The notes beneath the pieces are model-generated. The model made no database searches. It saw only the letters and a program-made list of their open reading frames with translations, and was not told where the DNA came from. The position numbers and the translations under genes are program-made. Of a DNA stretch of 64,000 bases, positions 1 through 64,000 are shown in pieces. The first letter of the stretch is position 1; each line of letters starts with the position of its first letter. Source of the DNA: Candidatus Obscuribacteraceae bacterium. Its GTDB lineage: Bacteria > Cyanobacteriota > Vampirovibrionia > Obscuribacterales > Obscuribacteraceae. The DNA lies in the NCBI GenBank assembly GCA_044226015.1, contig JBGAHS010000002.1, positions 352,001 to 416,000 on the forward strand, given 5' to 3'.

Positions 1-30
1 AGCGGGGTGCTTGCGCTCAAACCATTGCAC

Positions 31-97
31 CTTTACGCTTTCTTGATAGCATCTTTTTGCGACTTTTATTCTGAAACGCCATAAAAAGAACTAGACT
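31..97 (+). promoter_or_regulatory. Putative KdpE/OmpR-type direct-repeat operator and -10 element upstream of the APC transporter
   Basis: CTTTAC (31), CTTGAT (42), CTTTTT (53) and CTTTTA (63) recur at 10-11 bp spacing, resembling T-rich KdpE boxes. TAGACT at 92-97 is a candidate -10. Confidence 0.4.
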
Positions 98-132
98 GAA
101 CTGATGAACGGTCTTCCTTAAGCAGAATTTTT

Positions 133-2037
133 ATGGCAACCGCAACCCGGCGAATTCGCCAGAAGCTAAGCTTGTGGTTTCTCGAAGGAATGAGAGAACC
201 AAGGCGAGAACAACCTAAAACACATCACAAGGCACATTGGTGGCAAGTGATGTGCTTGACTGGGGTCGATTATTTTTCGACTCTTGGTTATCAACCGGGT
301 ATTGCATTTTTGGCAGCAGGACTGCTTTCGCCTATAGCGACCATAATTTTGGTCTTGCTAACAATTTTTGGTGCACTTCCGATTTATTCACGAGTCGCCA
401 AAGAGAGTCCTCATGGACAGGGCTCTATATCAATGCTTGAGAATCTGCTCTCAGGCTGGTGGGGCAAAACAGTTATTCTCTGTTTACTTGGATTTGCCGC
501 AACTGACTTCATGATCACAATTACACTATCTGCCGCAGACGCTGCTGCGCACGTGGTAACAAATCCGTTCGTTCCAGCTTTCTTGCAAAACAGAATGACT
601 GTCACGCTAGTACTCATAACTTTGCTGGGAGCCATTTTTCTAAAGGGATTCAAGGAAGCGATTGGGGTCTCTGTATTCCTTGTTTCAACCTATTTGATAC
701 TGAATGCAGCAGTTCTATTTGCAGCAGGCACTGACATAAGCCAACATATGAGTCGCATTGATGACTGGTGGAGCAAATTGCTGATTCAAAAAGGCTCGGT
801 ATGGCAGATGGTCGCTGCTTCAGCGTTACTATTTCCAAAACTAGCTCTGGGTCTATCAGGCTTTGAAACTGGCGTCGCTGTTATGCCATTGGTAAAAGGC
901 GATGACACAGATACAGAGGAAACGCCGGTCGGCAGAGTCCGAAACACGAATTGGCTGCTTCGTACAGCCGCGCTTCTGATGAGCGGATTTTTGATTGCCA
1001 GCTCGTTTGCCACAACGATTCTTATTCCAGCAGCTGAGTTTGAGAAGGGAGGGAAAGCCGATGGACGCGCACTTTCTTTTCTCACGCATCAATACCTGGG
1101 CGACGGATGGGGCACCGTATATGATATCAGCTCAATTGCAATTTTGTGGTTTGCCGGCGCTTCTGCAATGGCAGGACTCCTGCAACTTGTACCAAGGTAT
1201 CTGCCACGCTTCGGCATGGCGCCTGATTGGGCAAAAGCAATTAGACCGCTTGTTTGCTTTTTCACGGTAGTAGCATACGCAATTACGTACATCTTCAATG
1301 CTGACGTTGATGCACAAGGAGGTGCTTATGCCACTGGAGTTCTCGTATTGATGACTTCGGCAGCTCTTGCCGTTACTCTAAGCGCGTGGAAAGAAGGAAT
1401 TCTTGCGCGTGTTGGATTCACAACGATTCTTGCGGTCTTCGCCTACACGCTTATCATCAACTGCTGGGAACGCCCAGACGGCTTAAAGATTGCGTCATTC
1501 TTCATCGGCACTATTTTGTGCACGTCACTTTTTTCGCGTTCAATCCGAGCCACAGAATTGCGCGTCACGAATGTAAGTCTAGATGATTCGGCAAAGCAGA
1601 TTTTGGCAGAACTCAAAGGCCAGGAAATTGCAATAGTAGCGCACCGCCCTGGCGGAACGGATTACAACTTCAAAGAACTTGAAGCTAGACGCACACATAG
1701 AATAACTGAACCGATGATCTTCCTTGAAATTTATCGGGGCGATGCCTCCGAGTTCACCGAGGAATTGCATGTGAGAGGACTGGTTAAGGGCGGCTACAAG
1801 GTGTTCCAATGCGAGAGCCCTGCAGTTCCCAATGCGATTGCGGCTCTTCTCTTGCATTTGAGAGACTCAACAGGACAATTGCCTCATGTCTATTTTGGAT
1901 GGACCGAAGGGCATCCCATCAGTTACGTGCTGAAGTACATATTTTTTGGCGAAGGCGAGACGGCTCCTCTGGCGCGGGAGGTTTTGCGGGCTTGCGAGCC
2001 CGACCCGATGCGCCGTCCACACGTGCACGTAGGCTGA
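133..2037 (+). CDS. APC-superfamily permease (amino acid transporter annotation; KimA/YdaO-like, possibly K+ uptake)
   Basis: 634 aa with about 11-12 hydrophobic helices and a soluble C-terminal domain. Motifs [33 protein letters not shown] and YATGVL. Confidence 0.8.
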
Positions 2038-2066
2038 ACTTTCTATGGAGATGTAGTGAGCTGGTG

Positions 2067-2235
2067 GAAAATCTTCGCATCCTCGCCCGCAGATAAACCC
2101 TGGAACTCCACCGGTACCGATGTAGTTTCTTAGAAAATCTTCGCATCTTCGCCCGCAGATAAACCCTAGAACTCCACCGACCGTGTAGTTTCTTAGAAAA
2201 TCTTCGCATATTCGCCCGCAGATAAACCCTGGAAC
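2067..2235 (+). repeat. Tandem array (~2.6 copies) of ~66-bp palindrome-containing repeat, family A
   Basis: Unit gaaaatcttcgcatcctcgcccgcagataaaccctggaactccaccggtaccgatgtagtttctta starts at 2067, 2133 and 2196. Confidence 0.9.
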
Positions 2236-2649
2236 ACGCCCCTCAACATAACGAATACTAGACAGTTCCAATAAATGCGAACCAGGGTTCTCAATCGTCA
2301 CTGACAAAACAGATTCACCACTTCGAATACAAAACTCACCAACGCATTCATCGCCAACAGCTCTTCACTCGCAGAAGTACAAGAAGACAAACCATCATGT
2401 ACGGTTTTAAGTCACTAAAAGCTATGTTTTTCTCAGCTGAATCAACTCGCAGACAAACACACAGTAGCTCTAAACCCTGAGAGACTCATTCTGACATTAC
2501 TTTCCAAGTTTCCAGAATTTAGATTAATCACTATCTTTTGGTATTTCGCGAAACATAAACAAGCCCTGCCAATTTCACGTTTAGGCTATAATCCTTGAAC
2601 GGCCTACGGGTGTAGGCTTTCGTGTTGTGGCGATTGTGGGAATTAACAA

Positions 2650-5600
2650 ATGAAAAAGAGATTGAAAAAACGAATCAGCAAGCGCAAGACTATGTCTTTT
2701 GCGGCGTTGGTAACGTTAGTAAATAGTTTCCCAAATTGCGCACATGCTGAGCAAGGGGTGCCGCTCCAGCCTGTTCTTGTTTCCCTGACCACTAACACCA
2801 AAGCCCAATCAGGGGTAACGATTCAATCTAACACTGCGGTACTTGATGTTAGCAACACGCCCGTCACACGAATCAACGGCAATCTGACAAACCATGGCAC
2901 ATTGTATGTAGTGTCGACTAACCCCCAAGTTGATGTAGCGAAAATCATTGCCCAGAACATTTTCAACACACACGGAGCCACCATCACAACGGTACTTCCA
3001 ACTGGTGGAATTCAAGGCTTCGAAAGCGCCATACCAAATCTCAGCCTAACGCTGGCTGCGATCAGAAACATAGTAAACAATGGAATCATATCCAGCGCAG
3101 GCAATTTGAATCTGGTTGCTGGTGGCACAATAACAAACGCGCCATCCGCCTCTGCCACCCAAGCCAGCGCTGCGCTTCAAGCTACAAACAACATCAACAT
3201 TCTTGCTTCATCCATCATCAATCATGGGGTCATTGCATCTCAACTGGGAAATGTGGCGCTAGCCAACGCTTCCACTTACACAGCGACAGTTCAGCAGCTG
3301 GGACTGAGCAATATCTCTTCAATGCTGAGCAAAACCATCTCAATCAACAACAATGCAGGATTGATCTCTGCGCTGAACGGACAGGTTTGTGTTGGTTCAT
3401 CGAACTTGCTTGCCAAATCGACCCTCACCATGATTGGTGGCACAATCGATTCGCCCACGATCAATTTTGATTCTGGAAATGGTGCATTAAAGGCTTTCCT
3501 CAACAACGCAACGGGCACTGTAAACGTCGCTGGACTAAATGCACAATTCGGTACGACCTCACCAACATTAACCTTAGGGTCCTTAAACATCACCGGTGAC
3601 CCTACCTTCTTTAACACTGGCAACATCTCTATTATCAGCGACATTATAGTGCCAGAGAATCTTGCAATCATTGCTGGCGGCAACATAACTGCAGCATCAC
3701 CGGTGACAATTGCAACCACAGATGCAAATGGTCAGGGTCATGACGTATACATAGTTGCAGGCGCCGCCTTCACTCTAGCTGGAAATCCAACTCCTTCCAG
3801 TACATTGCTGACTGGTGGCACGCCGCTTACAAGTGCCCAGCGCGTCAATGTGATCGGAGCATCCGCCACCGGAGGCACTATTTCCTTAGGCAACTCTGTC
3901 ATTAATACAAGTTCGGGAGCTGGTGACAGAAATGGCGGAGCCATAACGCTCGTTGCGTATCCGCAGCAGGTTCTGAGCAACCCGCAAACCGGTGGCATAG
4001 AGAACGTTAACATCTTGACCGGCGGCTCAGGAAAAGGAAACAACGGAGCCATCAATGTCATTGCCGGTGGCAGCATCGGTGCTACGAACATCGCAATAAG
4101 ACAGGTTCAGGTGACGAACACTGGTGGCAGTGGACTGAAACCTGGAGCAATAAATTTCAACGCAGCACTTCCGCAGGGCAAACCATCTTTCAATGATCAC
4201 GGAATTGCATCCGCAACATTTTCACCAAGCATAACCCCGACACAGTACGACATATCAATCGACCGGATCTTAACAAATGACGGTGGTGCTATTAACGTAG
4301 TTACAGGCGGAAAAGTTACAAGCAGTTCCAAAATTGATTCCAGCGGAATTGTCTCCGGTCGCAACGGTGGAGACGTGACGATTTCCGGTGCACTAGTCAA
4401 TATAAGCGCACCAATCTATGCATCAGGAAGCGCGGGCATCCCTGGAACGAATTCCGCAGCCGGTATCGCTGGCGGTGCCGGACAAGATGGCGGCTCGGGT
4501 GGAAGAATCAGCATCACCGGAAACAATGGCATCACTATAGATGCAGACATCATCAGCAACGGCGGGGCCGGCGGCAAGGGTGGACAAGGCGGAGATGGAG
4601 CAAAAGTCAACCAGGCTGGTGCTATCGGCGGAGCCGGGGGACTGGGAGGTGGTGGCGGCAGCATCTCACTGGAAACAAAAGACGCAAGCATCACATTGAA
4701 TGCACTTGCGACCCTGAGCATGAATGGCGGACGCGGTGGCGATGGGGGCGACGGGGGACTGGGCGCGGCAGTCGTACCAGGGGGAGCCGGTACCGCCGGT
4801 GGTTCTGGCGGCGCAGCAGGACTCTCTGGTGACGGCGGCATGTTCCAATCGCTGAGTGGTAACGGCACGGTGAGCTTTTCTGGGACGATAACAGCTATCG
4901 GAGCCGCTGGTGCCATTGGCGGCGCTGGAAAAGACGGCAAAGGCGGCACCAAGGGTGGTGCAGGCGGCTCATCCGGCTCATCAAGTAACGGCGGCGATGG
5001 CGGAATGGTATCAATATCTTCAAACGCTGGCAACATAAATTTCGGAGTACTCGATTTTTCCGGTGGAGCAGGTGGAGATTCCAGCGCGGCAGGAGACGGC
5101 GGCGACGCAAATGGAGGCACGAGTTCATTCGGCGGCGACGGCGGTAGACTCTCCAGTGCGGGTAGCGGCGGCGATGGCGGAAGAATGAGCATCATCTCCA
5201 AAACCGGCGCTGTCAGCTTCCTTAACAATGTCGCTGCCGGCGGTGCGATTGGCGGAAGCATGTTAGGGCTATCCGGCAAAGGCGGGATAGGTAGCGGCAC
5301 AGGCGGGTTCGGCGGCGCGGTGCTCGACGCCGGCAGTGGCGGCTCGGGCGGGAGCCTCTTCGTCAAAACCGCTGGCACTGTCAGTACATCTGGTCTGCTG
5401 ACTTTCACTGGAGGTCAAGGTGGAGTCATTTCTGCAAGCGCTGGCGCAGGTGGCGACGGTCTCACAGGACGTGCTGGAGGCTCGCTCGGCAAAGCTGGCA
5501 GTGGCGGAAAGGGTGGCGACGTTTCACTAACCAGCTCTTCCAATTCAATAACAGTGGTTTCGACAATTGATAGCTCTGGGGGCAAAGCCGGAGATAGCGC

Positions 5601-8600
5601 TGGAACTAGCGGCGCGGGTGGCGCAGCAAAAACCGGATTCGCTGGCGGTGGCGGCAACATCGGAATGGGCGGCAGCGGCGGTAAAGGTGGCTCGATATCG
5701 CTGAGTTCAGCAGCCGTCATCACTGTAACTGGAGATTTGTTTGCGGTGGGAGGCTACGGAACAGTCCAATCTGGAGTAGCTGCTGCAGGTGGTGATAGCG
5801 CTGGTACTCAGAGTGGAGCCGGTGGTGATGGTGGCGATATAGCCAGCACAGGCGACGGCGGTGATGGTGGCAGAATAAGTCTTTCTGCTAAAGGCGATGT
5901 CATTATTACAAACATCAACGCAAGCGGCGGACATGGCGGCGACATGAATGGTGTCGCTGGAAACGCAGGCGACGGCAAGGTTGGCGGTGCAGGCGGAAGC
6001 GTCGGCAACAGCGGCAGTGGTGGCTCAAATGGTGCCGTCAGCATAACAACAAATAACTTGCTTCCACCAGGATTGATAAATGTCGACAACCATTACATTC
6101 AAGCAAATGGCGGCGACGCTGGAAATTACGAAGCAAAAGGCGGTAATGGAGGCAACGGAACGGCAGGCGTCGGGGGTGTTGGTGGCAGCCTCGGAAGCCA
6201 GGGCAAGGGCGGAGGCGGCGGCAACATCTACTTGTCGGGATATGACTTCAAACTGAACCCGGGCGGATTCATTCTTGCGCAAGGCGGAAACACACTGGGC
6301 TACGAACTCACAAAAGGAAGCTCAGGCAACGGGGGCAATGGTGGCGGCACTGGCAGCGCTAATGGTGGCAACGGCGGATTAGTTGGTTCAGCCGGAGATG
6401 GCGGCAGCGGAGGCATCATTCAACTCGACATCAAAAATACCATCTTTATAGACAACGGCGGCAACCAGTTCTTCGACTCCATCGGTGCCAGAGGTGGCGG
6501 TGTAGGCAACTTCAGCCCTCGAAGCGGCAAAGGCGGCAACGCAGGCAGCGGAAATGGAAATGGTGGAAATGGTGGCAATATAGGCGCAAATGGTAACGGC
6601 GGCGCAGGTGGTTCCATCACAATAAATGGAGACCAGGGCGACATTACGGGGACAACCGCATTTGGAACAATCGCCACCACCGGTGGTTATCTGTTTGGCA
6701 ACTACGCCCTTTCCGGAGCAGGTGGAAACGCAGGAAAGAAAGGCATTGGTGGAAAGAGTGGCAGCATAGCCAATAACGGAGATGCCGGCAAGGCGGGCGA
6801 TATTAAGATAAGCACCGGAGCAGGAAATATCAATTTGACACCACTGGTTGCAGTGGGCGGTGACATCCTTTTTGGCTACTCGCCGACGACAGGAGATGGT
6901 GGCACAGGCGGAAGCATCTCAGGAAACGGTGGAAACAGTGGTTCAATTGGAAACAACGGTAAAGGTGGCAAAGGTGGCAACATCACTGTAAGCACCAAGA
7001 CTGGTGACATCGGCACAGCTGGCAACGTAGGAGCATCGTTCCTCTCTCCGGGAGGACGCATCAGCACCCTGGAAAACTCCAGCCCAACAACCGGTCGGGG
7101 TGGTGATGCCATCGATGGCAACGGCGGCAGCAGCGGCAGCATCGGTACTAATGGAGCCGGTGGGGACGGCGGTTCAGTCACTCTTAAATCAGACAGCGGC
7201 AAAATCACACTAACAAAAGCAGGCACGATTGCCACTGGCGGTGACGGAGGTACCTTCCTCGCGCACACCGGTGATGGTGGCAACAGCACAACAGCTCGCG
7301 CAGGCAGCAGCGGAAACATTGACAAAAACAGCGGCGGTGGCAAAGGCGGACAAATCACCATAACCAGCAAAACAGGCGACGTTACGAATGCGGGAATACT
7401 TGTAGTACAGGGTGGAAGTGCCTACGGCAATCAGAGCGTCACTGGAAATGGTGGTATCTCATTGCAAGACACAGGCGGCACCAGCGGTAACATCGGACGA
7501 GGTGGAGACGGCGGCAATGGCGGCGACATCATTCTGTTTTCCGGCGGCAACATAAACAACCAGGAAGCTCTCATAGCAGCTGGCGGAAACGCAGCTTCAG
7601 AAACCTATAAGCCAATTACAGGGAACGGCGGTAATGGGGCTATTAAAGGTGGCAATTCCGGCTTCATAGATGCCGCAGGCAGCGCAGGCGGAGGGGGAAC
7701 TATAAAAGTTGTCTCCACTGGTTCCACAGCTTTGAACCTTGACCGGCTGCTGGTCGATGGTGGATTTTCCGGCTTTCTGACTCTGTTTACCCCCACAAAG
7801 GTAAACATGGAAGGGCAAACTGGCAAGGGCGGCAACGGTGCCGTCGGCGGTGACGCAGGGCGCGTTGGTGACGCCGCTACCGGCGGAAAAGCCGGAGAAA
7901 TAACACTTATAGTACAAACCTCTATCGACAAAGTGAGCTCATTAGGTGCAAGTGGTGGATTTGGCGGCGACCAAAAAGGCATCGGTGGTGAGGGTGGCAC
8001 TGGCACCAGAACTGGTGGCAAAGGAGGCGCTGTAGGAGGAGGCGGTGGTGGCGGCGGTGGCGGACTGATCACCGTAGAGTCCGCAGACGGACCATCAATA
8101 CAAATTCGCGACCTGGTCGCAACGGGCGGCGCTGGCGGCAATAATTCTGGCAAAGGCGGGCGCGGAGGAGATGCAACGGAAAGCACCGGCGCTGCTGGCG
8201 CAGGTGGCAAGGTCGACACAGCTGGAGACGGTGGCACCGGAGGCGAAGCTGACATTTCAATTCTGAATCTCATCGGACCCACAAGCATAACGGCCTACGC
8301 TGATTCAAAAACCGGAGCAGACGCATGGAACATGTCCGGCGGCTCCGGCGGCAAACAGACTGGTATTGGCGGCATTGGCGGCAACGGCATGGGCGGCATC
8401 ACAGGCACCAAGGATAGTGTCGGTGGAGCTGGCGGCATAGTAGAGCGCAGTGGTGGCGGTGGTGATGGCGGAACCCTCAAGGTGAGCCTGCCAGCGGGGT
8501 TACTCACAATTTTCGATGTGACAATAACCGGTGGAAACAGCGGTGAAAATAGCGGAAAAGGCGGCAACGGCGGATACGCAAGCGGGTTGAAAACCGGCGG

Positions 8601-11600
8601 CAAAGGCGGCGACGTAAACGGGCAGGGTCCAGCCGGCGCAGGTGGCACCTTCAAATTTAGCGGAGCAGACATCTTTATAGAGCCCAAAGAAACAACACCA
8701 CCAACCCTGACCGAAACCTTTAACCTGAATGGTGGCAACGCAGGCATCTACACCGCAGTATCAGGAAAGGGCGGAGCTGGCGGCGGCCCGGGAGGTGATG
8801 GTGGAAACATAAATGCTGGAGGTTTTGCTGGCATAGGCGGCACGTTCGAGATCAGTGCTTCAAACTCAGTAACGTTCCAAGATAGCACCATAAGCGTAAA
8901 TGGCGGAAATAGACTTTCAATTTCTGTCACAGCAGGAGATGGTGGCAATGGTGGACGCTCGAAGATCGCCGGCGCAGGCGGAGATGGTGGCGGCATCAAG
9001 TCTAATGGTGGCGCCGGAAAAGCTGGCTCAATCAGCATCAGCAGCCTTGAATCCGATGTGACAGCCAAAGGTAGTCCTGTTTTGCTGGCGAACGGGGGTG
9101 ACTCCAGTGCTGGAACCTTCACGAGTGGCAACGGCGGTACTGGATATCTGCTCGGACGAGGCGGCAACGGTGGTGACATCGCCGCCGGTCCAAGCGCCGC
9201 TGGAGAGGGAACGGTGAGTATTAGTGCCAAGGGCAATATTCAATTGCCGACAATCAATCTAATTGGCGGCTCGATAATATCCACTTTCGTTGCAACTAGC
9301 GGAAACGGTGGAACTGGCGGAACCCAGGAAGGCAATGGCGGCAATGGCGGACCCATCGCAAGTAACGGCGATGCTGGCAAAGGCGGAACACTAACTCTCA
9401 AAACCGGCGACGACAAATCCAAGGTGTCAGGCGACATCTTAATCACAGACATCAATGTCAATGGTGGCTCAGTTGGTGACATGCTAGTAATCAGTGGCAA
9501 TGGCGGAAACGCAGCAACTAAGCTTGGTCAGACATTTACTGGAGGACAGGGTGGCGTCATTCAGAATAACGGAAACGGTGGTGATGGCGGCTCAATTGGA
9601 ATAATAACCGCAGGCGCTGTTGCGGCGAGCGGAAACTGGACTGCTATTGGAGGCAACGTAGGAAACTTCAACGGAACCGGCGGCAACGGCGGAAGTGGAA
9701 CACCAGCAGTTGTGGACTCGAAGGACAGCGTTACACAAGGTGGCTCAGGTGGTGGCGCAGGCATTCTGGGCAAGAATGGTCTAGGCGGCAGCGGCGGTAG
9801 CGTTAAAATCGAAGCAAAATCCCTCGACATTAGCTTCACTAATGAGCTAAAAGCATATGGTGGAAACGTAGGAAACTACAAAGGAGTCAGCGGCAATGGC
9901 GGAGACGGCGGAGCTGGAGGTGGTGATGGAGGTTTGCTCGGCAGCGGCGGAACTGCTGGTTTCGGCGGTATCGTCGACATCTCGGCAGAGAACGGCGACA
10001 TCTCTACCGTATCAATTAATGTGAACGCAGGACTGATAGGAACTTATTCCGCCACAGCGGGCAATGCCGGCTACTCGCCACGCACCGGGGGAGTTGGCGG
10101 TTCAACCGGAGACGCCGGATCTGGAGCCGGTGGAGGCAAGGTCGTGCTCAGCACCCAAGGTGGTGCGGTGACTATCACTGGCAGCGTAACAGCCAACGGA
10201 TCTGCAGGAGCCGACAATTCAGCAAGCAACAAAGCATCAAACGGTTCAGATGGCTTGCTTAAAGGCGGAAATGGCGGCTCTACTGGATCTTCCGGTGACG
10301 GCGGCAGTGGCGGTAGAATAGAAGTAACGTCTAAGAACTCGTCTGTTTCCATAACTGGAGACCTGTTTGCCAACTCGGCTGCAGGTGGCAATCAAGCCGG
10401 AATCGCAGGCAAAGGCGGCAATGCATCTACAAAAATATCGAAACCTGACACTGGAATTGCTGGTTCTGGTGGAGCGGTGGCGATATCTGGTGCAGGCGGA
10501 CAAAACTCCCTTAAGGGAGTTCTGATAGGAATTGAGCTCACAAGCGGAACCACGCTTACAGTAGGCGGCGGCATTCAATCAAACGGAGCAAATGGCGGCG
10601 CAAACACAGGACACGCTGGCGATGGCGGCACAGCGCTGAGAGTTGGTGGTATAGGCGGGAACCTTGGTGGTACCGGCGCTGGTTCGAATGCTGGCGCAAT
10701 TAAGCTGACCGCACCAACAATTTCTGTAACTGGAAACATCTCCGGCAATGGTGGCTCAGGCGGCTCACAAGTCGGCGGTGTAGCCGGCAACGGAGGCAAC
10801 GCCACAGGTCCTGACGGCATCGGAGGAAATGGAGGCAAAGTCATCAGCACCGGCAGCGGTGGCAACGGCGCCACCATAGTAGTCACGGCCTCAGTCGACC
10901 CAGGATTGAAAGCTCAATCTAGCTTCGCGGCTGGACTCGTCGGAGCCCAGATACCTGGAACCATCGGAGGGCTGGGAGGAACTGGCGCAAAGCAAAATGG
11001 ATTAAACGGCGTCATTGAGAATTTCGGTAAGAATGGAACAAACGGCTCGTATACGTTCAATATCCTTACCTTAAATGAATGGAACACTGAAGACTCCAAC
11101 GAGCACGACTTGCGCAAGAGAAAGATGCGACCATCGCTGATTGCCATTGACAGTCGTAAACACTCGTATTCGGATTATGTGCAAATTCCTGACGAAACCG
11201 CATCCGAACTGAAGGAGATAGGCTTTGTCCAACTCGTGACACCGCCACCAGTATCAACCCTGCAAATGGTAGTCTCACAAAGAGATGGGTTAAATACACT
11301 TATCGAGACGGAGAGACTGTCACCGGAAGCAGCTCAAAAGCTTGCTGCCCACGGTGTTTCCATAGCAGTTGGATCTGGAGACGAAAGCTACGTTTTGAAA
11401 TATGGCAGCATCATGTTTGCTCCAACACATAACATAGTGGTAAGAACCAATGCAGGGAAATTCTCTATCGCTGGAGGCAGCAAGGTGATAGTCACTGCCA
11501 GCGATCACGAAACGATAGTGCGCAATCTGCATGACCGAAAAATTGGTGATGTCTGCGTCTTCAATGGCACAAGAAGAATCGCGATCGAATTGGGAATGCA

Positions 11601-11868
11601 AGCCATTCTTCGGGATGAGATTGGAAATGACAATCCGAGCTCATCGACTGTTGCCACTCGCAACACGCATGTGTTGAATCTGCGAGATGGACTGACAGCT
11701 CATTTCAGCGAATTCTCAATGCTCTCTGCGATGGCAAACGACCATACACTTCGAGCATTAAGCCAATCGAAATCGAAAGAGGATCGCAGACATTTCGATC
11801 AGATTGCGAAAAATGCATGCATCATTGGTTCGCTGACAATCAAGAAGGGTCCTTACAGGGCAAACTAG
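2650..11868 (+). CDS. Giant secreted glycine-rich repetitive protein (filamentous-haemagglutinin-like N region, PGRS-like Gly repeats, beta-rich C-terminal domain)
   Basis: 3072-aa ORF. Basic N-terminus, hydrophobic stretch and AHA-E cleavage site. N-terminal beta-helix-like segments, then about 2200 aa of GGxGGxGG tracts alternating with short beta strands, and a non-repetitive ~250-aa C-terminus. Confidence 0.85.
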   Translation: MKKRLKKRISKRKTMSFAALVTLVNSFPNCAHAEQGVPLQPVLVSLTTNTKAQSGVTIQSNTAVLDVSNTPVTRINGNLTNHGTLYVVSTNPQVDVAKIIAQNIFNTHGATITTVLPTGGIQGFESAIPNLSLTLAAIRNIVNNGIISSAGNLNLVAGGTITNAPSASATQASAALQATNNINILASSIINHGVIASQLGNVALANASTYTATVQQLGLSNISSMLSKTISINNNAGLISALNGQVCVGSSNLLAKSTLTMIGGTIDSPTINFDSGNGALKAFLNNATGTVNVAGLNAQFGTTSPTLTLGSLNITGDPTFFNTGNISIISDIIVPENLAIIAGGNITAASPVTIATTDANGQGHDVYIVAGAAFTLAGNPTPSSTLLTGGTPLTSAQRVNVIGASATGGTISLGNSVINTSSGAGDRNGGAITLVAYPQQVLSNPQTGGIENVNILTGGSGKGNNGAINVIAGGSIGATNIAIRQVQVTNTGGSGLKPGAINFNAALPQGKPSFNDHGIASATFSPSITPTQYDISIDRILTNDGGAINVVTGGKVTSSSKIDSSGIVSGRNGGDVTISGALVNISAPIYASGSAGIPGTNSAAGIAGGAGQDGGSGGRISITGNNGITIDADIISNGGAGGKGGQGGDGAKVNQAGAIGGAGGLGGGGGSISLETKDASITLNALATLSMNGGRGGDGGDGGLGAAVVPGGAGTAGGSGGAAGLSGDGGMFQSLSGNGTVSFSGTITAIGAAGAIGGAGKDGKGGTKGGAGGSSGSSSNGGDGGMVSISSNAGNINFGVLDFSGGAGGDSSAAGDGGDANGGTSSFGGDGGRLSSAGSGGDGGRMSIISKTGAVSFLNNVAAGGAIGGSMLGLSGKGGIGSGTGGFGGAVLDAGSGGSGGSLFVKTAGTVSTSGLLTFTGGQGGVISASAGAGGDGLTGRAGGSLGKAGSGGKGGDVSLTSSSNSITVVSTIDSSGGKAGDSAGTSGAGGAAKTGFAGGGGNIGMGGSGGKGGSISLSSAAVITVTGDLFAVGGYGTVQSGVAAAGGDSAGTQSGAGGDGGDIASTGDGGDGGRISLSAKGDVIITNINASGGHGGDMNGVAGNAGDGKVGGAGGSVGNSGSGGSNGAVSITTNNLLPPGLINVDNHYIQANGGDAGNYEAKGGNGGNGTAGVGGVGGSLGSQGKGGGGGNIYLSGYDFKLNPGGFILAQGGNTLGYELTKGSSGNGGNGGGTGSANGGNGGLVGSAGDGGSGGIIQLDIKNTIFIDNGGNQFFDSIGARGGGVGNFSPRSGKGGNAGSGNGNGGNGGNIGANGNGGAGGSITINGDQGDITGTTAFGTIATTGGYLFGNYALSGAGGNAGKKGIGGKSGSIANNGDAGKAGDIKISTGAGNINLTPLVAVGGDILFGYSPTTGDGGTGGSISGNGGNSGSIGNNGKGGKGGNITVSTKTGDIGTAGNVGASFLSPGGRISTLENSSPTTGRGGDAIDGNGGSSGSIGTNGAGGDGGSVTLKSDSGKITLTKAGTIATGGDGGTFLAHTGDGGNSTTARAGSSGNIDKNSGGGKGGQITITSKTGDVTNAGILVVQGGSAYGNQSVTGNGGISLQDTGGTSGNIGRGGDGGNGGDIILFSGGNINNQEALIAAGGNAASETYKPITGNGGNGAIKGGNSGFIDAAGSAGGGGTIKVVSTGSTALNLDRLLVDGGFSGFLTLFTPTKVNMEGQTGKGGNGAVGGDAGRVGDAATGGKAGEITLIVQTSIDKVSSLGASGGFGGDQKGIGGEGGTGTRTGGKGGAVGGGGGGGGGGLITVESADGPSIQIRDLVATGGAGGNNSGKGGRGGDATESTGAAGAGGKVDTAGDGGTGGEADISILNLIGPTSITAYADSKTGADAWNMSGGSGGKQTGIGGIGGNGMGGITGTKDSVGGAGGIVERSGGGGDGGTLKVSLPAGLLTIFDVTITGGNSGENSGKGGNGGYASGLKTGGKGGDVNGQGPAGAGGTFKFSGADIFIEPKETTPPTLTETFNLNGGNAGIYTAVSGKGGAGGGPGGDGGNINAGGFAGIGGTFEISASNSVTFQDSTISVNGGNRLSISVTAGDGGNGGRSKIAGAGGDGGGIKSNGGAGKAGSISISSLESDVTAKGSPVLLANGGDSSAGTFTSGNGGTGYLLGRGGNGGDIAAGPSAAGEGTVSISAKGNIQLPTINLIGGSIISTFVATSGNGGTGGTQEGNGGNGGPIASNGDAGKGGTLTLKTGDDKSKVSGDILITDINVNGGSVGDMLVISGNGGNAATKLGQTFTGGQGGVIQNNGNGGDGGSIGIITAGAVAASGNWTAIGGNVGNFNGTGGNGGSGTPAVVDSKDSVTQGGSGGGAGILGKNGLGGSGGSVKIEAKSLDISFTNELKAYGGNVGNYKGVSGNGGDGGAGGGDGGLLGSGGTAGFGGIVDISAENGDISTVSINVNAGLIGTYSATAGNAGYSPRTGGVGGSTGDAGSGAGGGKVVLSTQGGAVTITGSVTANGSAGADNSASNKASNGSDGLLKGGNGGSTGSSGDGGSGGRIEVTSKNSSVSITGDLFANSAAGGNQAGIAGKGGNASTKISKPDTGIAGSGGAVAISGAGGQNSLKGVLIGIELTSGTTLTVGGGIQSNGANGGANTGHAGDGGTALRVGGIGGNLGGTGAGSNAGAIKLTAPTISVTGNISGNGGSGGSQVGGVAGNGGNATGPDGIGGNGGKVISTGSGGNGATIVVTASVDPGLKAQSSFAAGLVGAQIPGTIGGLGGTGAKQNGLNGVIENFGKNGTNGSYTFNILTLNEWNTEDSNEHDLRKRKMRPSLIAIDSRKHSYSDYVQIPDETASELKEIGFVQLVTPPPVSTLQMVVSQRDGLNTLIETERLSPEAAQKLAAHGVSIAVGSGDESYVLKYGSIMFAPTHNIVVRTNAGKFSIAGGSKVIVTASDHETIVRNLHDRKIGDVCVFNGTRRIAIELGMQAILRDEIGNDNPSSSTVATRNTHVLNLRDGLTAHFSEFSMLSAMANDHTLRALSQSKSKEDRRHFDQIAKNACIIGSLTIKKGPYRAN

Positions 11869-11898
11869 TCAACCCAACTAAACATGTTTAGTTCAGGC

Positions 11899-11935
11899 AA
11901 CAGACTCTTCCGACAAAAGAGTCTGTTTACTTTTT
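11899..11935 (+). terminator. Intrinsic terminator of the giant gene
   Basis: Hairpin aacagactctt-N7-aagagtctgtt followed by tactttttc, 30 bp after the stop. Confidence 0.7.
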
Positions 11936-12170
11936 CAGAAAATTTTCGCCCTCTTGGCGGGCAGAAAAAACTTCAGAACTCCATCGGTACCGGTGGAGTT
12001 TTCAAAATTATCTTCGCCTCTTGGCGGGCAGAAAAACCTTAGTACTCCACCGGTACCGGTGGAGTTTTCAAAATTATCCGCGCCTCTTGGCGGGCAGAAA
12101 AACCTTAGTACTCCACCGGTACCGGTGGAGTTTTCAGATTTGTCTTCGCCCTCTTGGCTGGCAGAAAAAC
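11932..12170 (+). repeat. Tandem array (~3.5 copies) of 66-bp repeat, family A
   Basis: 66-bp period. Perfect 22-bp palindrome ACTCCACCGGTACCGGTGGAGT at 12044-12065 and 12110-12131, with a one-mismatch copy near 11978-11999. Confidence 0.92.
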
Positions 12171-12211
12171 ATCGAGACACTCTAGATTACACAGCGAAGG
12201 TCCACGCGCAA

Positions 12212-12946
12212 TCAATGTTCTGTGGTAGGCATTTCAGCACTGGTTGGCACTTCCACTCTTAACCTGTAACCAACACCTGGTTCCGTAATCAAATGCTTCG
12301 GGTGAGCAGCGTTATCTTCCAATTTCTGCCGCAGTTGCCCCATGTAAACGCGCAAATAATGATTCTCATCAGAGTAAGCGTCACCCCAAACTTCTTTCAA
12401 CAACTGTCTGTGAGTAAGTACTTTGCCAGCATGTCGCACCAGCAATGTAAGAAGCTTGTACTCAATTGGAGTCAGATGTAACTCTTTTCCGTCCTTTAGA
12501 ATCTGCCTTTTAGCGAGATCGATATTGATATTTCCAAACGCAAAACTTGTCTCGATGGTGTCAGGCTTTATTCGATCATTGTGCCGTAAAGCAACTCGCA
12601 ACCTTGCAAGCAATTCACCGGTACCAAATGGCTTGGTCAAATAGTCATCGGCCCCAGCATCCAGCGCGGAAATCTTATCTCCTTCTTGACCGCGAGCCGA
12701 CAGAACAATTACAGGAACCGGACACCACTCACGCAACTGTTTGGTGAAATCCAACCCATCCATATCAGGCAAACCAAGGTCTAGAATTATTACGTCCGGC
12801 TTTTCAGTGGCTGCAAGCATCAACCCTTCCTGCCCTGCCGCAGCTTCAATCAATTTGTAACCATTCGAACTCAATGTAACGCGCAAAAATCTGCGAATTT
12901 GTTGTTCGTCTTCAACCAGCAAAATTTTAGGTTCTGAATCTGTCAT
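12212..12946 (-). CDS. kdpE: KdpE-family response regulator (receiver + OmpR winged helix)
   Basis: ILLVEDE, LDLGLPDMDG, DAGADDYLTKPFG, HLTPIEYKLL, YLRVYMGQLRQKLE and TEPGVGYR are all KdpE-typical. Confidence 0.92.
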   Translation of the reverse strand: MTDSEPKILLVEDEQQIRRFLRVTLSSNGYKLIEAAAGQEGLMLAATEKPDVIILDLGLPDMDGLDFTKQLREWCPVPVIVLSARGQEGDKISALDAGADDYLTKPFGTGELLARLRVALRHNDRIKPDTIETSFAFGNINIDLAKRQILKDGKELHLTPIEYKLLTLLVRHAGKVLTHRQLLKEVWGDAYSDENHYLRVYMGQLRQKLEDNAAHPKHLITEPGVGYRLRVEVPTSAEMPTTEH

Positions 12947-12962
12947 ATTGTTTTAGCATGGA

Positions 12963-14795
12963 CTAGGACGGGTCCGCGGCTCCTCCCTGTTCATCGTCGC
13001 CAGTACGCGTGACCTCAGTCGTTATCTTAGTTGAAGTGTCACCAACGGCTGTTTCGCTGCCGGAAGCCCCCCCGGCAGACTGCACCATTCTTTCAGCACT
13101 CGCCTCAGCAAGCGCAGCATCCGACAATGATTCACCAGCTGCTCTTGGCGTAGTAGGCGCCCCAGCCTCTTCTGACGATGCCGACATCACAATTTTCTGT
13201 TCGCCAGAATCAGCAGACACCACCCGCGGTGCCGACGTAGAATCAGCAGGAAAAATACTTTCGTCCTCATGAAGAAACTCAGGAGCCTCGCCTTCAAGCG
13301 GCAAACGAATGGTAAACTCGGCGCCCCCGCCTTCTCGGTTGGCTACAGCGATCGAGCCACCATGAACTCGGGAAATCGCATAACAAATCGCTAGCCCAAG
13401 TCCAACACCCATTTGCGCATTCACAGCGTTTGCAGAGCGGTAAAATTTAGTGAAGATGTTCTGCTCTTCACCAATGATGATGCCAGGACCCCTGTCACCA
13501 ACCTTGAGCAGAACGTACTTGCCATCAGCATCCTCACCTTGATTTGCTTCAATGTCTATGGGTGAGCCTGCTGGAGTGTACCGCACTGCATTCTCAAGCA
13601 AGTTCAAAAGGACTTGCTGCATCAAGATTTCATCGAGCGGAACCAGAGGCAGATCTGGCGGCAATACTATGTTGACCTGCCGCCTTTGCAAGTACCGTTC
13701 CATTCGAGTCAAACTAGCACCAACCAGCTCTTCGATTGAATACCAGCTTCTTTGAACTTTCAAAGTTCCTGACTCGAGGCGCGTCATATCAAGCAAGTTG
13801 CGCACGAGGCTGTTCAAGTGCTCTGACTCTTCCAAAATAACTTGAGCCAGTTCAGTCTTCTGCGCTTCAGAAAGTGAGGAGGCGCTCTCTGCAAGGCTGC
13901 TGCTAGCACCAGTTATGGTGGCAAGCGGAGTGCGCAAATCATGCGAGACCGAACTCAAAAGCGCATTTCGCAACTGCTCCCGCTCTACTTGAATCGTAGC
14001 TTTCTGTGCCGTTTCAGAAAGAGTGGCAACTTCCATACAAAGAGCTGTATGATTCACGAAATTTTCTAACAACTCCATGTCGTCAGAAAGTCCGCGAGTC
14101 TCGCCGCGCGGTGACACCTGCAGAACGCCTAGCACGCCCTTGCCCGCAATTAGTGGCAAATAGAGAGAATTCGCTTGCGGAAAAGCTCCCCGCCCCAGCC
14201 CACAAATTTCAGCGTTTTTGAACACCCAACTGGCTACTTCGTTCTCGGGTCTTTCTAATTTTTCCAAGCCCTTATCTGCGGTGTACTCGTTAATCTTGCC
14301 ATCAGCATCAAGCAAATAAATTCCGACCATGGCATCAAACATAGTTCGCACATGGCGAATCGCTACCTCAACGATGCGATCACGTCCACGAGTCAGCGAC
14401 AATTCTGTACTAAATTTGCGCATAGCTTCGCTGCGCTTCTCACGCAAGCGACCTAATTCTGCCTGATCTTGCAGCTCTGCAGTGAGTGTCGAGATCAGAA
14501 TGGCTATAGTCAACATTACCGTGAAGGTAATAACGAATTGCCAATCTCCAATCAGAAATGAGTATTTCGGATGCACACAGAAATAGTCGAAGCCTGCCAC
14601 GCTGAGAAATGAAGCCAAAATGGACGGACCACGACCAAAACGGGTCGCAATATAAACGATTGAAAGCAGATAGAACATTACGAGGCTTGAGTGATCAAGA
14701 TAGCGAGAAGCCGACCAACACAGCGCGGTGGCGATGCTCGTTAAAATTACTGTTGCCAAGTACCCCATGACAGCCTCGTGAACTGACATCTCCAT
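12963..14795 (-). CDS. kdpD: KdpD-like sensor histidine kinase (DUF4118 TM - GAF - HisKA - HATPase) lacking the N-terminal cytoplasmic domains
   Basis: 4 TM helices at the N-terminus, REQLRNALLSSVSHDLRTPL H-box, NLLENAVRY, GDRGPGI and GLGLAIC. Lies directly upstream of kdpE. Confidence 0.85.
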   Translation of the reverse strand: MEMSVHEAVMGYLATVILTSIATALCWSASRYLDHSSLVMFYLLSIVYIATRFGRGPSILASFLSVAGFDYFCVHPKYSFLIGDWQFVITFTVMLTIAILISTLTAELQDQAELGRLREKRSEAMRKFSTELSLTRGRDRIVEVAIRHVRTMFDAMVGIYLLDADGKINEYTADKGLEKLERPENEVASWVFKNAEICGLGRGAFPQANSLYLPLIAGKGVLGVLQVSPRGETRGLSDDMELLENFVNHTALCMEVATLSETAQKATIQVEREQLRNALLSSVSHDLRTPLATITGASSSLAESASSLSEAQKTELAQVILEESEHLNSLVRNLLDMTRLESGTLKVQRSWYSIEELVGASLTRMERYLQRRQVNIVLPPDLPLVPLDEILMQQVLLNLLENAVRYTPAGSPIDIEANQGEDADGKYVLLKVGDRGPGIIIGEEQNIFTKFYRSANAVNAQMGVGLGLAICYAISRVHGGSIAVANREGGGAEFTIRLPLEGEAPEFLHEDESIFPADSTSAPRVVSADSGEQKIVMSASSEEAGAPTTPRAAGESLSDAALAEASAERMVQSAGGASGSETAVGDTSTKITTEVTRTGDDEQGGAADPS

Positions 14796-14938
14796 TATCC
14801 CTTATTGACTGCCAAATCAGGGCTCAGAGCGCGAATTGGGCCATTGATGGAAACAATATGAGACTGCAGTTTGTGACGCATAACCTGAGACAGAGCTGGG
14901 AATATGAGTCTCAGTGGCTCTACATAGGCTTGGATTAA

Positions 14939-17044
14939 ATGGAAAAGATCGCAAAGAGAACAAGCAGCTCCGCATCATTGTTGCTGGGAGATCTGCTTAT
15001 AAAAGCAAACTTGATAGGCAGACAGGAGTTTGCTGACGCACTTCCAATTTCATTAAAAACAGGTCTTCCAGTAGGTCGCATCCTCATCGGCTCTGGTCAG
15101 GTAAAAGAAAAGACGATGCAAGCCGTTCTTTTCGCGCAATCTCTGGTACGCGACAGACTGCTCGATGAAGAAACAGCAGTCAAAGCAATCGTAATGGTTA
15201 ATGAAGAAACCTGCGATTGGGAAATGGCGCTAAAAAACTTGGGCTGGAAATCCGAATCATATGAGCAAACAAACCGTCTTGGCGAACTTTTCCTCGAAGC
15301 CGGGCTGATCACCGACGCCCAACTTCAAGGCGGACTCGATGCATTTTTCTCGACTGGGCTGCCGCTTGCAAGAGTTCTTGTACTGCAGGGCATTATTGAC
15401 ACACATATCGCATTTGCAGCATTGACTGCACAAAAGCTGGTTCGAGACGGGGCAATTACCCGCCCACAGGCGATTGCCGCTCTGCGCTCTGCCAAAGTCA
15501 ACAACACCACGCTGGAAGATTCACTGGGCTATAACGGCATTGTAGGACCAGAGCCAGTTAATGTGATTCGACTGGGTGAACTGCTTGCACTGGCAAATGC
15601 TGTCAGCGACATCGATTTGATAGATGGGGTAGAACGCTCCATCAAAAATAATGAGCTTATTGGCGAAACAATGGTGACAACGGGTCATCTCTCTAAATAC
15701 TTGCTAGATGCCGCACTCGAGTTACAGAAGATGGCTACAATTGGAAAAATTGAGCCGTCAGCCGCAGGCTCAGCATTGCGCAGAATCTATACAACAGGAA
15801 TCACGGTAGACGAAGCACTAGAAGAGCTCGAATCGCCAGCCGCGACAAGACGCAAGTTGCTTGGACTCGAAGAAAGCGGAGTGCCTTCACACGCGAGATC
15901 CCGAAAAACAGGCAATCACAAACTTCCAAAAGCTCAAGATAACACGAACATTGCTGCGCAAGAGCTTTCGAAAACCAGAGAGATAGACATTATTGCACCG
16001 CAAGACCTCACTAAAACTCGCGAGCTCGATATTGTTCGACCGAGAAATAAAAATGCAGAAGCAGCTCAAGTCGAACCAAAAGACCTGCAAAAAACCATGG
16101 AACTTGACATAGCTATGGTGCCAAATCTGAAAGGTCCAGCAGACAAGAACGAATCTGGCGATGAATTCGTCCCGGCAGAAGAGTTGGCAATCTTGCTCGG
16201 CATTCCGTATAAAGCCGTAGTGAAACGTTTGAAGAAAGGCGCTATCTCAGGCATCCAGCGAAATGGAAAATGGTTTGGCAAATACGAAGAGGAGAATTTG
16301 TCTGATGAGGAAAATGCCAAAATAGATTTCCTTGAGCAAACTATTTTGTCACATCCAGGAGCACAGAAAGACGAGGCAGGAAAAGCTTCCGCAAACAAAG
16401 GAAGAAAAGGACAGGAAGAAGAGTTGCTTGCAAAAGCTAGCGAAGTAATTGATAACATCTGGCAAAAACGTAAATCTCAGGCTAGCTCCGAAGACAAAGT
16501 TGTAGTGGAGATACTCTCCGAACATAGCGACAACAACGAGTTTTTGCAAAAAAGCTCCCACAGCGCAGATTTGCTAGGAGGCAGCGGCGGAAGAGGTGGA
16601 AGTGGCGAAAAGCCCAGTAGGAATCTAATGGATCTGGGCAAGATTCTTGCCAATGAGATGCTAGCTCAGCCGATTCCACCGGACGCTATGGAAAAGATGG
16701 GCGGACTTCAGTACAACATTCCTTTTGGTTACGAACTCAATGCCACAGGTGAATTGTCACCAAGAAAAAATAAATCAACAAGCAAGAAAAAATACCGGTT
16801 CCCTCGCATGGGCAAATCAAGATCTAGCGACAACGCAGCGCAAATGGCGTTTCTCGACAAGCTACTTTCGCGAATTGAGGAACTCAGCCATAGAAACGGT
16901 TATCTTGAAGGCAAACTAGAGGCTCTCACAAACGGACAACTGGAAGGCGCTCCACTGCAAAAAGCAAGGGTACATGCTCCGAAGCGCAAGGTAATAAATG
17001 TCACCTGCGAACAAGACCTCGACGAAGCTGAGTGGATTGATTAG
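14939..17044 (+). CDS. Protein with tandem MshEN-like repeats, an excisionase-type HTH and a C-terminal coiled coil
   Basis: LLGDLLIKANLI, RLGELFLEAGLIT, RLGELLALANAV and LIGETMVTTGHLS repeats. HTH-like EFVPAEELAILLGIPYKAVVKRLKKGAISGIQRNGKW. Coiled coil LLSRIEELSHRNGYLEGKLE. Confidence 0.7.
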   Translation: MEKIAKRTSSSASLLLGDLLIKANLIGRQEFADALPISLKTGLPVGRILIGSGQVKEKTMQAVLFAQSLVRDRLLDEETAVKAIVMVNEETCDWEMALKNLGWKSESYEQTNRLGELFLEAGLITDAQLQGGLDAFFSTGLPLARVLVLQGIIDTHIAFAALTAQKLVRDGAITRPQAIAALRSAKVNNTTLEDSLGYNGIVGPEPVNVIRLGELLALANAVSDIDLIDGVERSIKNNELIGETMVTTGHLSKYLLDAALELQKMATIGKIEPSAAGSALRRIYTTGITVDEALEELESPAATRRKLLGLEESGVPSHARSRKTGNHKLPKAQDNTNIAAQELSKTREIDIIAPQDLTKTRELDIVRPRNKNAEAAQVEPKDLQKTMELDIAMVPNLKGPADKNESGDEFVPAEELAILLGIPYKAVVKRLKKGAISGIQRNGKWFGKYEEENLSDEENAKIDFLEQTILSHPGAQKDEAGKASANKGRKGQEEELLAKASEVIDNIWQKRKSQASSEDKVVVEILSEHSDNNEFLQKSSHSADLLGGSGGRGGSGEKPSRNLMDLGKILANEMLAQPIPPDAMEKMGGLQYNIPFGYELNATGELSPRKNKSTSKKKYRFPRMGKSRSSDNAAQMAFLDKLLSRIEELSHRNGYLEGKLEALTNGQLEGAPLQKARVHAPKRKVINVTCEQDLDEAEWID

Positions 17045-17195
17045 CAAACGCAAACCAGACCTCGACGAAGTTGATTAGTAGCCGCACGGATTGATTCGCC
17101 AAGCCACACGACGACTCGAGAACGCAGTTCGGATTGATTCGCCGACAAAGCCACACAACGACTCGACAAAACCGCACGGATCGATTCACACAGCG
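17014..17195 (+). repeat. Degenerate repeat array that starts with a duplication of the upstream gene's 3' end
   Basis: agacctcgacgaag...gattag occurs at the gene end and again at about 17056. Further ggattgattcgcc, aagccacac and gactcga units follow. Confidence 0.6.
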
Positions 17196-17204
17196 CAACA
17201 CAAC

Positions 17205-18185
17205 TTATTTTGGCACGCAGATATCAACGCATCTGGTGGCAGATTTTTCTGTCTCAAGCTGTATGGTTGTGTGAGTGATACCAAAATCGTCTTGCAATAA
17301 ATCCTTCAGCCGATCCAGAAGCGCCTCAGTATCAGTACCGCGCGTGATAGTGACATGTCCAGACATAGCTATCATTCCAGATGTGATGGTCCACACATGA
17401 ATGTCGTGTACCGCTATAACATTCTCCACTCGCAAAACAGCGTCACTCAACTCTTGCAGGTTGACGTGCTCAGGAGCAGATTCCATCAGAATATCGATGG
17501 ATTCTTTCAATAGCCCCCAGGTGCGAATCAAAATGAAAACAGAAAGCAAACAGCTAATAACAGGGTCTGCCATATACCAGCCCGTGGTCATCATAATCAC
17601 AGCAGCAATTACAACACCGATGGAAGCAAGAAGGTCCGAAACAACCTCAAGATAAGCCGCACGAGTGTTCAGCGAATCTTTGTTATTTGCAGACAACAAA
17701 CGAATTGACACAATGTTAATGCACATTCCAATGAAAGCAACGACTAGCATAATCATGCTCTGAATTTCCGGCGGATGCGAGAATCGTTGAATAGCTTCAA
17801 GCAAGACAAAAATCGAAATAACAACGAGCAAAACTGAATTTGCAAGAGCCGCTAGAATTTCGCTGCGATGATATCCGTATGTTCGGGATGGACCCGCAGG
17901 ACGACTAGACAACCAGAAGGCAAAATTGGCTAGACCTAGAGCAGCCACGTCTCCCAGCATATGCCCGGCATCGGCAAGCAACGCCAAACTACCGGTAAGA
18001 ACACCAGTAACAGCCTCTACGATCATGAATGTTCCAGACAAACAAAGAACTGCTAGTAGTCGCTTGCGACCCATAGTGCGAACGTCACCGTGATGATGTC
18101 CATGTCCGTGACAAGGACCAGCCTTGCTATGACTGTCGTGATCGTGTTGTTCGTCGTGTTCGTGACTACCGTGTTCGTGTGTCAT
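17205..18185 (-). CDS. Cation diffusion facilitator (ZitB/CzcD-like Zn/Co/Cd exporter)
   Basis: His-rich N-terminus, SLALLADAGHMLGD, TYGYHRSEILAAL, VHDIHVWTI and HTTIQLE. Confidence 0.92.
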   Translation of the reverse strand: MTHEHGSHEHDEQHDHDSHSKAGPCHGHGHHHGDVRTMGRKRLLAVLCLSGTFMIVEAVTGVLTGSLALLADAGHMLGDVAALGLANFAFWLSSRPAGPSRTYGYHRSEILAALANSVLLVVISIFVLLEAIQRFSHPPEIQSMIMLVVAFIGMCINIVSIRLLSANNKDSLNTRAAYLEVVSDLLASIGVVIAAVIMMTTGWYMADPVISCLLSVFILIRTWGLLKESIDILMESAPEHVNLQELSDAVLRVENVIAVHDIHVWTITSGMIAMSGHVTITRGTDTEALLDRLKDLLQDDFGITHTTIQLETEKSATRCVDICVPK

Positions 18186-18302
18186 GCCGATGCGCTTTCA
18201 TATTCCAACTATAAGGATATCAGAGCTTTCCTGATTTGATGAGTCAAGTTCAGAAATGCTTAGCTTTAGGGCACTTGCACGAATGAAAACAGTTTTCGCT
18301 TC

Positions 18303-18338
18303 AAAAAGAAATGCCAGCAGTTTTTACACTGCTGGCAT
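18303..18338 (-). terminator. Intrinsic terminator
   Basis: Hairpin atgccagcagt-N6-actgctggcat with a U-rich tail on the minus strand, just after the 18365 stop. Confidence 0.75.
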
Positions 18339-18364
18339 GACATCAGCCCCCCGACTGATGAACT

Positions 18365-20101
18365 TTAGTGGCGCATACTCAGCGCTTTCACAAGACTATC
18401 AACGCGGCTAATTGCAGCGTAAGCCCCAACAGCAGCAAGTTTTGCCGGAATAGGAATTGGGGCTTGTAAGAGTAGTGGGGCGACAACTGTGTCACCGAGA
18501 GCATGGAATTCGTTTGGCTCTTCGCTGAGTCCCAAAGATTTGCTGATTGAATTATCGAGGCATTGCCCCGCCAAGCCAGCACCAAGTCCAATTGCCATTG
18601 TTTTGCCCGCACTGCGCAAAGAACTGAGGCAAAGCGCACGGGAATCAACACTATGAGACAGAAGTTCAGGATTTATCTTAGAGAATCCAGCAGTTGATTC
18701 AGCTGATGCCAGAGCTGGAAGCGGATGCGAACTCACTCCTACACTAAACTCCGGAGCCAAACTAACTGGAGGCTTTGCAGGTGTGATAGCAGCCTCTAGA
18801 TTCGAAGCAGACTTCGCTAGATTTTTCGTCAGTGATTCCAGCTCCATTGAAATCATATTTCGTTTCTGAACTTCAGCTTCAGCTTTGATTAGCTCAGCAT
18901 GCGAGTCGGCAAATTTCGCGAGCGTCTTTGCCTCTGCTGATTCAGCATGAAAGAAATCGCCTGTATTTAGCTGGTGCTGAGCTGACGAAGGATCATGCAA
19001 GATTTTCTCGAGAAGATCTATGCGACCTCTATTGTGTGCCAGGTCAGCAGTGGTCATTTCGGGCAATCCATTCAACGCTTTTACTTTGCCTTTAATTTCA
19101 TTTTTCAAAGCAGTTTTACTTACGCTTCTTTCCACCAGATTATCGATGTTATTTTCCAACCTTCCGGTTCTCACATTTTGTTCCCATGTATGCTGTGAGA
19201 GGCGGTAATCATGCGCAAGCTTTGCCTCCTGAGAGCCAGCCAGAAAAATCTTCGAATTCTTTACTGAATGGTCTGTGTTAAGAATCTCTTCCATGGTGCC
19301 AGTTCTAGCTCTGATATCAGCTGAGCGCAGCTTATCATTGAGACCCGTACTTACAAACTTCTTCTGTGCCTCCAGCACCTGCCTTGTTTCTGGTCCGTAC
19401 AGGTAGGCTTCGTCAATCGCCTTGTATTGTTTCAGCATCGATTCGACACTGCCTCTGGCGTCACCAAGCCTGACATGGCTTTGTTCCAAGGCTCGACTTG
19501 CTTCGCTTTGAATTGCTCTGGCTTCTGAATGCAATTTTTCGAAAGCAGCATGATCGGCATTAGTAGCGACAGATGCCTCCGGTCCAGCCAGCGCCGATTC
19601 AGGGTTTGTTTTATCTTTGTTATGAATAAACGAAAGCACGCGATCCATTGTTTCTTTTGGATTTGAACTCAATGTAGAACGCACACTGGCATCAAGAGCA
19701 GACGCTGCAGCTCCCTGGGGAACACCTGCTCGTACTTCCGCTTTAGCGAGCTTCACAGGAGCAATCGATTCATCAGAAATGGCTGATTTTAAAGCATCAA
19801 ACTTGGAGCTATATTGTGAATTCAGTTCCCGCTGATATCCAAGTAATCCGCCCGTTATGAAAGAATAGACAAGCGGGGTTGCTAGAGGCGTGATGTTACC
19901 GTCAACCTTCTCACCACCAGCACGAAGCTTGGACCCTGGCACGCCTCCGCAATCTGATTGCGATCCACCACCTGCAGTGGCATCATTGTAGAGAGTAGTT
20001 GCCGTCGTCACATCATGACCGGAGAGAAAAGGCGACTCACGAAAATGACCATCCGCTGAGTTGTTTGTACAACCTGAATTGTTTTCATAGCCACTGAACA
20101 T
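18365..20101 (-). CDS. Hypothetical protein, distant paralog of the 56555 and 57721 genes
   Basis: 578-aa helical protein. Shares a GTxEE...KxFxxGSxEA motif and a hydrophobic C-terminal layout with those paralogs. Confidence 0.7.
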   Translation of the reverse strand: MFSGYENNSGCTNNSADGHFRESPFLSGHDVTTATTLYNDATAGGGSQSDCGGVPGSKLRAGGEKVDGNITPLATPLVYSFITGGLLGYQRELNSQYSSKFDALKSAISDESIAPVKLAKAEVRAGVPQGAAASALDASVRSTLSSNPKETMDRVLSFIHNKDKTNPESALAGPEASVATNADHAAFEKLHSEARAIQSEASRALEQSHVRLGDARGSVESMLKQYKAIDEAYLYGPETRQVLEAQKKFVSTGLNDKLRSADIRARTGTMEEILNTDHSVKNSKIFLAGSQEAKLAHDYRLSQHTWEQNVRTGRLENNIDNLVERSVSKTALKNEIKGKVKALNGLPEMTTADLAHNRGRIDLLEKILHDPSSAQHQLNTGDFFHAESAEAKTLAKFADSHAELIKAEAEVQKRNMISMELESLTKNLAKSASNLEAAITPAKPPVSLAPEFSVGVSSHPLPALASAESTAGFSKINPELLSHSVDSRALCLSSLRSAGKTMAIGLGAGLAGQCLDNSISKSLGLSEEPNEFHALGDTVVAPLLLQAPIPIPAKLAAVGAYAAISRVDSLVKALSMRH

Positions 20102-20628
20102 AATGAACCCCCCTCGATATTGGCTTCAAGCGCCCTAGCAAGAAACCAACGTTATTTAACAAGAGATAATCTAGAGATTAAACACGACGATCAAAATGCG
20201 TGCAGTTCACAACACACAGGTAAAAACACGAAGAAAGATTTAGCTGCCGAATGCCCAAAACGATTGGGAGACAATCACATTAAATGAGAAAGAGAAAAAA
20301 GTCCCCCAAACCAAATTTCCATAAAAAACCTGATTGAAATTTGAATTACGCCTGAAATGCCCAAGCTAAAGTTGTTTGGTTCGCTTCGAGCTGTCTAGCA
20401 GTCCCCAGAATCAATATCTAAATCGCTAAGCATCAGGAGTCCTTGTTCAACCTGCTGCGGAAGTCAAAAGTATCGTCCGGGCAGGAACGAAGATAACTGT
20501 GTAGAGAACAGATTCGCAAATTTACATGGTGTTTCGGATACATTTTTACTGGAGTTCAACAACTTTCGAGGGCAAAAGTTTTGAGCTAATATCAGTGTGG
20601 AACATTAATGGCCTGATGGAGGTCCCGA

Positions 20629-21891
20629 ATGCGTTTTCCTGAGAGAGTCCTTGTTCTTTCGTTTGCTTTGAGTGTTCTCGCCGGCGTCACTTCCGTAGAA
20701 TCTGCCAAGGCGCAGATGACAGCATTGCCGGGAGTTCTCGAGGGCGACCAACTAAGGAAAGTGAACGAGATATACGGTGAGGTCAACAGTTCGGCGCCTG
20801 GGCAGGGTGGCAAACTCGTTCCTGCATTGCTTGAATCTCTCAGCTCAATTGACCAGCGAGGTCTATACCAGGCTTACACCCAACTACACGATTTGTTAAA
20901 AGATCCATCTGTAATCGAAGCACTAGTGCAAGAGCTAAAAACCAACAAGGCTGAGCTAGCTTCCAATCTTCTGGCACACAACCGCATGTACGGCGGGAAT
21001 CAAATTGAGTTCAATAATGCAGAAACGACCGAACTGATTTTGGCTCTCAAGTCAGCCAACGCTGTTGTCCGAAAAAATGTTGTGCAGATGCTGGCTGGCA
21101 TTCAGCCTCCAAACAACGACACTTCTGTGCAGACCGCTCTCATAGACGTGTTACTCAAAGACCCCGTGCCCAGCGTCAGGACAGCCGCGGCAAGTTCGCT
21201 TTCAACAATTGCTAGAGAAGTTTATTTCAAGAACGCACAACCTATTGCCGCGGCGTATTCAAAAGCAATTCAGGAAGACCAATCAGTGCAAGTGCGGGTT
21301 TCAGCCGCAGCGGCCCTTTCGCAGATGGGAGGCAAAGCGGCATCAGAGTCTACAGTAATTTGTAGATGCCTGACCGACAATTCATCACAGGTACGAAACT
21401 CAGCATTGCAAGCGATCACAAATATCGGCGCCGCATGCAAAGCTGCAGAGCCAGAACTTTTGGACATGTGGAACGCGCCTGCTGACCAGAACGGATATTA
21501 TTCACAATCAAAAGATCGCATTTTGATGGCTTTAGTTGCAATTGGCACCACACCTGAAAAGATTGCGCCACTCATCGCTTCCCAACTCAAAGAACACAAT
21601 ACAGTAAATGGAACGATCCACGTTTTGCAGAAGATGGGAAATGATGCCATCCTCGTACTACCCGATTTGATGAAGGTACTAGATTCACCTTACGCATATG
21701 ATAGAGAAGAAGCAGCACGACTTATTGGTCAATTAGGTCCATTAGCAAAAGCAGCAATTCCTGCTCTCAAGAAGTGCTCTTCCGACTCCCGCAGTATAAG
21801 AGGATATGGCTCCGCTGAAAGAGCACAGGCAGCAGCAAAGGAAGCGATTCAAAGCATCGAAATGCATCCAACCGCTGACTCCGAAGGATGA
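20629..21891 (+). CDS. Secreted HEAT-repeat protein
   Basis: Signal peptide (AKA-Q). Repeats DPVPSVRTAAASSL, DQSVQVRVSAAAAL, DNSSQVRNSALQAI and REEAARLIGQLGP. RBS ggagg. Confidence 0.85.
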   Translation: MRFPERVLVLSFALSVLAGVTSVESAKAQMTALPGVLEGDQLRKVNEIYGEVNSSAPGQGGKLVPALLESLSSIDQRGLYQAYTQLHDLLKDPSVIEALVQELKTNKAELASNLLAHNRMYGGNQIEFNNAETTELILALKSANAVVRKNVVQMLAGIQPPNNDTSVQTALIDVLLKDPVPSVRTAAASSLSTIAREVYFKNAQPIAAAYSKAIQEDQSVQVRVSAAAALSQMGGKAASESTVICRCLTDNSSQVRNSALQAITNIGAACKAAEPELLDMWNAPADQNGYYSQSKDRILMALVAIGTTPEKIAPLIASQLKEHNTVNGTIHVLQKMGNDAILVLPDLMKVLDSPYAYDREEAARLIGQLGPLAKAAIPALKKCSSDSRSIRGYGSAERAQAAAKEAIQSIEMHPTADSEG

Positions 21892-21949
21892 ACGCGAAGA
21901 TACATGTAAGCGAACGAAACGGATCTGAAAAGAAAACAAAAAGTCAAAC

Positions 21950-22160
21950 CAATCCGATTCATCAGCGCCGATCCGCTCCGTTCCGTTCAACTCCAATCCG
22001 CTCCAATCCGCTCCGATTCATCAGCGCCGATCTGCTCAACACCAATCAGCTCCGATTCATCAACTCCGATTCATCAACTCCCCTCCGCTCAACTCCAATC
22101 AGCTCCAATCTGGTCAGCTCCGCTCCAATCCGACCAAAACAAATCAAATCAACCAATCAA
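21950..22160 (+). repeat. Low-complexity short tandem repeats
   Basis: Iterated ctccgattcatca, ctccaatc and ccgct units downstream of the HEAT gene. Confidence 0.7.
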
Positions 22161-22195
22161 ATAAAGGAACACAATTAGCACTCATCGGTGACATC

Positions 22196-23860
22196 ATGCC
22201 CTGGCCAACACCTCAAGATTATAATGAAGCACTGCAAGACCCCACGTCTTGTTTCTTTGATGAGGAACTCATGAACGCCGAGGTACGTTGTGATCGGTTT
22301 GGCATGCCGCGCCCGGAGTCAGGAAATTTCGCATCTGTATATAAACTGCAAAATGGGAATGAGTCCTGGGCCATTCGCTGCTTCCTTTATCAAATTGCGA
22401 ATCGTGAGTTTCGCTATCAAGCTATTTCAGATTACCTGAATGAAAACAAAATGCCGTTTTTTCTGCCTTTTGTTTATGTTCCTGATGGTATCAAATGCGG
22501 CACCAGCACTTTCCCCATAATCAAGATGAAATATCTTGATGCACATACGTTCAGCCATTATGTATCGCTCGTTGCAATGCGAAGAGACCAGATGGATTCC
22601 CTGCTCTCACAGATCGAACAAATCTCCCAGCAACTTCAGGAGTTAAAAATAGCGCACGGTGATTTGCAGCATGACAATATACTCGTCGCGGACGGAAGAA
22701 TATACCTGGTAGATTATGATGCAATGTTCGTGCCAACCCTGACGGGTTCTACCGCAAATGAACTCGGTCATCAGAGTTATCAACACCCCTCAAAATCCCC
22801 CAGACATTTCAATGAAAACACAGACAATTTTTCTTTCTGGGTGATCAAAAACAGTCTAGAGATAATAAAGGAAATACCCGACATTTTAGAATGGCCGCAC
22901 AAAGTATCTGATGGACTTTTATTCTCTTCGGAAGACTTAAAGGCTCCCCAGAAATCTCGGCTCTTTCACTTTCTGGAGAAGCACGATAATAACACTGTCC
23001 GCAAATGCGCACGCCAGATCCGTTCAGCATTGAATGCTTCACCTCAAGAAACACCCGCCCTCTCCGATACTCTATCTATGGAAGCTTTGCTAGAACTTTG
23101 CCCTGACCTTCCCGAACTTAGTTTCATAGACGAGAACAAGCTCAAGCACGAAACGCCTGATGCTTTGCGTGCTCTTGCTACTCAACCCAGGAATTTCTTT
23201 GTGGCACCACTTGCGTCAAGCTCTAGCACACAACTCTCATTTGGGCTCAGAACCAAACACAAATGGCCTGAAATTTTCAATCACGAAACCGATTTTGGCT
23301 ATGAGCGGCTACACCAACTCATTGAAAAGAAAACGCCGATTGATGGCGAGATTCCATTCTTACCACCACTACTACACGCCTTGCTGGAAGAACACGGCAT
23401 AGTCTTGATTGTATTTCTAATCACGACTTATGTAGCCTGCTTCTTGGTTCAGGGATTAGCTACAGTAGTGCTCATGCTGACACTGCTTGCAATATCAATG
23501 ATATTCGCACCAAAGGTGGTGAACAAGTACTTAAAGGACAAAGACACTGTCAAACGAAGTCCCCGAGGAAGGTTTCTCACCCGAGTTTCAAATATTCTTC
23601 TGGATGGGCGCTGCACAATCGTAGAGTTCGAGCTTGAGGGTCCAGCATATGCCCGAAGAATAATTTTCAAGGCAGGCGTACCTTCGCATCTGCACGAGCG
23701 TGTTCACACCATAAAGCACTCAAATTACGATGTGTCAGAACAACAGAGCAAGATTGAATCCAAAAAGACAAAAATCGGAATGCTCTATTTCGACCAGGGA
23801 CACACTGATTTGCCAATCGCATTGTGTGCGGAAGGGAATGTTCTTTTCTGGTTCATTTGA
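22196..23860 (+). CDS. Atypical Ser/Thr protein kinase with C-terminal membrane hairpin
   Basis: SGNFASVY P-loop, WAIRCFL, HGDLQHDNILV, LVDYD, ELGHxxYQHP and DNFS. Two TM segments near aa 400-440. Confidence 0.85.
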   Translation: MPWPTPQDYNEALQDPTSCFFDEELMNAEVRCDRFGMPRPESGNFASVYKLQNGNESWAIRCFLYQIANREFRYQAISDYLNENKMPFFLPFVYVPDGIKCGTSTFPIIKMKYLDAHTFSHYVSLVAMRRDQMDSLLSQIEQISQQLQELKIAHGDLQHDNILVADGRIYLVDYDAMFVPTLTGSTANELGHQSYQHPSKSPRHFNENTDNFSFWVIKNSLEIIKEIPDILEWPHKVSDGLLFSSEDLKAPQKSRLFHFLEKHDNNTVRKCARQIRSALNASPQETPALSDTLSMEALLELCPDLPELSFIDENKLKHETPDALRALATQPRNFFVAPLASSSSTQLSFGLRTKHKWPEIFNHETDFGYERLHQLIEKKTPIDGEIPFLPPLLHALLEEHGIVLIVFLITTYVACFLVQGLATVVLMLTLLAISMIFAPKVVNKYLKDKDTVKRSPRGRFLTRVSNILLDGRCTIVEFELEGPAYARRIIFKAGVPSHLHERVHTIKHSNYDVSEQQSKIESKKTKIGMLYFDQGHTDLPIALCAEGNVLFWFI

Positions 23861-23877
23861 GCAGTTACTTTGAATGC

Positions 23878-24732
23878 TCAAATTCCCTGGATTCGTTTTT
23901 CAGGATTCAATTTGCTCCAGCGATCATCCACCTTTTCAAATTTATTGAACAACAAGGTACTGGAAATCGAATTTACACCGGTGCCTCGAAAGTTGCTTTC
24001 ACCAAGCGGGTCGAGATAGCCACCGAAGGTACTGGAAACAACAGTAATCGAAACCTTTCGCGCCAATCTCGAAACTGTATCTTCGCCAAAATCAGGAATA
24101 CTATTTTCAAGCGACGCGGATGTACCAGTCATAGTGGCATAGGTTGCAGCCGCCTTGCTTCCCTGCTCAAGCCGTTTTGACCAGAGCGACTCGCCTGGCT
24201 TGAGTTCGGTGGGAGTCAAGAATGAACCAACTATAAAACCGGCACTTGCTTGCTCATAAATAACGCGATGAAGCGGCGATAACCCTTCGCTCAAAACTAG
24301 ATTTCCAACTCCACGCGTGAGTACCACAGCTCCAACCAGAGGAACTAAGGCGCCGACAACCTGAGCAGTTTTTTGCCCTTTATCATTTACTTGTTGAGCT
24401 TTGTAGGATACATCCAAACCAAGGGCTTGTTGCACTGCAGCACACGGAGCAGTGAGAATGCTCTCTTTCAGCCCCGCAAGAATAGCTTCTGAACTTGTAG
24501 AAGAATTGTCCTTCAACAAAAGATGTGAAATTTGCAGTGGAGGCAAATGACAAGCCTGCTTAGACTTCTCAGCAGATACACATTCGACGTCAACTTTTAG
24601 AGCGCCTGCAACTTGCATGCAGTCATTGCTCAAGAGTGCGTTAGCTTCTTCGACAAATTTATTGCTCACAGAGCTTTCGGCAGACAAAACTGTCCGCTCA
24701 TTTGCCTTGAAAATTGAGGAATTTTCTCCCAC
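23878..24732 (-). CDS. Hypothetical membrane-associated protein
   Basis: 284-aa ORF (GTG start) with small-residue hydrophobic segments. No family recognised. Confidence 0.6.
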   Translation of the reverse strand: MGENSSIFKANERTVLSAESSVSNKFVEEANALLSNDCMQVAGALKVDVECVSAEKSKQACHLPPLQISHLLLKDNSSTSSEAILAGLKESILTAPCAAVQQALGLDVSYKAQQVNDKGQKTAQVVGALVPLVGAVVLTRGVGNLVLSEGLSPLHRVIYEQASAGFIVGSFLTPTELKPGESLWSKRLEQGSKAAATYATMTGTSASLENSIPDFGEDTVSRLARKVSITVVSSTFGGYLDPLGESNFRGTGVNSISSTLLFNKFEKVDDRWSKLNPEKRIQGI

Positions 24733-24806
24733 GCCTAGTAACCCAAACTCTACCCTTGCTTAGATCTTAGGCTTTATGTGCGTTCTCTCATATGGGAGAA
24801 ACGCGT

Positions 24807-24828
24807 ACTGGACCGGTACCGGTCCAGT
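24807..24828. repeat. Solo 22-bp palindrome sharing the family A core
   Basis: ACTGGACCGGTACCGGTCCAGT is a perfect inverted repeat with core ACCGGTACCGGT. Confidence 0.6.
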
Positions 24829-24859
24829 TCTCATTTTCAGCACAGATTTTCCTGCAAGC

Positions 24860-24887
24860 AAAGAAAAGGCATCTCCGAAGAGATGCC
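24860..24887 (-). terminator. Intrinsic terminator of the sigma-factor operon
   Basis: Minus strand reads GGCATCTC-TTCG-GAGATGCC-TTTTCTTT. Confidence 0.8.
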
Positions 24888-24974
24888 CCTCAAGCAACAT
24901 AACATTTGTGGAACGAGCGAATCGTAATGTATGGCGCGCCTTCCTCCTACAGAAAGCTGCGGGTTCGCTAGTTT

Positions 24975-25652
24975 TTAGAGTACAAAGTAAGGAGTTTGAG
25001 CTACTTTGTCTCCGACGAGTATCTCAATCTGATACTGTCCTGGACCGACTTTGATATTCGGTGCCACCACAGAACCATCCTGGTTTGTTTTCTTCGAGAA
25101 GATAACACCACGATCTTGTTCTTTTACACGGAGTTCAACGTCAGAAAGCGCTTCGCCTTTAACGTCTTTTGCGTTCAAGAGAATTCTGAACTGGTCCTGG
25201 TCAACCATCCATCCAAGATTAACTTGAATGTTGGCACCAGACAAATCTTGCTGGAAAGTGCCGAGCGACACCAGACGCGAACCAACTCCGCGAAGAGCGC
25301 CAGCAGGAACCATTTGCTGCCATGCCATTGTAGCTAGCATATCTTGCCAGGTCTGAACAGCAGCATCGCGTCCAGCTCCAACAAAATCGCGCAACTTCAA
25401 GACAGCACTTGCGACAGGGTCTGCAACTTCGCCAAGCATCTTTAAAGTGATGCGACTAAGTATGCTCTCGTCCTTGTCAGAAAGCGTGATGTATTCGGAA
25501 GCCTTCCACATGGCGCGGTCAAATGCCGTGTCCTCGCCTGGTAGAGGCAAGCTATCTCCATGACGTTTGAAAAAATCTTGAACGTCATTAGCAATAGCCC
25601 CTTCGTCGTTGCCTTCGAGAATCTTTTTGAGTTCTTCAGTAGGGGTTTTCAT
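24975..25652 (-). CDS. Hypothetical sigma-factor partner with C-terminal beta-sandwich
   Basis: 225 aa, starts 9 bp after the sigma gene stop. Helical N-half, beta-rich C-half ending in PYFVL. Confidence 0.7.
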   Translation of the reverse strand: MKTPTEELKKILEGNDEGAIANDVQDFFKRHGDSLPLPGEDTAFDRAMWKASEYITLSDKDESILSRITLKMLGEVADPVASAVLKLRDFVGAGRDAAVQTWQDMLATMAWQQMVPAGALRGVGSRLVSLGTFQQDLSGANIQVNLGWMVDQDQFRILLNAKDVKGEALSDVELRVKEQDRGVIFSKKTNQDGSVVAPNIKVGPGQYQIEILVGDKVAQTPYFVL

Positions 25653-25661
25653 GATCTGCTC

Positions 25662-26402
25662 CTAGATGCACGATTGATCTCGTTCCATTCGTTCTTTAAA
25701 TGCCCGCAGAGTTCGAACGATTTTCTTATCGACTGTATCTATACTCTTCGCGTCCATTTTTAGACACGAAATCAGATCTTCTCTTTTATATCCTTGCACA
25801 TACTTCAAAAGGAAGCAGGTGCGGTGGATTCCGGGCGGAAGTTCATTCAAAATCTGCTCAATCAGGTCGTTTAAAAGGGCCTTACTTGCCGGGTCGCCAT
25901 CTTCACGGCTGCCACCCATGCCATACTCCCAGCCAAAAACGTCTTCAGCACTGCGTCCGTCGTCTTCATCAAACAATGAATCAAGCGAAGTCGTGCGCCA
26001 CTGGCTGCTCGGAGACTCATCTTCTACAAAAGTCTTCCCTGGGGCAAGAGTATTAACCTTAACCGACTGCCCCTCAAAGCTAGCTTCCTGGCTGTGCAAG
26101 GTTTCCGACCGGCTTTTGCTCGCCTGAGGTGCGTCACTTCGTTTTCGAAGCACTACCTTATGATATCGCTCGAGGTTCTGCGCTATTGCTTTGTTGCACG
26201 CGCCGAGGCAGTACAGTGCCAGCTTCGCATCGGGATGGCTAGGGTCAAAGTGCTTAATCACAAGCACCATAGCGGTTTGCAAAATATCTTCAATGTCTTC
26301 ATCGGTGGCAAGCCGCGCCCGCGAACGAATATAACGCATCATGCGCTGAGGGGTGAAATCCATGTCCCCCTTCAGGAATTTGCGCGCTTCGCGATCATTC
26401 AT
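25662..26402 (-). CDS. Sigma-70 family alternative sigma factor
   Basis: Region 2-like DIEDILQTAMVLVIKHFDP, SLD motif, and region 4-like LNELPPGIHRTCFLLKYVQGYKREDL. Confidence 0.75.
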   Translation of the reverse strand: MNDREARKFLKGDMDFTPQRMMRYIRSRARLATDEDIEDILQTAMVLVIKHFDPSHPDAKLALYCLGACNKAIAQNLERYHKVVLRKRSDAPQASKSRSETLHSQEASFEGQSVKVNTLAPGKTFVEDESPSSQWRTTSLDSLFDEDDGRSAEDVFGWEYGMGGSREDGDPASKALLNDLIEQILNELPPGIHRTCFLLKYVQGYKREDLISCLKMDAKSIDTVDKKIVRTLRAFKERMERDQSCI

Positions 26403-26591
26403 ACGTTAATTGGCTTCCCCGAACCGGACACACCGGCAATGCCTTTGAAAGTCTTCCCTGTTTGCCAGCAAGCCCTGCTGAATATACACAAGAATGGCTC
26501 TTTTTGGAATTTACCCGGCGACTCAGGCTTCCATACGCCTCAATCGCGTTCATATTAACAAATCAACAGGGTCGCTGTCGCGCAGATAGCC

Positions 26592-27521
26592 TTATTTGAA
26601 GTCATGAGAAAGGCGGAACTGACTTACCGTGCTGGGGCTAATCTTCAATTCGGCGCCTAAAGCCTTTTGAGCCGCCTCTTTCCGGATGCTCGCCAGCGCC
26701 ACCGCCGCCTGTAGATCATTTGTGTCAAAACGCAACCAGTTTCCACCATTTCCCAGATATTCGGACACGATGCCTATTTTCCTGGTTTCATCGTAAAGTC
26801 TGGGAGTGCCAATAAGCCTGCTTAGCGTATTCACAGCCCTTGCCGAGAAGGCATTAACGTTGCCATGTTCAATCAAAAGGTCAGCCAGATGCGGGTCTTG
26901 AAGTTGCTTCAAAGTGAAAGGACCACCCAGCCTGTCATAGCTGAGAATAGCTTCGCTCAAACGAGTCGGAGTAAGATTCTCGCCAGTGGTACGCTGCAGT
27001 TCCCGCAGAACCTCGACGGTATTTGCCTTTCGAACATCGACACCATGTAACTGAGCGTGGGCGCGACCGAAATTATCCAGAATGGCAGCCGCTTCATTGG
27101 CTTCACCACCTGTAAGGGTCTTCACAGACTGAATCGCTCGAAGATGCTCTTGTTCGAGCGGTCCCAGCTGCGACAATGATTTTGGTGCTAGTCCAAGCTC
27201 TTCAGCACTCAATTTTGGAAGCTCAGGCTTAAAGCGAAATGAACTTGCCGTCTGTGCTTCTGCCGAACCGGCAAGCGACTTTTCGCCAATTCCGGCAGTT
27301 ACAGCGCTTATCTCTCCAACTCGACCACGTCGCAAACCGAAAGCCACAGCAGCCGCAGTGCCAAGCGCGCCAACAACGGCAGTTGCTGCAAAAGCTTCGG
27401 AATGGTTAGACAGCATATTCCAAGCTTGCTCAGACAAACTGGGCGACGCCTTCTCACCCGGCGAGAGCTTATCGCTAAGCAAGCCAGGAGAGTCAGTCAA
27501 TTTGAGATTCATTCTGTCCAT
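26592..27521 (-). CDS. Hypothetical protein with one TM segment
   Basis: The open frame extends to 27701, but the ATG at 27521 (MDRMNLK) is the more plausible start. TM segment AFAATAVVGALGTAAAVAFGL. Confidence 0.6.
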   Translation of the reverse strand: MDRMNLKLTDSPGLLSDKLSPGEKASPSLSEQAWNMLSNHSEAFAATAVVGALGTAAAVAFGLRRGRVGEISAVTAGIGEKSLAGSAEAQTASSFRFKPELPKLSAEELGLAPKSLSQLGPLEQEHLRAIQSVKTLTGGEANEAAAILDNFGRAHAQLHGVDVRKANTVEVLRELQRTTGENLTPTRLSEAILSYDRLGGPFTLKQLQDPHLADLLIEHGNVNAFSARAVNTLSRLIGTPRLYDETRKIGIVSEYLGNGGNWLRFDTNDLQAAVALASIRKEAAQKALGAELKISPSTVSQFRLSHDFK

Positions 27522-27918
27522 TAGAAACCAGAAGCTGCCTGAGCAGATTATGCTTTCACTGGTCGACAAAGTAACTAGATAGACATACATATACAATGTA
27601 AAGAAGCTGCTTATGAATGCACCAAAATGTATGGGCCAAATTTCCTGGAAAACTGGTCTCAGCAAGGCTGTCAAGAACCGGGCGTGTTTGCGATAATCCA
27701 ACCTGAACGGCTATGAGCGGCTGCTGCAGAAGAGTCAAGGTTTTTGCTCCAATAATTCATCGAATTTGCCTGAACTTCTATAAAGCTTAAACCTCCGATG
27801 GAAAGCCGATCTAGCTCAGACATCTCGGTAGAATTGCATAGTTAAATTGACAGGACGGGTCGCTCGACACGTTCCTATTTGTCAACATAGGTATCACGGT
27901 GCAGGAGACTCCTCTCGA

Positions 27919-29142
27919 ATGAGAAAAGTTCACTCAAGAGAAGCGAACACACGACATAAGAAACCTTCTAACGGCAAAGCACCCATATCGCGTCTTTCAC
28001 ATGGGTTCATAAGCAACATCTATCAGGCTATCACTGGCAACGTCCAAATCCCGCAGCACTTCGTTCGCCGAGCATTGGCAAACGGGCTGCCTGAACCGGA
28101 GCTGCAAGATGCTATTCGATGCGCTCGCACAGCGGTTTTACTTCCAGACTATTTGCTTTCCGCTGCCGAACAGAAGTTCGAACGAGCCGTTTATTGGGAT
28201 GAACTTGGACTTAAAACAAGAGCGAGAGATCTTTATCTTGAGGCTGCGCTCTGGGCTTTGAACGCAGAGCTTCTCATTGACGATGAGGAAAAACGCAATC
28301 TCGTTTGGCAAAAATATCGCGAGAGCTACCGCCGTGCAGCGCCATATTTTGCACACCCTGCAGAAGAGATCAGCATCAATTATCTTGCCACCGCACTCAG
28401 TGGCTATTTCCGAGTACCAGCGAGTGCATTTGATGAGCAAGGACAACTTGCAATCGGACCCGTAAAATTGCCGGTCATTGTGCTACTAAATGGACTCTTC
28501 ACGGCTCGCGAAGAATTGCACTACTTCGAAAATTCGCTTTTATCACAAGGCTTTGCGACAGTTACGATCGATTACCCGGGAACGCAAGCTCACAGTGCAC
28601 ATGTTCCTTCAAGCTTCGACGTAAAAGAGCTTGCCAATTCAATTTATCTTTTCCTGTCCACTCGCCCGGAAGTTGACTGCTCACGCATTTCGCTTTATGG
28701 ACAGAGCGTCGGTGGACGCATCGCAATTCAAATGGCGTTGGCATTCCCAGAGCGATTCTGCTCAATAGTTAGCATGTCTACACCGATCGATTTGCTATCA
28801 AACCTGGACAAGCTTTCTGCTGCCTTTGCTAGAGAGCATATGGTTCCTACCAGCGCAGCAAGAGCGTCTCTCTATGAACTAGCATTACATACTGAAATCG
28901 AACAAAACATCCAACATATCGAGTCACCACTGCTGGTGCTCGGCGGAGGGAAAGACCGAGTAACGAGCGCGGAACAAACTAGAATTCTCTTTGACCGCTC
29001 GCTTTCATCCGACAAGAAGCTGGTTCTATCGCCTGGGGCTGGTCACTGCCTCTACGAAATGATGCCTAGCTTACGCTATGACATCGCTCAATGGTTCAGA
29101 CAACGTGCCACAGTATTCGCCAGCACACCTGTGACTGAGTAG
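27919..29142 (+). CDS. Alpha/beta hydrolase (FrsA / DHPON-hydrolase-like)
   Basis: GQSVGG nucleophile elbow, GGKD acid and AGH His. Start placed at the ATG after ggag; the ORF track starts at 27847. Confidence 0.85.
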   Translation: MRKVHSREANTRHKKPSNGKAPISRLSHGFISNIYQAITGNVQIPQHFVRRALANGLPEPELQDAIRCARTAVLLPDYLLSAAEQKFERAVYWDELGLKTRARDLYLEAALWALNAELLIDDEEKRNLVWQKYRESYRRAAPYFAHPAEEISINYLATALSGYFRVPASAFDEQGQLAIGPVKLPVIVLLNGLFTAREELHYFENSLLSQGFATVTIDYPGTQAHSAHVPSSFDVKELANSIYLFLSTRPEVDCSRISLYGQSVGGRIAIQMALAFPERFCSIVSMSTPIDLLSNLDKLSAAFAREHMVPTSAARASLYELALHTEIEQNIQHIESPLLVLGGGKDRVTSAEQTRILFDRSLSSDKKLVLSPGAGHCLYEMMPSLRYDIAQWFRQRATVFASTPVTE

Positions 29143-29159
29143 CTATCATCAATTACGAA

Positions 29160-29340
29160 TGAATCGATTCAATGCCTGGTCCGCTACGGTCCTTGCACCC
29201 TAAACCATTGCGGCACAGGAGTTCTGAATCGATTCAGTGCCTGGTCAGCTATGGTCCTTGCATCCTAAACCAGTGGCGGCACAGTTGTAACAGGTAGTTG
29301 GTATCAACGAGTTCAGAATCGAATCTATACCGGTCAGATG
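29160..29340 (+). repeat. ~65-bp direct repeat (2 copies plus a degenerate third)
   Basis: tgaatcgattca.tgcctggtc.gcta.ggtccttgca.cctaaacca.tg.ggcacag at 29160 and 29225, with a remnant near 29310-29340. Confidence 0.85.
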
Positions 29341-29428
29341 CGGGGCAAACACCATATCCAGATACGGCACCTGTGCACAGTCCTTGTTATTTGCTAAAGT
29401 AGCTTTGCAGTTATAAGAAAGCAATTCC

Positions 29429-29911
29429 ATGAAACCAGCAACAACAACATACGCTTCCTTCAAATCATCAGCCTTCAATACCACCGAAGATAAAGACTCT
29501 TTTGTCAACCCAGGCTGTTTTGGCGATGATGTCTGCGCGTTCCTAATGAAAGGACTCGAAAGCTCCCCACTGGACTGCTGCAAGGAACCAATCGCAGAAG
29601 ACTGGGGCTGGGAGTTCACCTTCAAGTGCAACGAGAAGCCATACTTTGTGGGTTGCGCATTCAATACCGACTACGAATGCTGGCTGATCTTTATTGAACC
29701 AATGAAGGGATTCAAAGACATGATGAAGTCCCTTTTTGGAAAAGACGACAAAACAGTTCCTCTAGAAACAGCTAACGAGATCCACAAAGTACTTTCTGCA
29801 TCCGACAAGATTAGCGATTTAAAGTGGCATGGCAGCAAAGATTGGGCTGACGCTCTGGAAAATCAGTCAAAAGGTTTGACTGATAACATCGGCTCTAATG
29901 AACCATTTTAG
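29429..29911 (+). CDS. Hypothetical protein
   Basis: 160 aa with NPGCFG and EDWGW motifs and globular composition. Confidence 0.7.
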   Translation: MKPATTTYASFKSSAFNTTEDKDSFVNPGCFGDDVCAFLMKGLESSPLDCCKEPIAEDWGWEFTFKCNEKPYFVGCAFNTDYECWLIFIEPMKGFKDMMKSLFGKDDKTVPLETANEIHKVLSASDKISDLKWHGSKDWADALENQSKGLTDNIGSNEPF

Positions 29912-29938
29912 AACGCACCATGTAATTCACCAAAGGAG

Positions 29939-31591
29939 TTGCCATTGCGCTGGCCAAGTCCACAAGATTTCCGAGAGTCCATTCAGTCTCCCCTGATTAA
30001 TTTGTCTGACCCGGAACTTCGCGAGAGCGAATTAGCTCTAGATGCATTGCAGCTGCCCATTGTGACATGCGGGCAGTTTGCTGCAGTTTTTAAGATTACT
30101 GGCACGAGGAAAACCTGGGCGGTCAGGTGTTTTCTTCACAACTTTCCAGACCGGCACGAGAGATACAAGCGAATATCTGAGTTCATCTTAAAAGATGATT
30201 TGGAATACACCGTGGACTTCGAATTGATTGATAAAGGAATTCAAGTCGGCGACGAATGGTATCCGCTATTGAAGATGGAGTATGTTACGGGGATTCCCTT
30301 GGGAAGATACGTTCGAGAGAATCTAAAATCTACGGAAAAACTCTCTACTTTGCTACAGCAATTCGAAGAAATGATGTTCGCTCTAAAGAATGATGGTATC
30401 GCGCACGGTGACCTACAGCACGACAATATTTTGATAAATGAGCAGGGGCGTTTGCGCCTAATCGATTATGACGGCATGTTTGTTCCGTCCCTGAAAGGCT
30501 GGAGAAGCAACGAACTTGGACACAGGAATTTCCAACATCCCGGAAGAACAGAAACTTGCTTTGGTCCATCTCTAGATAATTTCGCAGCGCATTTAATACG
30601 AGACAGTTTGAAGTGTTTAATTGAGGATGAAAACTCGCACAAACTCTTCTTGAAACGCGACGAAGCATTTTTTCTATCGCGAGAAGACTACCTTAATGAA
30701 GACAGCGACAATTTTGGCGACATGGAAACCGCAGGAGGTAGTTGTCTCGAATTTTCCAGAAGAATCAGGACACTCTTGCGTAAACCGATCGAGGAGATTC
30801 CTTTTATCGACGAAAGTTTCGTGAACGACCTGGAGATGGTACCAGCCCTCGCCACTAAATCCAGGGAATCAAACTCTTCGAAAATCCAGCTAAATCAAGG
30901 TTCAAGACTGAACAAATTAAGCGATGCCGAACTAATGAACCTGGATAAAACAGACCGCTACATGGAGGGCTGTGCACTACGACCTTTGTGCAAAGTAGAG
31001 GCTGGGATGGATCTTGGGGCTTACGCAGGCACTGCATTGAAATCAGTTCCGGGCAAACAGCTAATTTGGATGAGTGAGCCTAGAGAAACAACAGAGTGGC
31101 GTGAATTTGAGCCAAGAAGCCGGGGCTTGCAAGTATTGGGTATAGTGGTTTGTCTTGTGCTTTCCATATTGAGCATATCCGCACTTCCCGTCGCAGCGGT
31201 GTTCATGACCTGCCTGGTATTAATTTTTTTCCGAATGAGCCTCACGGATAAAGCGATTTTTAGTTGCGTGCGCTTTGGCGTCAGCAAAGGTAATCTCTTG
31301 CTTGTTTTTCGAACCAACTGTAGGTACGTAAAAACAGAAACACCGCTTGCCACTGAGCTTGTATTACTAGAAATACCCCTGTCATACATTACGATCGCAT
31401 GGTTTTCAGAATCAGGCGCAGGGTTCTACGTTAGTACTCCTAATGAAAAACCATTTCAGAAAAACTTTGATGGAACTTTTGGACTCCAAAATTTTGACAG
31501 CGAAGAGTGCAAGAAATTTGAGGCGGCCCTAAGAGAGGCTGGGATGACTGCAACGAATCCTTATCTGGAGACATGGGATATTCCTTATTAG
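29939..31591 (+). CDS. Atypical Ser/Thr protein kinase with C-terminal membrane hairpin (paralog of 22196)
   Basis: WPSPQDF, GQFAAVF, WAVRCFL, HGDLQHDNILI, LIDYDGMFVP and ELGHRNFQHP. Two TM segments. Confidence 0.85.
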   Translation: MPLRWPSPQDFRESIQSPLINLSDPELRESELALDALQLPIVTCGQFAAVFKITGTRKTWAVRCFLHNFPDRHERYKRISEFILKDDLEYTVDFELIDKGIQVGDEWYPLLKMEYVTGIPLGRYVRENLKSTEKLSTLLQQFEEMMFALKNDGIAHGDLQHDNILINEQGRLRLIDYDGMFVPSLKGWRSNELGHRNFQHPGRTETCFGPSLDNFAAHLIRDSLKCLIEDENSHKLFLKRDEAFFLSREDYLNEDSDNFGDMETAGGSCLEFSRRIRTLLRKPIEEIPFIDESFVNDLEMVPALATKSRESNSSKIQLNQGSRLNKLSDAELMNLDKTDRYMEGCALRPLCKVEAGMDLGAYAGTALKSVPGKQLIWMSEPRETTEWREFEPRSRGLQVLGIVVCLVLSILSISALPVAAVFMTCLVLIFFRMSLTDKAIFSCVRFGVSKGNLLLVFRTNCRYVKTETPLATELVLLEIPLSYITIAWFSESGAGFYVSTPNEKPFQKNFDGTFGLQNFDSEECKKFEAALREAGMTATNPYLETWDIPY

Positions 31592-31823
31592 CTGATTTAT
31601 GAAATGATTTACCTTCATTCCGTTTCTTTTTTTCAAGAATCAAGAACAGCAAAATGGTTCCACAAAATCTTAATGCCTTCCAAGTATTATTGAGCTATCA
31701 AACAACCCAATTTCCTAACAGCAGCTCCCGAAAGGGAGCTGCCTGATTTCTGGACTAGACTATTAGCAGCCAAAATCAGCACAAGCTGGAAATCAAATAC
31801 TTCCTTCGAGGTCCGATCCGAGT

Positions 31824-32558
31824 ATGGAACAACTAAATGAGCAAGCAGCCACAAAGAATCAATTAGATGCAACGATACCACTCTACACGAATGCCTACTC
31901 TGTTTTCCTATCAAGACAAACTCAAAAAGAAAACGATGATGCTAGCGAATTTTCAAACGCTACGGCGCAAACCGAAGAACAAAGAACTTCAAAAGCAAGC
32001 TGCGAAAGTGAATTCCCTAGTCCAGGAGGATTTCGCTCTAGCCTTCAAGATCTCTCTGAAAAAACAGAACAAATCAAAAACACGAAATCGATAAACCGAC
32101 GCAATGAACAAGTAGAAGATGCGATTATTATACTCACCCATTTAGCTGATACAAAATGTAGCAGCGTTTTAAATATGGATGACCTCAAACAATTCAAAAA
32201 CACCCCGGAACTGACCCCTTCAGCCAAAGACCTAACCCAACACGTAATCGACAACTTTGATTCGCTTGCGAGTTTCAGCGATGTTGATGAAATAGAAGAT
32301 CCCCTCGCACGCGAAATCGCAGAAGGCATTTTTGCAACAGATGGAAACAGCAAAAGGGTCATCTCTGCAGTAGACGTGAATAATATGCGCTCGCTAAATC
32401 CCTTGTCATTGGCGTTCCTGGGAATCAAGCTCCGTGAGCGGAGTTATCTCAGATTGGAAAAGGAACCAGAAGAGACTCAACGGCGAACTCTAAATGAATT
32501 ATCAAGCTATCTGGAAAGAAAATTGAGAGAAAGAGAGAAACTACTCAACTGGAGATAG
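31824..32558 (+). CDS. Hypothetical protein
   Basis: 244-aa hydrophilic ORF. No family recognised. Confidence 0.6.
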   Translation: MEQLNEQAATKNQLDATIPLYTNAYSVFLSRQTQKENDDASEFSNATAQTEEQRTSKASCESEFPSPGGFRSSLQDLSEKTEQIKNTKSINRRNEQVEDAIIILTHLADTKCSSVLNMDDLKQFKNTPELTPSAKDLTQHVIDNFDSLASFSDVDEIEDPLAREIAEGIFATDGNSKRVISAVDVNNMRSLNPLSLAFLGIKLRERSYLRLEKEPEETQRRTLNELSSYLERKLREREKLLNWR

Positions 32559-32635
32559 CAGCATCCTCCAGACAAAAGAGTGTTTAAAGAGAAATCCATG
32601 GATCGTCTCAAATATTCCCTTGAAGCGACAGTCCT

Positions 32636-33214
32636 CTATTCCTGATTGACTCGAGAAAGCGCAGCCTCGATTTGCTGCTTGAGTTTCGTATCAGCGTTCT
32701 TTTGTTTTGATATTAACGTGAGTGCTTTTTCGTAAAAGAAACCCGCAACTTCTTTCTCACCCTTGCTCATCGACTGATTTCCTTTGTTGAAGTAAGTCAA
32801 TGCTTCTTTATCAATCGCAGACTCGATTGTTTTTGCAGATGAGTTACGCTTTGCTGTACGAGAAGAAGACGACGACGATGAGGAAGAAAGTGATCTTGTC
32901 CCGGAATAGACTTTAACATGACCGATCTTTGAGTGAACCTTTGCAGGATGCGTGCCCTGACTACTGAAATTTCTAAATGAGTATGTATTGATTCCCGGTT
33001 GCTGACTTGCGTCTATGTGCCGACCGCGTGGATCGTTAATCGAAGTTACGTTGTTAGGCTTTGCGGATTCAGTCCCCTCAGCAAGTGCCAGACCAAAGCA
33101 GGTAAAGGACACGCTCAAAGAGGTGACAAAGCAATACAAGCTTCGCTCAAATCGGAATGCGAATTCATCAATTAGCTTACCGCGAAACCTAAGAAGTCTG
33201 TCCATACGCCTCAA
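32636..33214 (-). CDS. Secreted protein with C-terminal TPR-like helix pair
   Basis: Signal-like segment ending ALA-E. C-terminus YFNKG...AGFFYEKAL. Start uncertain. Confidence 0.6.
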   Translation of the reverse strand: MRRMDRLLRFRGKLIDEFAFRFERSLYCFVTSLSVSFTCFGLALAEGTESAKPNNVTSINDPRGRHIDASQQPGINTYSFRNFSSQGTHPAKVHSKIGHVKVYSGTRSLSSSSSSSSSRTAKRNSSAKTIESAIDKEALTYFNKGNQSMSKGEKEVAGFFYEKALTLISKQKNADTKLKQQIEAALSRVNQE

Positions 33215-33296
33215 ACAACCAATCAGTCATCGACAGCTATTGTAATCCAGACAAGTGGGACCACAGATGAGATTGTATACAACTGGACATGGACCA

Positions 33297-34205
33297 CTAT
33301 TTTGTGGACTCGATTGCTTTCTGCAACTCCTCTCTGAATCGCGGATCGCCAGCCTTCTGTTTGTCAAAAGCCTCAAGAGCTTTCTCAAAATAAAAATTCG
33401 CCATTTGTGTGTTTCCTGAATTCCGCGCAGAGACCCCTTTCGCATAGAAGACGTGAGCAGTGCTATCCAGGTTTGGGTGTGCGTCGGGAGGTGTAAGCGA
33501 GGGCTGTACAAGAGGCACGGGGGCCCCCAAAAGAACATGAGGTTGTGATGGAGGCTGCGGCTTCTTCTTCACAAGTAAATCAGGTGCAGAACAAGAATCT
33601 TTGCTCTTCCCAGGTTTCTGAGGACTTATATGGGTTGGAGCGATAGCCCGCCCCGGAGAAAGAATCGCTGGCTCTCCTTGTGGAGTAGATTCAACCTTGC
33701 GCAAAATCATGCCACCACCAGCGGGGTTATTCCAGTATTCGTATCCTGCGGGAGCGGGCTTTTGAGGAACAGCGTTTTCACCCGAAATTCCACCAGTCGC
33801 AACTCGAGAATTGCTATCCTTACTATTCTTTTGAGCAGCAACAGCCGTTCCCTGAGCCAACGCGCCAGGAGCTGCCAACAACAGCACTGCAAAACTCGCT
33901 ACAGCACGATAGACTGCTCGGCAGGCATTCCTGATTTTGCGCAATCCAACCGGACAATCGTCTGTAATTATCGTTCCGTCGAAACGCCGCCGAAAAATCA
34001 TGCACTGCGTAGTTCCATTTTCAAGCAAAAAAGACGCCGCTTCTTTTCGGCTCATATCCGAGATATTGAATACGTTCTTAGAACAGCCGCAACATAGACG
34101 CTTGCGCTCATCACCTTGCATAGAGTCCCACGGAACAGAACAGGGCGAAGCGATCACGAGACTATCTAACAAATCACATGCTTCCTGATCAGTTTTGGCT
34201 TTCAT
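33297..34205 (-). CDS. Protein with Cys-rich N-terminal domain, internal signal/TM segment and TPR-like C-terminus
   Basis: IASPCSVPWDSMQGDERKRLCCGCSKNVFNISDM, DGTIITDDCP, hydrophobic VASFAVLLLAAPGALAQ, and FYAKG...ANFYFEKAL. Confidence 0.7.
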   Translation of the reverse strand: MKAKTDQEACDLLDSLVIASPCSVPWDSMQGDERKRLCCGCSKNVFNISDMSRKEAASFLLENGTTQCMIFRRRFDGTIITDDCPVGLRKIRNACRAVYRAVASFAVLLLAAPGALAQGTAVAAQKNSKDSNSRVATGGISGENAVPQKPAPAGYEYWNNPAGGGMILRKVESTPQGEPAILSPGRAIAPTHISPQKPGKSKDSCSAPDLLVKKKPQPPSQPHVLLGAPVPLVQPSLTPPDAHPNLDSTAHVFYAKGVSARNSGNTQMANFYFEKALEAFDKQKAGDPRFREELQKAIESTK

Positions 34206-34426
34206 GGAAATCTCCCGAGAAGTCTATTACTACAAGTATTACAAACGCAATCCAACATACTGCAGTATTTACCCTGAAAGTTCCTCGGTAAATCAAATGG
34301 ACTCAGGACGCAGTCCTGAGCACGAAGGATGCAATCATTGACACTGCGTGGCTTTGAAGGTTTTCTGACAGCGCCGACCGCCGCACGAACCTATTGAACG
34401 GATCACTTAAAGACACATTTCGACAG

Positions 34427-34465
34427 AAAAAACGACAAAGCAGGCGATTGCGCACCTGCTTTGTC
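34427..34465 (-). terminator. Intrinsic terminator after the cyclophilin pair
   Basis: gacaaagcagg-N10-cctgctttgtc hairpin with a minus-strand U tract. Confidence 0.7.
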
Positions 34466-34496
34466 AATTATTCAGCGATTCTTACTAGACGCCTTA

Positions 34497-35018
34497 TTAG
34501 ACGCGCTTGATGGTGACCGACTTGATCACTACATCATTGACCGGGCGATCGCCTGGATTCGTGCGAGTCGAACCGATCTTCTTCACGACATCCATGCCTT
34601 CGACGACTTCCCCAAACACGGAGTGCCTGTTATTGAGGTGAGGCGTGGGTCCTAACGTGATGAAGAACTGGCTGCCATTTGTGTTAGGTCCAGCGTTTGC
34701 CATCGAGAACAAGCCGGCACGGTCATGTTTCAAACTCGGATGAAACTCATCTGCGAATTTGTAACCTGGACCGCCTGTGCCAGTTCCCTGAGGGCAACCA
34801 CCTTGAATCATGAATCCGTCGATTACGCGATGGAAAATCAGCCCATCATAAAATGGACGCTTCGTCTTCTGACCGCGTTCAAGCCACTCTTTTGAGCCTT
34901 CAGCCAAACCAACAAAGTTCGCCACCGTATTTGGTGCTTCCTTATCAAAGAATTTAGCTGTGAAGTTACCTTCAGAGGTAACGAACTCAGCGTAAACTCC
35001 GGGACCTTTTGTAGTCAT
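34497..35018 (-). CDS. Cyclophilin-type peptidyl-prolyl cis-trans isomerase (cytoplasmic)
   Basis: [30 protein letters not shown] and [10 protein letters not shown]. Confidence 0.95.
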
Positions 35019-35047
35019 CTATTTTCCTCTTCCGTTTATATGTTCGA

Positions 35048-35668
35048 TTACTTTACGTGTTCGATTGTGACTGACTGCATGATTACCGGCTTGATAGGTC
35101 TATCGCCATTATCATGGTCAACTTTGGTTGAACCGATTTTATGAACGACGTCCATTCCTTCGACAACTTCACCAAAAATAGAATGCCTGTCGTTCAAGTG
35201 AGGTGTTGGTCCCAATGTAACGAAGAACTGGCTACCATTAGTGCCAGGTCCAGCATTTGCCATGGACAACATACCTTCCTTGCTGTGGCGCAGCTTAGGA
35301 TGAAACTCATCTTCAAATCTGTATCCTGGACCACCAGTACCAGTTCCCAATGGGTCTCCACCTTGAATCATGAATCCGTCAATGACACGGTGGAAAATTA
35401 ATCCATTATAGAATGGCTTCTTGACTTTTTGTCCAGTCTTCGGGTCGGTCCATTCCTTGGTACCGTCAGCCAAGCCAACAAAGTTAGCAACAGTCTTCGG
35501 TGCTTCCTTTTCAAATAATTTGGCTTTGAAGGTTCCCATGTTTGTCTTGAATACCGCATAAGTTCCAGGTGCATCAGCGGCCATAGCGGCGATGGTTCCC
35601 ACCAGAAGGTTTGCGGATGCGGCAATGCTGAGCATTCCGAATAGTGCTGTACGACGATTGAATAGCAT
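35048..35668 (-). CDS. Cyclophilin-type PPIase with export signal
   Basis: Same cyclophilin motifs. N-terminus NRRTALF, hydrophobic stretch, then AMA-A. Confidence 0.95.
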
Positions 35669-36034
35669 GTATTGCTCCCAAAGTTAATCTACAGGTGTAC
35701 GTAATGAGGAAAATGCTACCACATTGGGACATATCGGGCTTGCTGAGTTAACTTTTTGACCACACACAATTTGGAGACTTAACTCAACAAGAAAATGAAA
35801 ACTGTCACCATATTCGGTATCAGTCTATTTAAATAAAATCCTGATTATAATCTCCATGTATTCCAAGCGAGCGAATCGAGCCAGTGATATTGGCGGACAT
35901 CACCGAGGATCAATCCAGTCAGCATCGGAGATCCAAAACATATCACAGCGAACATCTTGCACAACACCCGTTTGAATATACGCTCGAACAACGCCTTTGC
36001 CTAAGCAATCTTTTTATTTTCTGCATGCGGAAAT

Positions 36035-36250
36035 GAAGCACCTATCGCATATCGAACGGATCTCGTGATTGAAACGCCTATCGCATATCCAGCGGATCTC
36101 GCAGTTGAAACGCCTAACGCATATCCAGCGGATCTCGTGATTGAGACTCCTAACGCGTATCCGGCGGATCTCGCAGTTGAAACGCCTATCGCATATCCAA
36201 CGGATCTCGTGATTGAACCGCCTATTGCATATCGAACGGTTCGCGTGAAA
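36035..36250. repeat. Six tandem 36-bp repeats
   Basis: Consensus gaaacgcctatcgcatatccagcggatctcgtgatt at 36035, 36071, 36107, 36143, 36179 and 36215. No spacers. Confidence 0.95.
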
Positions 36251-36724
36251 CTATGTTTTTTCCGCTACAGACATTTGCTCAAGCGCGTCGTTCTTTTTCT
36301 TTCTCTGTATGTATAAGGACAAAAACAATGGAGCAAGCAGCGCCAAGAACCAGAAATAAGCACCAGCGGACAAAGAATCAAGAGTGCATTTATGCACCCC
36401 GCCTTCATCAAGATAGACTTCCTGAACAAGCCAGGCGAAAGTATCTAATGAAACAACCAGAGTGATTATGCTGAAACCGATGCTGGTTCGATAACTGCCA
36501 GACAACAGAGAGGCAACGGCACCTATGTTAAAGACATTGGCAAACCAGGCAAACTGCCCTAGTAGCGGTCCCATCCAACCGATAGATAGAAGCCATAGAC
36601 CGCTGAACTGCTCAGGTTTGCCGTTTTGATTTACGCAGTTCACCGCCACAGGCAAAGCACATGCAATTAGATAAGGAAGTAAACAAGCTATCAGCAAAAG
36701 AGCTCGACTCGGTTTGACTTCCAC
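36251..36724 (-). CDS. Hypothetical membrane protein (4 TM)
   Basis: 157 aa hydrophobic, with WFAN and GAYFW motifs. Confidence 0.7.
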   Translation of the reverse strand: MEVKPSRALLLIACLLPYLIACALPVAVNCVNQNGKPEQFSGLWLLSIGWMGPLLGQFAWFANVFNIGAVASLLSGSYRTSIGFSIITLVVSLDTFAWLVQEVYLDEGGVHKCTLDSLSAGAYFWFLALLAPLFLSLYIQRKKKNDALEQMSVAEKT

Positions 36725-36738
36725 AGTTCAACCCCAAC

Positions 36739-37725
36739 CTAGTGCGTTGCGCGCTTGTTCCATTCAAACCCCAGCATCCCACCTGCAGCTGCAGCAGCAA
36801 AAGTAGCAAGTGAAATTATACACGCCGATGCCAACGCTTCCCACCCAAGTTCAAAGCCTATTTTGAATTGATCTAAAATTAGAGAGACAGAAGTGACTAG
36901 TACATTGATTACATTCGCCATCACCAGTGGTGCCAGTGCAAAAACCGGAGTAGCTACAGCAGCAGTTTTGTTCTTGACCTTCGCTAAAGAGCTGGCCATG
37001 AAACTAGCGCAAAACAGACCAAATCCGAAAAGCATAAGCTCTCGCAATGTTCCAACAGAACCTGTAAACATCATAGATGCTACACCAATTGCAGAGAAGC
37101 TGAGCAAGCAAGACTTGTACAAAGGCTTGAGCAAAATTCTGCCTTTTAGCTGCTCGATAAAAAATGATGAAACCTTGAAAGACATTGCAAACGAAACTAA
37201 AGTCGAGACAAGATAGCTCGGCAAATCCCAACCACTGGAAGAGGTTCCCAACACTACGAGCTGAGAGATCATGAGTAGCCCCAATAAAGGCAAGCTATGC
37301 GCGAAAGGATGCTTTCTCACTCTATCAAAACAGGCCAAGCCCATAGCCATACACATGGGAACGATAAGAAAGTAAAGTATCACGATAGCCATAACACCTT
37401 GATTGACACCATGCTGTTGCCCAAAAAAGTGTTTTACAAAATAATAGCCCCAGTCGAAACCAAGATGAGCAACGAAGTAACCAGTGAAGCCAAGATAAAT
37501 GGAACAAAGCCAAGGCAGCATGGCAGACTTCCAAAAAAAGCCTTGCCCTCCCTTCGAATTGCTGCCTTGAGACGGCAAGCTATACCCAGCTGAGCCATCT
37601 GGCAAAGGAGTGGCATAAGAGCAGTTGGAATCTACGCTAGCCGAAATGTTCGCAGGCAATTCTGCTTCGGCTTGCCCTTCAACGACCTTGAGGTCGATTT
37701 CCTCTTTTAACGTTTGTTTGTTCAT
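36739..37725 (-). CDS. Hypothetical polytopic membrane protein
   Basis: 328 aa with about 8 hydrophobic segments. RBS ggag. Confidence 0.7.
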   Translation of the reverse strand: MNKQTLKEEIDLKVVEGQAEAELPANISASVDSNCSYATPLPDGSAGYSLPSQGSNSKGGQGFFWKSAMLPWLCSIYLGFTGYFVAHLGFDWGYYFVKHFFGQQHGVNQGVMAIVILYFLIVPMCMAMGLACFDRVRKHPFAHSLPLLGLLMISQLVVLGTSSSGWDLPSYLVSTLVSFAMSFKVSSFFIEQLKGRILLKPLYKSCLLSFSAIGVASMMFTGSVGTLRELMLFGFGLFCASFMASSLAKVKNKTAAVATPVFALAPLVMANVINVLVTSVSLILDQFKIGFELGWEALASACIISLATFAAAAAGGMLGFEWNKRATH

Positions 37726-38202
37726 AATCTCCGACCGTTTGAGAACAATTCAAGCACCAATAATAATTCTATGCTTGATGTTCCCCTGGTCCCTCGCCCC
37801 CCCGTAACAGAAGATCAACTGGCACGGTTCAAAAATTAGGCGGACCCAAACTGTGCTCATTCAATGTCCCTTCCATGCTCATTGAACAAACCATTCATTC
37901 ACTGCCAATTTATCCCAGCTGTTTCCACGAGAACTTTGCCACTTCAAAGCAAAGAAGTCACAGCATTCACCTGTCGATAAAGGCAGGATGGCTGACTCCT
38001 AAGCAGTGACAATTACAAAAATAAAATCCAGCACCGATTGTGGGCACTCAATTCAAACGCAATAGTTCTTGCTTTCAGCCACAAAAGCCAGTTTTAATGC
38101 CGCCACCACGGTAAGTGTCAAGTTGAAAGATTTGATTGATTTATTGGCTGTGCTCAACTCACAGGCGGACAATTATGTCACTTCAACAAATGATCAGAGG
38201 TC

Positions 38203-40281
38203 ATGAACATGAGCAACCCTGTATCCAATACCAGAAACATCGCTTTTATCGGTGTTCACCACAGCGGCAAGACTAGCCTTGTGGAATCAATTCTCTATTT
38301 AACTGGCACAATTAGTCGTCGCGGTAAAACGCTTGATGGCACTAGCACAGGAGACCATACACCGGAGTCAATTGCACGCCAGATGTCCACTTCGGTATCA
38401 GCCGTTAACACAAAATATCGCGATTTTCAATTCAACATGCTCGATTGTCCAGGCTTCGTCGATTTCAAGGAAGAAGTGAAACTGGCACTAATGGGTGTTG
38501 ACACAGCTGTATTCGTCATTGAGCCCGACCCGTCTAGAGTCGTTCAAATAGAACCTCTGCTGAGGTACACAGAGAGTATTGGCATTGCATCAATGGTGTT
38601 TGTAAATAAGGTAGACAAGCAAGACAACGCTTTCAAAGAAACACTAGATGCAATGCTTGCAATGCCGCGACATGGACATGGAAGACTGGTACCGATTCAC
38701 TTCCCAATAAAAACAGACACGGTTTTTGGGTACGCTGACATTTTAAAAGTAGAAGCGTTCAAATACGGTGAATGCGGCAAACCAGAAAAAATGGAAATTC
38801 CATCTGACTTAAAGACAAACATTTCAAATGCTCATGAGCTCTTGCTCGAGTGCCTTGCCGATGTAGATGACACAGTTCTAGAAATGGTTGTAGAGGGCAA
38901 AGAGCCTCCGCTCAACGTCATGGAAGATGACCTCAGAAGCGCGGTTCAAAAGGGAAATCTAGTACCAATTCTTGTAGGCTCCGCTCACACTGATGCTGGC
39001 GTACTTTGTTTGCTTGATGCAATCATTGCACTGTGCCCTTCTCCGCTTTGTCACAAGTTCAAAGACCGCGAGGGCAAATTGCTGGAACTAAAAGAAGACG
39101 GACCAGTTATTGCGCAAGTCATCAAAACCTATATCCACCCGCAGTTCGGCAAATTGTCTCTAAGCAGAATATTTAGTGGAACGTTAGTATCGAACGCGAA
39201 ACTGCACAACACTTCAATCGAAGGAAGCGGGGAAGAACGCATTGGTGGACTCTACCAATTGCAAGGAAAGAAACAAGAAGCGGTTCAATCGGCGGGACCA
39301 GGCTCGATTGTAGCAATCGCAAGGCTTGAGAAGGTGCGCACCGGTGACACGCTAACAAGCGACCATTGCCCCATCGTCTTGAATACACCACCAGTAGCAC
39401 CACCTCTTTACGTTCTTGCTATTGCACCAAAGAGCCATGCCGATGAGGCAAAAGTAATGGCTCTTGTTTCGAAATTGCTTGAAGAAGACCCTAGCTTGAC
39501 TTTGGATTGGGATGCTGATTTGCATGAACATCGACTGGGGGGTCAGGGTGAAGTTCTGCTGTCGGTATCGTTACAGCGCCTGGAACGCCAGTACCATCTA
39601 CAGGTGAGCGCTGACAAACCAAAGGTCGCTTATCGAGAAGCGATTCAAAGCGCAGTAGAAGCTCATGGACGCCACAAAAAACAAACAGGTGGACACGGCC
39701 AGTTCGGCGAAGTCTATTTGAAAATCGAACCAGCTGAGAATGGCAGCGGCAATCAGTTTAGCGAATCGATCGTCGGCGGAGCAATTCCACATCAGTACAT
39801 CCCTGGCGTAGAAAAAGGCGCCATGGAGGCACTACAGAGAGGTCCTCTTGCTGGCTTCCCCATGGTTGATGTTGCTGTTAACTTGTACGATGGCTCTTTC
39901 CATGATGTTGATTCTGATGAAATGTCCTTCCGAACAGCAGCAATTCACGCCATTCGCGAGGCCTTGCCTAAAGCAAATCCACGCATTCTGGAACCAATTG
40001 CTTCAGTAACTATAGTTACTCCAAGCCAATATCTATCGGGCGTTTTATCGCAGATAACAGGACGCCGTGGACAGATTCTGGGTTACTCTGCTCGTGAAAA
40101 TGAGCCAGGATGGGACGAAGTAACCGCATTTGTTCCAGAAGCTGAACTCTGGGATTACATCATTGAACTGCGAACCCTGACTCATGGACTCGGCTTCTAT
40201 CACTGGGAGCATGCACATCTAGCTCCGGTTCCATCTGCAATAGCAGAGAAACTGCAACACCAGGAGACGGCAAAAGCCTAG
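38203..40281 (+). CDS. Elongation factor G paralog (EF-G2/FusA2-like)
   Basis: GKTSL, DCPGF, NKVD, LLEEDPSL, HKKQTGGHGQFG, DGSFHDVDS and ILEPI. G-domain motifs are non-canonical. Confidence 0.9.
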   Translation: MNMSNPVSNTRNIAFIGVHHSGKTSLVESILYLTGTISRRGKTLDGTSTGDHTPESIARQMSTSVSAVNTKYRDFQFNMLDCPGFVDFKEEVKLALMGVDTAVFVIEPDPSRVVQIEPLLRYTESIGIASMVFVNKVDKQDNAFKETLDAMLAMPRHGHGRLVPIHFPIKTDTVFGYADILKVEAFKYGECGKPEKMEIPSDLKTNISNAHELLLECLADVDDTVLEMVVEGKEPPLNVMEDDLRSAVQKGNLVPILVGSAHTDAGVLCLLDAIIALCPSPLCHKFKDREGKLLELKEDGPVIAQVIKTYIHPQFGKLSLSRIFSGTLVSNAKLHNTSIEGSGEERIGGLYQLQGKKQEAVQSAGPGSIVAIARLEKVRTGDTLTSDHCPIVLNTPPVAPPLYVLAIAPKSHADEAKVMALVSKLLEEDPSLTLDWDADLHEHRLGGQGEVLLSVSLQRLERQYHLQVSADKPKVAYREAIQSAVEAHGRHKKQTGGHGQFGEVYLKIEPAENGSGNQFSESIVGGAIPHQYIPGVEKGAMEALQRGPLAGFPMVDVAVNLYDGSFHDVDSDEMSFRTAAIHAIREALPKANPRILEPIASVTIVTPSQYLSGVLSQITGRRGQILGYSARENEPGWDEVTAFVPEAELWDYIIELRTLTHGLGFYHWEHAHLAPVPSAIAEKLQHQETAKA

Positions 40282-40335
40282 TGATGTATGTGATGGTTGT
40301 GCTTATCAACTTTCGATAGCATGCAAGAATAAACG

Positions 40336-40365
40336 AAAAGAGGGCGGCTCAACTGCCCTCTTTTT
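40336..40365. terminator. Bidirectional intrinsic terminator
   Basis: aaaagagggcgg-ctcaa-ctgccctcttttt between convergent genes. Confidence 0.8.
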
Positions 40366-40433
40366 GACTTCGTAACTTGACTAACTTAGAATCGCTTTGA
40401 ACAGTTTTGCCGGTAGACCAGTGAGTTCGTGGA

Positions 40434-42413
40434 TTATTTGCCGCCAAAAACCGTTTTGTAAAGCAAGAACAGCGTGTTGACATCGCGATCCGAAGGTTCA
40501 GTCACACTGTTCTTTTGAAAGTACATTATATCTCCGGCATTTTGACTGTGCCCCATGAGACCGAGAGCATGCCCGATTTCATGCAAAGCTGGAGCCCTCA
40601 TTCCACCTGCGCTCCACGGCTTATTATCTAAGTCGACATAAACGAATGTGATTTTCGCACTGGTTATATCTCCAGGATTTTTCAGCGTGCGCTTGCCACT
40701 ACCAGTAGTACTATAATTCACACTCGCCTCGCCCGACTCCGTTGGGTTATGCAGGTCCTTTCGGCTTGATGCCCAGCCAATTACAATGTCTGCGCCAGAC
40801 GCTGACGATACGAACTGAAACGCTATTCTATTTTGAGACAATTTCGTCCAAGTATCAAAGCCTTCACGTATGTCCGTCTCCATATCTTTCGTGTAACTAA
40901 CAGGAGCCGGAGGCAGAAAAACTTTAATGGGGAAACGCTTCCATGCGCATGGACCAAGCGGAGTGTCAACCGAAGGCACGTAATTCCCTGCAGCAGGGTT
41001 AGGCGGCTCAAAAGCACCACCAGATACAGTGGCAGCAACATGTCCTTCACCTGACCCAGCCGTTGTTGCACTCACACTAGAAGCAGCAGAAGGACCCGAA
41101 GATGGTAATATCGGAATCAGTGTCATAGTAGGCATTCCAGGTGCAAGCCCAGCAGACGCGAGTTCTGGGATCGCTTGAGTCGGAGTTGGCACGTTAGCTT
41201 GCAGCTTTTCAATTGTCTGCCCAGGAGAAGTTGCGACCGCTGCAGGTATTGAAGCATCTGAATTGGGTGTCACTTGTTGACTTACACTGCCAGCGGCGTT
41301 CGATGAAGTATCTGCCGATTTGTTTGAAGCAGTTCCCGAACCAGTTGAAGGAAGAATCGGAATCAAAGTCATAGTAGGAACTGCACCAGGTGAGGAATTC
41401 ACTCTCGCGGACTGTGCGGAATTCGTAACCGGCTCGGGCGAGGGTTGCGGCAAAGCCGCTGGAGTATTCACATCGTCTCCTGCAAAGGGATCACTTTCCA
41501 CGGCACTGGCACCCGATGAAGAAGTTGCTTTCGGGGCGCTGTCCCAGGGAGACGACTTTAGGGGGACTGTACTTGCAGCTGCGACCGCCTTTGCTGCCGT
41601 TGAATTTAAGCCTGTCTCTTTGGATGTAAGATTCTCGGTGTTGGTTGAGACCGCATTTTCGGCGCTCGGCGCAATCGATGTAGGTATGCTGGCTGATTTC
41701 AGAGATTCTGCAGGAGCGGACCCCGTCAAAGCTGGAGTGCTTGCAGATGGAGAAGGATTACCCGTCAATGGTGTAGCGCTTGGAGGAGAAGAAGAAGCAG
41801 CAGCAGCTGTTGTTGATTCATTCGGAGTAAAAACACTCTCGGCTGGAACGCTACTAAAAGGAGAATCACTTAACCCTGAAGCTGCAGGACTCTGCGAGGG
41901 AGCGGCAGAAGCGAGTGACGAGGATGTAGAACTCTGCGACGAAACGGCAGAAGCGAGTGACGAGGATGTAGAACTCTGCGACGAAACGGCAGAACTTGTT
42001 GGCGAAAGTGTAGAACCCTGCGACGAAGATGGAGTATTAAGAGACGCCCCCTTTCGCTCCGCAACCTTTCCACTAGAAGGCTCTTCGACTGCGTCAGTGC
42101 TTCCGGAGTCCCCGCCAGCCCGAATAATCTGGGACTGCTTCACGCCTTTCATATCCCAATAAGAAATTTTCAAAATGCCACCGGCTGGAACAACCTTGCT
42201 GACCAGCTTGTCCGTTTCCGGGTCATGATATAAAACTTGCACAGCTCCGTTGTTGCGGGAGATCACAGTAACAAACTGATTGCACTGACTTCTGTCTTCC
42301 TTTTCTCCAGGGTCGAGCCAGAGTTTTCCGCCTTTAATCTGGGCAGCATCAGCAAGCGGAAGCGAAGTGGCTAGAAGCAGCAAAACAGTGATGCAGCGAC
42401 AAAGCTTTTGCAC
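40434..42413 (-). CDS. Secreted matrixin-like (metzincin) metalloprotease with long S/T/P/A-rich linker
   Basis: Signal peptide, HEIGHALGLMGHS zinc motif and DIMY Met-turn. About 380-aa low-complexity linker with in-frame 42-bp repeats. Confidence 0.88.
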   Translation of the reverse strand: MQKLCRCITVLLLLATSLPLADAAQIKGGKLWLDPGEKEDRSQCNQFVTVISRNNGAVQVLYHDPETDKLVSKVVPAGGILKISYWDMKGVKQSQIIRAGGDSGSTDAVEEPSSGKVAERKGASLNTPSSSQGSTLSPTSSAVSSQSSTSSSLASAVSSQSSTSSSLASAAPSQSPAASGLSDSPFSSVPAESVFTPNESTTAAAASSSPPSATPLTGNPSPSASTPALTGSAPAESLKSASIPTSIAPSAENAVSTNTENLTSKETGLNSTAAKAVAAASTVPLKSSPWDSAPKATSSSGASAVESDPFAGDDVNTPAALPQPSPEPVTNSAQSARVNSSPGAVPTMTLIPILPSTGSGTASNKSADTSSNAAGSVSQQVTPNSDASIPAAVATSPGQTIEKLQANVPTPTQAIPELASAGLAPGMPTMTLIPILPSSGPSAASSVSATTAGSGEGHVAATVSGGAFEPPNPAAGNYVPSVDTPLGPCAWKRFPIKVFLPPAPVSYTKDMETDIREGFDTWTKLSQNRIAFQFVSSASGADIVIGWASSRKDLHNPTESGEASVNYSTTGSGKRTLKNPGDITSAKITFVYVDLDNKPWSAGGMRAPALHEIGHALGLMGHSQNAGDIMYFQKNSVTEPSDRDVNTLFLLYKTVFGGK

Positions 42414-42671
42414 AATTCATCCTCTCGAAGGCTTAGTCCAGAATAGCAAAATACTGAAAGATGAGCCAGTAAGTCAAATCGTTGATTCTGACGACATAAG
42501 CATGTTATTCGCGTTCGCTGCTAGAAGAATGACTCAATAACGTCCCACGGCATTCCGTCCTCACCTATTTTCCCAGCAAAACATCTCAATTTAGAGTTTG
42601 CATTTTCAAAATGTCAACGAATCCCTGGCTCAACACTTATCAAGGAACTGTCGGGCTCTATCTGAAGCTGA

Positions 42672-43409
42672 TCAAACCTGGCGACTCCATGGAAGAGCAA
42701 ACAAAGGTGTAGCAGGCAAGACGAGATTAGACGACTCCGGTTGCTCAGCTCTGTCCCGATCATCTCTCACGCAGTGGATGGTTCCAGGAACAACTTTGTG
42801 TATAACACCAGATGCGATACTATCGCAATAGAAGAGCCAGTCTTCATGACCAAAGCCAGCATCTTGTTCTACCTCACGAAACGGTACTTTTTGATAAACA
42901 GTTCGTTTAGAAAAGGAAAGTGAACTCCAGGGATTAGATTCGAATAAAAGGTATTTCGAGAAATGCTTATCTTCTTGATCAATCAATCTTCTTAAAGCAA
43001 GACCTTTTTCAAACGTAAGAACATATGATGGATGCAGAATCAACTCCCGGCAATCTTGAAGCATAAACTTATGGCACTCCAAAAGCCAGTTCGGTAGAAT
43101 CAAATCACTAGCGTAAGTCAACGTAACAAATTCACTCTGCGACAACGAAACGGCATGGTTGCAAGCCGAACTCTTTCCCAGGTGACTGCCAACAAGATTC
43201 TCAACCCTGACGTTTGATGGAAGGAACTCATTACAAAACTCGATTGTTTCATCGTCAGGATTTTCTAGAACAAGCAAAATCTCAGTTCTAATGCCATAGG
43301 AACCAGCCCGCTCAACAGCCGCAATCGCGCTTCGAATGCAAGGGTGCATTTTAGGACCATTACGGGAAGCTATAATGGCCAGGGTGATATCGAAACTACA
43401 AGCAGCCAT
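42672..43409 (-). CDS. Glycosyltransferase family 2-like protein
   Basis: GT-A N-terminus, GKSSACN, YASD in place of DxD, and GFGHEDW. Start placed at the ATG after ggaggag. Confidence 0.7.
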   Translation of the reverse strand: MAACSFDITLAIIASRNGPKMHPCIRSAIAAVERAGSYGIRTEILLVLENPDDETIEFCNEFLPSNVRVENLVGSHLGKSSACNHAVSLSQSEFVTLTYASDLILPNWLLECHKFMLQDCRELILHPSYVLTFEKGLALRRLIDQEDKHFSKYLLFESNPWSSLSFSKRTVYQKVPFREVEQDAGFGHEDWLFYCDSIASGVIHKVVPGTIHCVRDDRDRAEQPESSNLVLPATPLFALPWSRQV

Positions 43410-43410
43410 C

Positions 43411-45351
43411 TTACTCCTCCCAAAAACCTTCAATTGCTTTCATCTGTTGAGTGAAAGATGACCACGAATGCTGACTTCTTAGAAGCGCCTGTGCGCGCAG
43501 AACGCGATTGATTGCCTCCTCCGGTGAGTCGAGGATTGCTTTAATCGCAGCCACATAAGCATCGACGTCATCGAACTTATCGATAAGATATCCGGTATCT
43601 TCTCCTACGAATTCGGCAACACCACCAATCAGCGGTGCTATAACTGGATAGCCTTCCATAGTCGCTTCTAACATCACTATTGGAAGACCATCGCTTTCAG
43701 AGGTATAAAGAAAAATTCCAGTGTCTCCTTTGGGAATTCCTGAAAAGCTTTCATAAAGCCCATGCAAAACGATATTCGCTTGCGCTTCAAGTTTTGGAAG
43801 CCAGGAATCGTGCAAATGCTCATGCGCCTGACCCCAAACGTGAAAAGTAAGGTCAGGCAATTCATTTGCGATTGCTAGCAGAATATCCGGTCTTTTGGAT
43901 AGGCAGAGCCTACTTGCCCAAAGTATGTTCGAATTTTGGGCGCAGAGCCTGGGCTTGCAAATTTTCTCCATGTCACGTTGATCGGAAGATACCGGCGTGT
44001 AAAGGACAGATTGCTTTGCGCGACTTCGGGCTGAAAAACCGAACTGTGAAGCCAAATACTTACGAAAATTATTCGTATCTGAAAACAAATAGCTCAAATT
44101 GTCCAAACAATACGCTAGCGAATCAACAACATAGCCAGCTGGAATCTCATCTGAATCAAGGCCGAAAGCAAACAACGAAGTCGAAAGCTTTGTCATTGAT
44201 TTCAGTTGCTTGCCATGACGTTTATATAGACTCCAGGCCACATCAGAATTGAAATTTAGAGTGACGTTTGGTCGGCTTTGCAATATAAGCCGAAGGATAA
44301 TCTGCTCTTTGTCCGCGAAAGTGAGACCGTCTAGCAACTCATCAAGCACCAGGAGGCGAATTCCAGTGGGCTTCCATTCCAGAGCTGTCAGGTCTTTCGT
44401 ATCAGTAATCACCACCAATGGTGCCATATCGCCGAGCTGTTCTTTCACGCATTTGGCCATGTTCATAGCAACCTTTTCCGCACCACCATGAATTAAGAAA
44501 GGCATCAGAAATAAATGACTGAAAGGCTCTTGTAGTGATTCAATCAGCTTGAAATATGCGCGAGCAGCTCTTGTGTTTACCGTGACCGGACGAGAAAGTG
44601 CATCGAGTCGCTCGGTTGCAGGCAAAAGAGGTTCAATTTTTCGGGTATCTATGTAATCTGCCAATAAAGCCTTTTTATCGAACAAAGGTTCTGGCGAAGA
44701 AAGCAGGGGTTCTTCTTCAGAAAAGGCAGGACAGGAAGCACGTCCCTCCCTTTCTCCGTGCAAGACAAAATGTACTAACGGGTTGAAGTTACTTGCAGCA
44801 ATGTCGGGATAACGATCAAAATAGAACTTGGTATTAAAGCCCGAAGAAGGATTAAGACGCATATTTGCACCGAATTCCAAATAATGAGTGAGCGGATTAA
44901 TTCCTTTCAAAGAATCGCTAAGCTGCGAAGAGTAAAAAGCGGTATCAAAAAACCTACTCGGGTTCAAGAACCGCTCTGCACCAAAAGCAATGAAATGACC
45001 AAGCGGTGTCAACGAATCATCATAATCGTCACCAAGCTGATTTAGATAATAAGTCGCGTCAAACAGCGGGTGCGGGCTGCAAGACAATTTCTTCTTGCGC
45101 AGAATATAATCAATAACAGGATTAAGCTGGTCAGTTGAAGATTCCATCTGCGGAAGATAGAACGCACAATCAAAGAGTGGATGAGGATTTAACCGATGCC
45201 GCCAATAAAACGTTAAGAAATGCACGATGGGATCAATGCCAGCCAGATCAAATCCAAGCATTCCACTATTTCTTACGTAAAAGTCAAAATCGAAAAGCTT
45301 GCTTTCCGATATCAGGCGGGCTTGCTGAGCTAATTTCGAACCGGCAAACAT
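43411..45351 (-). CDS. GT4 glycosyltransferase with N-terminal 'PHPLFDxxFY / PLxHF' repeats
   Basis: HGGAEKV, SRLCLSKRPD and DGLPIVMLEA, plus four N-terminal repeats. Confidence 0.85.
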   Translation of the reverse strand: MFAGSKLAQQARLISESKLFDFDFYVRNSGMLGFDLAGIDPIVHFLTFYWRHRLNPHPLFDCAFYLPQMESSTDQLNPVIDYILRKKKLSCSPHPLFDATYYLNQLGDDYDDSLTPLGHFIAFGAERFLNPSRFFDTAFYSSQLSDSLKGINPLTHYLEFGANMRLNPSSGFNTKFYFDRYPDIAASNFNPLVHFVLHGEREGRASCPAFSEEEPLLSSPEPLFDKKALLADYIDTRKIEPLLPATERLDALSRPVTVNTRAARAYFKLIESLQEPFSHLFLMPFLIHGGAEKVAMNMAKCVKEQLGDMAPLVVITDTKDLTALEWKPTGIRLLVLDELLDGLTFADKEQIILRLILQSRPNVTLNFNSDVAWSLYKRHGKQLKSMTKLSTSLFAFGLDSDEIPAGYVVDSLAYCLDNLSYLFSDTNNFRKYLASQFGFSARSRAKQSVLYTPVSSDQRDMEKICKPRLCAQNSNILWASRLCLSKRPDILLAIANELPDLTFHVWGQAHEHLHDSWLPKLEAQANIVLHGLYESFSGIPKGDTGIFLYTSESDGLPIVMLEATMEGYPVIAPLIGGVAEFVGEDTGYLIDKFDDVDAYVAAIKAILDSPEEAINRVLRAQALLRSQHSWSSFTQQMKAIEGFWEE

Positions 45352-45742
45352 CCTTCAACCCTAAACTCGACTACATCAAACTAGCTATAATCTAAAGATT
45401 CTACCGCTCCATCCACTCCAGAATATTGCAAGAAAACAAGGGGCGTGCTTGCACATGAGTTGATGCGCCTCCAGTTGCGCATCAATACTAACGAATTGGA
45501 AAAGATGTTAGATTCAACCGCCTGCAGGTTAAAAAAATTCGCATTCACTGAGGAATTCACAGAATTTCAAGTGGCCACAGGCTGGTATTGGCACCCAATA
45601 TTTCGAAAGAAGACTCTCAGACGAATTGAAAACAAGATTCTCTCAGAACGAGACCATACGCAAGCCGCTTTATTTTGCAAAATTAGAGATAGAATTGCTC
45701 AATCGATGCGAATCGTTTCTGAGGACACAGGAATCGGCTAAC

Positions 45743-46801
45743 GTGCCAGGCAAAGTTCTTATCACAGGTGGACATGGGTTCATAGGTGCTCACTTAGGAA
45801 GAGCCCTTATTAATGATGGGCATAGGGTTGTCTCGTATGGTCGCTCAAACAATTCAACAACTCTCATTAGAGATGGGAAAGAGAGTTCGACAGCTCATCA
45901 GCAGGTCTTTGCAGAGCTAGACAATTCAAGGCAGCTTGAGAATGCCCTTGTGGACTGCACAACAGTTTTTCATAAGGCGGCCAGCTGTCCTTCCCCATCA
46001 ATACAAAATGACGAAAGTCTATTTCAAGGCAATCTTGTCGGAACAAAGGCTTTGATCGCAACTTTGCGTGCGAACACAACAAACCTCGAACATTTGATTC
46101 TGGACTCATCTATTAGTGTCTATGGCGAAGGCGCTTATACTTGTCTTGCATGCGGAATAATTCGTCCTGATTTACGCAATCAGGAATCGATTCAGCACTC
46201 CACTTCATTCGAACCACGATGTCCAAAATGCAGTTCGCAAATAGAGCCTGCTGACACCTTCGAGACAGCGACTCTTAATGGACTTTCACATTATGCTCGT
46301 TCGAAAGCAGCACAAGAACGCCTTCTTGAAGAAGCCTCAAAGCAGTTAGGCTTTAAGTTGAGCATTCTTCGTTATGCCACCGTTTATGGTGCTCACCAAA
46401 GCGAACGCAGTACATACGGACGATTAATGCGCAGCATAATTAAAGGGGATAAAGTCTATGTTAATGAAGACGGAAATCAAAAGCGTGACTTCATACACAT
46501 CGATGATGTAATAGACGCTAACCTGCGAGTAATGAGCCGCCCCGGCGCAGAGAATGAAACTTTCAACATCGGCAGCGGAAAAGAAACTCCCTTGATCGAT
46601 TTCATCACTACCGCCATCGCACTTACACCAGAAAACGGTCGCAGATCAGCGGTGGAAATCAGAAATACTTTGAGCGAAGGCGACATCAGGCACTGCAAGA
46701 TCAGTTGTGAAAAAGCATCAACGGAGCTTGGTTTCGCTGCAAAAATTCCGTTGAAGCAAGGTTTAGCTCAGACGCTCAATGAGTATGGTTCATCCAAATA
46801 G
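45743..46801 (+). CDS. NAD-dependent epimerase/dehydratase with Cys-rich insert
   Basis: VLITGGHGFIG, SSISVYG, YARSK, LRYATVYG and RDFIHIDDV. CxxC...CxxC insert. GTG start at 45743 preferred. Confidence 0.88.
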   Translation: MPGKVLITGGHGFIGAHLGRALINDGHRVVSYGRSNNSTTLIRDGKESSTAHQQVFAELDNSRQLENALVDCTTVFHKAASCPSPSIQNDESLFQGNLVGTKALIATLRANTTNLEHLILDSSISVYGEGAYTCLACGIIRPDLRNQESIQHSTSFEPRCPKCSSQIEPADTFETATLNGLSHYARSKAAQERLLEEASKQLGFKLSILRYATVYGAHQSERSTYGRLMRSIIKGDKVYVNEDGNQKRDFIHIDDVIDANLRVMSRPGAENETFNIGSGKETPLIDFITTAIALTPENGRRSAVEIRNTLSEGDIRHCKISCEKASTELGFAAKIPLKQGLAQTLNEYGSSK

Positions 46802-46886
46802 TCCCAGAATTTGGCAGCTTTTTATCTGAGGACCGAGTCCCTTCATCACAGAAACCCTAAATCAAATTCAGGACAGGTTTAAGCAT

Positions 46887-47324
46887 CTAACTTGCTCTTG
46901 TAAGAGATTTTGGGGCAGCGCTTTTTGCTGGCACCAAAGATTGCACTCGAGCCGGCACAGCTGAGTATATGGCGTTTCCGCAGGAGGCAGCAGAAAATAA
47001 TGCAGCTCTAGTAATTTTGAGAATGTCGATAACTCGATTAATCACAATCGAATCGTACTGAGTGTGATCATCAATAAGCACACCGTCAACGCCTTCCTGT
47101 TCCGCAAAATGCGCAACTGCCGATTGCAAAGGCACAGTAAGCGGTTCTGACCAATGCACAACTTGAACTTGATTAGAATAGCTTTTCAGCCATTTCTGCA
47201 TTTTTTTCTTGTCTTCTGCACTATAAACAAGTGCAATTAGCTTCAACTTTTTCATTTCAAATACAACCATAAATTCATATCCAATTCTTCGCAATTTTGC
47301 AATTCTCGAAAGACGATCTGCCAT
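46887..47324 (-). CDS. Hypothetical protein coupled to argH
   Basis: ATG overlaps the argH stop (TAATG). 145 aa. Confidence 0.55.
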   Translation of the reverse strand: MADRLSRIAKLRRIGYEFMVVFEMKKLKLIALVYSAEDKKKMQKWLKSYSNQVQVVHWSEPLTVPLQSAVAHFAEQEGVDGVLIDDHTQYDSIVINRVIDILKITRAALFSAASCGNAIYSAVPARVQSLVPAKSAAPKSLTRAS

Positions 47325-48715
47325 TAGCTACAAACATCAGAATTCAATTGCAGCTGGTTCTTGCATTTAGCAAGCGCAGAAATTACACAATCCTTCCCGG
47401 TGCTTCCTGGGGATTGCTTGCTCGACACTGAAAGATGAGGATCAAACAAATCGAACACGTCGTTCTCGAACTTATCGGAAAACTGCTTGAACTCCGACAG
47501 AGACAGATCACTCAGGGCTTTTGAATTTTCCCTGCTGTAGTTTACGAGTTCAGAAACCGCCTCGTGAGCGACTCGGAATGCAACACCAGCTTTCACCAGG
47601 TATTCTGCAATATCCGTAGCCGCAAGAAAGGGATCCATTGCTGCCTTTTCCATCGTGGCTTTCTGAACATTCATTGAATTTATGACTACAACCATAACTT
47701 TCAATGACCCTAGAAGGGTGCTTGCTGCATCAATCACCGTGGGTTTTACTTCCTGGAGGTCTCTGTTGTAGCCGAGGGGAAGTGCCTTCAACGTTATCAA
47801 TGCATTTACTAGATTTCCGATGATCGAACCTGTTTTTCCTCGAACCAATTCAACCGGGTCGGGGTTCTTTTTGTTAGGCATCAAGCTCGAAGCAGTAGTT
47901 ACATTATCGTTAAAACCAACGAAGGAAAACTCTGAACTCGCCCAAATTATCAGTGTTTCGGCAAGCTGCGAAAGATGGGTTGAAGTGATGCATGCTGCAG
48001 AAAGAAACTCAAGTGCGAAGTCACGATCGCTGACCGCATCAAGTGAATTCTTGAATTCTTCGCTGAAACCTAGCAATGAAGAGGTCAAGCTGGGAATCAC
48101 CGGCAAGGCGGTTCCAGCAAGCGCTGCCGCACCTAATGGCGACACAGATACTCTTTTTTTGCAATCATTGAACCGGTCAAAATCTCTGTTCAACATCTCA
48201 ATGAATGCGTGCATTGCATGCGAAAAGAGAACTGGCTGAGCGCGCTGCAAATGTGTGTATCCCGGCATCACAGCATCAATATTCTCTTGAGCGCAATTCA
48301 GCAGAGCTGTTTGAAGTGAAACAATTTGTTTTTTCACCTCAGCTATCTTGCTGGCAGTATAGAGCCTGGTATCGAGAGCGACCTGGTCGTTCCGACTTCT
48401 AGCCGTATGCAGCCTAGCAGCGGCTGAACCAATTTTTGCTTCTAACTGTTTCTCGACGTTCATATGCACGTCTTCATACTCTGCAATTAGTTGCAATTTG
48501 CCAGAAGAATATTCGAGAGCAAGCTCTTTCAATCCCGAAGAAATTGCTTCGAATTCTTCAGTAGTTATCAGTCCTGCTTCACTGAGCATTTCAGCATGCG
48601 CCAGACTGCCTTTGATGTCTGATTGAATCAATTCAATGTCAGCATCAATAGAGTTGACAAACTGCGAGACTGCAGAATCAAGCTCCTGCTTGAACGCTTT
48701 TCTTAATACTTTCAT
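47324..48715 (-). CDS. argH: Argininosuccinate lyase
   Basis: EDVHMNVE, LHTARSRNDQ, MPGYTHLQRAQP and SSLMPNKKNPD. Start placed at MKVLRK, overlapping the end of argG. Confidence 0.95.
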   Translation of the reverse strand: MKVLRKAFKQELDSAVSQFVNSIDADIELIQSDIKGSLAHAEMLSEAGLITTEEFEAISSGLKELALEYSSGKLQLIAEYEDVHMNVEKQLEAKIGSAAARLHTARSRNDQVALDTRLYTASKIAEVKKQIVSLQTALLNCAQENIDAVMPGYTHLQRAQPVLFSHAMHAFIEMLNRDFDRFNDCKKRVSVSPLGAAALAGTALPVIPSLTSSLLGFSEEFKNSLDAVSDRDFALEFLSAACITSTHLSQLAETLIIWASSEFSFVGFNDNVTTASSLMPNKKNPDPVELVRGKTGSIIGNLVNALITLKALPLGYNRDLQEVKPTVIDAASTLLGSLKVMVVVINSMNVQKATMEKAAMDPFLAATDIAEYLVKAGVAFRVAHEAVSELVNYSRENSKALSDLSLSEFKQFSDKFENDVFDLFDPHLSVSSKQSPGSTGKDCVISALAKCKNQLQLNSDVCS

Positions 48716-49898
48716 GGGTCTTGCTCCAATTTGATAGTCTGATTGCATTGATGTTGATAAAACCGCCTGAGTCAGCAGGCGAGAAAGCCGTCATATCATC
48801 GAAGCTCGAGAGTTTATGAGCGTATAGAGATTTCTCAGCCTTTCTTCCAACAACTGAAGAATGCCCTTTGTAGAGTTTCACTTTGGCAGTTCCAGTCACG
48901 GGTGCTTGTATCTCATTTATTGTTGCTTTGAGAATTTTTGCTTCCGGAGCAAACCAATATCCGTTATATACAAGTGAAGCGAACTTGAGAGCAAGCTCTT
49001 GCGCCCAATGCGCTACTTCCTTGTCTAGAGTCAGTGACTCAACAGCCTGATGAGCTTGCATCAAGACCGTTACGCCAGGTGTCTCATACACGCCCCTGGA
49101 CTTGATACCGATATACCGGTTCTCGACCAGATCAACTCTGCCTACGCCGTGTTCAGCAGCAATCTTGTTCATGCTTTCGACAAGAGTTAACGCATCCATT
49201 TTCTTGCCGTTGATGGCAACAGGAATGCCGCATTCAAAATCAATGCTTACGGTTTCTGCCTTGTCTGGAGCGTTTTCCGGTGAATTGGTCCAGAGGTAAA
49301 TGTCCTCTGGAGCCTCTGCCCATGGATCTTCCAAAATGCCACCCTCATAACTGATGTGCATCAAGTTCGCATCCATAGAGTAGGGCTTGTCCTTACTTAT
49401 AGGAAGAGGTATGCCATGCTTTTCAGCGTAGTCGAAGAGGTCTTGCCTGCCATTGAAGGACCAAGATCTCCAGGGAGCTATAATCTCAAGTTGTGGTGCA
49501 AGTGACTTCACCGCAAACTCGAATCGCACCTGATCATTGCCCTTCCCCGTAGCACCATGAGCAATGGCATCACAGCCTTCTTTCAAAGCAGCTTCAACCA
49601 TTCCTGCAGCGATACAAGGTCTTGCAAGAGATGTGCCCATCAAATATACAGACTCATAGAACGCATCGGCTTTGATTGACTCGAAAATAAACTCTTCGAC
49701 GAATTGTTTTTTCAAATCAGCTACGATGCACTTTTCAGCGCCAGTAGCCAGAGCTTTGACTTTTACAGCCTCAAAATCCTCTTTCTGCCCTACATCGGCA
49801 CAATAAGCGACCACGGGTACGTTGTAGGTTTCTTTCAACCAGGTCAAAATCACTGAGGTATCAAGACCACCGCTATATGCTAACAATATTTTTTTCAT
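48678..49898 (-). CDS. argG: Argininosuccinate synthase
   Basis: LAYSGGLDTS, HGATGKGNDQVRFE and KSRGVYETPG. Confidence 0.97.
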   Translation of the reverse strand: MKKILLAYSGGLDTSVILTWLKETYNVPVVAYCADVGQKEDFEAVKVKALATGAEKCIVADLKKQFVEEFIFESIKADAFYESVYLMGTSLARPCIAAGMVEAALKEGCDAIAHGATGKGNDQVRFEFAVKSLAPQLEIIAPWRSWSFNGRQDLFDYAEKHGIPLPISKDKPYSMDANLMHISYEGGILEDPWAEAPEDIYLWTNSPENAPDKAETVSIDFECGIPVAINGKKMDALTLVESMNKIAAEHGVGRVDLVENRYIGIKSRGVYETPGVTVLMQAHQAVESLTLDKEVAHWAQELALKFASLVYNGYWFAPEAKILKATINEIQAPVTGTAKVKLYKGHSSVVGRKAEKSLYAHKLSSFDDMTAFSPADSGGFININAIRLSNWSKTHESIKKSVQAGA

Positions 49899-49950
49899 GA
49901 CTTAAATTCCTTTGATCCGCCAGGGCGGTAATGTAATGCTGTTGCGTGAA

Positions 49951-50979
49951 TTAGAGAACAAGCGCGAGAATAGCTTTCTGTGCGTGCAGCCGATTTTCTG
50001 CTTGATCAAACACCACTGACTGCGGTCCATCAATAACTTCATCGGTAATTTCATAGCCTCGGTGAGCTGGAAGGCAGTGCATCACGATGGCTGCGGGAAA
50101 GGACTTTTTCAGTAACTCCGCATTGACTTGGAAATCAGCAAAAGCTTTGATTTTGGAGCTTGCTTCGGCTTCCTGCCCCATTGATACCCATGTGTCTGTG
50201 TAGATTACATCAGCATCAGCAGCGGCCTCAGCTGCGTCGTGCGTCAGAGTTAGCTTTCCGCCCCAACTTGCGGCTTCGGCTAGCGTCTGCTCCCATATGG
50301 CGGGGTCTGGCATGTACTGCTCTGGGCAAGCAATAACGCATTCGGCACCAAATTTGGTAGCAGCCAGAAACAAAGAGTTTGATACATTATTTGGATCACC
50401 GATATACGCAATTTTAAGTCCCTCCAGGCAATCAAAGTGCTCAATTATGGTCAAGAGATCCGCAAGTGCCTGGCAAGGATGTTCGGCATCGCTCAAGCCA
50501 TTAATTACTGGGATTTTTGCATTCTCTGCCAGCTTTTCAACGGTTTCCTGCAAGAAGGTTCTTGCCATAATTCCGCTGACCCATCTTTCCAGGTTATGTG
50601 CAACATCAGCTATAGACTCTCTCACGCCGAGAGGACCATCCAAAAATATTGCATGACCGCCAAGCTGCTTCATACCGAGGTCAAAAGTGACTCTAGTTCT
50701 TAACGATGGCTTTTCAAAAAGCATAGCGAGTGACTTATTTTTGCACAGAAGTGATTGCGCATCATCATTGACGTGCTGCTTCAAGAGAGCAGCAGTATCC
50801 AGGAGAAGCTGAATCTCGGCTTTGCTCAGCCCCTCTATGCCCAGAATATCTTTTCCGCGCAGCGAGTCTTCATCCAGGATTTTTAGAAGCGGCGAGATTA
50901 CAGCTGCTTTCAATACAGCTTCCTTCGCTGGGCTCTTAGCCTTGTGATTCTGAACCTTTGCTGCGGATTTCATTTTCAT
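49951..50979 (-). CDS. argF: Ornithine carbamoyltransferase
   Basis: FEKPSLRTR, HPCQALAD, TDTWVSMG, MHCLP and QAENRLH. Confidence 0.96.
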   Translation of the reverse strand: MKMKSAAKVQNHKAKSPAKEAVLKAAVISPLLKILDEDSLRGKDILGIEGLSKAEIQLLLDTAALLKQHVNDDAQSLLCKNKSLAMLFEKPSLRTRVTFDLGMKQLGGHAIFLDGPLGVRESIADVAHNLERWVSGIMARTFLQETVEKLAENAKIPVINGLSDAEHPCQALADLLTIIEHFDCLEGLKIAYIGDPNNVSNSLFLAATKFGAECVIACPEQYMPDPAIWEQTLAEAASWGGKLTLTHDAAEAAADADVIYTDTWVSMGQEAEASSKIKAFADFQVNAELLKKSFPAAIVMHCLPAHRGYEITDEVIDGPQSVVFDQAENRLHAQKAILALVL

Positions 50980-51020
50980 TCTCCAGTCATTCGAATTTGT
51001 ACTTGTTTGAATTTAGATTT

Positions 51021-51093
51021 CACACCCCGCAGGAGTTGAACCTGCAACCTTCGGTTCCGTAGACCGTCGCTCTATCCATTGAGCTAGGAGTGT
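51021..51093 (-). tRNA. tRNA-Arg (anticodon ACG), CCA not encoded
   Basis: Minus strand ACACTCC TA GCTC AATGGATA GAGC G ACGGT CTACGGA ACCGA AGGTT GCAGG TTCAACT CCTGC GGGGTGT G folds into a full cloverleaf. The Arg identity element A20 is present. Confidence 0.93.
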
Positions 51094-51099
51094 ATAAAC

Positions 51100-51119
51100 G
51101 CGGGGCGTTTCCGCCCCGC
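51100..51119 (-). other. Stable GAAA-tetraloop hairpin between argB and the tRNA
   Basis: Minus strand GCGGGGCG-GAAA-CGCCCCGC, 6 nt before the tRNA 5' end, with only a short U run. Confidence 0.75.
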
Positions 51120-51133
51120 AGAACACGCGAGAC

Positions 51134-52042
51134 TTAAAGCTTCTTGTTGAATATTTGACAATCAGAGCCAGTCTTGCAGGAAATGGTTGTTCCGATTGTT
51201 TGTGTTGTTATAGCTTTGAGCAAGGCGTGTTCGGTATGTCCGTCAATAATTTGTGCAGCAGAAATCCCCATATTCACTGCATCTATACAGCTTTTGATTT
51301 TCGGAAGCATTCCACCTTTGATGGTACCATCGGCGATTTTGGCTTCAGCTTCGTCAACGTTCAGGTTTTTGATCAAAGTATTCTTCTCCGAAATGTCCTC
51401 AAGAACACCAGGAACATCGGTGATATTGATCAGCTTGGTAGCGCCAATTGCAGCAGCTAATTCCAGAGCTGCCGTATCGGCATTGATATTCAATACGCTG
51501 CCCGTTTCATTAAGAGCAAGCGGAGCAATCACGGGCACGGCGCCTTTCAAGAATGCTTCTTTTATTTTCGCAACGTTCACGCCGTTGACTTTACCAACGA
51601 AACCGAGGTCAAGTTCCTTTCCTGATGCATCGCTTGCGGTAAGCTTGCTAGCCGAGAAAATGGCGCTGGTATTTGGTATGAATTCTGTGGCGAAAACAGT
51701 TGATTCAAGCGGGACATAGCCAACGGCAGGAACCGAAACCAGCGAAATCTTCTCAACAATAAGCTGGTTAATTTCCGTAAGTTCTTCAACAACAATCTGT
51801 AGGGTTTCTTTATCAGTGACTCTGAGTCCTTGAATTTTGACAGGAACCTTGTTGAGCGCTGCAAGCTTCTGGTCAATGGCGGGACCACCGCCATGAACGA
51901 TTGCCAGAGAGAGACCAGCTTTCACTAGCTCTTTTGCATCTGCAAGCAAATTTTCTAGCAGCCCTTCAGTTTCGATGACGCTGCCACCAATTTTGACGAC
52001 TACGATTGTTCCAGTAAGATTGATTGTCTCGGCGGTATTCAT
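51134..52042 (-). CDS. argB: Acetylglutamate kinase
   Basis: VVKIGGS, VHGGGP, GLRVTD, NINADTAA and GGMLPK. Confidence 0.95.
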   Translation of the reverse strand: MNTAETINLTGTIVVVKIGGSVIETEGLLENLLADAKELVKAGLSLAIVHGGGPAIDQKLAALNKVPVKIQGLRVTDKETLQIVVEELTEINQLIVEKISLVSVPAVGYVPLESTVFATEFIPNTSAIFSASKLTASDASGKELDLGFVGKVNGVNVAKIKEAFLKGAVPVIAPLALNETGSVLNINADTAALELAAAIGATKLINITDVPGVLEDISEKNTLIKNLNVDEAEAKIADGTIKGGMLPKIKSCIDAVNMGISAAQIIDGHTEHALLKAITTQTIGTTISCKTGSDCQIFNKKL

Positions 52043-52156
52043 TGTTTCAATTCTCCAAAAAAATTAGTAGAAGGGCGCAGCAGTCCATAGCAAAGCCTGC
52101 TTTTCACCCATAATCAGGTCTTACAGTAGCGAAGGGGATAAACTCGCTACTGAGAC

Positions 52157-53380
52157 CTATGTACGATAAGCTCCATTGATTCTTACGTAATCGTAAGAGA
52201 GGTCACAGCCCCAGGCTGTTGCCTTAGAAAGTCCATCATGCAAATCAATCAATACTTGAATGTTTGATTTCTTCATCACTTTAAGTGCATGCGATTCATC
52301 GAACTTGCAGGGCTCACCGCCTTTGAGAAGCGGCACCACATTACCACTACTTGAAAGCGCAACAGAGACCTTTGCGGGGTCGAACCAGACACCGCCATAG
52401 CCCAGAGCTGCGACAATTCTGCCCCAGTTTGCGTCTTCACCAAACATCGCTGTCTTCACCAGGTTAGATGAAACAACAGATTTTGAGAGCTTGGAAGCAT
52501 CTTCAAATGACTTGCTTCCCTTTACAGTGACAGCTAAAAGTTTGGTAGCACCTTCGCCATCTTTTGCAATGCATTTTGCAAGAAAGACGTTGATAGCGCC
52601 AAGTGCTTTCACAAACAATTTCCATTCTTTGCTGCCTTCAACTACTGGTGCAGTTTCAGCAGCGCCATTAGCCATGATTGCCACCATGTCGTTTGTGCTC
52701 GTGTCACCATCAACTGAAATCATGTTGTAGGTTTTTTGCACGCTAACAATCAATGCCTTTTTCAAAAGTTCCTTTGAAATGTTTAGATCTGTGAGAATGA
52801 AAGAGAGCATGGTCGCCATGTTGGGATGAATCATTCCCGAGCCCTTTGCCATAGCAGCTATGGTCACGACCTTCTCTCCAACATTGAACTCCACAGAACA
52901 ATGCTTGATAAAAGTATCGGTCGTCATAATTGCGGTTGCTGCGTTCACACCGGCTTCATCGCTATGAGCAATTTTTGGTGCCAGGAATTCAATGCCGGCT
53001 TCGACTTTCTCGATGGGCATCGGAACACCTATAACACCTGTCGACGCGATGAGAATCTCGCCGGGGTCGGCGTTGAGGCAAGCAGCGGTTTTTGTAGCCA
53101 TTCTCCAGGTGTGTTCAACGCCCGTCGCACCGGTACATGAATTAGCGTTTCCACTATTGATGACAATCGCTTTGATCTTCTTTCCGCTAGCGTCAACCTT
53201 TTGGTTCCACATAATTGGAGCAGCTTTAACAACATTCGTTGTGAGAGCGACAGCAAAATCAGCCGGAACATCGCTGACGATAAGCGCGAGGTCCTTTCTT
53301 TTTCTCTTCAAACCAACGTGCTCTCCAGCAGCCTGGAAGCCCTTTGGCATTTGAAACTCTTTTGAAACTTTCACTGTCAT
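52157..53380 (-). CDS. argJ: Ornithine acetyltransferase / N-acetylglutamate synthase
   Basis: NSGNANSCTG, STGVIG, AKGSGMIHPNMATML, DGDTSTND and DGEGATK. Start placed at ATG 53380 after GGAG; the longer ORF to 53458 runs through the terminator. Confidence 0.95.
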   Translation of the reverse strand: MTVKVSKEFQMPKGFQAAGEHVGLKRKRKDLALIVSDVPADFAVALTTNVVKAAPIMWNQKVDASGKKIKAIVINSGNANSCTGATGVEHTWRMATKTAACLNADPGEILIASTGVIGVPMPIEKVEAGIEFLAPKIAHSDEAGVNAATAIMTTDTFIKHCSVEFNVGEKVVTIAAMAKGSGMIHPNMATMLSFILTDLNISKELLKKALIVSVQKTYNMISVDGDTSTNDMVAIMANGAAETAPVVEGSKEWKLFVKALGAINVFLAKCIAKDGEGATKLLAVTVKGSKSFEDASKLSKSVVSSNLVKTAMFGEDANWGRIVAALGYGGVWFDPAKVSVALSSSGNVVPLLKGGEPCKFDESHALKVMKKSNIQVLIDLHDGLSKATAWGCDLSYDYVRINGAYRT

Positions 53381-53402
53381 CACCCGCATCTCCAAAAGTT
53401 CA

Positions 53403-53437
53403 GAAATAAAAAACCCCGATCCTTCTGGACTCGGGGC
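53403..53437 (-). terminator. Attenuator terminator (segments 3:4)
   Basis: Minus strand GCCCCG(A)GTCC-AGAA-GGATCGGGGT followed by TTTTTATTTC, about 25 nt before the argJ start. Confidence 0.88.
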
Positions 53438-53478
53438 TGGAATGCGTAAATGATGCAAGCCTTTATTGCCCCGAGTCC
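53427..53478 (-). promoter_or_regulatory. Attenuator antiterminator (segments 2:3)
   Basis: GGACTCGGGGC (53478-53468, inside the leader ORF) is the perfect 11-nt complement of GCCCCGAGTCC (53437-53427), the 5' arm of the terminator. Confidence 0.85.
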
Positions 53479-53537
53479 TTCATACGAACGCGGCGGCTAC
53501 GGCGGTTTGTGTTGGCGATGTAACTAACAGATTTCAT
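53463..53537 (-). CDS. Putative arg operon leader peptide MKSVSYIANTNRRSRRVRMKDSGQ
   Basis: 24 codons plus TAA. Codons 12-18 are CGC CGT AGC CGC CGC GTT CGT. Lies between the promoter and the terminator. SD sequence is weak. Confidence 0.8.
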   Translation of the reverse strand: MKSVSYIANTNRRSRRVRMKDSGQ

Positions 53538-53568
53538 TTTTTGTGCCCACACTGACAAGATGAATTAA

Positions 53569-53598
53569 ACCATACACCTTGGAAATCGGATCCGTCAA
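53569..53598 (-). promoter_or_regulatory. Sigma70-type promoter of the arg leader/operon
   Basis: TTGACG-N18-TATGGT on the minus strand, about 30 nt upstream of the leader ATG. Confidence 0.6.
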
Positions 53599-53964
53599 CA
53601 AGATTTACTTTCGCTCATCAAAATGCGCAACATTTATTTTCGCATGCGCTTCACCGTGTGCACCCGGAGCGGGGCGGGTGACTGAGTCGAGTTTATCGTA
53701 GTTACCCATCGGCTCGTACAAGGATGAGCAAGGAGTACGAGGGACAGCTGCAAACAGGGAGCAAGGCTACAGGCAAGATCGAAGAGCTCAGGCAAGTGAT
53801 AAGTTCCATAGACGAGAGCAATGACTCCGAACAAACTGCAGCTACAAGCACAACGGTGGATCTAATTGACGAGAAGCCAGCTTGCAGATGGGAATAGACT
53901 GATTATCAGTAAATTAGATGCACCGAATTGATGACAACACATTTCAAAAAAAACTTGCTATCTT

Positions 53965-55059
53965 TTGAGCACTAATTCGGATGGAATCAAAGTGAAGAGT
54001 TCTGAAAAACTGAGGATTGGAATCGTCGGAGCGACCGGCTACACAGGCGTGGAGCTACTCCGTTTATTGTCCAGACATCCTCACGTGAGTATAGAAGGAT
54101 TGACTACCCGTACGGCAGCAGGCAAAGAAATTGCTCATATATTCCCTTCGCTGAAAAAAGTTTGTTCAACGACATGCTCAGATGAGAGTCTTGATGAGCT
54201 AAGTAAGAGAACAGACCTTGTATTCATAGCCCTTCCACATGGCGAAGCAGCCAATATGGTGACTTCGGACATACTAAACCGCTGCAAAATAATTGACCTC
54301 GGTGCTGACTTCAGGCTTGAGGATCCCTTAGATTACAAAAAGTGGTATCACTTAGACCATCCGAATCCACTCATGATCACCGAGGCAGTATACGGCTTGC
54401 CAGAGTTCAATAGGGAGAAGATTCGCAATGCACGATTGATTGCTAACCCAGGTTGCTATGCGACGTGCAGTATTCTATCTCTTGCTCCGCTTCTAAAAAA
54501 TTCCCTGATCGATGAAGACTCGATCATAGTAGATGCAAAATCTGGTGTTTCAGGAGCTGGAAGAGGACTTTCGCTGGTATCACATTTCAATGAGTGTAAT
54601 GAAAGCTTCAAGGCATATGCTGTAGCATCACACCGACACACGCCTGAGATAGAGCAAGCTTTGAAACAAGAAACAGGAGTAGCTACTACGCTAAGTTTCA
54701 CACCGCATTTAGTGCCAATGGATCGAGGCATTCTAGTGACGGCATATGCAAAACTGAGAAAAGGAATTCGATTCGAGGAATTGCAAGAGGCTTATGCAGA
54801 TTCATATAGAGATGAGCATTTCATCCGCATTTATGACAGCGCCGCAGAGCCGACTGTGCTGCCCGAAACAAGATGGGTGAGAGGAAGTAATTTTTGTGAC
54901 ATCTTCTACAAAATAGATGAACGCACTAATCGTGTAATAGTAGTTGCTACTATAGACAACTTGGTAAAAGGAGCAGCTGGTCAAGCGATTCAAAACATGA
55001 ATTTGATGAGTTCTTTTGATGAGAGACTGGCGTTGGAAGAAGCGGGATTTTTTCCATAA
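53965..55059 (+). CDS. argC: N-acetyl-gamma-glutamyl-phosphate reductase
   Basis: IVGATGYTG, IANPGCYAT, SGVSGAG, HRHTPEI and DNLVKGAAGQA. Exact start uncertain. Confidence 0.96.
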   Translation: MSTNSDGIKVKSSEKLRIGIVGATGYTGVELLRLLSRHPHVSIEGLTTRTAAGKEIAHIFPSLKKVCSTTCSDESLDELSKRTDLVFIALPHGEAANMVTSDILNRCKIIDLGADFRLEDPLDYKKWYHLDHPNPLMITEAVYGLPEFNREKIRNARLIANPGCYATCSILSLAPLLKNSLIDEDSIIVDAKSGVSGAGRGLSLVSHFNECNESFKAYAVASHRHTPEIEQALKQETGVATTLSFTPHLVPMDRGILVTAYAKLRKGIRFEELQEAYADSYRDEHFIRIYDSAAEPTVLPETRWVRGSNFCDIFYKIDERTNRVIVVATIDNLVKGAAGQAIQNMNLMSSFDERLALEEAGFFP

Positions 55060-55231
55060 GCCGCGATGAAAACAATCCCGCCAGCGCTTAGCTATGAGTT
55101 ATCCCGCTCCTTCAGCGACAGCTGTCAAAGCTGGATTATTTGAAGGTTGTCCTTCCGTCGAAGTTCCGACGATGTAATTCAACACTAGCTATCGTTTTAG
55201 CATTGGGTTCAAGGTAAAATACCGACAAGTA

Positions 55232-56086
55232 TTGGAGAGCATTATGGAACTTCTTAGCACATACAACAAAGTTTCAGTACCATCATTTATGTATGGCACT
55301 GCGTGGAAAAAAGATGCAACCACGCGTCTAACAAAAATGGCTGTTGAAGCAGGTTTCAAAGCAATCGATACGGCAAACCAATTAATCCACTATGATGAAG
55401 CGAAAGTAGGCGACGCTCTCTTGGAACTCTACAAAAAGGGAATTTCGCGCGAACAATTGTTTCTACAAACAAAATTCACCTCGGTGAATGGACAAGACCA
55501 CAGAACGCCCTATGATGCTTCTGCCGACTTAAGCTCTCAAGTAAAACAATCAATGGATAGTTCACTTAAGCATCTGCATACAGACTATCTTGATTCGTAC
55601 GTTCTCCACGGACCTTACTATCGCAGGGGGCTCAGCACCGAAGATTGGGAAATATGGACCGCGATTGAATCCCTTTTCCAGGATGGAAAAGCTCGAACAA
55701 TCGGAGTCAGTAATGTTAATGCAGAGCAGTTGCGCGAACTATGCAGCAAAGCAAAAACGAAACCAATGTTCGTCCAAAATCGCACCTTTGCCAGTACAGC
55801 TTGGGACCGCGAAGTGCGCAGCATTTGCACTAGCCACGGGATAATCTACCAAGGGTTTTCATTATTGACGGCGAATAGTCAGGTGCTTTCGAGCAACGAA
55901 ATCAAAAGCATTTCGAAACGATTGGGCGCCACTTCATCACAGGTGATTTTCCGATTTGCGATGCATATCGGCATGCTTCCATTAACAGGCACGACAAGCG
56001 AAGTTCACATGCGTGAAGATTTGAACGCTACGCATTTTGCTCTTTCAGAAGAAGACATCAGGACAATTGAAAACATCGCAGTATAG
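55232..56086 (+). CDS. Aldo/keto reductase
   Basis: YGTAWK, IDTA, LFLQTKF, YLDSYVLH and IGVSN. The ATG at 55244 may be the true start. Confidence 0.9.
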   Translation: MESIMELLSTYNKVSVPSFMYGTAWKKDATTRLTKMAVEAGFKAIDTANQLIHYDEAKVGDALLELYKKGISREQLFLQTKFTSVNGQDHRTPYDASADLSSQVKQSMDSSLKHLHTDYLDSYVLHGPYYRRGLSTEDWEIWTAIESLFQDGKARTIGVSNVNAEQLRELCSKAKTKPMFVQNRTFASTAWDREVRSICTSHGIIYQGFSLLTANSQVLSSNEIKSISKRLGATSSQVIFRFAMHIGMLPLTGTTSEVHMREDLNATHFALSEEDIRTIENIAV

Positions 56087-56170
56087 ACTTGCAGGCTCGT
56101 AGTTTCGTGGAATCGTCAATCTCCTGACACGCCTAAAAAGCCGATGGTCAGGTTCTCGACGTAGAGGTTC

Positions 56171-56411
56171 TGACTCTCGACGAGAATGATCGGATTCCCC
56201 ACGAAGAGCTTTGATTCTTGACGAGAACGGTCAGATTCCCCACAAAGAGCTTTGATTCTCAACGAGAACGGTCAGATTCCCCACGAAGAGCTTTAATTCT
56301 CGACGAGAATGGTCGGATTCCCCACGAAGAGCTTTAATTCTCGACGAGAATGGTCGGATTCCCCGCAAAGATCTTTGATTCTCGACGAGAATGGTCGGAT
56401 TCCCCACGAAA
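56171..56411. repeat. About six tandem 41-bp repeats
   Basis: Consensus tgattctcgacgagaatggtcggattccccacgaagagctt with internal palindrome ATTCTCG-A-CGAGAAT. No spacers. Confidence 0.95.
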
Positions 56412-56467
56412 AGAATCAGGCGTTTGTGAAATATTGGTACCATGCAGAAATTCTGCTGGGGGGGCAT

Positions 56468-56554
56468 CACGTATTGAGTCGGAGCTAAGTTTTGCCAATA
56501 CTAAAAGTAAGTTGATGGGCCCGGATTCAAGATGCAATTCGAGGTCAACAAGAA
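56468..56554 (+). promoter_or_regulatory. Promoter/5'UTR, copy 1 of a duplicated upstream region
   Basis: cacgtaTTGAGTcgg-...-AATACT (17-bp spacer), then gcaattcGAGGtca...gaaATG. Homologous to 57634-57720. Confidence 0.7.
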
Positions 56555-57559
56555 ATGGACAATTGGCATAATTTGGAACAGGCGAAATCCAAAGACGATA
56601 GCAGCGCAGAACAATCAGCGCATGAAGACAGCCAGTCAAGCTTGTTTGATCGCATGATGCCAAAGAATATGGCCTTTAGCAAGGAGGTTCTTGCACTTTC
56701 TACTGTAAGCGGTTTGACGCAAACAGCAGTGAGGTCTGTAGAACATTTAGTTGCTAACAATCTAAATTTAGAACCCAAAAGCTTTCTGGAAGCGAAACCA
56801 TTTATGGCAGAAGATTTGGCTCGAAACCATTTACACGCCTGGGCCCTGATGCATGATCAATATGCCATGAAGGGCTCTGGGCAGCTTTTAGCAGCGAATG
56901 CACTAGAAGCAACGAATGCACTGGGAGCAGCGAATAAACCTGGAGCACCAAAAGGACTAGATGCACTAGCAAAAGCGCAGTCATCCGGCGCTTCCGCCGC
57001 CCTGGGAAGACCCGGCTTAGATCTCGGAGAAAAGTCCACACAGCTTGGAATTGAAAGAACGCGTGTGGAAATAGTAGGCGGCACAGCAGAACATCTTGCT
57101 GCATCTAAGAAAATGCTTGCAGCGGGCTCTAATGAAGCCGCTTTCCTCGCAGCTAGAGAACGGCTGCAAGTGTATAGCGCTTCCCTGTATAGCGAACTGA
57201 AAACAATGATAGATGGGGATCTTAACAATGTCTTGAAGGCGGAGCAACAAGTTTACAAAAGCTCAATGCTAGACTCATCTTCGAAGTCCTTTTGCAAAGG
57301 TTTCTTCACCGGTGCAGCTTCTATGACTGCCGGATACGCAATAGACAAAGCTTTAGGGAGCAGTCCCACAGAAGAATCAATACCACGATTGTTGATTGAT
57401 GGTTGCATGGTTCCGGCAGCGCTATCCGGTGGACGATACAAGATGATTAGTGCAGCGGCATTGTTCACTGCATCACGAGCGGTAGGTATTGCAGAAACGA
57501 TGAGAACTCAGATGTCTCCTGAAAAAAGTAAATATGAAAACCTAAAAATGAAAAGCTAG
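56555..57559 (+). CDS. Hypothetical protein, tandem paralog A
   Basis: 334 aa. Shares SLxDRxM...VLALSxVSG and ASMTAGYAxD...ESIPRLLIDGCMVPAALxGGRY with the next gene. Confidence 0.8.
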   Translation: MDNWHNLEQAKSKDDSSAEQSAHEDSQSSLFDRMMPKNMAFSKEVLALSTVSGLTQTAVRSVEHLVANNLNLEPKSFLEAKPFMAEDLARNHLHAWALMHDQYAMKGSGQLLAANALEATNALGAANKPGAPKGLDALAKAQSSGASAALGRPGLDLGEKSTQLGIERTRVEIVGGTAEHLAASKKMLAAGSNEAAFLAARERLQVYSASLYSELKTMIDGDLNNVLKAEQQVYKSSMLDSSSKSFCKGFFTGAASMTAGYAIDKALGSSPTEESIPRLLIDGCMVPAALSGGRYKMISAAALFTASRAVGIAETMRTQMSPEKSKYENLKMKS

Positions 57560-57633
57560 AAATGAAAACAATATCTACATTAAAGATGAACGATTGGCTG
57601 AAAACCTAATTGATCAATTACTGATGGGAAATC

Positions 57634-57720
57634 CACGTATTGAGTCGGGAACGAGTTTAGCCATACTTAAGGAAGGTTGAATTGGGCTCGGATTGATAGC
57701 AATTCGAGGTCAGACAGGAA
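57634..57720 (+). promoter_or_regulatory. Promoter/5'UTR, copy 2
   Basis: cacgtaTTGAGTcgg-...-CATACT (16-bp spacer), then gcaattcGAGGtca...gaaATG. Confidence 0.7.
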
Positions 57721-58761
57721 ATGGACGACGGTAAAGGCAACGCAGGCGAAACAGCTCAGGAAGGCGAAAAAAACGGCTCCAGAAATACAGATGATAGCCT
57801 CAAAGGAATCAGCCTGTACGACCGAGTAATGTCAGACAAAACACCTTTCAAACACGATGTCCTAGCCCTCTCACTAGTAAGTGGTTCCACACATGCAGGG
57901 TTAGCGGTGATGGACCTGAAACTAGCGAAACAACTTACTGAGACTACAACCAAGAATGTCCTTAACGCAAAAGTGCCTTTCGGGGGTCACTTAAGCGGAC
58001 AGTATGTTGAGCAAATGGTCAAAACCGATGCTAAAAGCGCGCTGGCGTTGAGCACCTTTGCAGATAGCCAGCGGGCCGCGACTGCCAATACGGCCGCCGT
58101 AAATGAATTTAGAACTGTAGCCAAGGAATACACGACATTCGGACCAGAAGTGCCAGGCGTTCCACGACAGCTACAAATTGATCGCCATCTTTTCTTCAAC
58201 GGTTCTGCAAGTGTGAAATTAGGAAGAGGCACATCTGCAGCCGAATTCATTGGCACCGCTGAAGAAGTCGCCTCATCGCAAAAACTTTTTAGACTCGGCA
58301 CACGCGAAGCCAACGCTATTCAATTGCTGGACTATACCAATCAGCAAACATCACCAAAAGCTGTACTTGCAAGAGAAGCGAGCTTTGCTGCTGAACGCGA
58401 GTTGGGAGCTCTAAAGCAATTACATTCGAAGATTGCAGGATCCAGTTACGCAGAAGTGAGCACACGAGCCTTCGGTAAAGGTTTAATTACAAGCGTAGCC
58501 TCCATGACCGCTGGCTATGCTGTTGACCACATAATCGGAAGCACTCCTACCAACGAGTCGATTCCACGACTATTGATTGATGGTTGCATGGTGCCAGCAG
58601 CACTTGCGGGTGGACGATACAGAGTGGCTGCCGCAGGAGGATTGTTTGCGGCTTCAAGAGCAATTGGCATACTTGAAACAGCGCTAGACCACCCAGCCCT
58701 GGCAAAAGGTAGATATGACGACATAAAACCAAGCGATGCGGTTCTGAAGGCAAAGCTCTGA
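57721..58761 (+). CDS. Hypothetical protein, tandem paralog B
   Basis: 346 aa. Shares N- and C-terminal motifs with the 56555 gene. Confidence 0.8.
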   Translation: MDDGKGNAGETAQEGEKNGSRNTDDSLKGISLYDRVMSDKTPFKHDVLALSLVSGSTHAGLAVMDLKLAKQLTETTTKNVLNAKVPFGGHLSGQYVEQMVKTDAKSALALSTFADSQRAATANTAAVNEFRTVAKEYTTFGPEVPGVPRQLQIDRHLFFNGSASVKLGRGTSAAEFIGTAEEVASSQKLFRLGTREANAIQLLDYTNQQTSPKAVLAREASFAAERELGALKQLHSKIAGSSYAEVSTRAFGKGLITSVASMTAGYAVDHIIGSTPTNESIPRLLIDGCMVPAALAGGRYRVAAAGGLFAASRAIGILETALDHPALAKGRYDDIKPSDAVLKAKL

Positions 58762-58773
58762 CGTTCTGAACGA

Positions 58774-58924
58774 ATCAGACTTAGTTCTAAAAGTATCAGA
58801 CTTAGTTCTAAAAGTATCAGACTTAGTTCTAAAAGTATCAGACTTAGTTCTAAAAGTATCAGACTTAGTTCTAAAAGTATCAGACTTAGTTCTGAATGTA
58901 TCAGATTTAGTTCTGAAGTATCAG
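58774..58924. repeat. About seven tandem 21-bp repeats
   Basis: atcagacttagttctaaaagt x5 perfect plus 2 degenerate copies, starting 12 bp after the stop. Confidence 0.95.
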
Positions 58925-59061
58925 CGTTGGTTTTTAAAACAGCAGCTTGAATTTTAGAACTAAAGCTGAAGTTCTAAGCATAAGCCTAGTTCTAACACTA
59001 TACGCTGTTGCGTTCCAGAGACTTGGGGTGTTTAATTGCGATTTGATTTAAGGGTAATCAA

Positions 59062-59907
59062 TTGAGCAATTCTGTACCAGACGAAAAACTGCTGGCACAA
59101 CTTACAGCAGAATACGATGCGCAAGCTCTAACAGGAATCTTCCTGGCTGGAAGTGGTGCGCGCGGCGAGCTCAGCGAGTTTAGTGACATTGACATTGTTC
59201 TGGTGCACAAGGAGCAAATCCCCGCGGATCTTGCCGATTATAGATTACTTTATCGTGATGACAGGCTCATCAGTATCCATCGGCGACAATTCAAAAGCTT
59301 ACTCGATTCCTTCAATTCGCCCTTGAGCGCGATCAAAGTTGTTCAAGGGCTTCGTGATGCGAAAATTTTGCAGGACCATGACGGACTCTTAGCGAAGTTG
59401 CAAAAACAGGCAATCGAATTCACCTGGAGCGATGAGTTGAAAGGGCAGGCTCTACGGGAAGCCAGTTCAGAGCTTATGGGAAACGTTGAAGAGTTGCACA
59501 AGCTACTCAAAGGTCTGAAAAGTGATGATCCGTACACTCTGTTAAACGGAGTATGGGGAATTGGACTGGCTATGCCGAAAGTGATGGCACTTGTTCATGG
59601 TGTGCTCTCTCGCGGTGACAATGCTTTTTACAAACAAGTGCACGATGCAGTTGGTGCAGATTCAAAATGGACTGAACTCCACAAAATTGTGATTGGAGCT
59701 TCCAAAGACGAAACTGAAGATGCCTCCCCACAGAGAGACCTGGCGGGCGTTAAACCTAAACGAATTCCGCTTATTCACCAGGCAAAAGCAGCGATAAACC
59801 TTTTTGTGGAAACCGCAGCACTCTGTGATGAGCTTTTGTTGCCAGAAGACAAGCTGGTCGTTGACAAGGCACTTTCCATTGCGGAAAACTCGGGACTTAT
59901 GAAGTAG
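59062..59907 (+). CDS. Pol-beta-superfamily nucleotidyltransferase with helical C-terminal domain
   Basis: GSGARGE...SDIDI motif followed by an all-helical C-half. Confidence 0.8.
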   Translation: MSNSVPDEKLLAQLTAEYDAQALTGIFLAGSGARGELSEFSDIDIVLVHKEQIPADLADYRLLYRDDRLISIHRRQFKSLLDSFNSPLSAIKVVQGLRDAKILQDHDGLLAKLQKQAIEFTWSDELKGQALREASSELMGNVEELHKLLKGLKSDDPYTLLNGVWGIGLAMPKVMALVHGVLSRGDNAFYKQVHDAVGADSKWTELHKIVIGASKDETEDASPQRDLAGVKPKRIPLIHQAKAAINLFVETAALCDELLLPEDKLVVDKALSIAENSGLMK

Positions 59908-60030
59908 CAGATAAACAGCGGAACAAATTTTTCTTCGCCGCCAGCCCGCAGATTTTCCTCAGAACTCCACCGGTACCGTTCGAGTTTTCAATTTTTTCTT
60001 CGCCGCCAGCCCGCAGATTTTCTCAGAACA
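59908..60030 (+). repeat. Family A repeat array (~1.7 copies)
   Basis: tcttcgccgccagcccgcagatttt..tcagaactccaccggtaccgttcgagttttc with ~65-bp period, directly after the stop. Confidence 0.8.
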
Positions 60031-60123
60031 CAGTCTTCGGACCCGATTAACATTAAAGGTCAGTTTCATTGAATGAGGCTGAATCTGATCTACAATGCGC
60101 ATGGAAACGGAGAAGGCTAACTA

Positions 60124-60420
60124 ATGCGATTGGACAAGTGGCTTAAACTGTCAAGAGTAATCAAGCGTCGAACAGTAGCGCAGATGGCATGCGAGCAAGG
60201 TCGAGTTTTTGTCAATGACAGAACGGGAAAACCGAGTACAACCCTCAAAGTGGGAGACCGCCTTCACATAGAACTCGGAAACAGAGCCCTCACACTTACA
60301 GTTGCAGAGTTGCCCATTAAGGCACCCGCTGCACAAGAGGCTAGCCGCATCTACAATGTTGTAGAAGAAATACGCCGTCCACGAGAAGACAAAGATTTCC
60401 AAGATAGTGACTGGGAGTAA
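60124..60420 (+). CDS. S4-domain RNA-binding protein (YabO/RqcP/Hsp15 family)
   Basis: MRLDKWLKLSRVIKRRTVAQMACEQGRVFVN and KVGD. Confidence 0.9.
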   Translation: MRLDKWLKLSRVIKRRTVAQMACEQGRVFVNDRTGKPSTTLKVGDRLHIELGNRALTLTVAELPIKAPAAQEASRIYNVVEEIRRPREDKDFQDSDWE

Positions 60421-60425
60421 CTCCT

Positions 60426-61370
60426 ATGAAGAAGTTTTCTGGATTCGATTTTTGCATGATTGCTCTTGTGCTTGCGGCCGCCAACACAGTTCTGTGTGAA
60501 GAGGAAACAATTGCTGCAAAACCCGCGGCAAAATCTGCTGGTCCAAAACAGTACATCTACAGCCGTTCTAACCGGCCTACTAGCTCAAGTGCTCTGGGAA
60601 TCACCGGCGTTCCGGCCTACGTGAATTTTCCAAATGGTTCTCAACAGTGCGGCGTCTACATCATGCAATGTTCGCCTGGTGGTGCATGGTCAAACATGGG
60701 ATTACGACCAGGACGCGTTTTGCTAACAATCGACGGGCGTACAGCGCAAAGCCCAGGTTCAGTAGACAGCGCTTTGGCAGGAAAATCAGGCAGCATAGAC
60801 TACACCTATGCACGAATTTCTGATGGTGTTCCTGAACTTATTAAAAGCAGAGTGAACTATGGAGGCGCCAGTAGCGTCGGATTGGGAATGGCATTGCCAC
60901 CACCCGGAAAGGCACCCACAAAATACGGAAATGAACTGGTGGAAGACAACACACCAATAGGTCAACTGGAAAGCCAAATGGTAGGACTGATCAATAAAGA
61001 TCGGGGATCCAACGGACTGCCAAGCATATCCGATAACAGCAGACTGTCCGATCTTGCGCGAAATTACGCACAATATCTGATTACCCATGGTGGATTCAGC
61101 CACGAGGCCGATGGACGAGACCCCCTTCAACGAGCAAAAGCAAGTGGTATCAGCGGCGGTATCGCAGAGAATCTTGCCTTTGAATCACGCATAAAACCAG
61201 ACAAAGATTCAGTGATCGCGGCACAGCGCAAATTTATGAATGAACCTCCAAATCAAAAGAACCACAGAGGAAACATTCTCTGGACTGAGGCAAGATCCGT
61301 TGGAGTAGGAATAGTCCGAAACAAAAGTACTTTGATGATGGTACAAGAATTTTCAGACGGCACACCTTAA
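60426..61370 (+). CDS. Secreted CAP/SCP-domain protein with PDZ-like N-terminal domain
   Basis: Signal peptide. PDZ-like LGI..GVYI..GLRPGRVLLTIDG. CAP motifs INKDR..GL, FSH, AENLA, HRGNIL, VGVG and VQEF. Confidence 0.85.
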   Translation: MKKFSGFDFCMIALVLAAANTVLCEEETIAAKPAAKSAGPKQYIYSRSNRPTSSSALGITGVPAYVNFPNGSQQCGVYIMQCSPGGAWSNMGLRPGRVLLTIDGRTAQSPGSVDSALAGKSGSIDYTYARISDGVPELIKSRVNYGGASSVGLGMALPPPGKAPTKYGNELVEDNTPIGQLESQMVGLINKDRGSNGLPSISDNSRLSDLARNYAQYLITHGGFSHEADGRDPLQRAKASGISGGIAENLAFESRIKPDKDSVIAAQRKFMNEPPNQKNHRGNILWTEARSVGVGIVRNKSTLMMVQEFSDGTP

Positions 61371-61470
61371 GTCACCGTTGCACAGCTTAAGGGAGTTGCA
61401 ACCCATCCTGAGGCACTGCAACGCATCCTAAGTCCCCGCAACGTATCCTGAGCCAGCGCATCTTAAGGCA
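61365..61470. repeat. Degenerate ~20-bp repeats between convergent genes
   Basis: gcaacccatcctgag, gcaacgcatcctaag, gcaacgtatcctgag and gcgcatcttaag. Confidence 0.55.
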
Positions 61471-61560
61471 GAGCTACGCACCTTATTTAGCAGACAATAA
61501 AGCACCGTAACACACACTCTGTTCGCGCATATTTTAACGGCAATCCGCCAGCCGTGTGGA

Positions 61561-62766
61561 CTACTTCAAAGTACCTTGCTGGACTTTCACAGCTGAGTCT
61601 TCATTCTGCAAAGCATGCATAGCTGGTATCACATGAGAGAGAACTTTCTGCCCACCGGTAGGTCCAAGATGTGCAGTATCCCAGAAATCGAAATGATTGA
61701 ACTCAGGACTATCACCTATATCAACGAGTTTTACACCGGGTTGATTAGCGGCGGCAGCTATCTCTTGACGAAAACGAGTATAGAAGCCAGTTGGCAACAA
61801 ATTCCGATTTGTGTCTGACAATGGCATGTTAATCAGAATGACTTTGATTCCACGCTCTCTTGAAACCTGCAAAAGTCGTTTCAGAAAGCCCATTTGCATT
61901 CCCAAATCTCGATCAGCAATATCTTTGTATCGGCGAGTATATTCCTTCTCGCTGCTATCCCAACGATCCTTCATACCACCAAACATCATGAAGCCGGCAT
62001 TATTGAAATCGACTTTCTTTTCCTTCTCGTGAATGCCAGTGGCAATATAAGCCATCTCAACACCCTTTCCAAATTCTTGCTGGATGCGAGATCTGTTCTT
62101 GTAAAAATAGCAAAGTCGTGACATCAAGAATTCAATCTTGTCCTGAAAGCCCGGCAAGTAAAGGCTTGCATAGGGTGCCAGATTCTCCAAATTGACCAAT
62201 CTCTTGAAAGTGTTAGTCGCCATGGGCGAAGAAAGATCGTGATCGCTGAAGTCGCGGGGGGCGATTCCGTACACTAAAAACTCGGGTGCACGTTCTTTCG
62301 TCAGGAACTCATTTACGTATATGAAAGCGTCCGAAACCATCTGACCAAAGATCGCAAAACTGAATATGTGCGGATCGTTAAACCCACCGACTTCTTTGAT
62401 TTTGTTCTCAAAAACACGCGCACCATGATGATGGAATATGTCCGAAGTCGTAATCGGATCATAGGCTTTATCCATTGACCAGAATGGAAACATCATCAAG
62501 GACGAGCCGAGCAAAACTATGTTCGGCTTCTGCTTCATTTTATAGAAGTCGTTTACCGTCAGATCAATGGACCCAGAGCCATGCCACAAGTCTGCTGAGC
62601 GCTTATTACTCTCAAGGCGCCAGAGCCCAGCATTGATCAGAGAAAAGATAATCAGTGCCCAGACCGCAGCCCGCTTCCATGATAAACTCCAGAAACCGCC
62701 TTGTGGCTGTTCCAGTTCATCAGCACTTTGCACACTCTTATCTCGTTTTTCGAGGGTTGAAGGCAC
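61561..62766 (-). CDS. Membrane-anchored SGNH-like protein (DUF1574/DltD-like)
   Basis: N-terminal TM, LLGSS block I, LINMP and FWDTAHL (DxxH). Confidence 0.7.
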   Translation of the reverse strand: MPSTLEKRDKSVQSADELEQPQGGFWSLSWKRAAVWALIIFSLINAGLWRLESNKRSADLWHGSGSIDLTVNDFYKMKQKPNIVLLGSSLMMFPFWSMDKAYDPITTSDIFHHHGARVFENKIKEVGGFNDPHIFSFAIFGQMVSDAFIYVNEFLTKERAPEFLVYGIAPRDFSDHDLSSPMATNTFKRLVNLENLAPYASLYLPGFQDKIEFLMSRLCYFYKNRSRIQQEFGKGVEMAYIATGIHEKEKKVDFNNAGFMMFGGMKDRWDSSEKEYTRRYKDIADRDLGMQMGFLKRLLQVSRERGIKVILINMPLSDTNRNLLPTGFYTRFRQEIAAAANQPGVKLVDIGDSPEFNHFDFWDTAHLGPTGGQKVLSHVIPAMHALQNEDSAVKVQQGTLK

Positions 62767-63054
62767 CGCCTCAGGACTCCGCTTGACAATAACACCAGAT
62801 TTAGCTCTTGTATTCTAGCGCTTTCAATTCTATGAGGCAGGTAAAGGGGTTAATCTTAAACGCAGCTAATAACAAAAAAAAATCGACAGCAAAGCAGTCT
62901 AAATTGACCAGGAGTCGGACTCTTTAGCCGTCCTAAAAGTTACTCAGTATGAATTGATCTGCTCGAACATCCTTGAGATTCAAGTGCCGAGCAAATAACA
63001 AATCCATATTGCTGAAAGGCAATTCATATTCGGCTAGCGGACCTTAGCCCGGAC

Positions 63055-63537
63055 TCAAATCGCGGATTTTTTCCTGGCAGCAAGCTCTTTGACCGGGTCA
63101 AAAGGAGCCACAGACTTAAAGGAGTTATAGAAACTAGTGATCTTTCCATACTGAATTTGCTGAGCAGCAAAAATAGCATTCTCAATTGAACTGACTTTAT
63201 TAGTAGTGACAACGGTGAATTCTGGTTCCAGAGGTGGCTTCATGGTTCCAAAACGTGTCTTTATTTCTGCAAGCGTTTTCGCAAAAACTACTTCTACACT
63301 ATTCTTCGAGGGATCAAGCAAAATCAATCCAGAGAAAGTCTTCTCATTTGACGGAATAAAAGCAAAAGCAACCCCGTCTACTGCGCTCATAAGATCAAGC
63401 ACTCTAGGAACGTGGCAGCCGCAGTTCAAATTATTGACCTTGAAATCAACTTTTAGCAAATCACATCTCGGCTCACTGGACAGCTCCGCACTCGATGACT
63501 CTTCTATTTTCAAAAAAGCAATCATGGTGCTTGTCAA
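63055..63537 (-). CDS. Hypothetical protein with HMA-like fold
   Basis: FKVNNLNCGCHVPRVLDLMSAVDGV resembles the HMA beta-alpha start, but with CxC rather than CxxC. Confidence 0.45.
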   Translation of the reverse strand: MTSTMIAFLKIEESSSAELSSEPRCDLLKVDFKVNNLNCGCHVPRVLDLMSAVDGVAFAFIPSNEKTFSGLILLDPSKNSVEVVFAKTLAEIKTRFGTMKPPLEPEFTVVTTNKVSSIENAIFAAQQIQYGKITSFYNSFKSVAPFDPVKELAARKKSAI

Positions 63538-63627
63538 GCTAAAGCAAGAAAGCCAGGTGCTTCGCAGTCAGAAACTTTCCTTCCCGTCAACTTTAGTTCA
63601 AACAGCAGAACCAAGTTGCGAGCTTCG

Positions 63628-63736
63628 GCGGACTAAGCGTACTGCCTAGCCAACTGCTACTTAGCACCAGGTGAAGCGTGCGCGGACTAAGCGTACTGCC
63701 TAGCCAGCTGCGACTTCGCACCAGGTGAAGCGTGCG
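63628..63736. repeat. Two tandem 54-bp repeats
   Basis: gcggactaagcgtactgcctagcca.ctgc.actt.gcaccaggtgaagcgtgc at 63628 and 63682. Confidence 0.9.
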
Positions 63737-64000
63737 AACCAACGCTCATGATAATGTCCACTGACAGAGCGCAAACTGAAGACTTTTGACAATCACCAGC
63801 TGATGAGGTGATGGATGGAGCTACTTCTAAGGTAGTGGATGTCCTCACTTAAAAACGTCCGATTTGCATTTTGCTTCCTTGATTCTTAAAATCCTTTACC
63901 GAGATTGATATCAGATTCCCAAAAGTTCGCAAATTCTCCTTCCAGGGGTTGCGAACTGTAATAGTTCCGCCATCTCGTCCTTTAGGATTGAAGCCGACGA

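Follow-up and report, generated by a model that had tools for sequence, protein, structure and literature searches.

A spare tRNA-Arg(ACG) gene inside an arginine biosynthesis operon with a predicted leader-peptide attenuator

Bacteria are usually held to adjust their tRNA supply to growth rate and to general stress rather than to how well one isoacceptor is charged. In mixed tRNA-mRNA operons such as thrU-tyrU-glyT-thrT-tufB the tRNA is freed from a polycistronic message, and such operons link tRNAs with growth rate and translation factors instead of with the pathway for their own amino acid. There are also tRNA genes within or next to the genes that make their amino acid, namely pylT in pylTSBCD and selC beside selAB; however, each of these is the only tRNA, and a dedicated one, for a non-standard amino acid and has no attenuator, whereas the tRNA described here is a spare one for a standard amino acid. 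Saad et al. 2012 reportedly described T-box-controlled tRNA genes of Clostridium whose expression depends on how far that same tRNA is charged. In contrast, the Rfam scan of positions 46000-56000 in our case yielded no T-box even at E values up to 5, the ribosome would be the sensor and the tRNA is embedded among enzyme genes.

According to the part of PMC8421152 cited here, the L-arrays of the Anabaena trn operon contain horizontally acquired extra tRNAs beside the housekeeping set, and on-demand expression was proposed for them. The tRNA of the present operon is likewise an extra, probably acquired, beside a housekeeping set. Nevertheless, it stands alone within a protein-coding biosynthetic operon, being the only tRNA that ARAGORN calls in the window (the whole 64-kb stretch that was analysed), and it is predicted to be gated by codon-specific attenuation, unlike the general translational-stress response that the same part of that article describes; the 18-gene tRNA array on contig C10 of the host genome is separate from it. 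Regarding the leader, the classical attenuators (trpL, hisL, leuL, thrL, pheL and ilvL), as presented in the part of PMC1183508 cited, likewise have a short ORF with clustered cognate codons and overlapping antiterminator and terminator, and likewise take their control codons from a presumably starvation-sensitive isoacceptor. Unlike them, our leader is predicted to sense arginine, in a non-photosynthetic cyanobacterial relative, and the controlled transcript appears to contain the tRNA gene for the control codons. In the literature searched, with subscription journals and supplements outside its scope, we found no published arginine leader-peptide attenuator and, by title or abstract start, no published match to a tRNA in its cognate operon.

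The operon order is argJ-argB-tRNA-argF-argG-argH on the minus strand (Table 1), and the five enzyme genes and argC all exceed their NCBIfam cut-offs. The host genome (G000, estimated 92% complete) has one ArgRS gene over cut-off, and no ArgR was found in it. The start of argJ was inferred from the spacing to its SD. In the argJ-argB spacer, the same-genus genomes G002 and G007 have other hairpins and G006 has no strong one.

Table 1. Positions in the window of the genes and RNA features of the arg locus
Feature	Position	Strand	Evidence
argC, divergent, outside the attenuated unit	53965..55059	+	TIGR01850
Candidate sigma70-type operon promoter, TTGACG-18-TATGGT	53569..53598	-	predicted from sequence
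Leader ORF, 24 codons, five Arg control codons	53463..53537	-	ORF reading
Antiterminator 5' strand, inside leader ORF	53468..53478	-	pairs 11 bp with 53437-53427
Shared strand (53437-53427), terminator hairpin (53436-53414) and U-tract (53413-53404)	53404..53437	-	fold
argJ, ornithine acetyltransferase	52157..53380	-	TIGR00120, 476 bits
Two hairpins in argJ-argB spacer	52050..52157	-	z -4.1
argB, acetylglutamate kinase, 302 aa	51134..52042	-	TIGR00761
GC hairpin, 9 bp, GAAA loop, weak U-tract, 5 nt before tRNA	51099..51120	-	fold
tRNA-Arg(ACG), supernumerary, 73 nt	51021..51093	-	ARAGORN + Rfam
argF, ornithine carbamoyltransferase	49951..50979	-	TIGR00658
argG, argininosuccinate synthase	48678..49898	-	TIGR00032
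argH, argininosuccinate lyase	47324..48748	-	TIGR00838

The initial annotation reported a complete, co-directional tRNA-Arg(ACG) between argB and argF, and both ARAGORN and Rfam agree with it (RF00005, 59.7 bits over the full model, gathering score 29). The gene follows the argB stop, which ends at 51134, by 40 nt, and the argF ATG at 50979 lies 41 nt past the tRNA discriminator; CCA is not encoded. The identity elements for ArgRS are A20, C35, G36 and A or G at 73. The operon tRNA carries A20, C35, G36 and G73, and A20, C35, G36 and A/G73 are invariant in G000 and in its homologues in G002 and G004, as is the anticodon loop C32-U33-A34-C35-G36; position 37 is G, but A in G004. The cloverleaf is complete, with 62 of the 63 stem cells paired across the three homologues. 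Both bases of a pair changed only once, at 1-72, and 157 of 500 shuffles reached the observed value in the structure-pair control, which has no power with only three sequences. The A1-U72 pair and the A27·A43 mismatch, previously read as hints of a specialised second copy, are indeed present, but they are private to the host; G002 and G004 have G1-C72 and U27-A43, and we see no mark of specialisation in these two features.

The three operon tRNAs are 64-67/73 identical (88-92%), whereas the fourfold sites of argB, argG and argH in the same genome pairs are only 30-40% identical, which indicates that the operon tRNA is under purifying selection. A further relative, a 4.4-kb contig of run X4 that is about 81% identical over argG, also has the tRNA at this junction. 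Between it and the host, one change can be placed in the tRNA, whereas the 41-nt spacer differs by 9 substitutions and 5 indels, although up to 7 of the 26 differences are unplaced and some possibly fall within the tRNA. The sequence comparisons thus support a genuine second copy, as the initial annotation had suggested, that is under selection and not a pseudogene.

It is not, however, the only tRNA that could read the leader, as that annotation had implied. The genome-wide tRNA check that it proposed gave two further ACG genes in the host, one standing alone at C4:123214 and one in the array on C10. A housekeeping ACG gene shows 77/77 identity across the five genomes of the genus that have arg operons, so the operon copy is the less conserved of the two (88-92% vs 100%). 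No GCG tRNA occurs among the 72 tRNAs called in the host and therefore the reading of CGC requires ACG tRNAs. As for the conversion of A34 to I34 by TadA, the best TadA-like gene of the host reaches 126.8 bits, where the cut-off is 150.

Regarding its distribution, the tRNA lies at the argB-argF junction in three of the five same-genus arg operons (G000, G002 and G004). It is missing there in G006 and G007, which keep a nearly identical leader and attenuator, and did not turn up when the arg loci of 48 genomes from other genera were examined. Among these 48, 17 have a CGY-rich leader, in which 56 of the 73 control codons are CGC or CGU. The initial annotation had named absence from relatives that keep the attenuator as evidence against a tRNA-attenuator loop. 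Actually both patterns occur, since G002, G004 and the X4 relative keep the junction while G006, G007 and the 17 genomes keep the attenuator without it. Therefore, the attenuator does not need the operon tRNA, which is an optional addition to an older attenuator, outside its core, and, given the absences in G006, G007 and the 48 genomes, any benefit of it would be small or conditional. The choice of leader codons was also rejected as a sign of coupling to the operon tRNA, because non-carriers make the same choice. In broader searches, 27 of 30 argB loci had no tRNA-Arg near argB, a single-protein argB search of genome contigs found no relative, and 80 metagenomic argF loci, mostly distant, showed no tRNA between arg genes; none of them came from the genus and the best argF identity was 62%.

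The operon tRNAs are 63-67/73 identical to a Planctomycetota gene and only 43-46/73 to the host's own copy, and therefore a horizontal gain with later losses is probable. The same tRNA type is carried by phage contigs (63/73). An origin from the lineage's own tRNA arrays was rejected, the identity to the other eight distinct ACG genes compared from the lineage being at most 50/73. Joint transfer of argB and the tRNA from Planctomycetota was unsupported: the ArgB of that Planctomycetota genome shares 38% identity, no more than other outsiders do, and the 30 Planctomycetota tRNA loci have no arg gene within about 1.5 kb. The ArgB tree does not resolve. We also rejected a remnant of an integration site, which would be a partial direct duplicate at an element boundary; the tRNA is full length, 43-46/73 identical to the host gene, and has arg genes on both sides.

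The claim that the tRNA has no promoter of its own holds in part. The consensus scan found none close to it, but the lineage-trained matrix assigned 9.1, a score that 4.5% of 600 coding 3' ends also attain, to a weak promoter-like site over the argB stop (TTGTCA-18-TTAAGT, 51161-51132). This site is not conserved: three of its six -10 bases differ in the closest relative, and it was not seen in G002 or G004. In these two genomes the argB stop and the start of the tRNA are a mere 3 and 5 nt apart and the upstream promoter scores are 0.8 and 2.3, for which reason co-transcription of argB, the tRNA and argF is likely, even if the matrix has low sensitivity (its median on 44 tRNAs that come first in a cluster is 5.4) and a low score is no proof of absence. 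The GC hairpin before the host tRNA, which the initial annotation had not noted, is missing in G002 and G004, and in the X4 relative the listed changes fall in its loop and outer end and spare the stem core. It is a candidate 3' protector of the argJB piece or a partial terminator.

Upstream of the operon, the candidate promoter scores 12.3 with a matrix derived from 17 leader promoters found in other genera, and its homologues in three same-genus genomes score 15.0-16.6. Reading the leader ORF codon by codon bore out the earlier observation that its five Arg codons are all CGC or CGT: codons 12, 13, 15, 16 and 18 (53504-53484) are CGC, CGT, CGC, CGC and CGT (p about 0.015, given 43% CGC/CGT among genomic Arg codons). 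The RRSRRVR cluster of the peptide is identical in G002, G006 and G007. The antiterminator strand lies between the control codons and the leader stop, and the antiterminator (fold z -4.6) and the intrinsic terminator (-16.8 kcal/mol, z -3.2) are mutually exclusive in the predicted fold, having one strand in common; the terminator is overlooked by a simple terminator scan because of a one-base bulge. The antiterminator helix has 11 bp in all four same-genus leaders, and its 5' strand begins 5 nt past the last Arg codon within the genus and 4-17 nt past it in 15 of the 18 other leaders, 3 of the 18 having parsed poorly for this geometry. Attenuator-like leaders were collected at 22 places in 21 family genomes with a search pattern that includes the terminator motif, and in 21 of the 22 the helices span 7-12 bp. 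When the host genome was scanned for attenuators (2672 upstream regions of ORFs of at least 250 aa), the arg leader was the only strong match. The leader is thus a well-formed, family-wide candidate attenuator, as predicted from sequence. In RNA run X7 a 240-nt contig matches 53298-53537 without a difference and spans the terminator, but it does not show strand or level and could derive from DNA; the run also has a 229-nt argF piece, and among the contigs listed none covers the tRNA or bridges argB-tRNA-argF. We draw no conclusion from this run, nor from the other runs with a small share.

The enzyme genes use few of the codons that fill the leader. argJBFGH contain 39 Arg codons against 89 expected, with a single Arg in the whole argB product, and only 4 of the 39 are CGC/CGU (p about 2e-5 vs GC3-matched genes); none of 3524 five-gene blocks is as low. 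AGA is their main Arg codon (22/39). By comparison, rpoB has 65 CGC/CGU among 83 Arg codons and argC, with 22 Arg in 354 aa, is not depleted. Selective-charging theory predicts such a pattern, with control codons from the starvation-sensitive isoacceptor, in the part of PMC1183508 cited. The CGY share in the arg enzymes does not differ between carriers of the tRNA (0.10, 0.28 and 0.22) and non-carriers (0.29 and 0.21). In a toy selective-charging model with assumed tRNA levels the feedback is only nil or negative and has a threshold, below which the extra tRNA scarcely alters leader reading; the feedback loop on the attenuator put forward in the initial annotation would hence be weaker than implied. 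Under true arginine limitation, extra ICG tRNA gives no rise in its charged level in the model and AGA reading becomes slower, which is a cost because the arg enzymes mostly use AGA.

We give a probability of about 0.5 to the reading that a spare, conserved tRNA of foreign type is co-transcribed under the predicted attenuator, slow reading of CGC/CGU inducing both arginine synthesis and the tRNA. The tRNA-Arg(ICG) would be the most loaded arginine isoacceptor and the first to lose its charge. With a ribosome stalled at codons 12-18, 53478-53468 would pair with 53437-53427, the terminator would not form and the transcript would continue through argJ-argB-tRNA-argFGH. RNase P, 3' trimming and CCA addition would free the tRNA, which would enter the housekeeping pool and boost the busiest isoacceptor. 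The leader would gauge charged tRNA and thus answer a shortage of tRNA or of arginine, and the operon would provide both. The effect of the tRNA on the attenuator would be nil to negative, buffered under true arginine limitation, and the operon would be shut once the tRNA pool exceeds demand or arginine is back. Against this reading, the GC hairpin in the host could partly terminate transcription before the tRNA, and the weak promoter-like site is there too. We hold more tentatively the wider proposal of a chromosomal attenuator that gates the gene of the tRNA it senses, a captured foreign one, with one sensor balancing arginine supply and isoacceptor abundance.

It is rather unlikely that the foreign tRNA landed by chance and serves as an integrase-proof extra copy, expressed by basal read-through or the weak promoter, arginine regulation being irrelevant. 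The housekeeping ACG gene resembles a hot spot for integration (its 3'-half is duplicated elsewhere, with at least 94% identity, in six of the eight genus genomes), one housekeeping gene serves 43% of Arg codons, and the patchy retention of the operon copy and the weak site in the host would fit as well. Yet the housekeeping gene is intact in all eight genomes, the promoter-like site is altered in the closest relative and is unseen in G002 and G004, and a chance landing in the cognate operon is improbable and has no parallel among the other tRNA loci of the host that were examined. We consider it unlikely, too, that the tRNA is a cassette for cleavage by RNase P and 3'-end processing that splits argJB from argFGH into messages of different stability, with an incidental anticodon. 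The tRNA sits where the ornithine-making half of the operon meets the arginine-making half, and in many relatives the two halves form separate units; it has a strong hairpin at its side (upstream in the host, downstream in G002 and G004) and its conservation resides in the stems. But the anticodon loop and A20 are invariant in all three, any tRNA would serve while this one matches both the pathway and the codons of the leader, and six genomes of other genera in which argB precedes argF within a single locus (G012, G013, G014, G031, G093 and G098) manage without a tRNA.

A dedicated sensor, whose special charging or decoding would set the attenuator in a tight negative loop with pulsing expression, is quite improbable. 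The sequence type is wholly unlike the housekeeping copy, and in four of the six parameter sets of the charging model a 1.25- to 3-fold larger pool raises CGY reading several-fold when arginine supply is fixed. Nevertheless, carriers and non-carriers of the tRNA have nearly the same leader, the proposed special features are private to the host and G37 becomes A37 in G004, T-stem pairs 49-51 match the housekeeping copy, and one gene that is basally silent would hardly double a major tRNA pool quickly. That the tRNA is a pseudogene or a leftover of an integrated element is very improbable: the A27·A43 mismatch, A57 and C59 in the host T-loop, the losses in sister species and the same tRNA type on phage contigs are what it would lead one to expect, but conservation is far above that of neutral sites in four lineages, and the gene is full length, is no 3'-half duplicate of a host gene and directly adjoins argB and argF.

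The narrow distribution and evident dispensability of the operon tRNA limit the meaning of this arrangement. If the tRNA is made by attenuator read-through, it would be a chromosomal case of tRNA synthesis on demand, specific for codons and coupled with the pathway of the same amino acid. The selective-charging logic is unusually clear, with only CGC/CGU in the leader, almost none in the enzymes and mostly these codons in rpoB, and, if the wider proposal of an attenuator that gates the tRNA it senses is true, sister species with and without the tRNA are a natural test of the theory. Leader and tRNA are small and could be moved to a laboratory strain, where the sign and size of the feedback would be directly testable.

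Regarding the other tRNA loci of the host, we saw no general tendency for tRNAs to lie in the operon of their own amino acid: in 40 stretches no recognisable cognate biosynthesis gene was the nearest neighbour, with Pfam assignments for 68 of the 84 nearest ORFs, the survey covering nearest neighbours apart from 16 short ORFs, the Leu locus on C2 and the Ile/Ala loci of the rRNA operons. Contig C3 of the same genome carries a Thr-Tyr-Thr-tuf unit.

The tRNA-Arg(ACG) inside the arg operon is a real, conserved and unusual arrangement, yet a narrow and dispensable one. As the initial annotation had described, this gene lies on the argB strand between argB and argF, 40 nt from the argB stop, and all five leader Arg codons are CGC or CGT, with a p of about 0.015 given that these codons represent 43% of the genomic Arg codons (counted over 3528 long ORFs). 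The leader has every testable feature of a classical leader-peptide attenuator, and we predict that it works as one.

Features of the arg region, in window coordinates
Feature	Position	Strand	Remarks
promoter candidate	53598-53569	minus	
leader ORF	53537-53463	minus	five Arg codons, all CGC/CGT
11-bp helix	53478-53468 with 53437-53427	minus	rival structure to terminator
terminator	53436-53414 + U-tract	minus	
argJ	53380-52157	minus	
argB	52042-51134	minus	
tRNA-Arg(ACG)	51093-51021	minus	RF00005, 59.7 bits, full model covered
argF	50979-49951	minus	
argG, argH	after argF	minus	
argC			divergent from argJBFGH unit

A 145-aa ORF without NCBIfam match (46887-47324) overlaps the argH stop, and it is also found 3' of argH in the same-genus genomes G004, G006 and G007. 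ArgB, with a single arginine among 302 residues, evolves fast in the genus (46-54% between species versus 67-75% for ArgF).

Regarding the distribution, five of the eight genus genomes surveyed had argB and argF matches. The tRNA follows argB in three of them (the studied genome G000, G002 and G004), and there was no tRNA in the argB-argF spacer of G006, which is short, or of G007, which is repeat-rich. The expectation that relatives with the attenuator also have the tRNA stood in part: G002 keeps both, but G006 and G007 keep the leader without the tRNA (the G004 contig stops short of the leader). The same tRNA motif in the same arg context also occurs in records of Obscuribacterales and Obscuribacteraceae. 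A 4406-nt contig from a separate study (sequencing run X4) spans the junction; its argG shows 168 differences over 908 nt, its 41-nt spacer downstream of the tRNA 9 substitutions and 5 indels from G000, and its tRNA one placeable change (position 1), with up to 7 more differences without assignable position. Among 104 family genomes, full-length tRNA matches of 90% were found in G002 and G004 only. No tRNA lay between arg genes in the arg loci of 48 other-genus genomes (40 fetched around argF, of 67 with an argF match, and 8 around argB, some loci covering part of the pathway), nor in 80 of 80 metagenome argF loci.

The rpoB+gyrB tree (5100 nt, 8 genomes) places G000 beside G007, a non-carrier (support 99/99 protein, 94.5/82 DNA), and monophyly of the three carriers is narrowly rejected (AU p 0.033); the argH tree differs, pairing G007 with the carrier G002 (86/86). 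The simplest reading would be one gain in the ancestor of the five genomes with argB and argF matches, then losses in G006 and G007, the deeper branches being without resolution. The G007 spacer (L032:7847-8000) consists of short tandem TCAAT/TCGAC-type repeats resembling the G002 spacer 3' of the tRNA, possibly a scar of tRNA loss. The G004 ArgF match (locus L034) ends after residue 172-236, which suggests a frameshift or assembly error.

The predicted attenuator is older and wider in range than the tRNA. A motif-guided search, where a miss does not count as absence, found 22 attenuator-like leaders in 21 genomes, 5' of argJ, argB, argC, argF or argG. Codon identity played no part in the search criteria, and yet CGC/CGU make up 56 of 73 cluster codons (69 of 73 with CGA) across the 18 leaders from other genera. 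The four genus leaders are near-identical with or without the operon tRNA. ArgR was not found in G000; it was found in 9 of 41 family genomes, directly before argG in five. No leader match was seen at those five argG loci (G010, G020, G028, G068, G087; L370-L379, L041), hinting at repressor/attenuator replacement; G009 and G012 have both ArgR and leader. G020 (L375, contig C291) has a co-oriented array of 17 tRNA genes whose end lies some 1 kb 5' of argR-argG; the ACG gene of this array is unrelated to the operon type (49/73). On G000 contig C5 (near 201307, minus strand), a 946-aa gene, presumably ileS-like at its N-terminus, is preceded by a weak upstream ORF rich in Ile and Val and by a hairpin, possibly a second attenuator.

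ARAGORN predicted 72 tRNA genes in G000, three of them ACG (operon, stand-alone on contig C4, array on C10), the remaining tRNA-Arg genes being TCG, CCG, two TCT and CCT. With two further ACG genes, the operon tRNA is not the sole reader of the leader codons. The C4 gene, the housekeeping copy, is identical (77/77) in G000, G002, G004, G006 and G007 and 92% identical in the other three genus genomes. Its 3' half has a second copy elsewhere in six of eight genus genomes, as at integration sites, and the gene looks like a genus-wide one (C4:123214-123290, also C12:352175-352226; L124, L130), with similar motifs downstream of the duplicates. The C10 array (356333-358584, L082) has 18 genes and is L-array-like; some 3 kb 5' of it, at C10:353268, lies a fragment of a TadA-like deaminase. 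Locus L058 (G086:C143) carries three tandem tRNA-Trp(CCA) genes inside 800 nt.

The three operon tRNAs have 6-9 differences per 73 positions, confined to loops, linkers, pair 1-72 (changed on both sides) and position 27, with A20, C35, G36 and G73 invariant; the fourfold sites of argB, argG and argH in the same genomes are 30-40% identical. The operon tRNAs are thus under purifying selection, and the G000 copy has the sequence features of a working tRNA-Arg. A1-U72 and A27·A43 are indeed present in G000, but they are limited to it among the carriers and do not mark a specialised copy. The operon copies match a stand-alone Planctomycetota tRNA-Arg(ACG) at 63-67/73 and two viral-contig tRNA genes at 63/73, both sets having been picked for similarity; the values are 43-46/73 for the host housekeeping gene and 42-50/73 for the eight further distinct ACG genes of the lineage that were compared. 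Of the 61 genomes in the Planctomycetota sample, 23 have a match with an E-value of 1e-10 or lower. The gene is likely of foreign origin, but 73 nt are too few to name the donor.

There are points for and against the predicted co-transcription with the arg genes. It is favoured by the common strand, the short gaps from the argB stop (3 nt in G002, 5 nt in G004) and the low promoter scores before the tRNA in these genomes (0.8 and 2.3). The view that the tRNA has no obvious promoter of its own is less clear in G000, where a promoter-like site over the argB stop scores 9.1 (top 4.5% of 600 coding ends), with 3 of 6 -10 bases altered in the X4 relative. This site, a matrix that overlooks most tRNA promoters, and a GC hairpin and weak U-tract 5' of the G000 tRNA weaken the case for clean co-transcription.

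The operon tRNA belongs neither to a T-box unit nor to an L-array, and it does not represent an att remnant. It would work like inducible supernumerary tRNAs (PMC8421152) and like T-box-controlled tRNA genes as these are reported to behave; dual specificity is treated in PMC4574755. A literature search, with coverage mostly outside subscription journals, found no description of an arginine attenuator or of a tRNA gene under attenuation. The new element is a cognate tRNA, seemingly foreign, embedded in an arg operon with a predicted attenuator.

Regarding codon usage, argJBFGH contains 39 Arg residues versus 89 expected, 4 of them encoded by CGC/CGU (CGY) and 22 by AGA; so low a CGY content occurs in 0 of 3524 five-gene blocks. 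The rpoB Arg codons are CGY in 65 of 83 cases, and the unattenuated argC has no Arg depletion. CGY avoidance in the arg enzymes is just as present in non-carriers (0.21-0.29) as in carriers (0.10-0.28), so it is independent of the operon tRNA. Selective-charging theory (PMC1183508) holds that an isoacceptor whose codon load is high relative to its amount uncharges before the others and serves an attenuator best as sensor; tRNA-Arg(ICG) would fit this role. The reverse design problem, stalling at argA CGG codons, is modelled for E. coli in PMC10325894. Two rpoB-like genes exceed the TIGR02013 cut-off in all eight genus genomes (G000 C11:1301372-1304497 and C11:705006-707501, the second longer and more divergent).

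We modelled five isoacceptors by means of the PMC1183508 equations for steady-state charging, under six assumed parameter sets at two levels of supply. More ICG tRNA slowed CGY reading in no modelled case. Four sets had ICG as the clearly limiting tRNA; in these, 1.5-fold tRNA at supply 0.8 left CGY reading near-constant (e.g. 2.5 to 2.6 codons/s) and made AGA reading slower; three of them leap several-fold at 2- to 3-fold tRNA and one does not up to 4-fold. The near-balance set leaps at 1.25-fold, and in one set ICG was not limiting. On these results the modelled feedback would be nil or negative and thresholded, and extra ICG tRNA would cost the AGA-rich enzymes some speed. In E. coli, a species outside this lineage, most tRNA is degraded early in amino-acid starvation (PMC5314770). 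The benefit of the operon tRNA is more plausibly relief of a tRNA shortage or faster recovery.

Follow-up and report, generated by a model that had tools for sequence, protein, structure and literature searches.

The window analysed here is a 64,000-nt stretch of the genome of a Candidatus Obscuribacteraceae bacterium, presumably a non-photosynthetic member of the Cyanobacteriota, and within it lies an arginine biosynthesis operon on the minus strand, in which a short leader is followed by argJ, argB, a tRNA-Arg gene, argF, argG and argH, in that order. The genes and the elements of the leader are as follows:

47324..48748, minus strand: argH (TIGR00838)
48678..49898, minus strand: argG (TIGR00032)
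49951..50979, minus strand: argF (TIGR00658)
51020..51094, minus strand: tRNA-Arg(ACG), between argB and argF
51134..52042, minus strand: argB (TIGR00761)
52157..53380, minus strand: argJ (TIGR00120, above cut-off), the first gene after the leader
53404..53413, minus strand: U tract TTTTTTATTT, part of the intrinsic terminator
53413..53422, minus strand: segment 4 GGATCGGGGT, the 3' arm of the terminator, with a one-base bulge
53427..53437, minus strand: segment 3 GCCCCGAGTCC, the exact complement of segment 2, common to helices 2:3 and 3:4
53468..53478, minus strand: segment 2 GGACTCGGGGC, within the final codons of the leader ORF
53486..53497, minus strand: segment 1, which pairs with segment 2 and lies over the Arg codons
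53484..53504, minus strand: control codons R12-R18, five Arg in seven codons (CGC CGT. CGC CGC. CGT)
53463..53537, minus strand: leader ORF of 24 codons, MKSVSYIANTNRRSRRVRMKDSGQ and a stop, with counterparts in 38 family leaders
53569..53574, minus strand: predicted -10 box TATGGT
53593..53598, minus strand: predicted -35 box TTGACG, a box match whose pattern recurs upstream of family leaders
53965..55059, plus strand: argC, divergent from the argJ operon

Translation of argJ could begin at ATG 53380 or GTG 53383, with a GGAG at 53393-53390, and the best named relative of its product (59% identity) is titled Candidatus Melainabacteria. The argC gene is inverted with respect to three congeners, in which it occupies the same strand upstream of argJ; the gap between argC and argJ holds a 57-codon ORF on the plus strand, and directly 3' of argH there is a 145-aa ORF (46887-47324, minus strand) that has no NCBIfam match and is kept after argH in two relatives (G006 and G007). 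The tRNA-Arg(ACG) gene, a divergent-looking one among the genome's three ACG tRNAs, stands 40 nt past argB and 41 nt ahead of argF, apparently within the attenuated operon; it is present in G002 and absent from G006 and G007. Its anticodon class reads the control codons of the leader, and read-through would increase the tRNA class that the leader is predicted to sense.

The promoter, the 24-codon Arg-rich ORF, segments 2, 3 and 4 and the U tract all lie on the minus strand at the places given in the original prediction. With an 18-nt spacer between TTGACG and TATGGT, transcription would start near 53562. Taken alone this promoter is at chance level (one match found against 1.4 expected); as an element that the prediction had set upstream of the ORF it proves to be conserved, with TTGAC(A/G)-N17/18-TAnnnT recurring upstream of 35 of the 38 family leaders against 1.07 expected. 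Arginine occupies codons 12, 13, 15, 16 and 18 of the ORF, and five Arg in seven codons was matched by 33 of 20,000 base shuffles of that ORF: the cluster is beyond chance. An NCBIfam search with the leader peptide gave no match. No canonical Shine-Dalgarno 4-mer is found at the window leader ORF, and folding suggests that its start is perhaps masked by an upstream hairpin; such 4-mers occur at 24 of the 38 family leaders, where 4.5 would be expected.

An intrinsic terminator, made up of a hairpin and the U tract, stands between the leader ORF and argJ. The exact 11-nt complementarity of segments 2 and 3 is as originally described, as is the mutual exclusion of the two helices: folding of the window leader gives -26.1 kcal/mol for the antiterminator 2:3 and -15.6 kcal/mol for the terminator 3:4, the 5' arm of the terminator being common to both. 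Folding further predicts a 1:2 hairpin of the anti-antiterminator or pause type (-13.2 kcal/mol), an element absent from the original prediction. The bulge in the terminator, where segment 4 is without a C that relatives have, recurs in assemblies X1, X2 (possibly the source) and X8, and a simple terminator scan did not pick up this terminator. Among 117 leader-like candidates taken from 1,226 terminator-like sites over the whole genome, the antiterminator duplex of the window site was the strongest (-27.2 versus -18.0 for the runner-up); folding of the whole leader was no better than that of its shuffles (z -0.95). A 240-nt contig from metatranscriptome run X8 matches 53298-53537 exactly and crosses the terminator; since it shows no ends, strand or level and could reflect DNA carry-over, it was left out of the evidence.

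The effect of a translating ribosome was modelled by folding the leader with bases blocked to 12, 13 or 15 nt beyond the start of the P site. In the ribosome-free state the ensemble of the window leader is mixed (0.41 terminator, 0.59 antiterminator), and it stays mixed for ribosome positions up to codon 11. From R12 to V17 or R18 the model predicts near-complete antitermination, and from K20 to the stop complete termination: with the 13-nt footprint the terminator probability is 0.00-0.25 at R12-R18 and 1.00 at the stop, and with the 15-nt footprint R18 drops out of the permissive zone. Footprint folding therefore reproduces the switch that had been proposed, with antitermination predicted for a ribosome on the Arg codons and termination for one at the stop. 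The stall had been placed at R12-R13, and these positions are permissive in the model; the zone is not confined to them and spans R12-R18, coinciding with the control codons.

At full equilibrium 21 of the 38 family leaders switch, and in the others the antiterminator would need to win kinetically. Before segment 4 has been made, helix 2:3 forms with the ribosome over the Arg codons and is blocked with the ribosome at the stop in all 38 leaders, a co-transcriptional result that is partly built in because segment 2 lies within the ORF. Over the last seven permissive positions 138 of 266 codons encode arginine, as against 71 of 900 elsewhere, and in 36 distinct ORFs the Arg codons number 197 when read in the ORF frame and 100 and 66 in the other two. 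Of those 197, 177 are CGC, CGA or CGT (60.8% in the long ORFs of the genome), a bias that indicates tRNA-Arg(ICG) as the sensor and to which the pairing needs of the 1:2 helix may contribute. As to the host itself, 22 of 262 gene-end terminators lie within 12 nt of a stop codon (median 27), with a sharp peak 18-30 nt past the stop (121 of 262), in a genome where Rho was not found. Terminators that keep away from stops have been read as a mark of transcription-translation coupling, the runaway pattern of Bacillus subtilis being different (available part of PMC7858274); the avoidance of stop codons by gene-end terminators, which is an indirect proxy, makes coupling in the host plausible.

Conservation was assessed over 104 genomes of the family. 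The gene argJ was found in 52 of them, and the leader lies ahead of it at 35 of the 52 loci, where, as anticipated, the ORF, the Arg cluster and the stems are all kept: each of the 35 has a short ORF with an Arg cluster, a terminator 21-34 nt past the stop and the core CTCGGGG / CCCCGAG, and start codon, open frame and stop spacing are retained throughout despite indels. At the remaining 17 loci argC abuts argJ (15) or a contig edge intervenes (2). Twelve of the 15 genomes with adjoining argC and argJ carry ArgR, and in these twelve no leader was detected by the RNA model, nor in the upstream stretches of ten of them; in the three without ArgR a leader heads the operon, standing before argF (two) or argC (one). 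At argJ loci in other families of the class (L015-L030) no such leader was found within 450 nt. The Arg cluster is all that the leader peptides of the family have in common: they range from 24 to 41 residues, the other residues and the N-terminal length vary freely, and the frame of segment 2 differs, encoding SG in some leaders and LG in others. Many have an N/S-rich stretch ahead of the Arg run, and in the contig of a related strain (run X4) R13 is apparently His.

Both helices covary, as the prediction had envisaged. Across 34 distinct rows, helix 2:3 is 89.6% paired, with two-sided changes at 4 of 10 pairs, and helix 3:4 is 90.3% paired, with two-sided changes at 7 of 11; controls with slid partners are 21-53% paired. 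The covariation scores of both helices were reached by none of 500 shuffles, in controls that are inflated by kinship, and the count of covarying pairs in 2:3 was reached by 20 of 500. At one locus (L072) a single position is altered together in segments 2, 3 and 4.

A covariance model (R1) built from the 38 family leaders found 115 matches, distributed over 56 of the 104 family genomes. Of these, 77 were not part of the training set, and 37 of them, spread over the score range, were fetched together with their downstream genes, which were identified from Pfam matches and from tblastn searches with the window proteins. Thirty of the 37 stand directly before argF (15), argB (5), argG (5) or argC (5). 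The identity of the downstream gene is independent of model training; the Arg content of the matches (at least three Arg in eight codons in the ORF of 29 of the 30) is not, since the model was trained on the Arg-codon sequence. The seven without an arg gene are all weak (E 4e-5 or worse), and comprise a Thr-rich leader, a match at a DAHP synthase gene, one at ilvD, three that are unclear and one at a contig end. Two of them, a Val/Leu/Ile-rich leader before ilvD (L233, G084:C2) and the Thr-rich leader (L227, G017:C209), suggest that the family also has attenuators for branched-chain amino acids and Thr. In the source genome the model gives one copy, and no such leader was found at argC of the window. 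Across the phylum it matched 8 of 151 genomes, the source genome included; matches in the other seven were weak and mostly partial, with no arg gene match at the nine loci fetched, so that over these 151 genomes the leader was not found outside the family. Two full-length phylum matches proved on inspection to be ordinary gene-end terminators.

The source genome (8.2 Mb, 92% complete) yielded no match to ArgR (PF01316), to the T-box (RF00230) or to Rho (PF07497), in searches that matched 9, 5 and 9 of 14 control genomes respectively. At gathering scores Rfam returned nothing but the tRNA, and at E up to 10 five chance-level matches, so that no known RNA family was found for the leader. Across the family, all 35 argJ-bearing genomes without ArgR carry a leader, compared with 4 of the 17 that have ArgR, and leader and repressor occur together in 7 of 22 ArgR genomes; these counts overstate independence, as the genomes are kin (about 17 genera). 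The distribution of the leader in the family is largely complementary to that of ArgR, and the leader is mobile among arg genes. In one ArgR-bearing locus (L071 292-3066, G020:C291) an array of 17 tRNA genes closely precedes argR and the arg operon.

Arginine synthesis is a textbook repressor-controlled pathway, governed by ArgR/AhrC, with T-boxes in some Firmicutes. In fungi, the arginine attenuator peptide (arg-2/CPA1) is, as in the window leader, encoded by an upstream ORF that regulates an arginine-pathway gene; that system is eukaryotic, translational and dependent on peptide sequence, and its stall at high arginine represses. The closer comparison is with the classical leader-peptide attenuators trpL, hisL, leuL, thrL, ilvL (of ilvGMEDA and ilvBN) and pheL (as set out in the available part of PMC1183508): like them, the window leader has a short ORF with cognate codons, potential 1:2, 2:3 and 3:4 helices and a U-tract terminator before the cognate operon; unlike them, it concerns arginine, belongs to a non-photosynthetic lineage of Cyanobacteriota and largely alternates with ArgR. 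Arginine T-boxes of Firmicutes also let tRNA-Arg charging govern premature termination of arg genes (in the accessible text of PMC1262725), but T-boxes bind uncharged tRNA directly, whereas the window leader has an ORF instead and RF00230 is without a match in the genome. A T-box riboswitch was accordingly rejected, the stem I, specifier loop and T-box bulge of RF00230 not being found.

Our literature search for a bacterial arginine-biosynthesis leader-peptide attenuator found none, in line with the original prediction, which knew of no characterised example; an earlier prediction may yet exist in comparative studies beyond that search (Lopatovskaya 2010, Vitreschak 2004, Johnson 2020) or in subscription papers. 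The accessible portion of the PMC8632094 supplement contains no arg terms. A survey of Actinobacteria describes, in the part available, no conserved RNA element ahead of arginine operons, T-boxes being the RNA control that it gives as known (PMC1262725), and among the rows listed in the supplement of a genome-wide terminator screen (PMC2965389) a few argJ, argG, argF and argC genes are preceded by candidate premature terminators, with no leader-peptide annotation. According to the available text of a 2016 paper, reliable data on attenuation in cyanobacteria are absent (PMC4833913). Textbook though the mechanism is, it departs from the familiar in its amino acid, its phylum and its trade-off with ArgR.

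From conservation and sequence, the window leader is real and conserved, and is very likely functional; every sequence-level feature of a classical attenuator that was tested was found in it. With considerable confidence, we interpret it as a classical ribosome-mediated attenuator that would sense Arg-tRNA ahead of argJ-argB-tRNA-argF-argG-argH, and we infer that the leader is translated, that pausing occurs and that the operon responds to arginine. Weighing against this reading are the weak ribosome-binding site of the window leader, the apparent His at R13 in a related strain and published look-alike leaders that were insensitive to their control codons (PMC1262725). RNA polymerase would start near 53562 and wait at the 1:2 hairpin for a ribosome to load at 53537. 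When Arg-tRNA is ample, the ribosome would reach the stop at 53465 and cover segment 2, leaving 3:4 to form and transcription to end at the U tract, at about 53408. With Arg-tRNA(ICG) in short supply, the ribosome would stall at R12-R18 and cover segment 1, freeing segment 2, such that 2:3 would form before segment 4 is made and the polymerase would read into argJ. In most members of the family that lack ArgR, the leader would be the main arginine control.

Three other explanations for the same arrangement were weighed. In one, free arginine or ornithine is sensed inside the ribosome tunnel by the leader peptide as it emerges, in the manner of SpeFL, TnaC or the fungal peptide, and the resulting arrest, rather than a shortage of tRNA, sets the hairpin switch. 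The Salmonella speF leader (orf34/SpeFL) is the nearest precedent, being a bacterial leader ORF in which consecutive, conserved Arg codons sense arginine supply, and the N/S-rich stretch ahead of the Arg run in many family leaders fits such a model. SpeFL, however, controls ornithine decarboxylase and thereby polyamine synthesis, not arginine synthesis, and operates through Rho, ribosome-site occlusion, RNase G and a conserved peptide motif, where the window leader has an intrinsic terminator, no Rho found in the 92%-complete genome and no motif (available text of PMC6386406 for all points on SpeFL). Arg is the sole conserved residue among the leaders, C-terminal parts differ and the frame of segment 2 varies; moreover, arrest on free arginine would presumably activate a biosynthetic operon when arginine is plentiful, a response of the wrong sign given this geometry. 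We regard this reading as very improbable, and assignment to the SpeFL/TnaC arrest-peptide class was rejected on the lack of a conserved peptide beyond the Arg codons, the presence of an intrinsic terminator and the failure to find PF07497.

Slightly less probable again is that the ORF serves as a general sensor of translation speed or stress (slowdown, antibiotics, ppGpp), the Arg codons being kept only for the CGN triplets of the 1:2 hairpin. Segment 1 does overlap the Arg codons, and antibiotics trigger leaders of the Arg-Leu-Arg type (PMC8632094, in its accessible part), but the in-frame excess of Arg codons (197 against 100 and 66) comes with synonymous variation, four different arg genes follow the 30 of 37 new matches, and Val/Leu/Ile replace Arg in weak matches before ilvD. 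We give the least credence of all to hairpins switched by a protein or small molecule (TRAP- or PyrR-like, or a riboswitch), or forming a fixed leak, over an ORF that is not translated. Such a scheme would accommodate the weak ribosome-binding site of the window leader and its mixed ribosome-free ensemble, and it has a precedent in the look-alike leaders of Streptomyces ilvB, where mutation of the control codons was without effect (described in the available portion of PMC1262725). Against it, 35 of 35 argJ leaders retain the start, the frame and a spacing of 21-34 nt from stop to terminator, Shine-Dalgarno 4-mers are enriched more than would be expected across the family (24 of 38 against 4.5), and there is neither a match to an Rfam family nor any aptamer-like conserved loop.

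Returning to the Arg-tRNA-sensing attenuator, a broader joint reading, which we hold with moderate confidence, is that a true attenuator of this kind runs arginine biosynthesis in this Melainabacteria family; that its module has been copied before argJ, argC, argF, argG and argB and replaces ArgR lineage by lineage; and that it forms part of a wider network of Met, Phe, Tyr and branched-chain attenuation in Cyanobacteriota. If working, it would extend classical attenuation to arginine and to a phylum for which reliable attenuation data are described as absent (available text of PMC4833913). A family that includes ArgR-only, attenuator-only and dual genomes offers a natural experiment in repressor versus attenuator control, the codon bias towards tRNA-Arg(ICG) can serve to test the selective-charging theory of how control codons are chosen (as far as covered by the accessible part of PMC1183508), and the leader could be a ready genetic sensor of Arg-tRNA charging.

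Other leaders of the same design were observed in the source genome, which adds to the case for attenuation in the window. Near 258270 on the minus strand (G000:C7, L170), a Met-rich leader ORF (six Met in eight codons) with a terminator and an antiterminator precedes a cystathionine gamma-synthase-like (metB-like) gene and an aspartate kinase gene, and is a candidate methionine leader-peptide attenuator. A Phe-rich leader with five consecutive Phe and a terminator lies before a DAHP synthase gene near 286001 (minus strand; G000:C10, L171). Near 286779-287050 on the same strand (G000:C9, L174), two tandem Tyr-rich leader ORFs, each with its own terminator, precede a second DAHP synthase-like gene, and the first of these terminators closely resembles that of the Phe leader.
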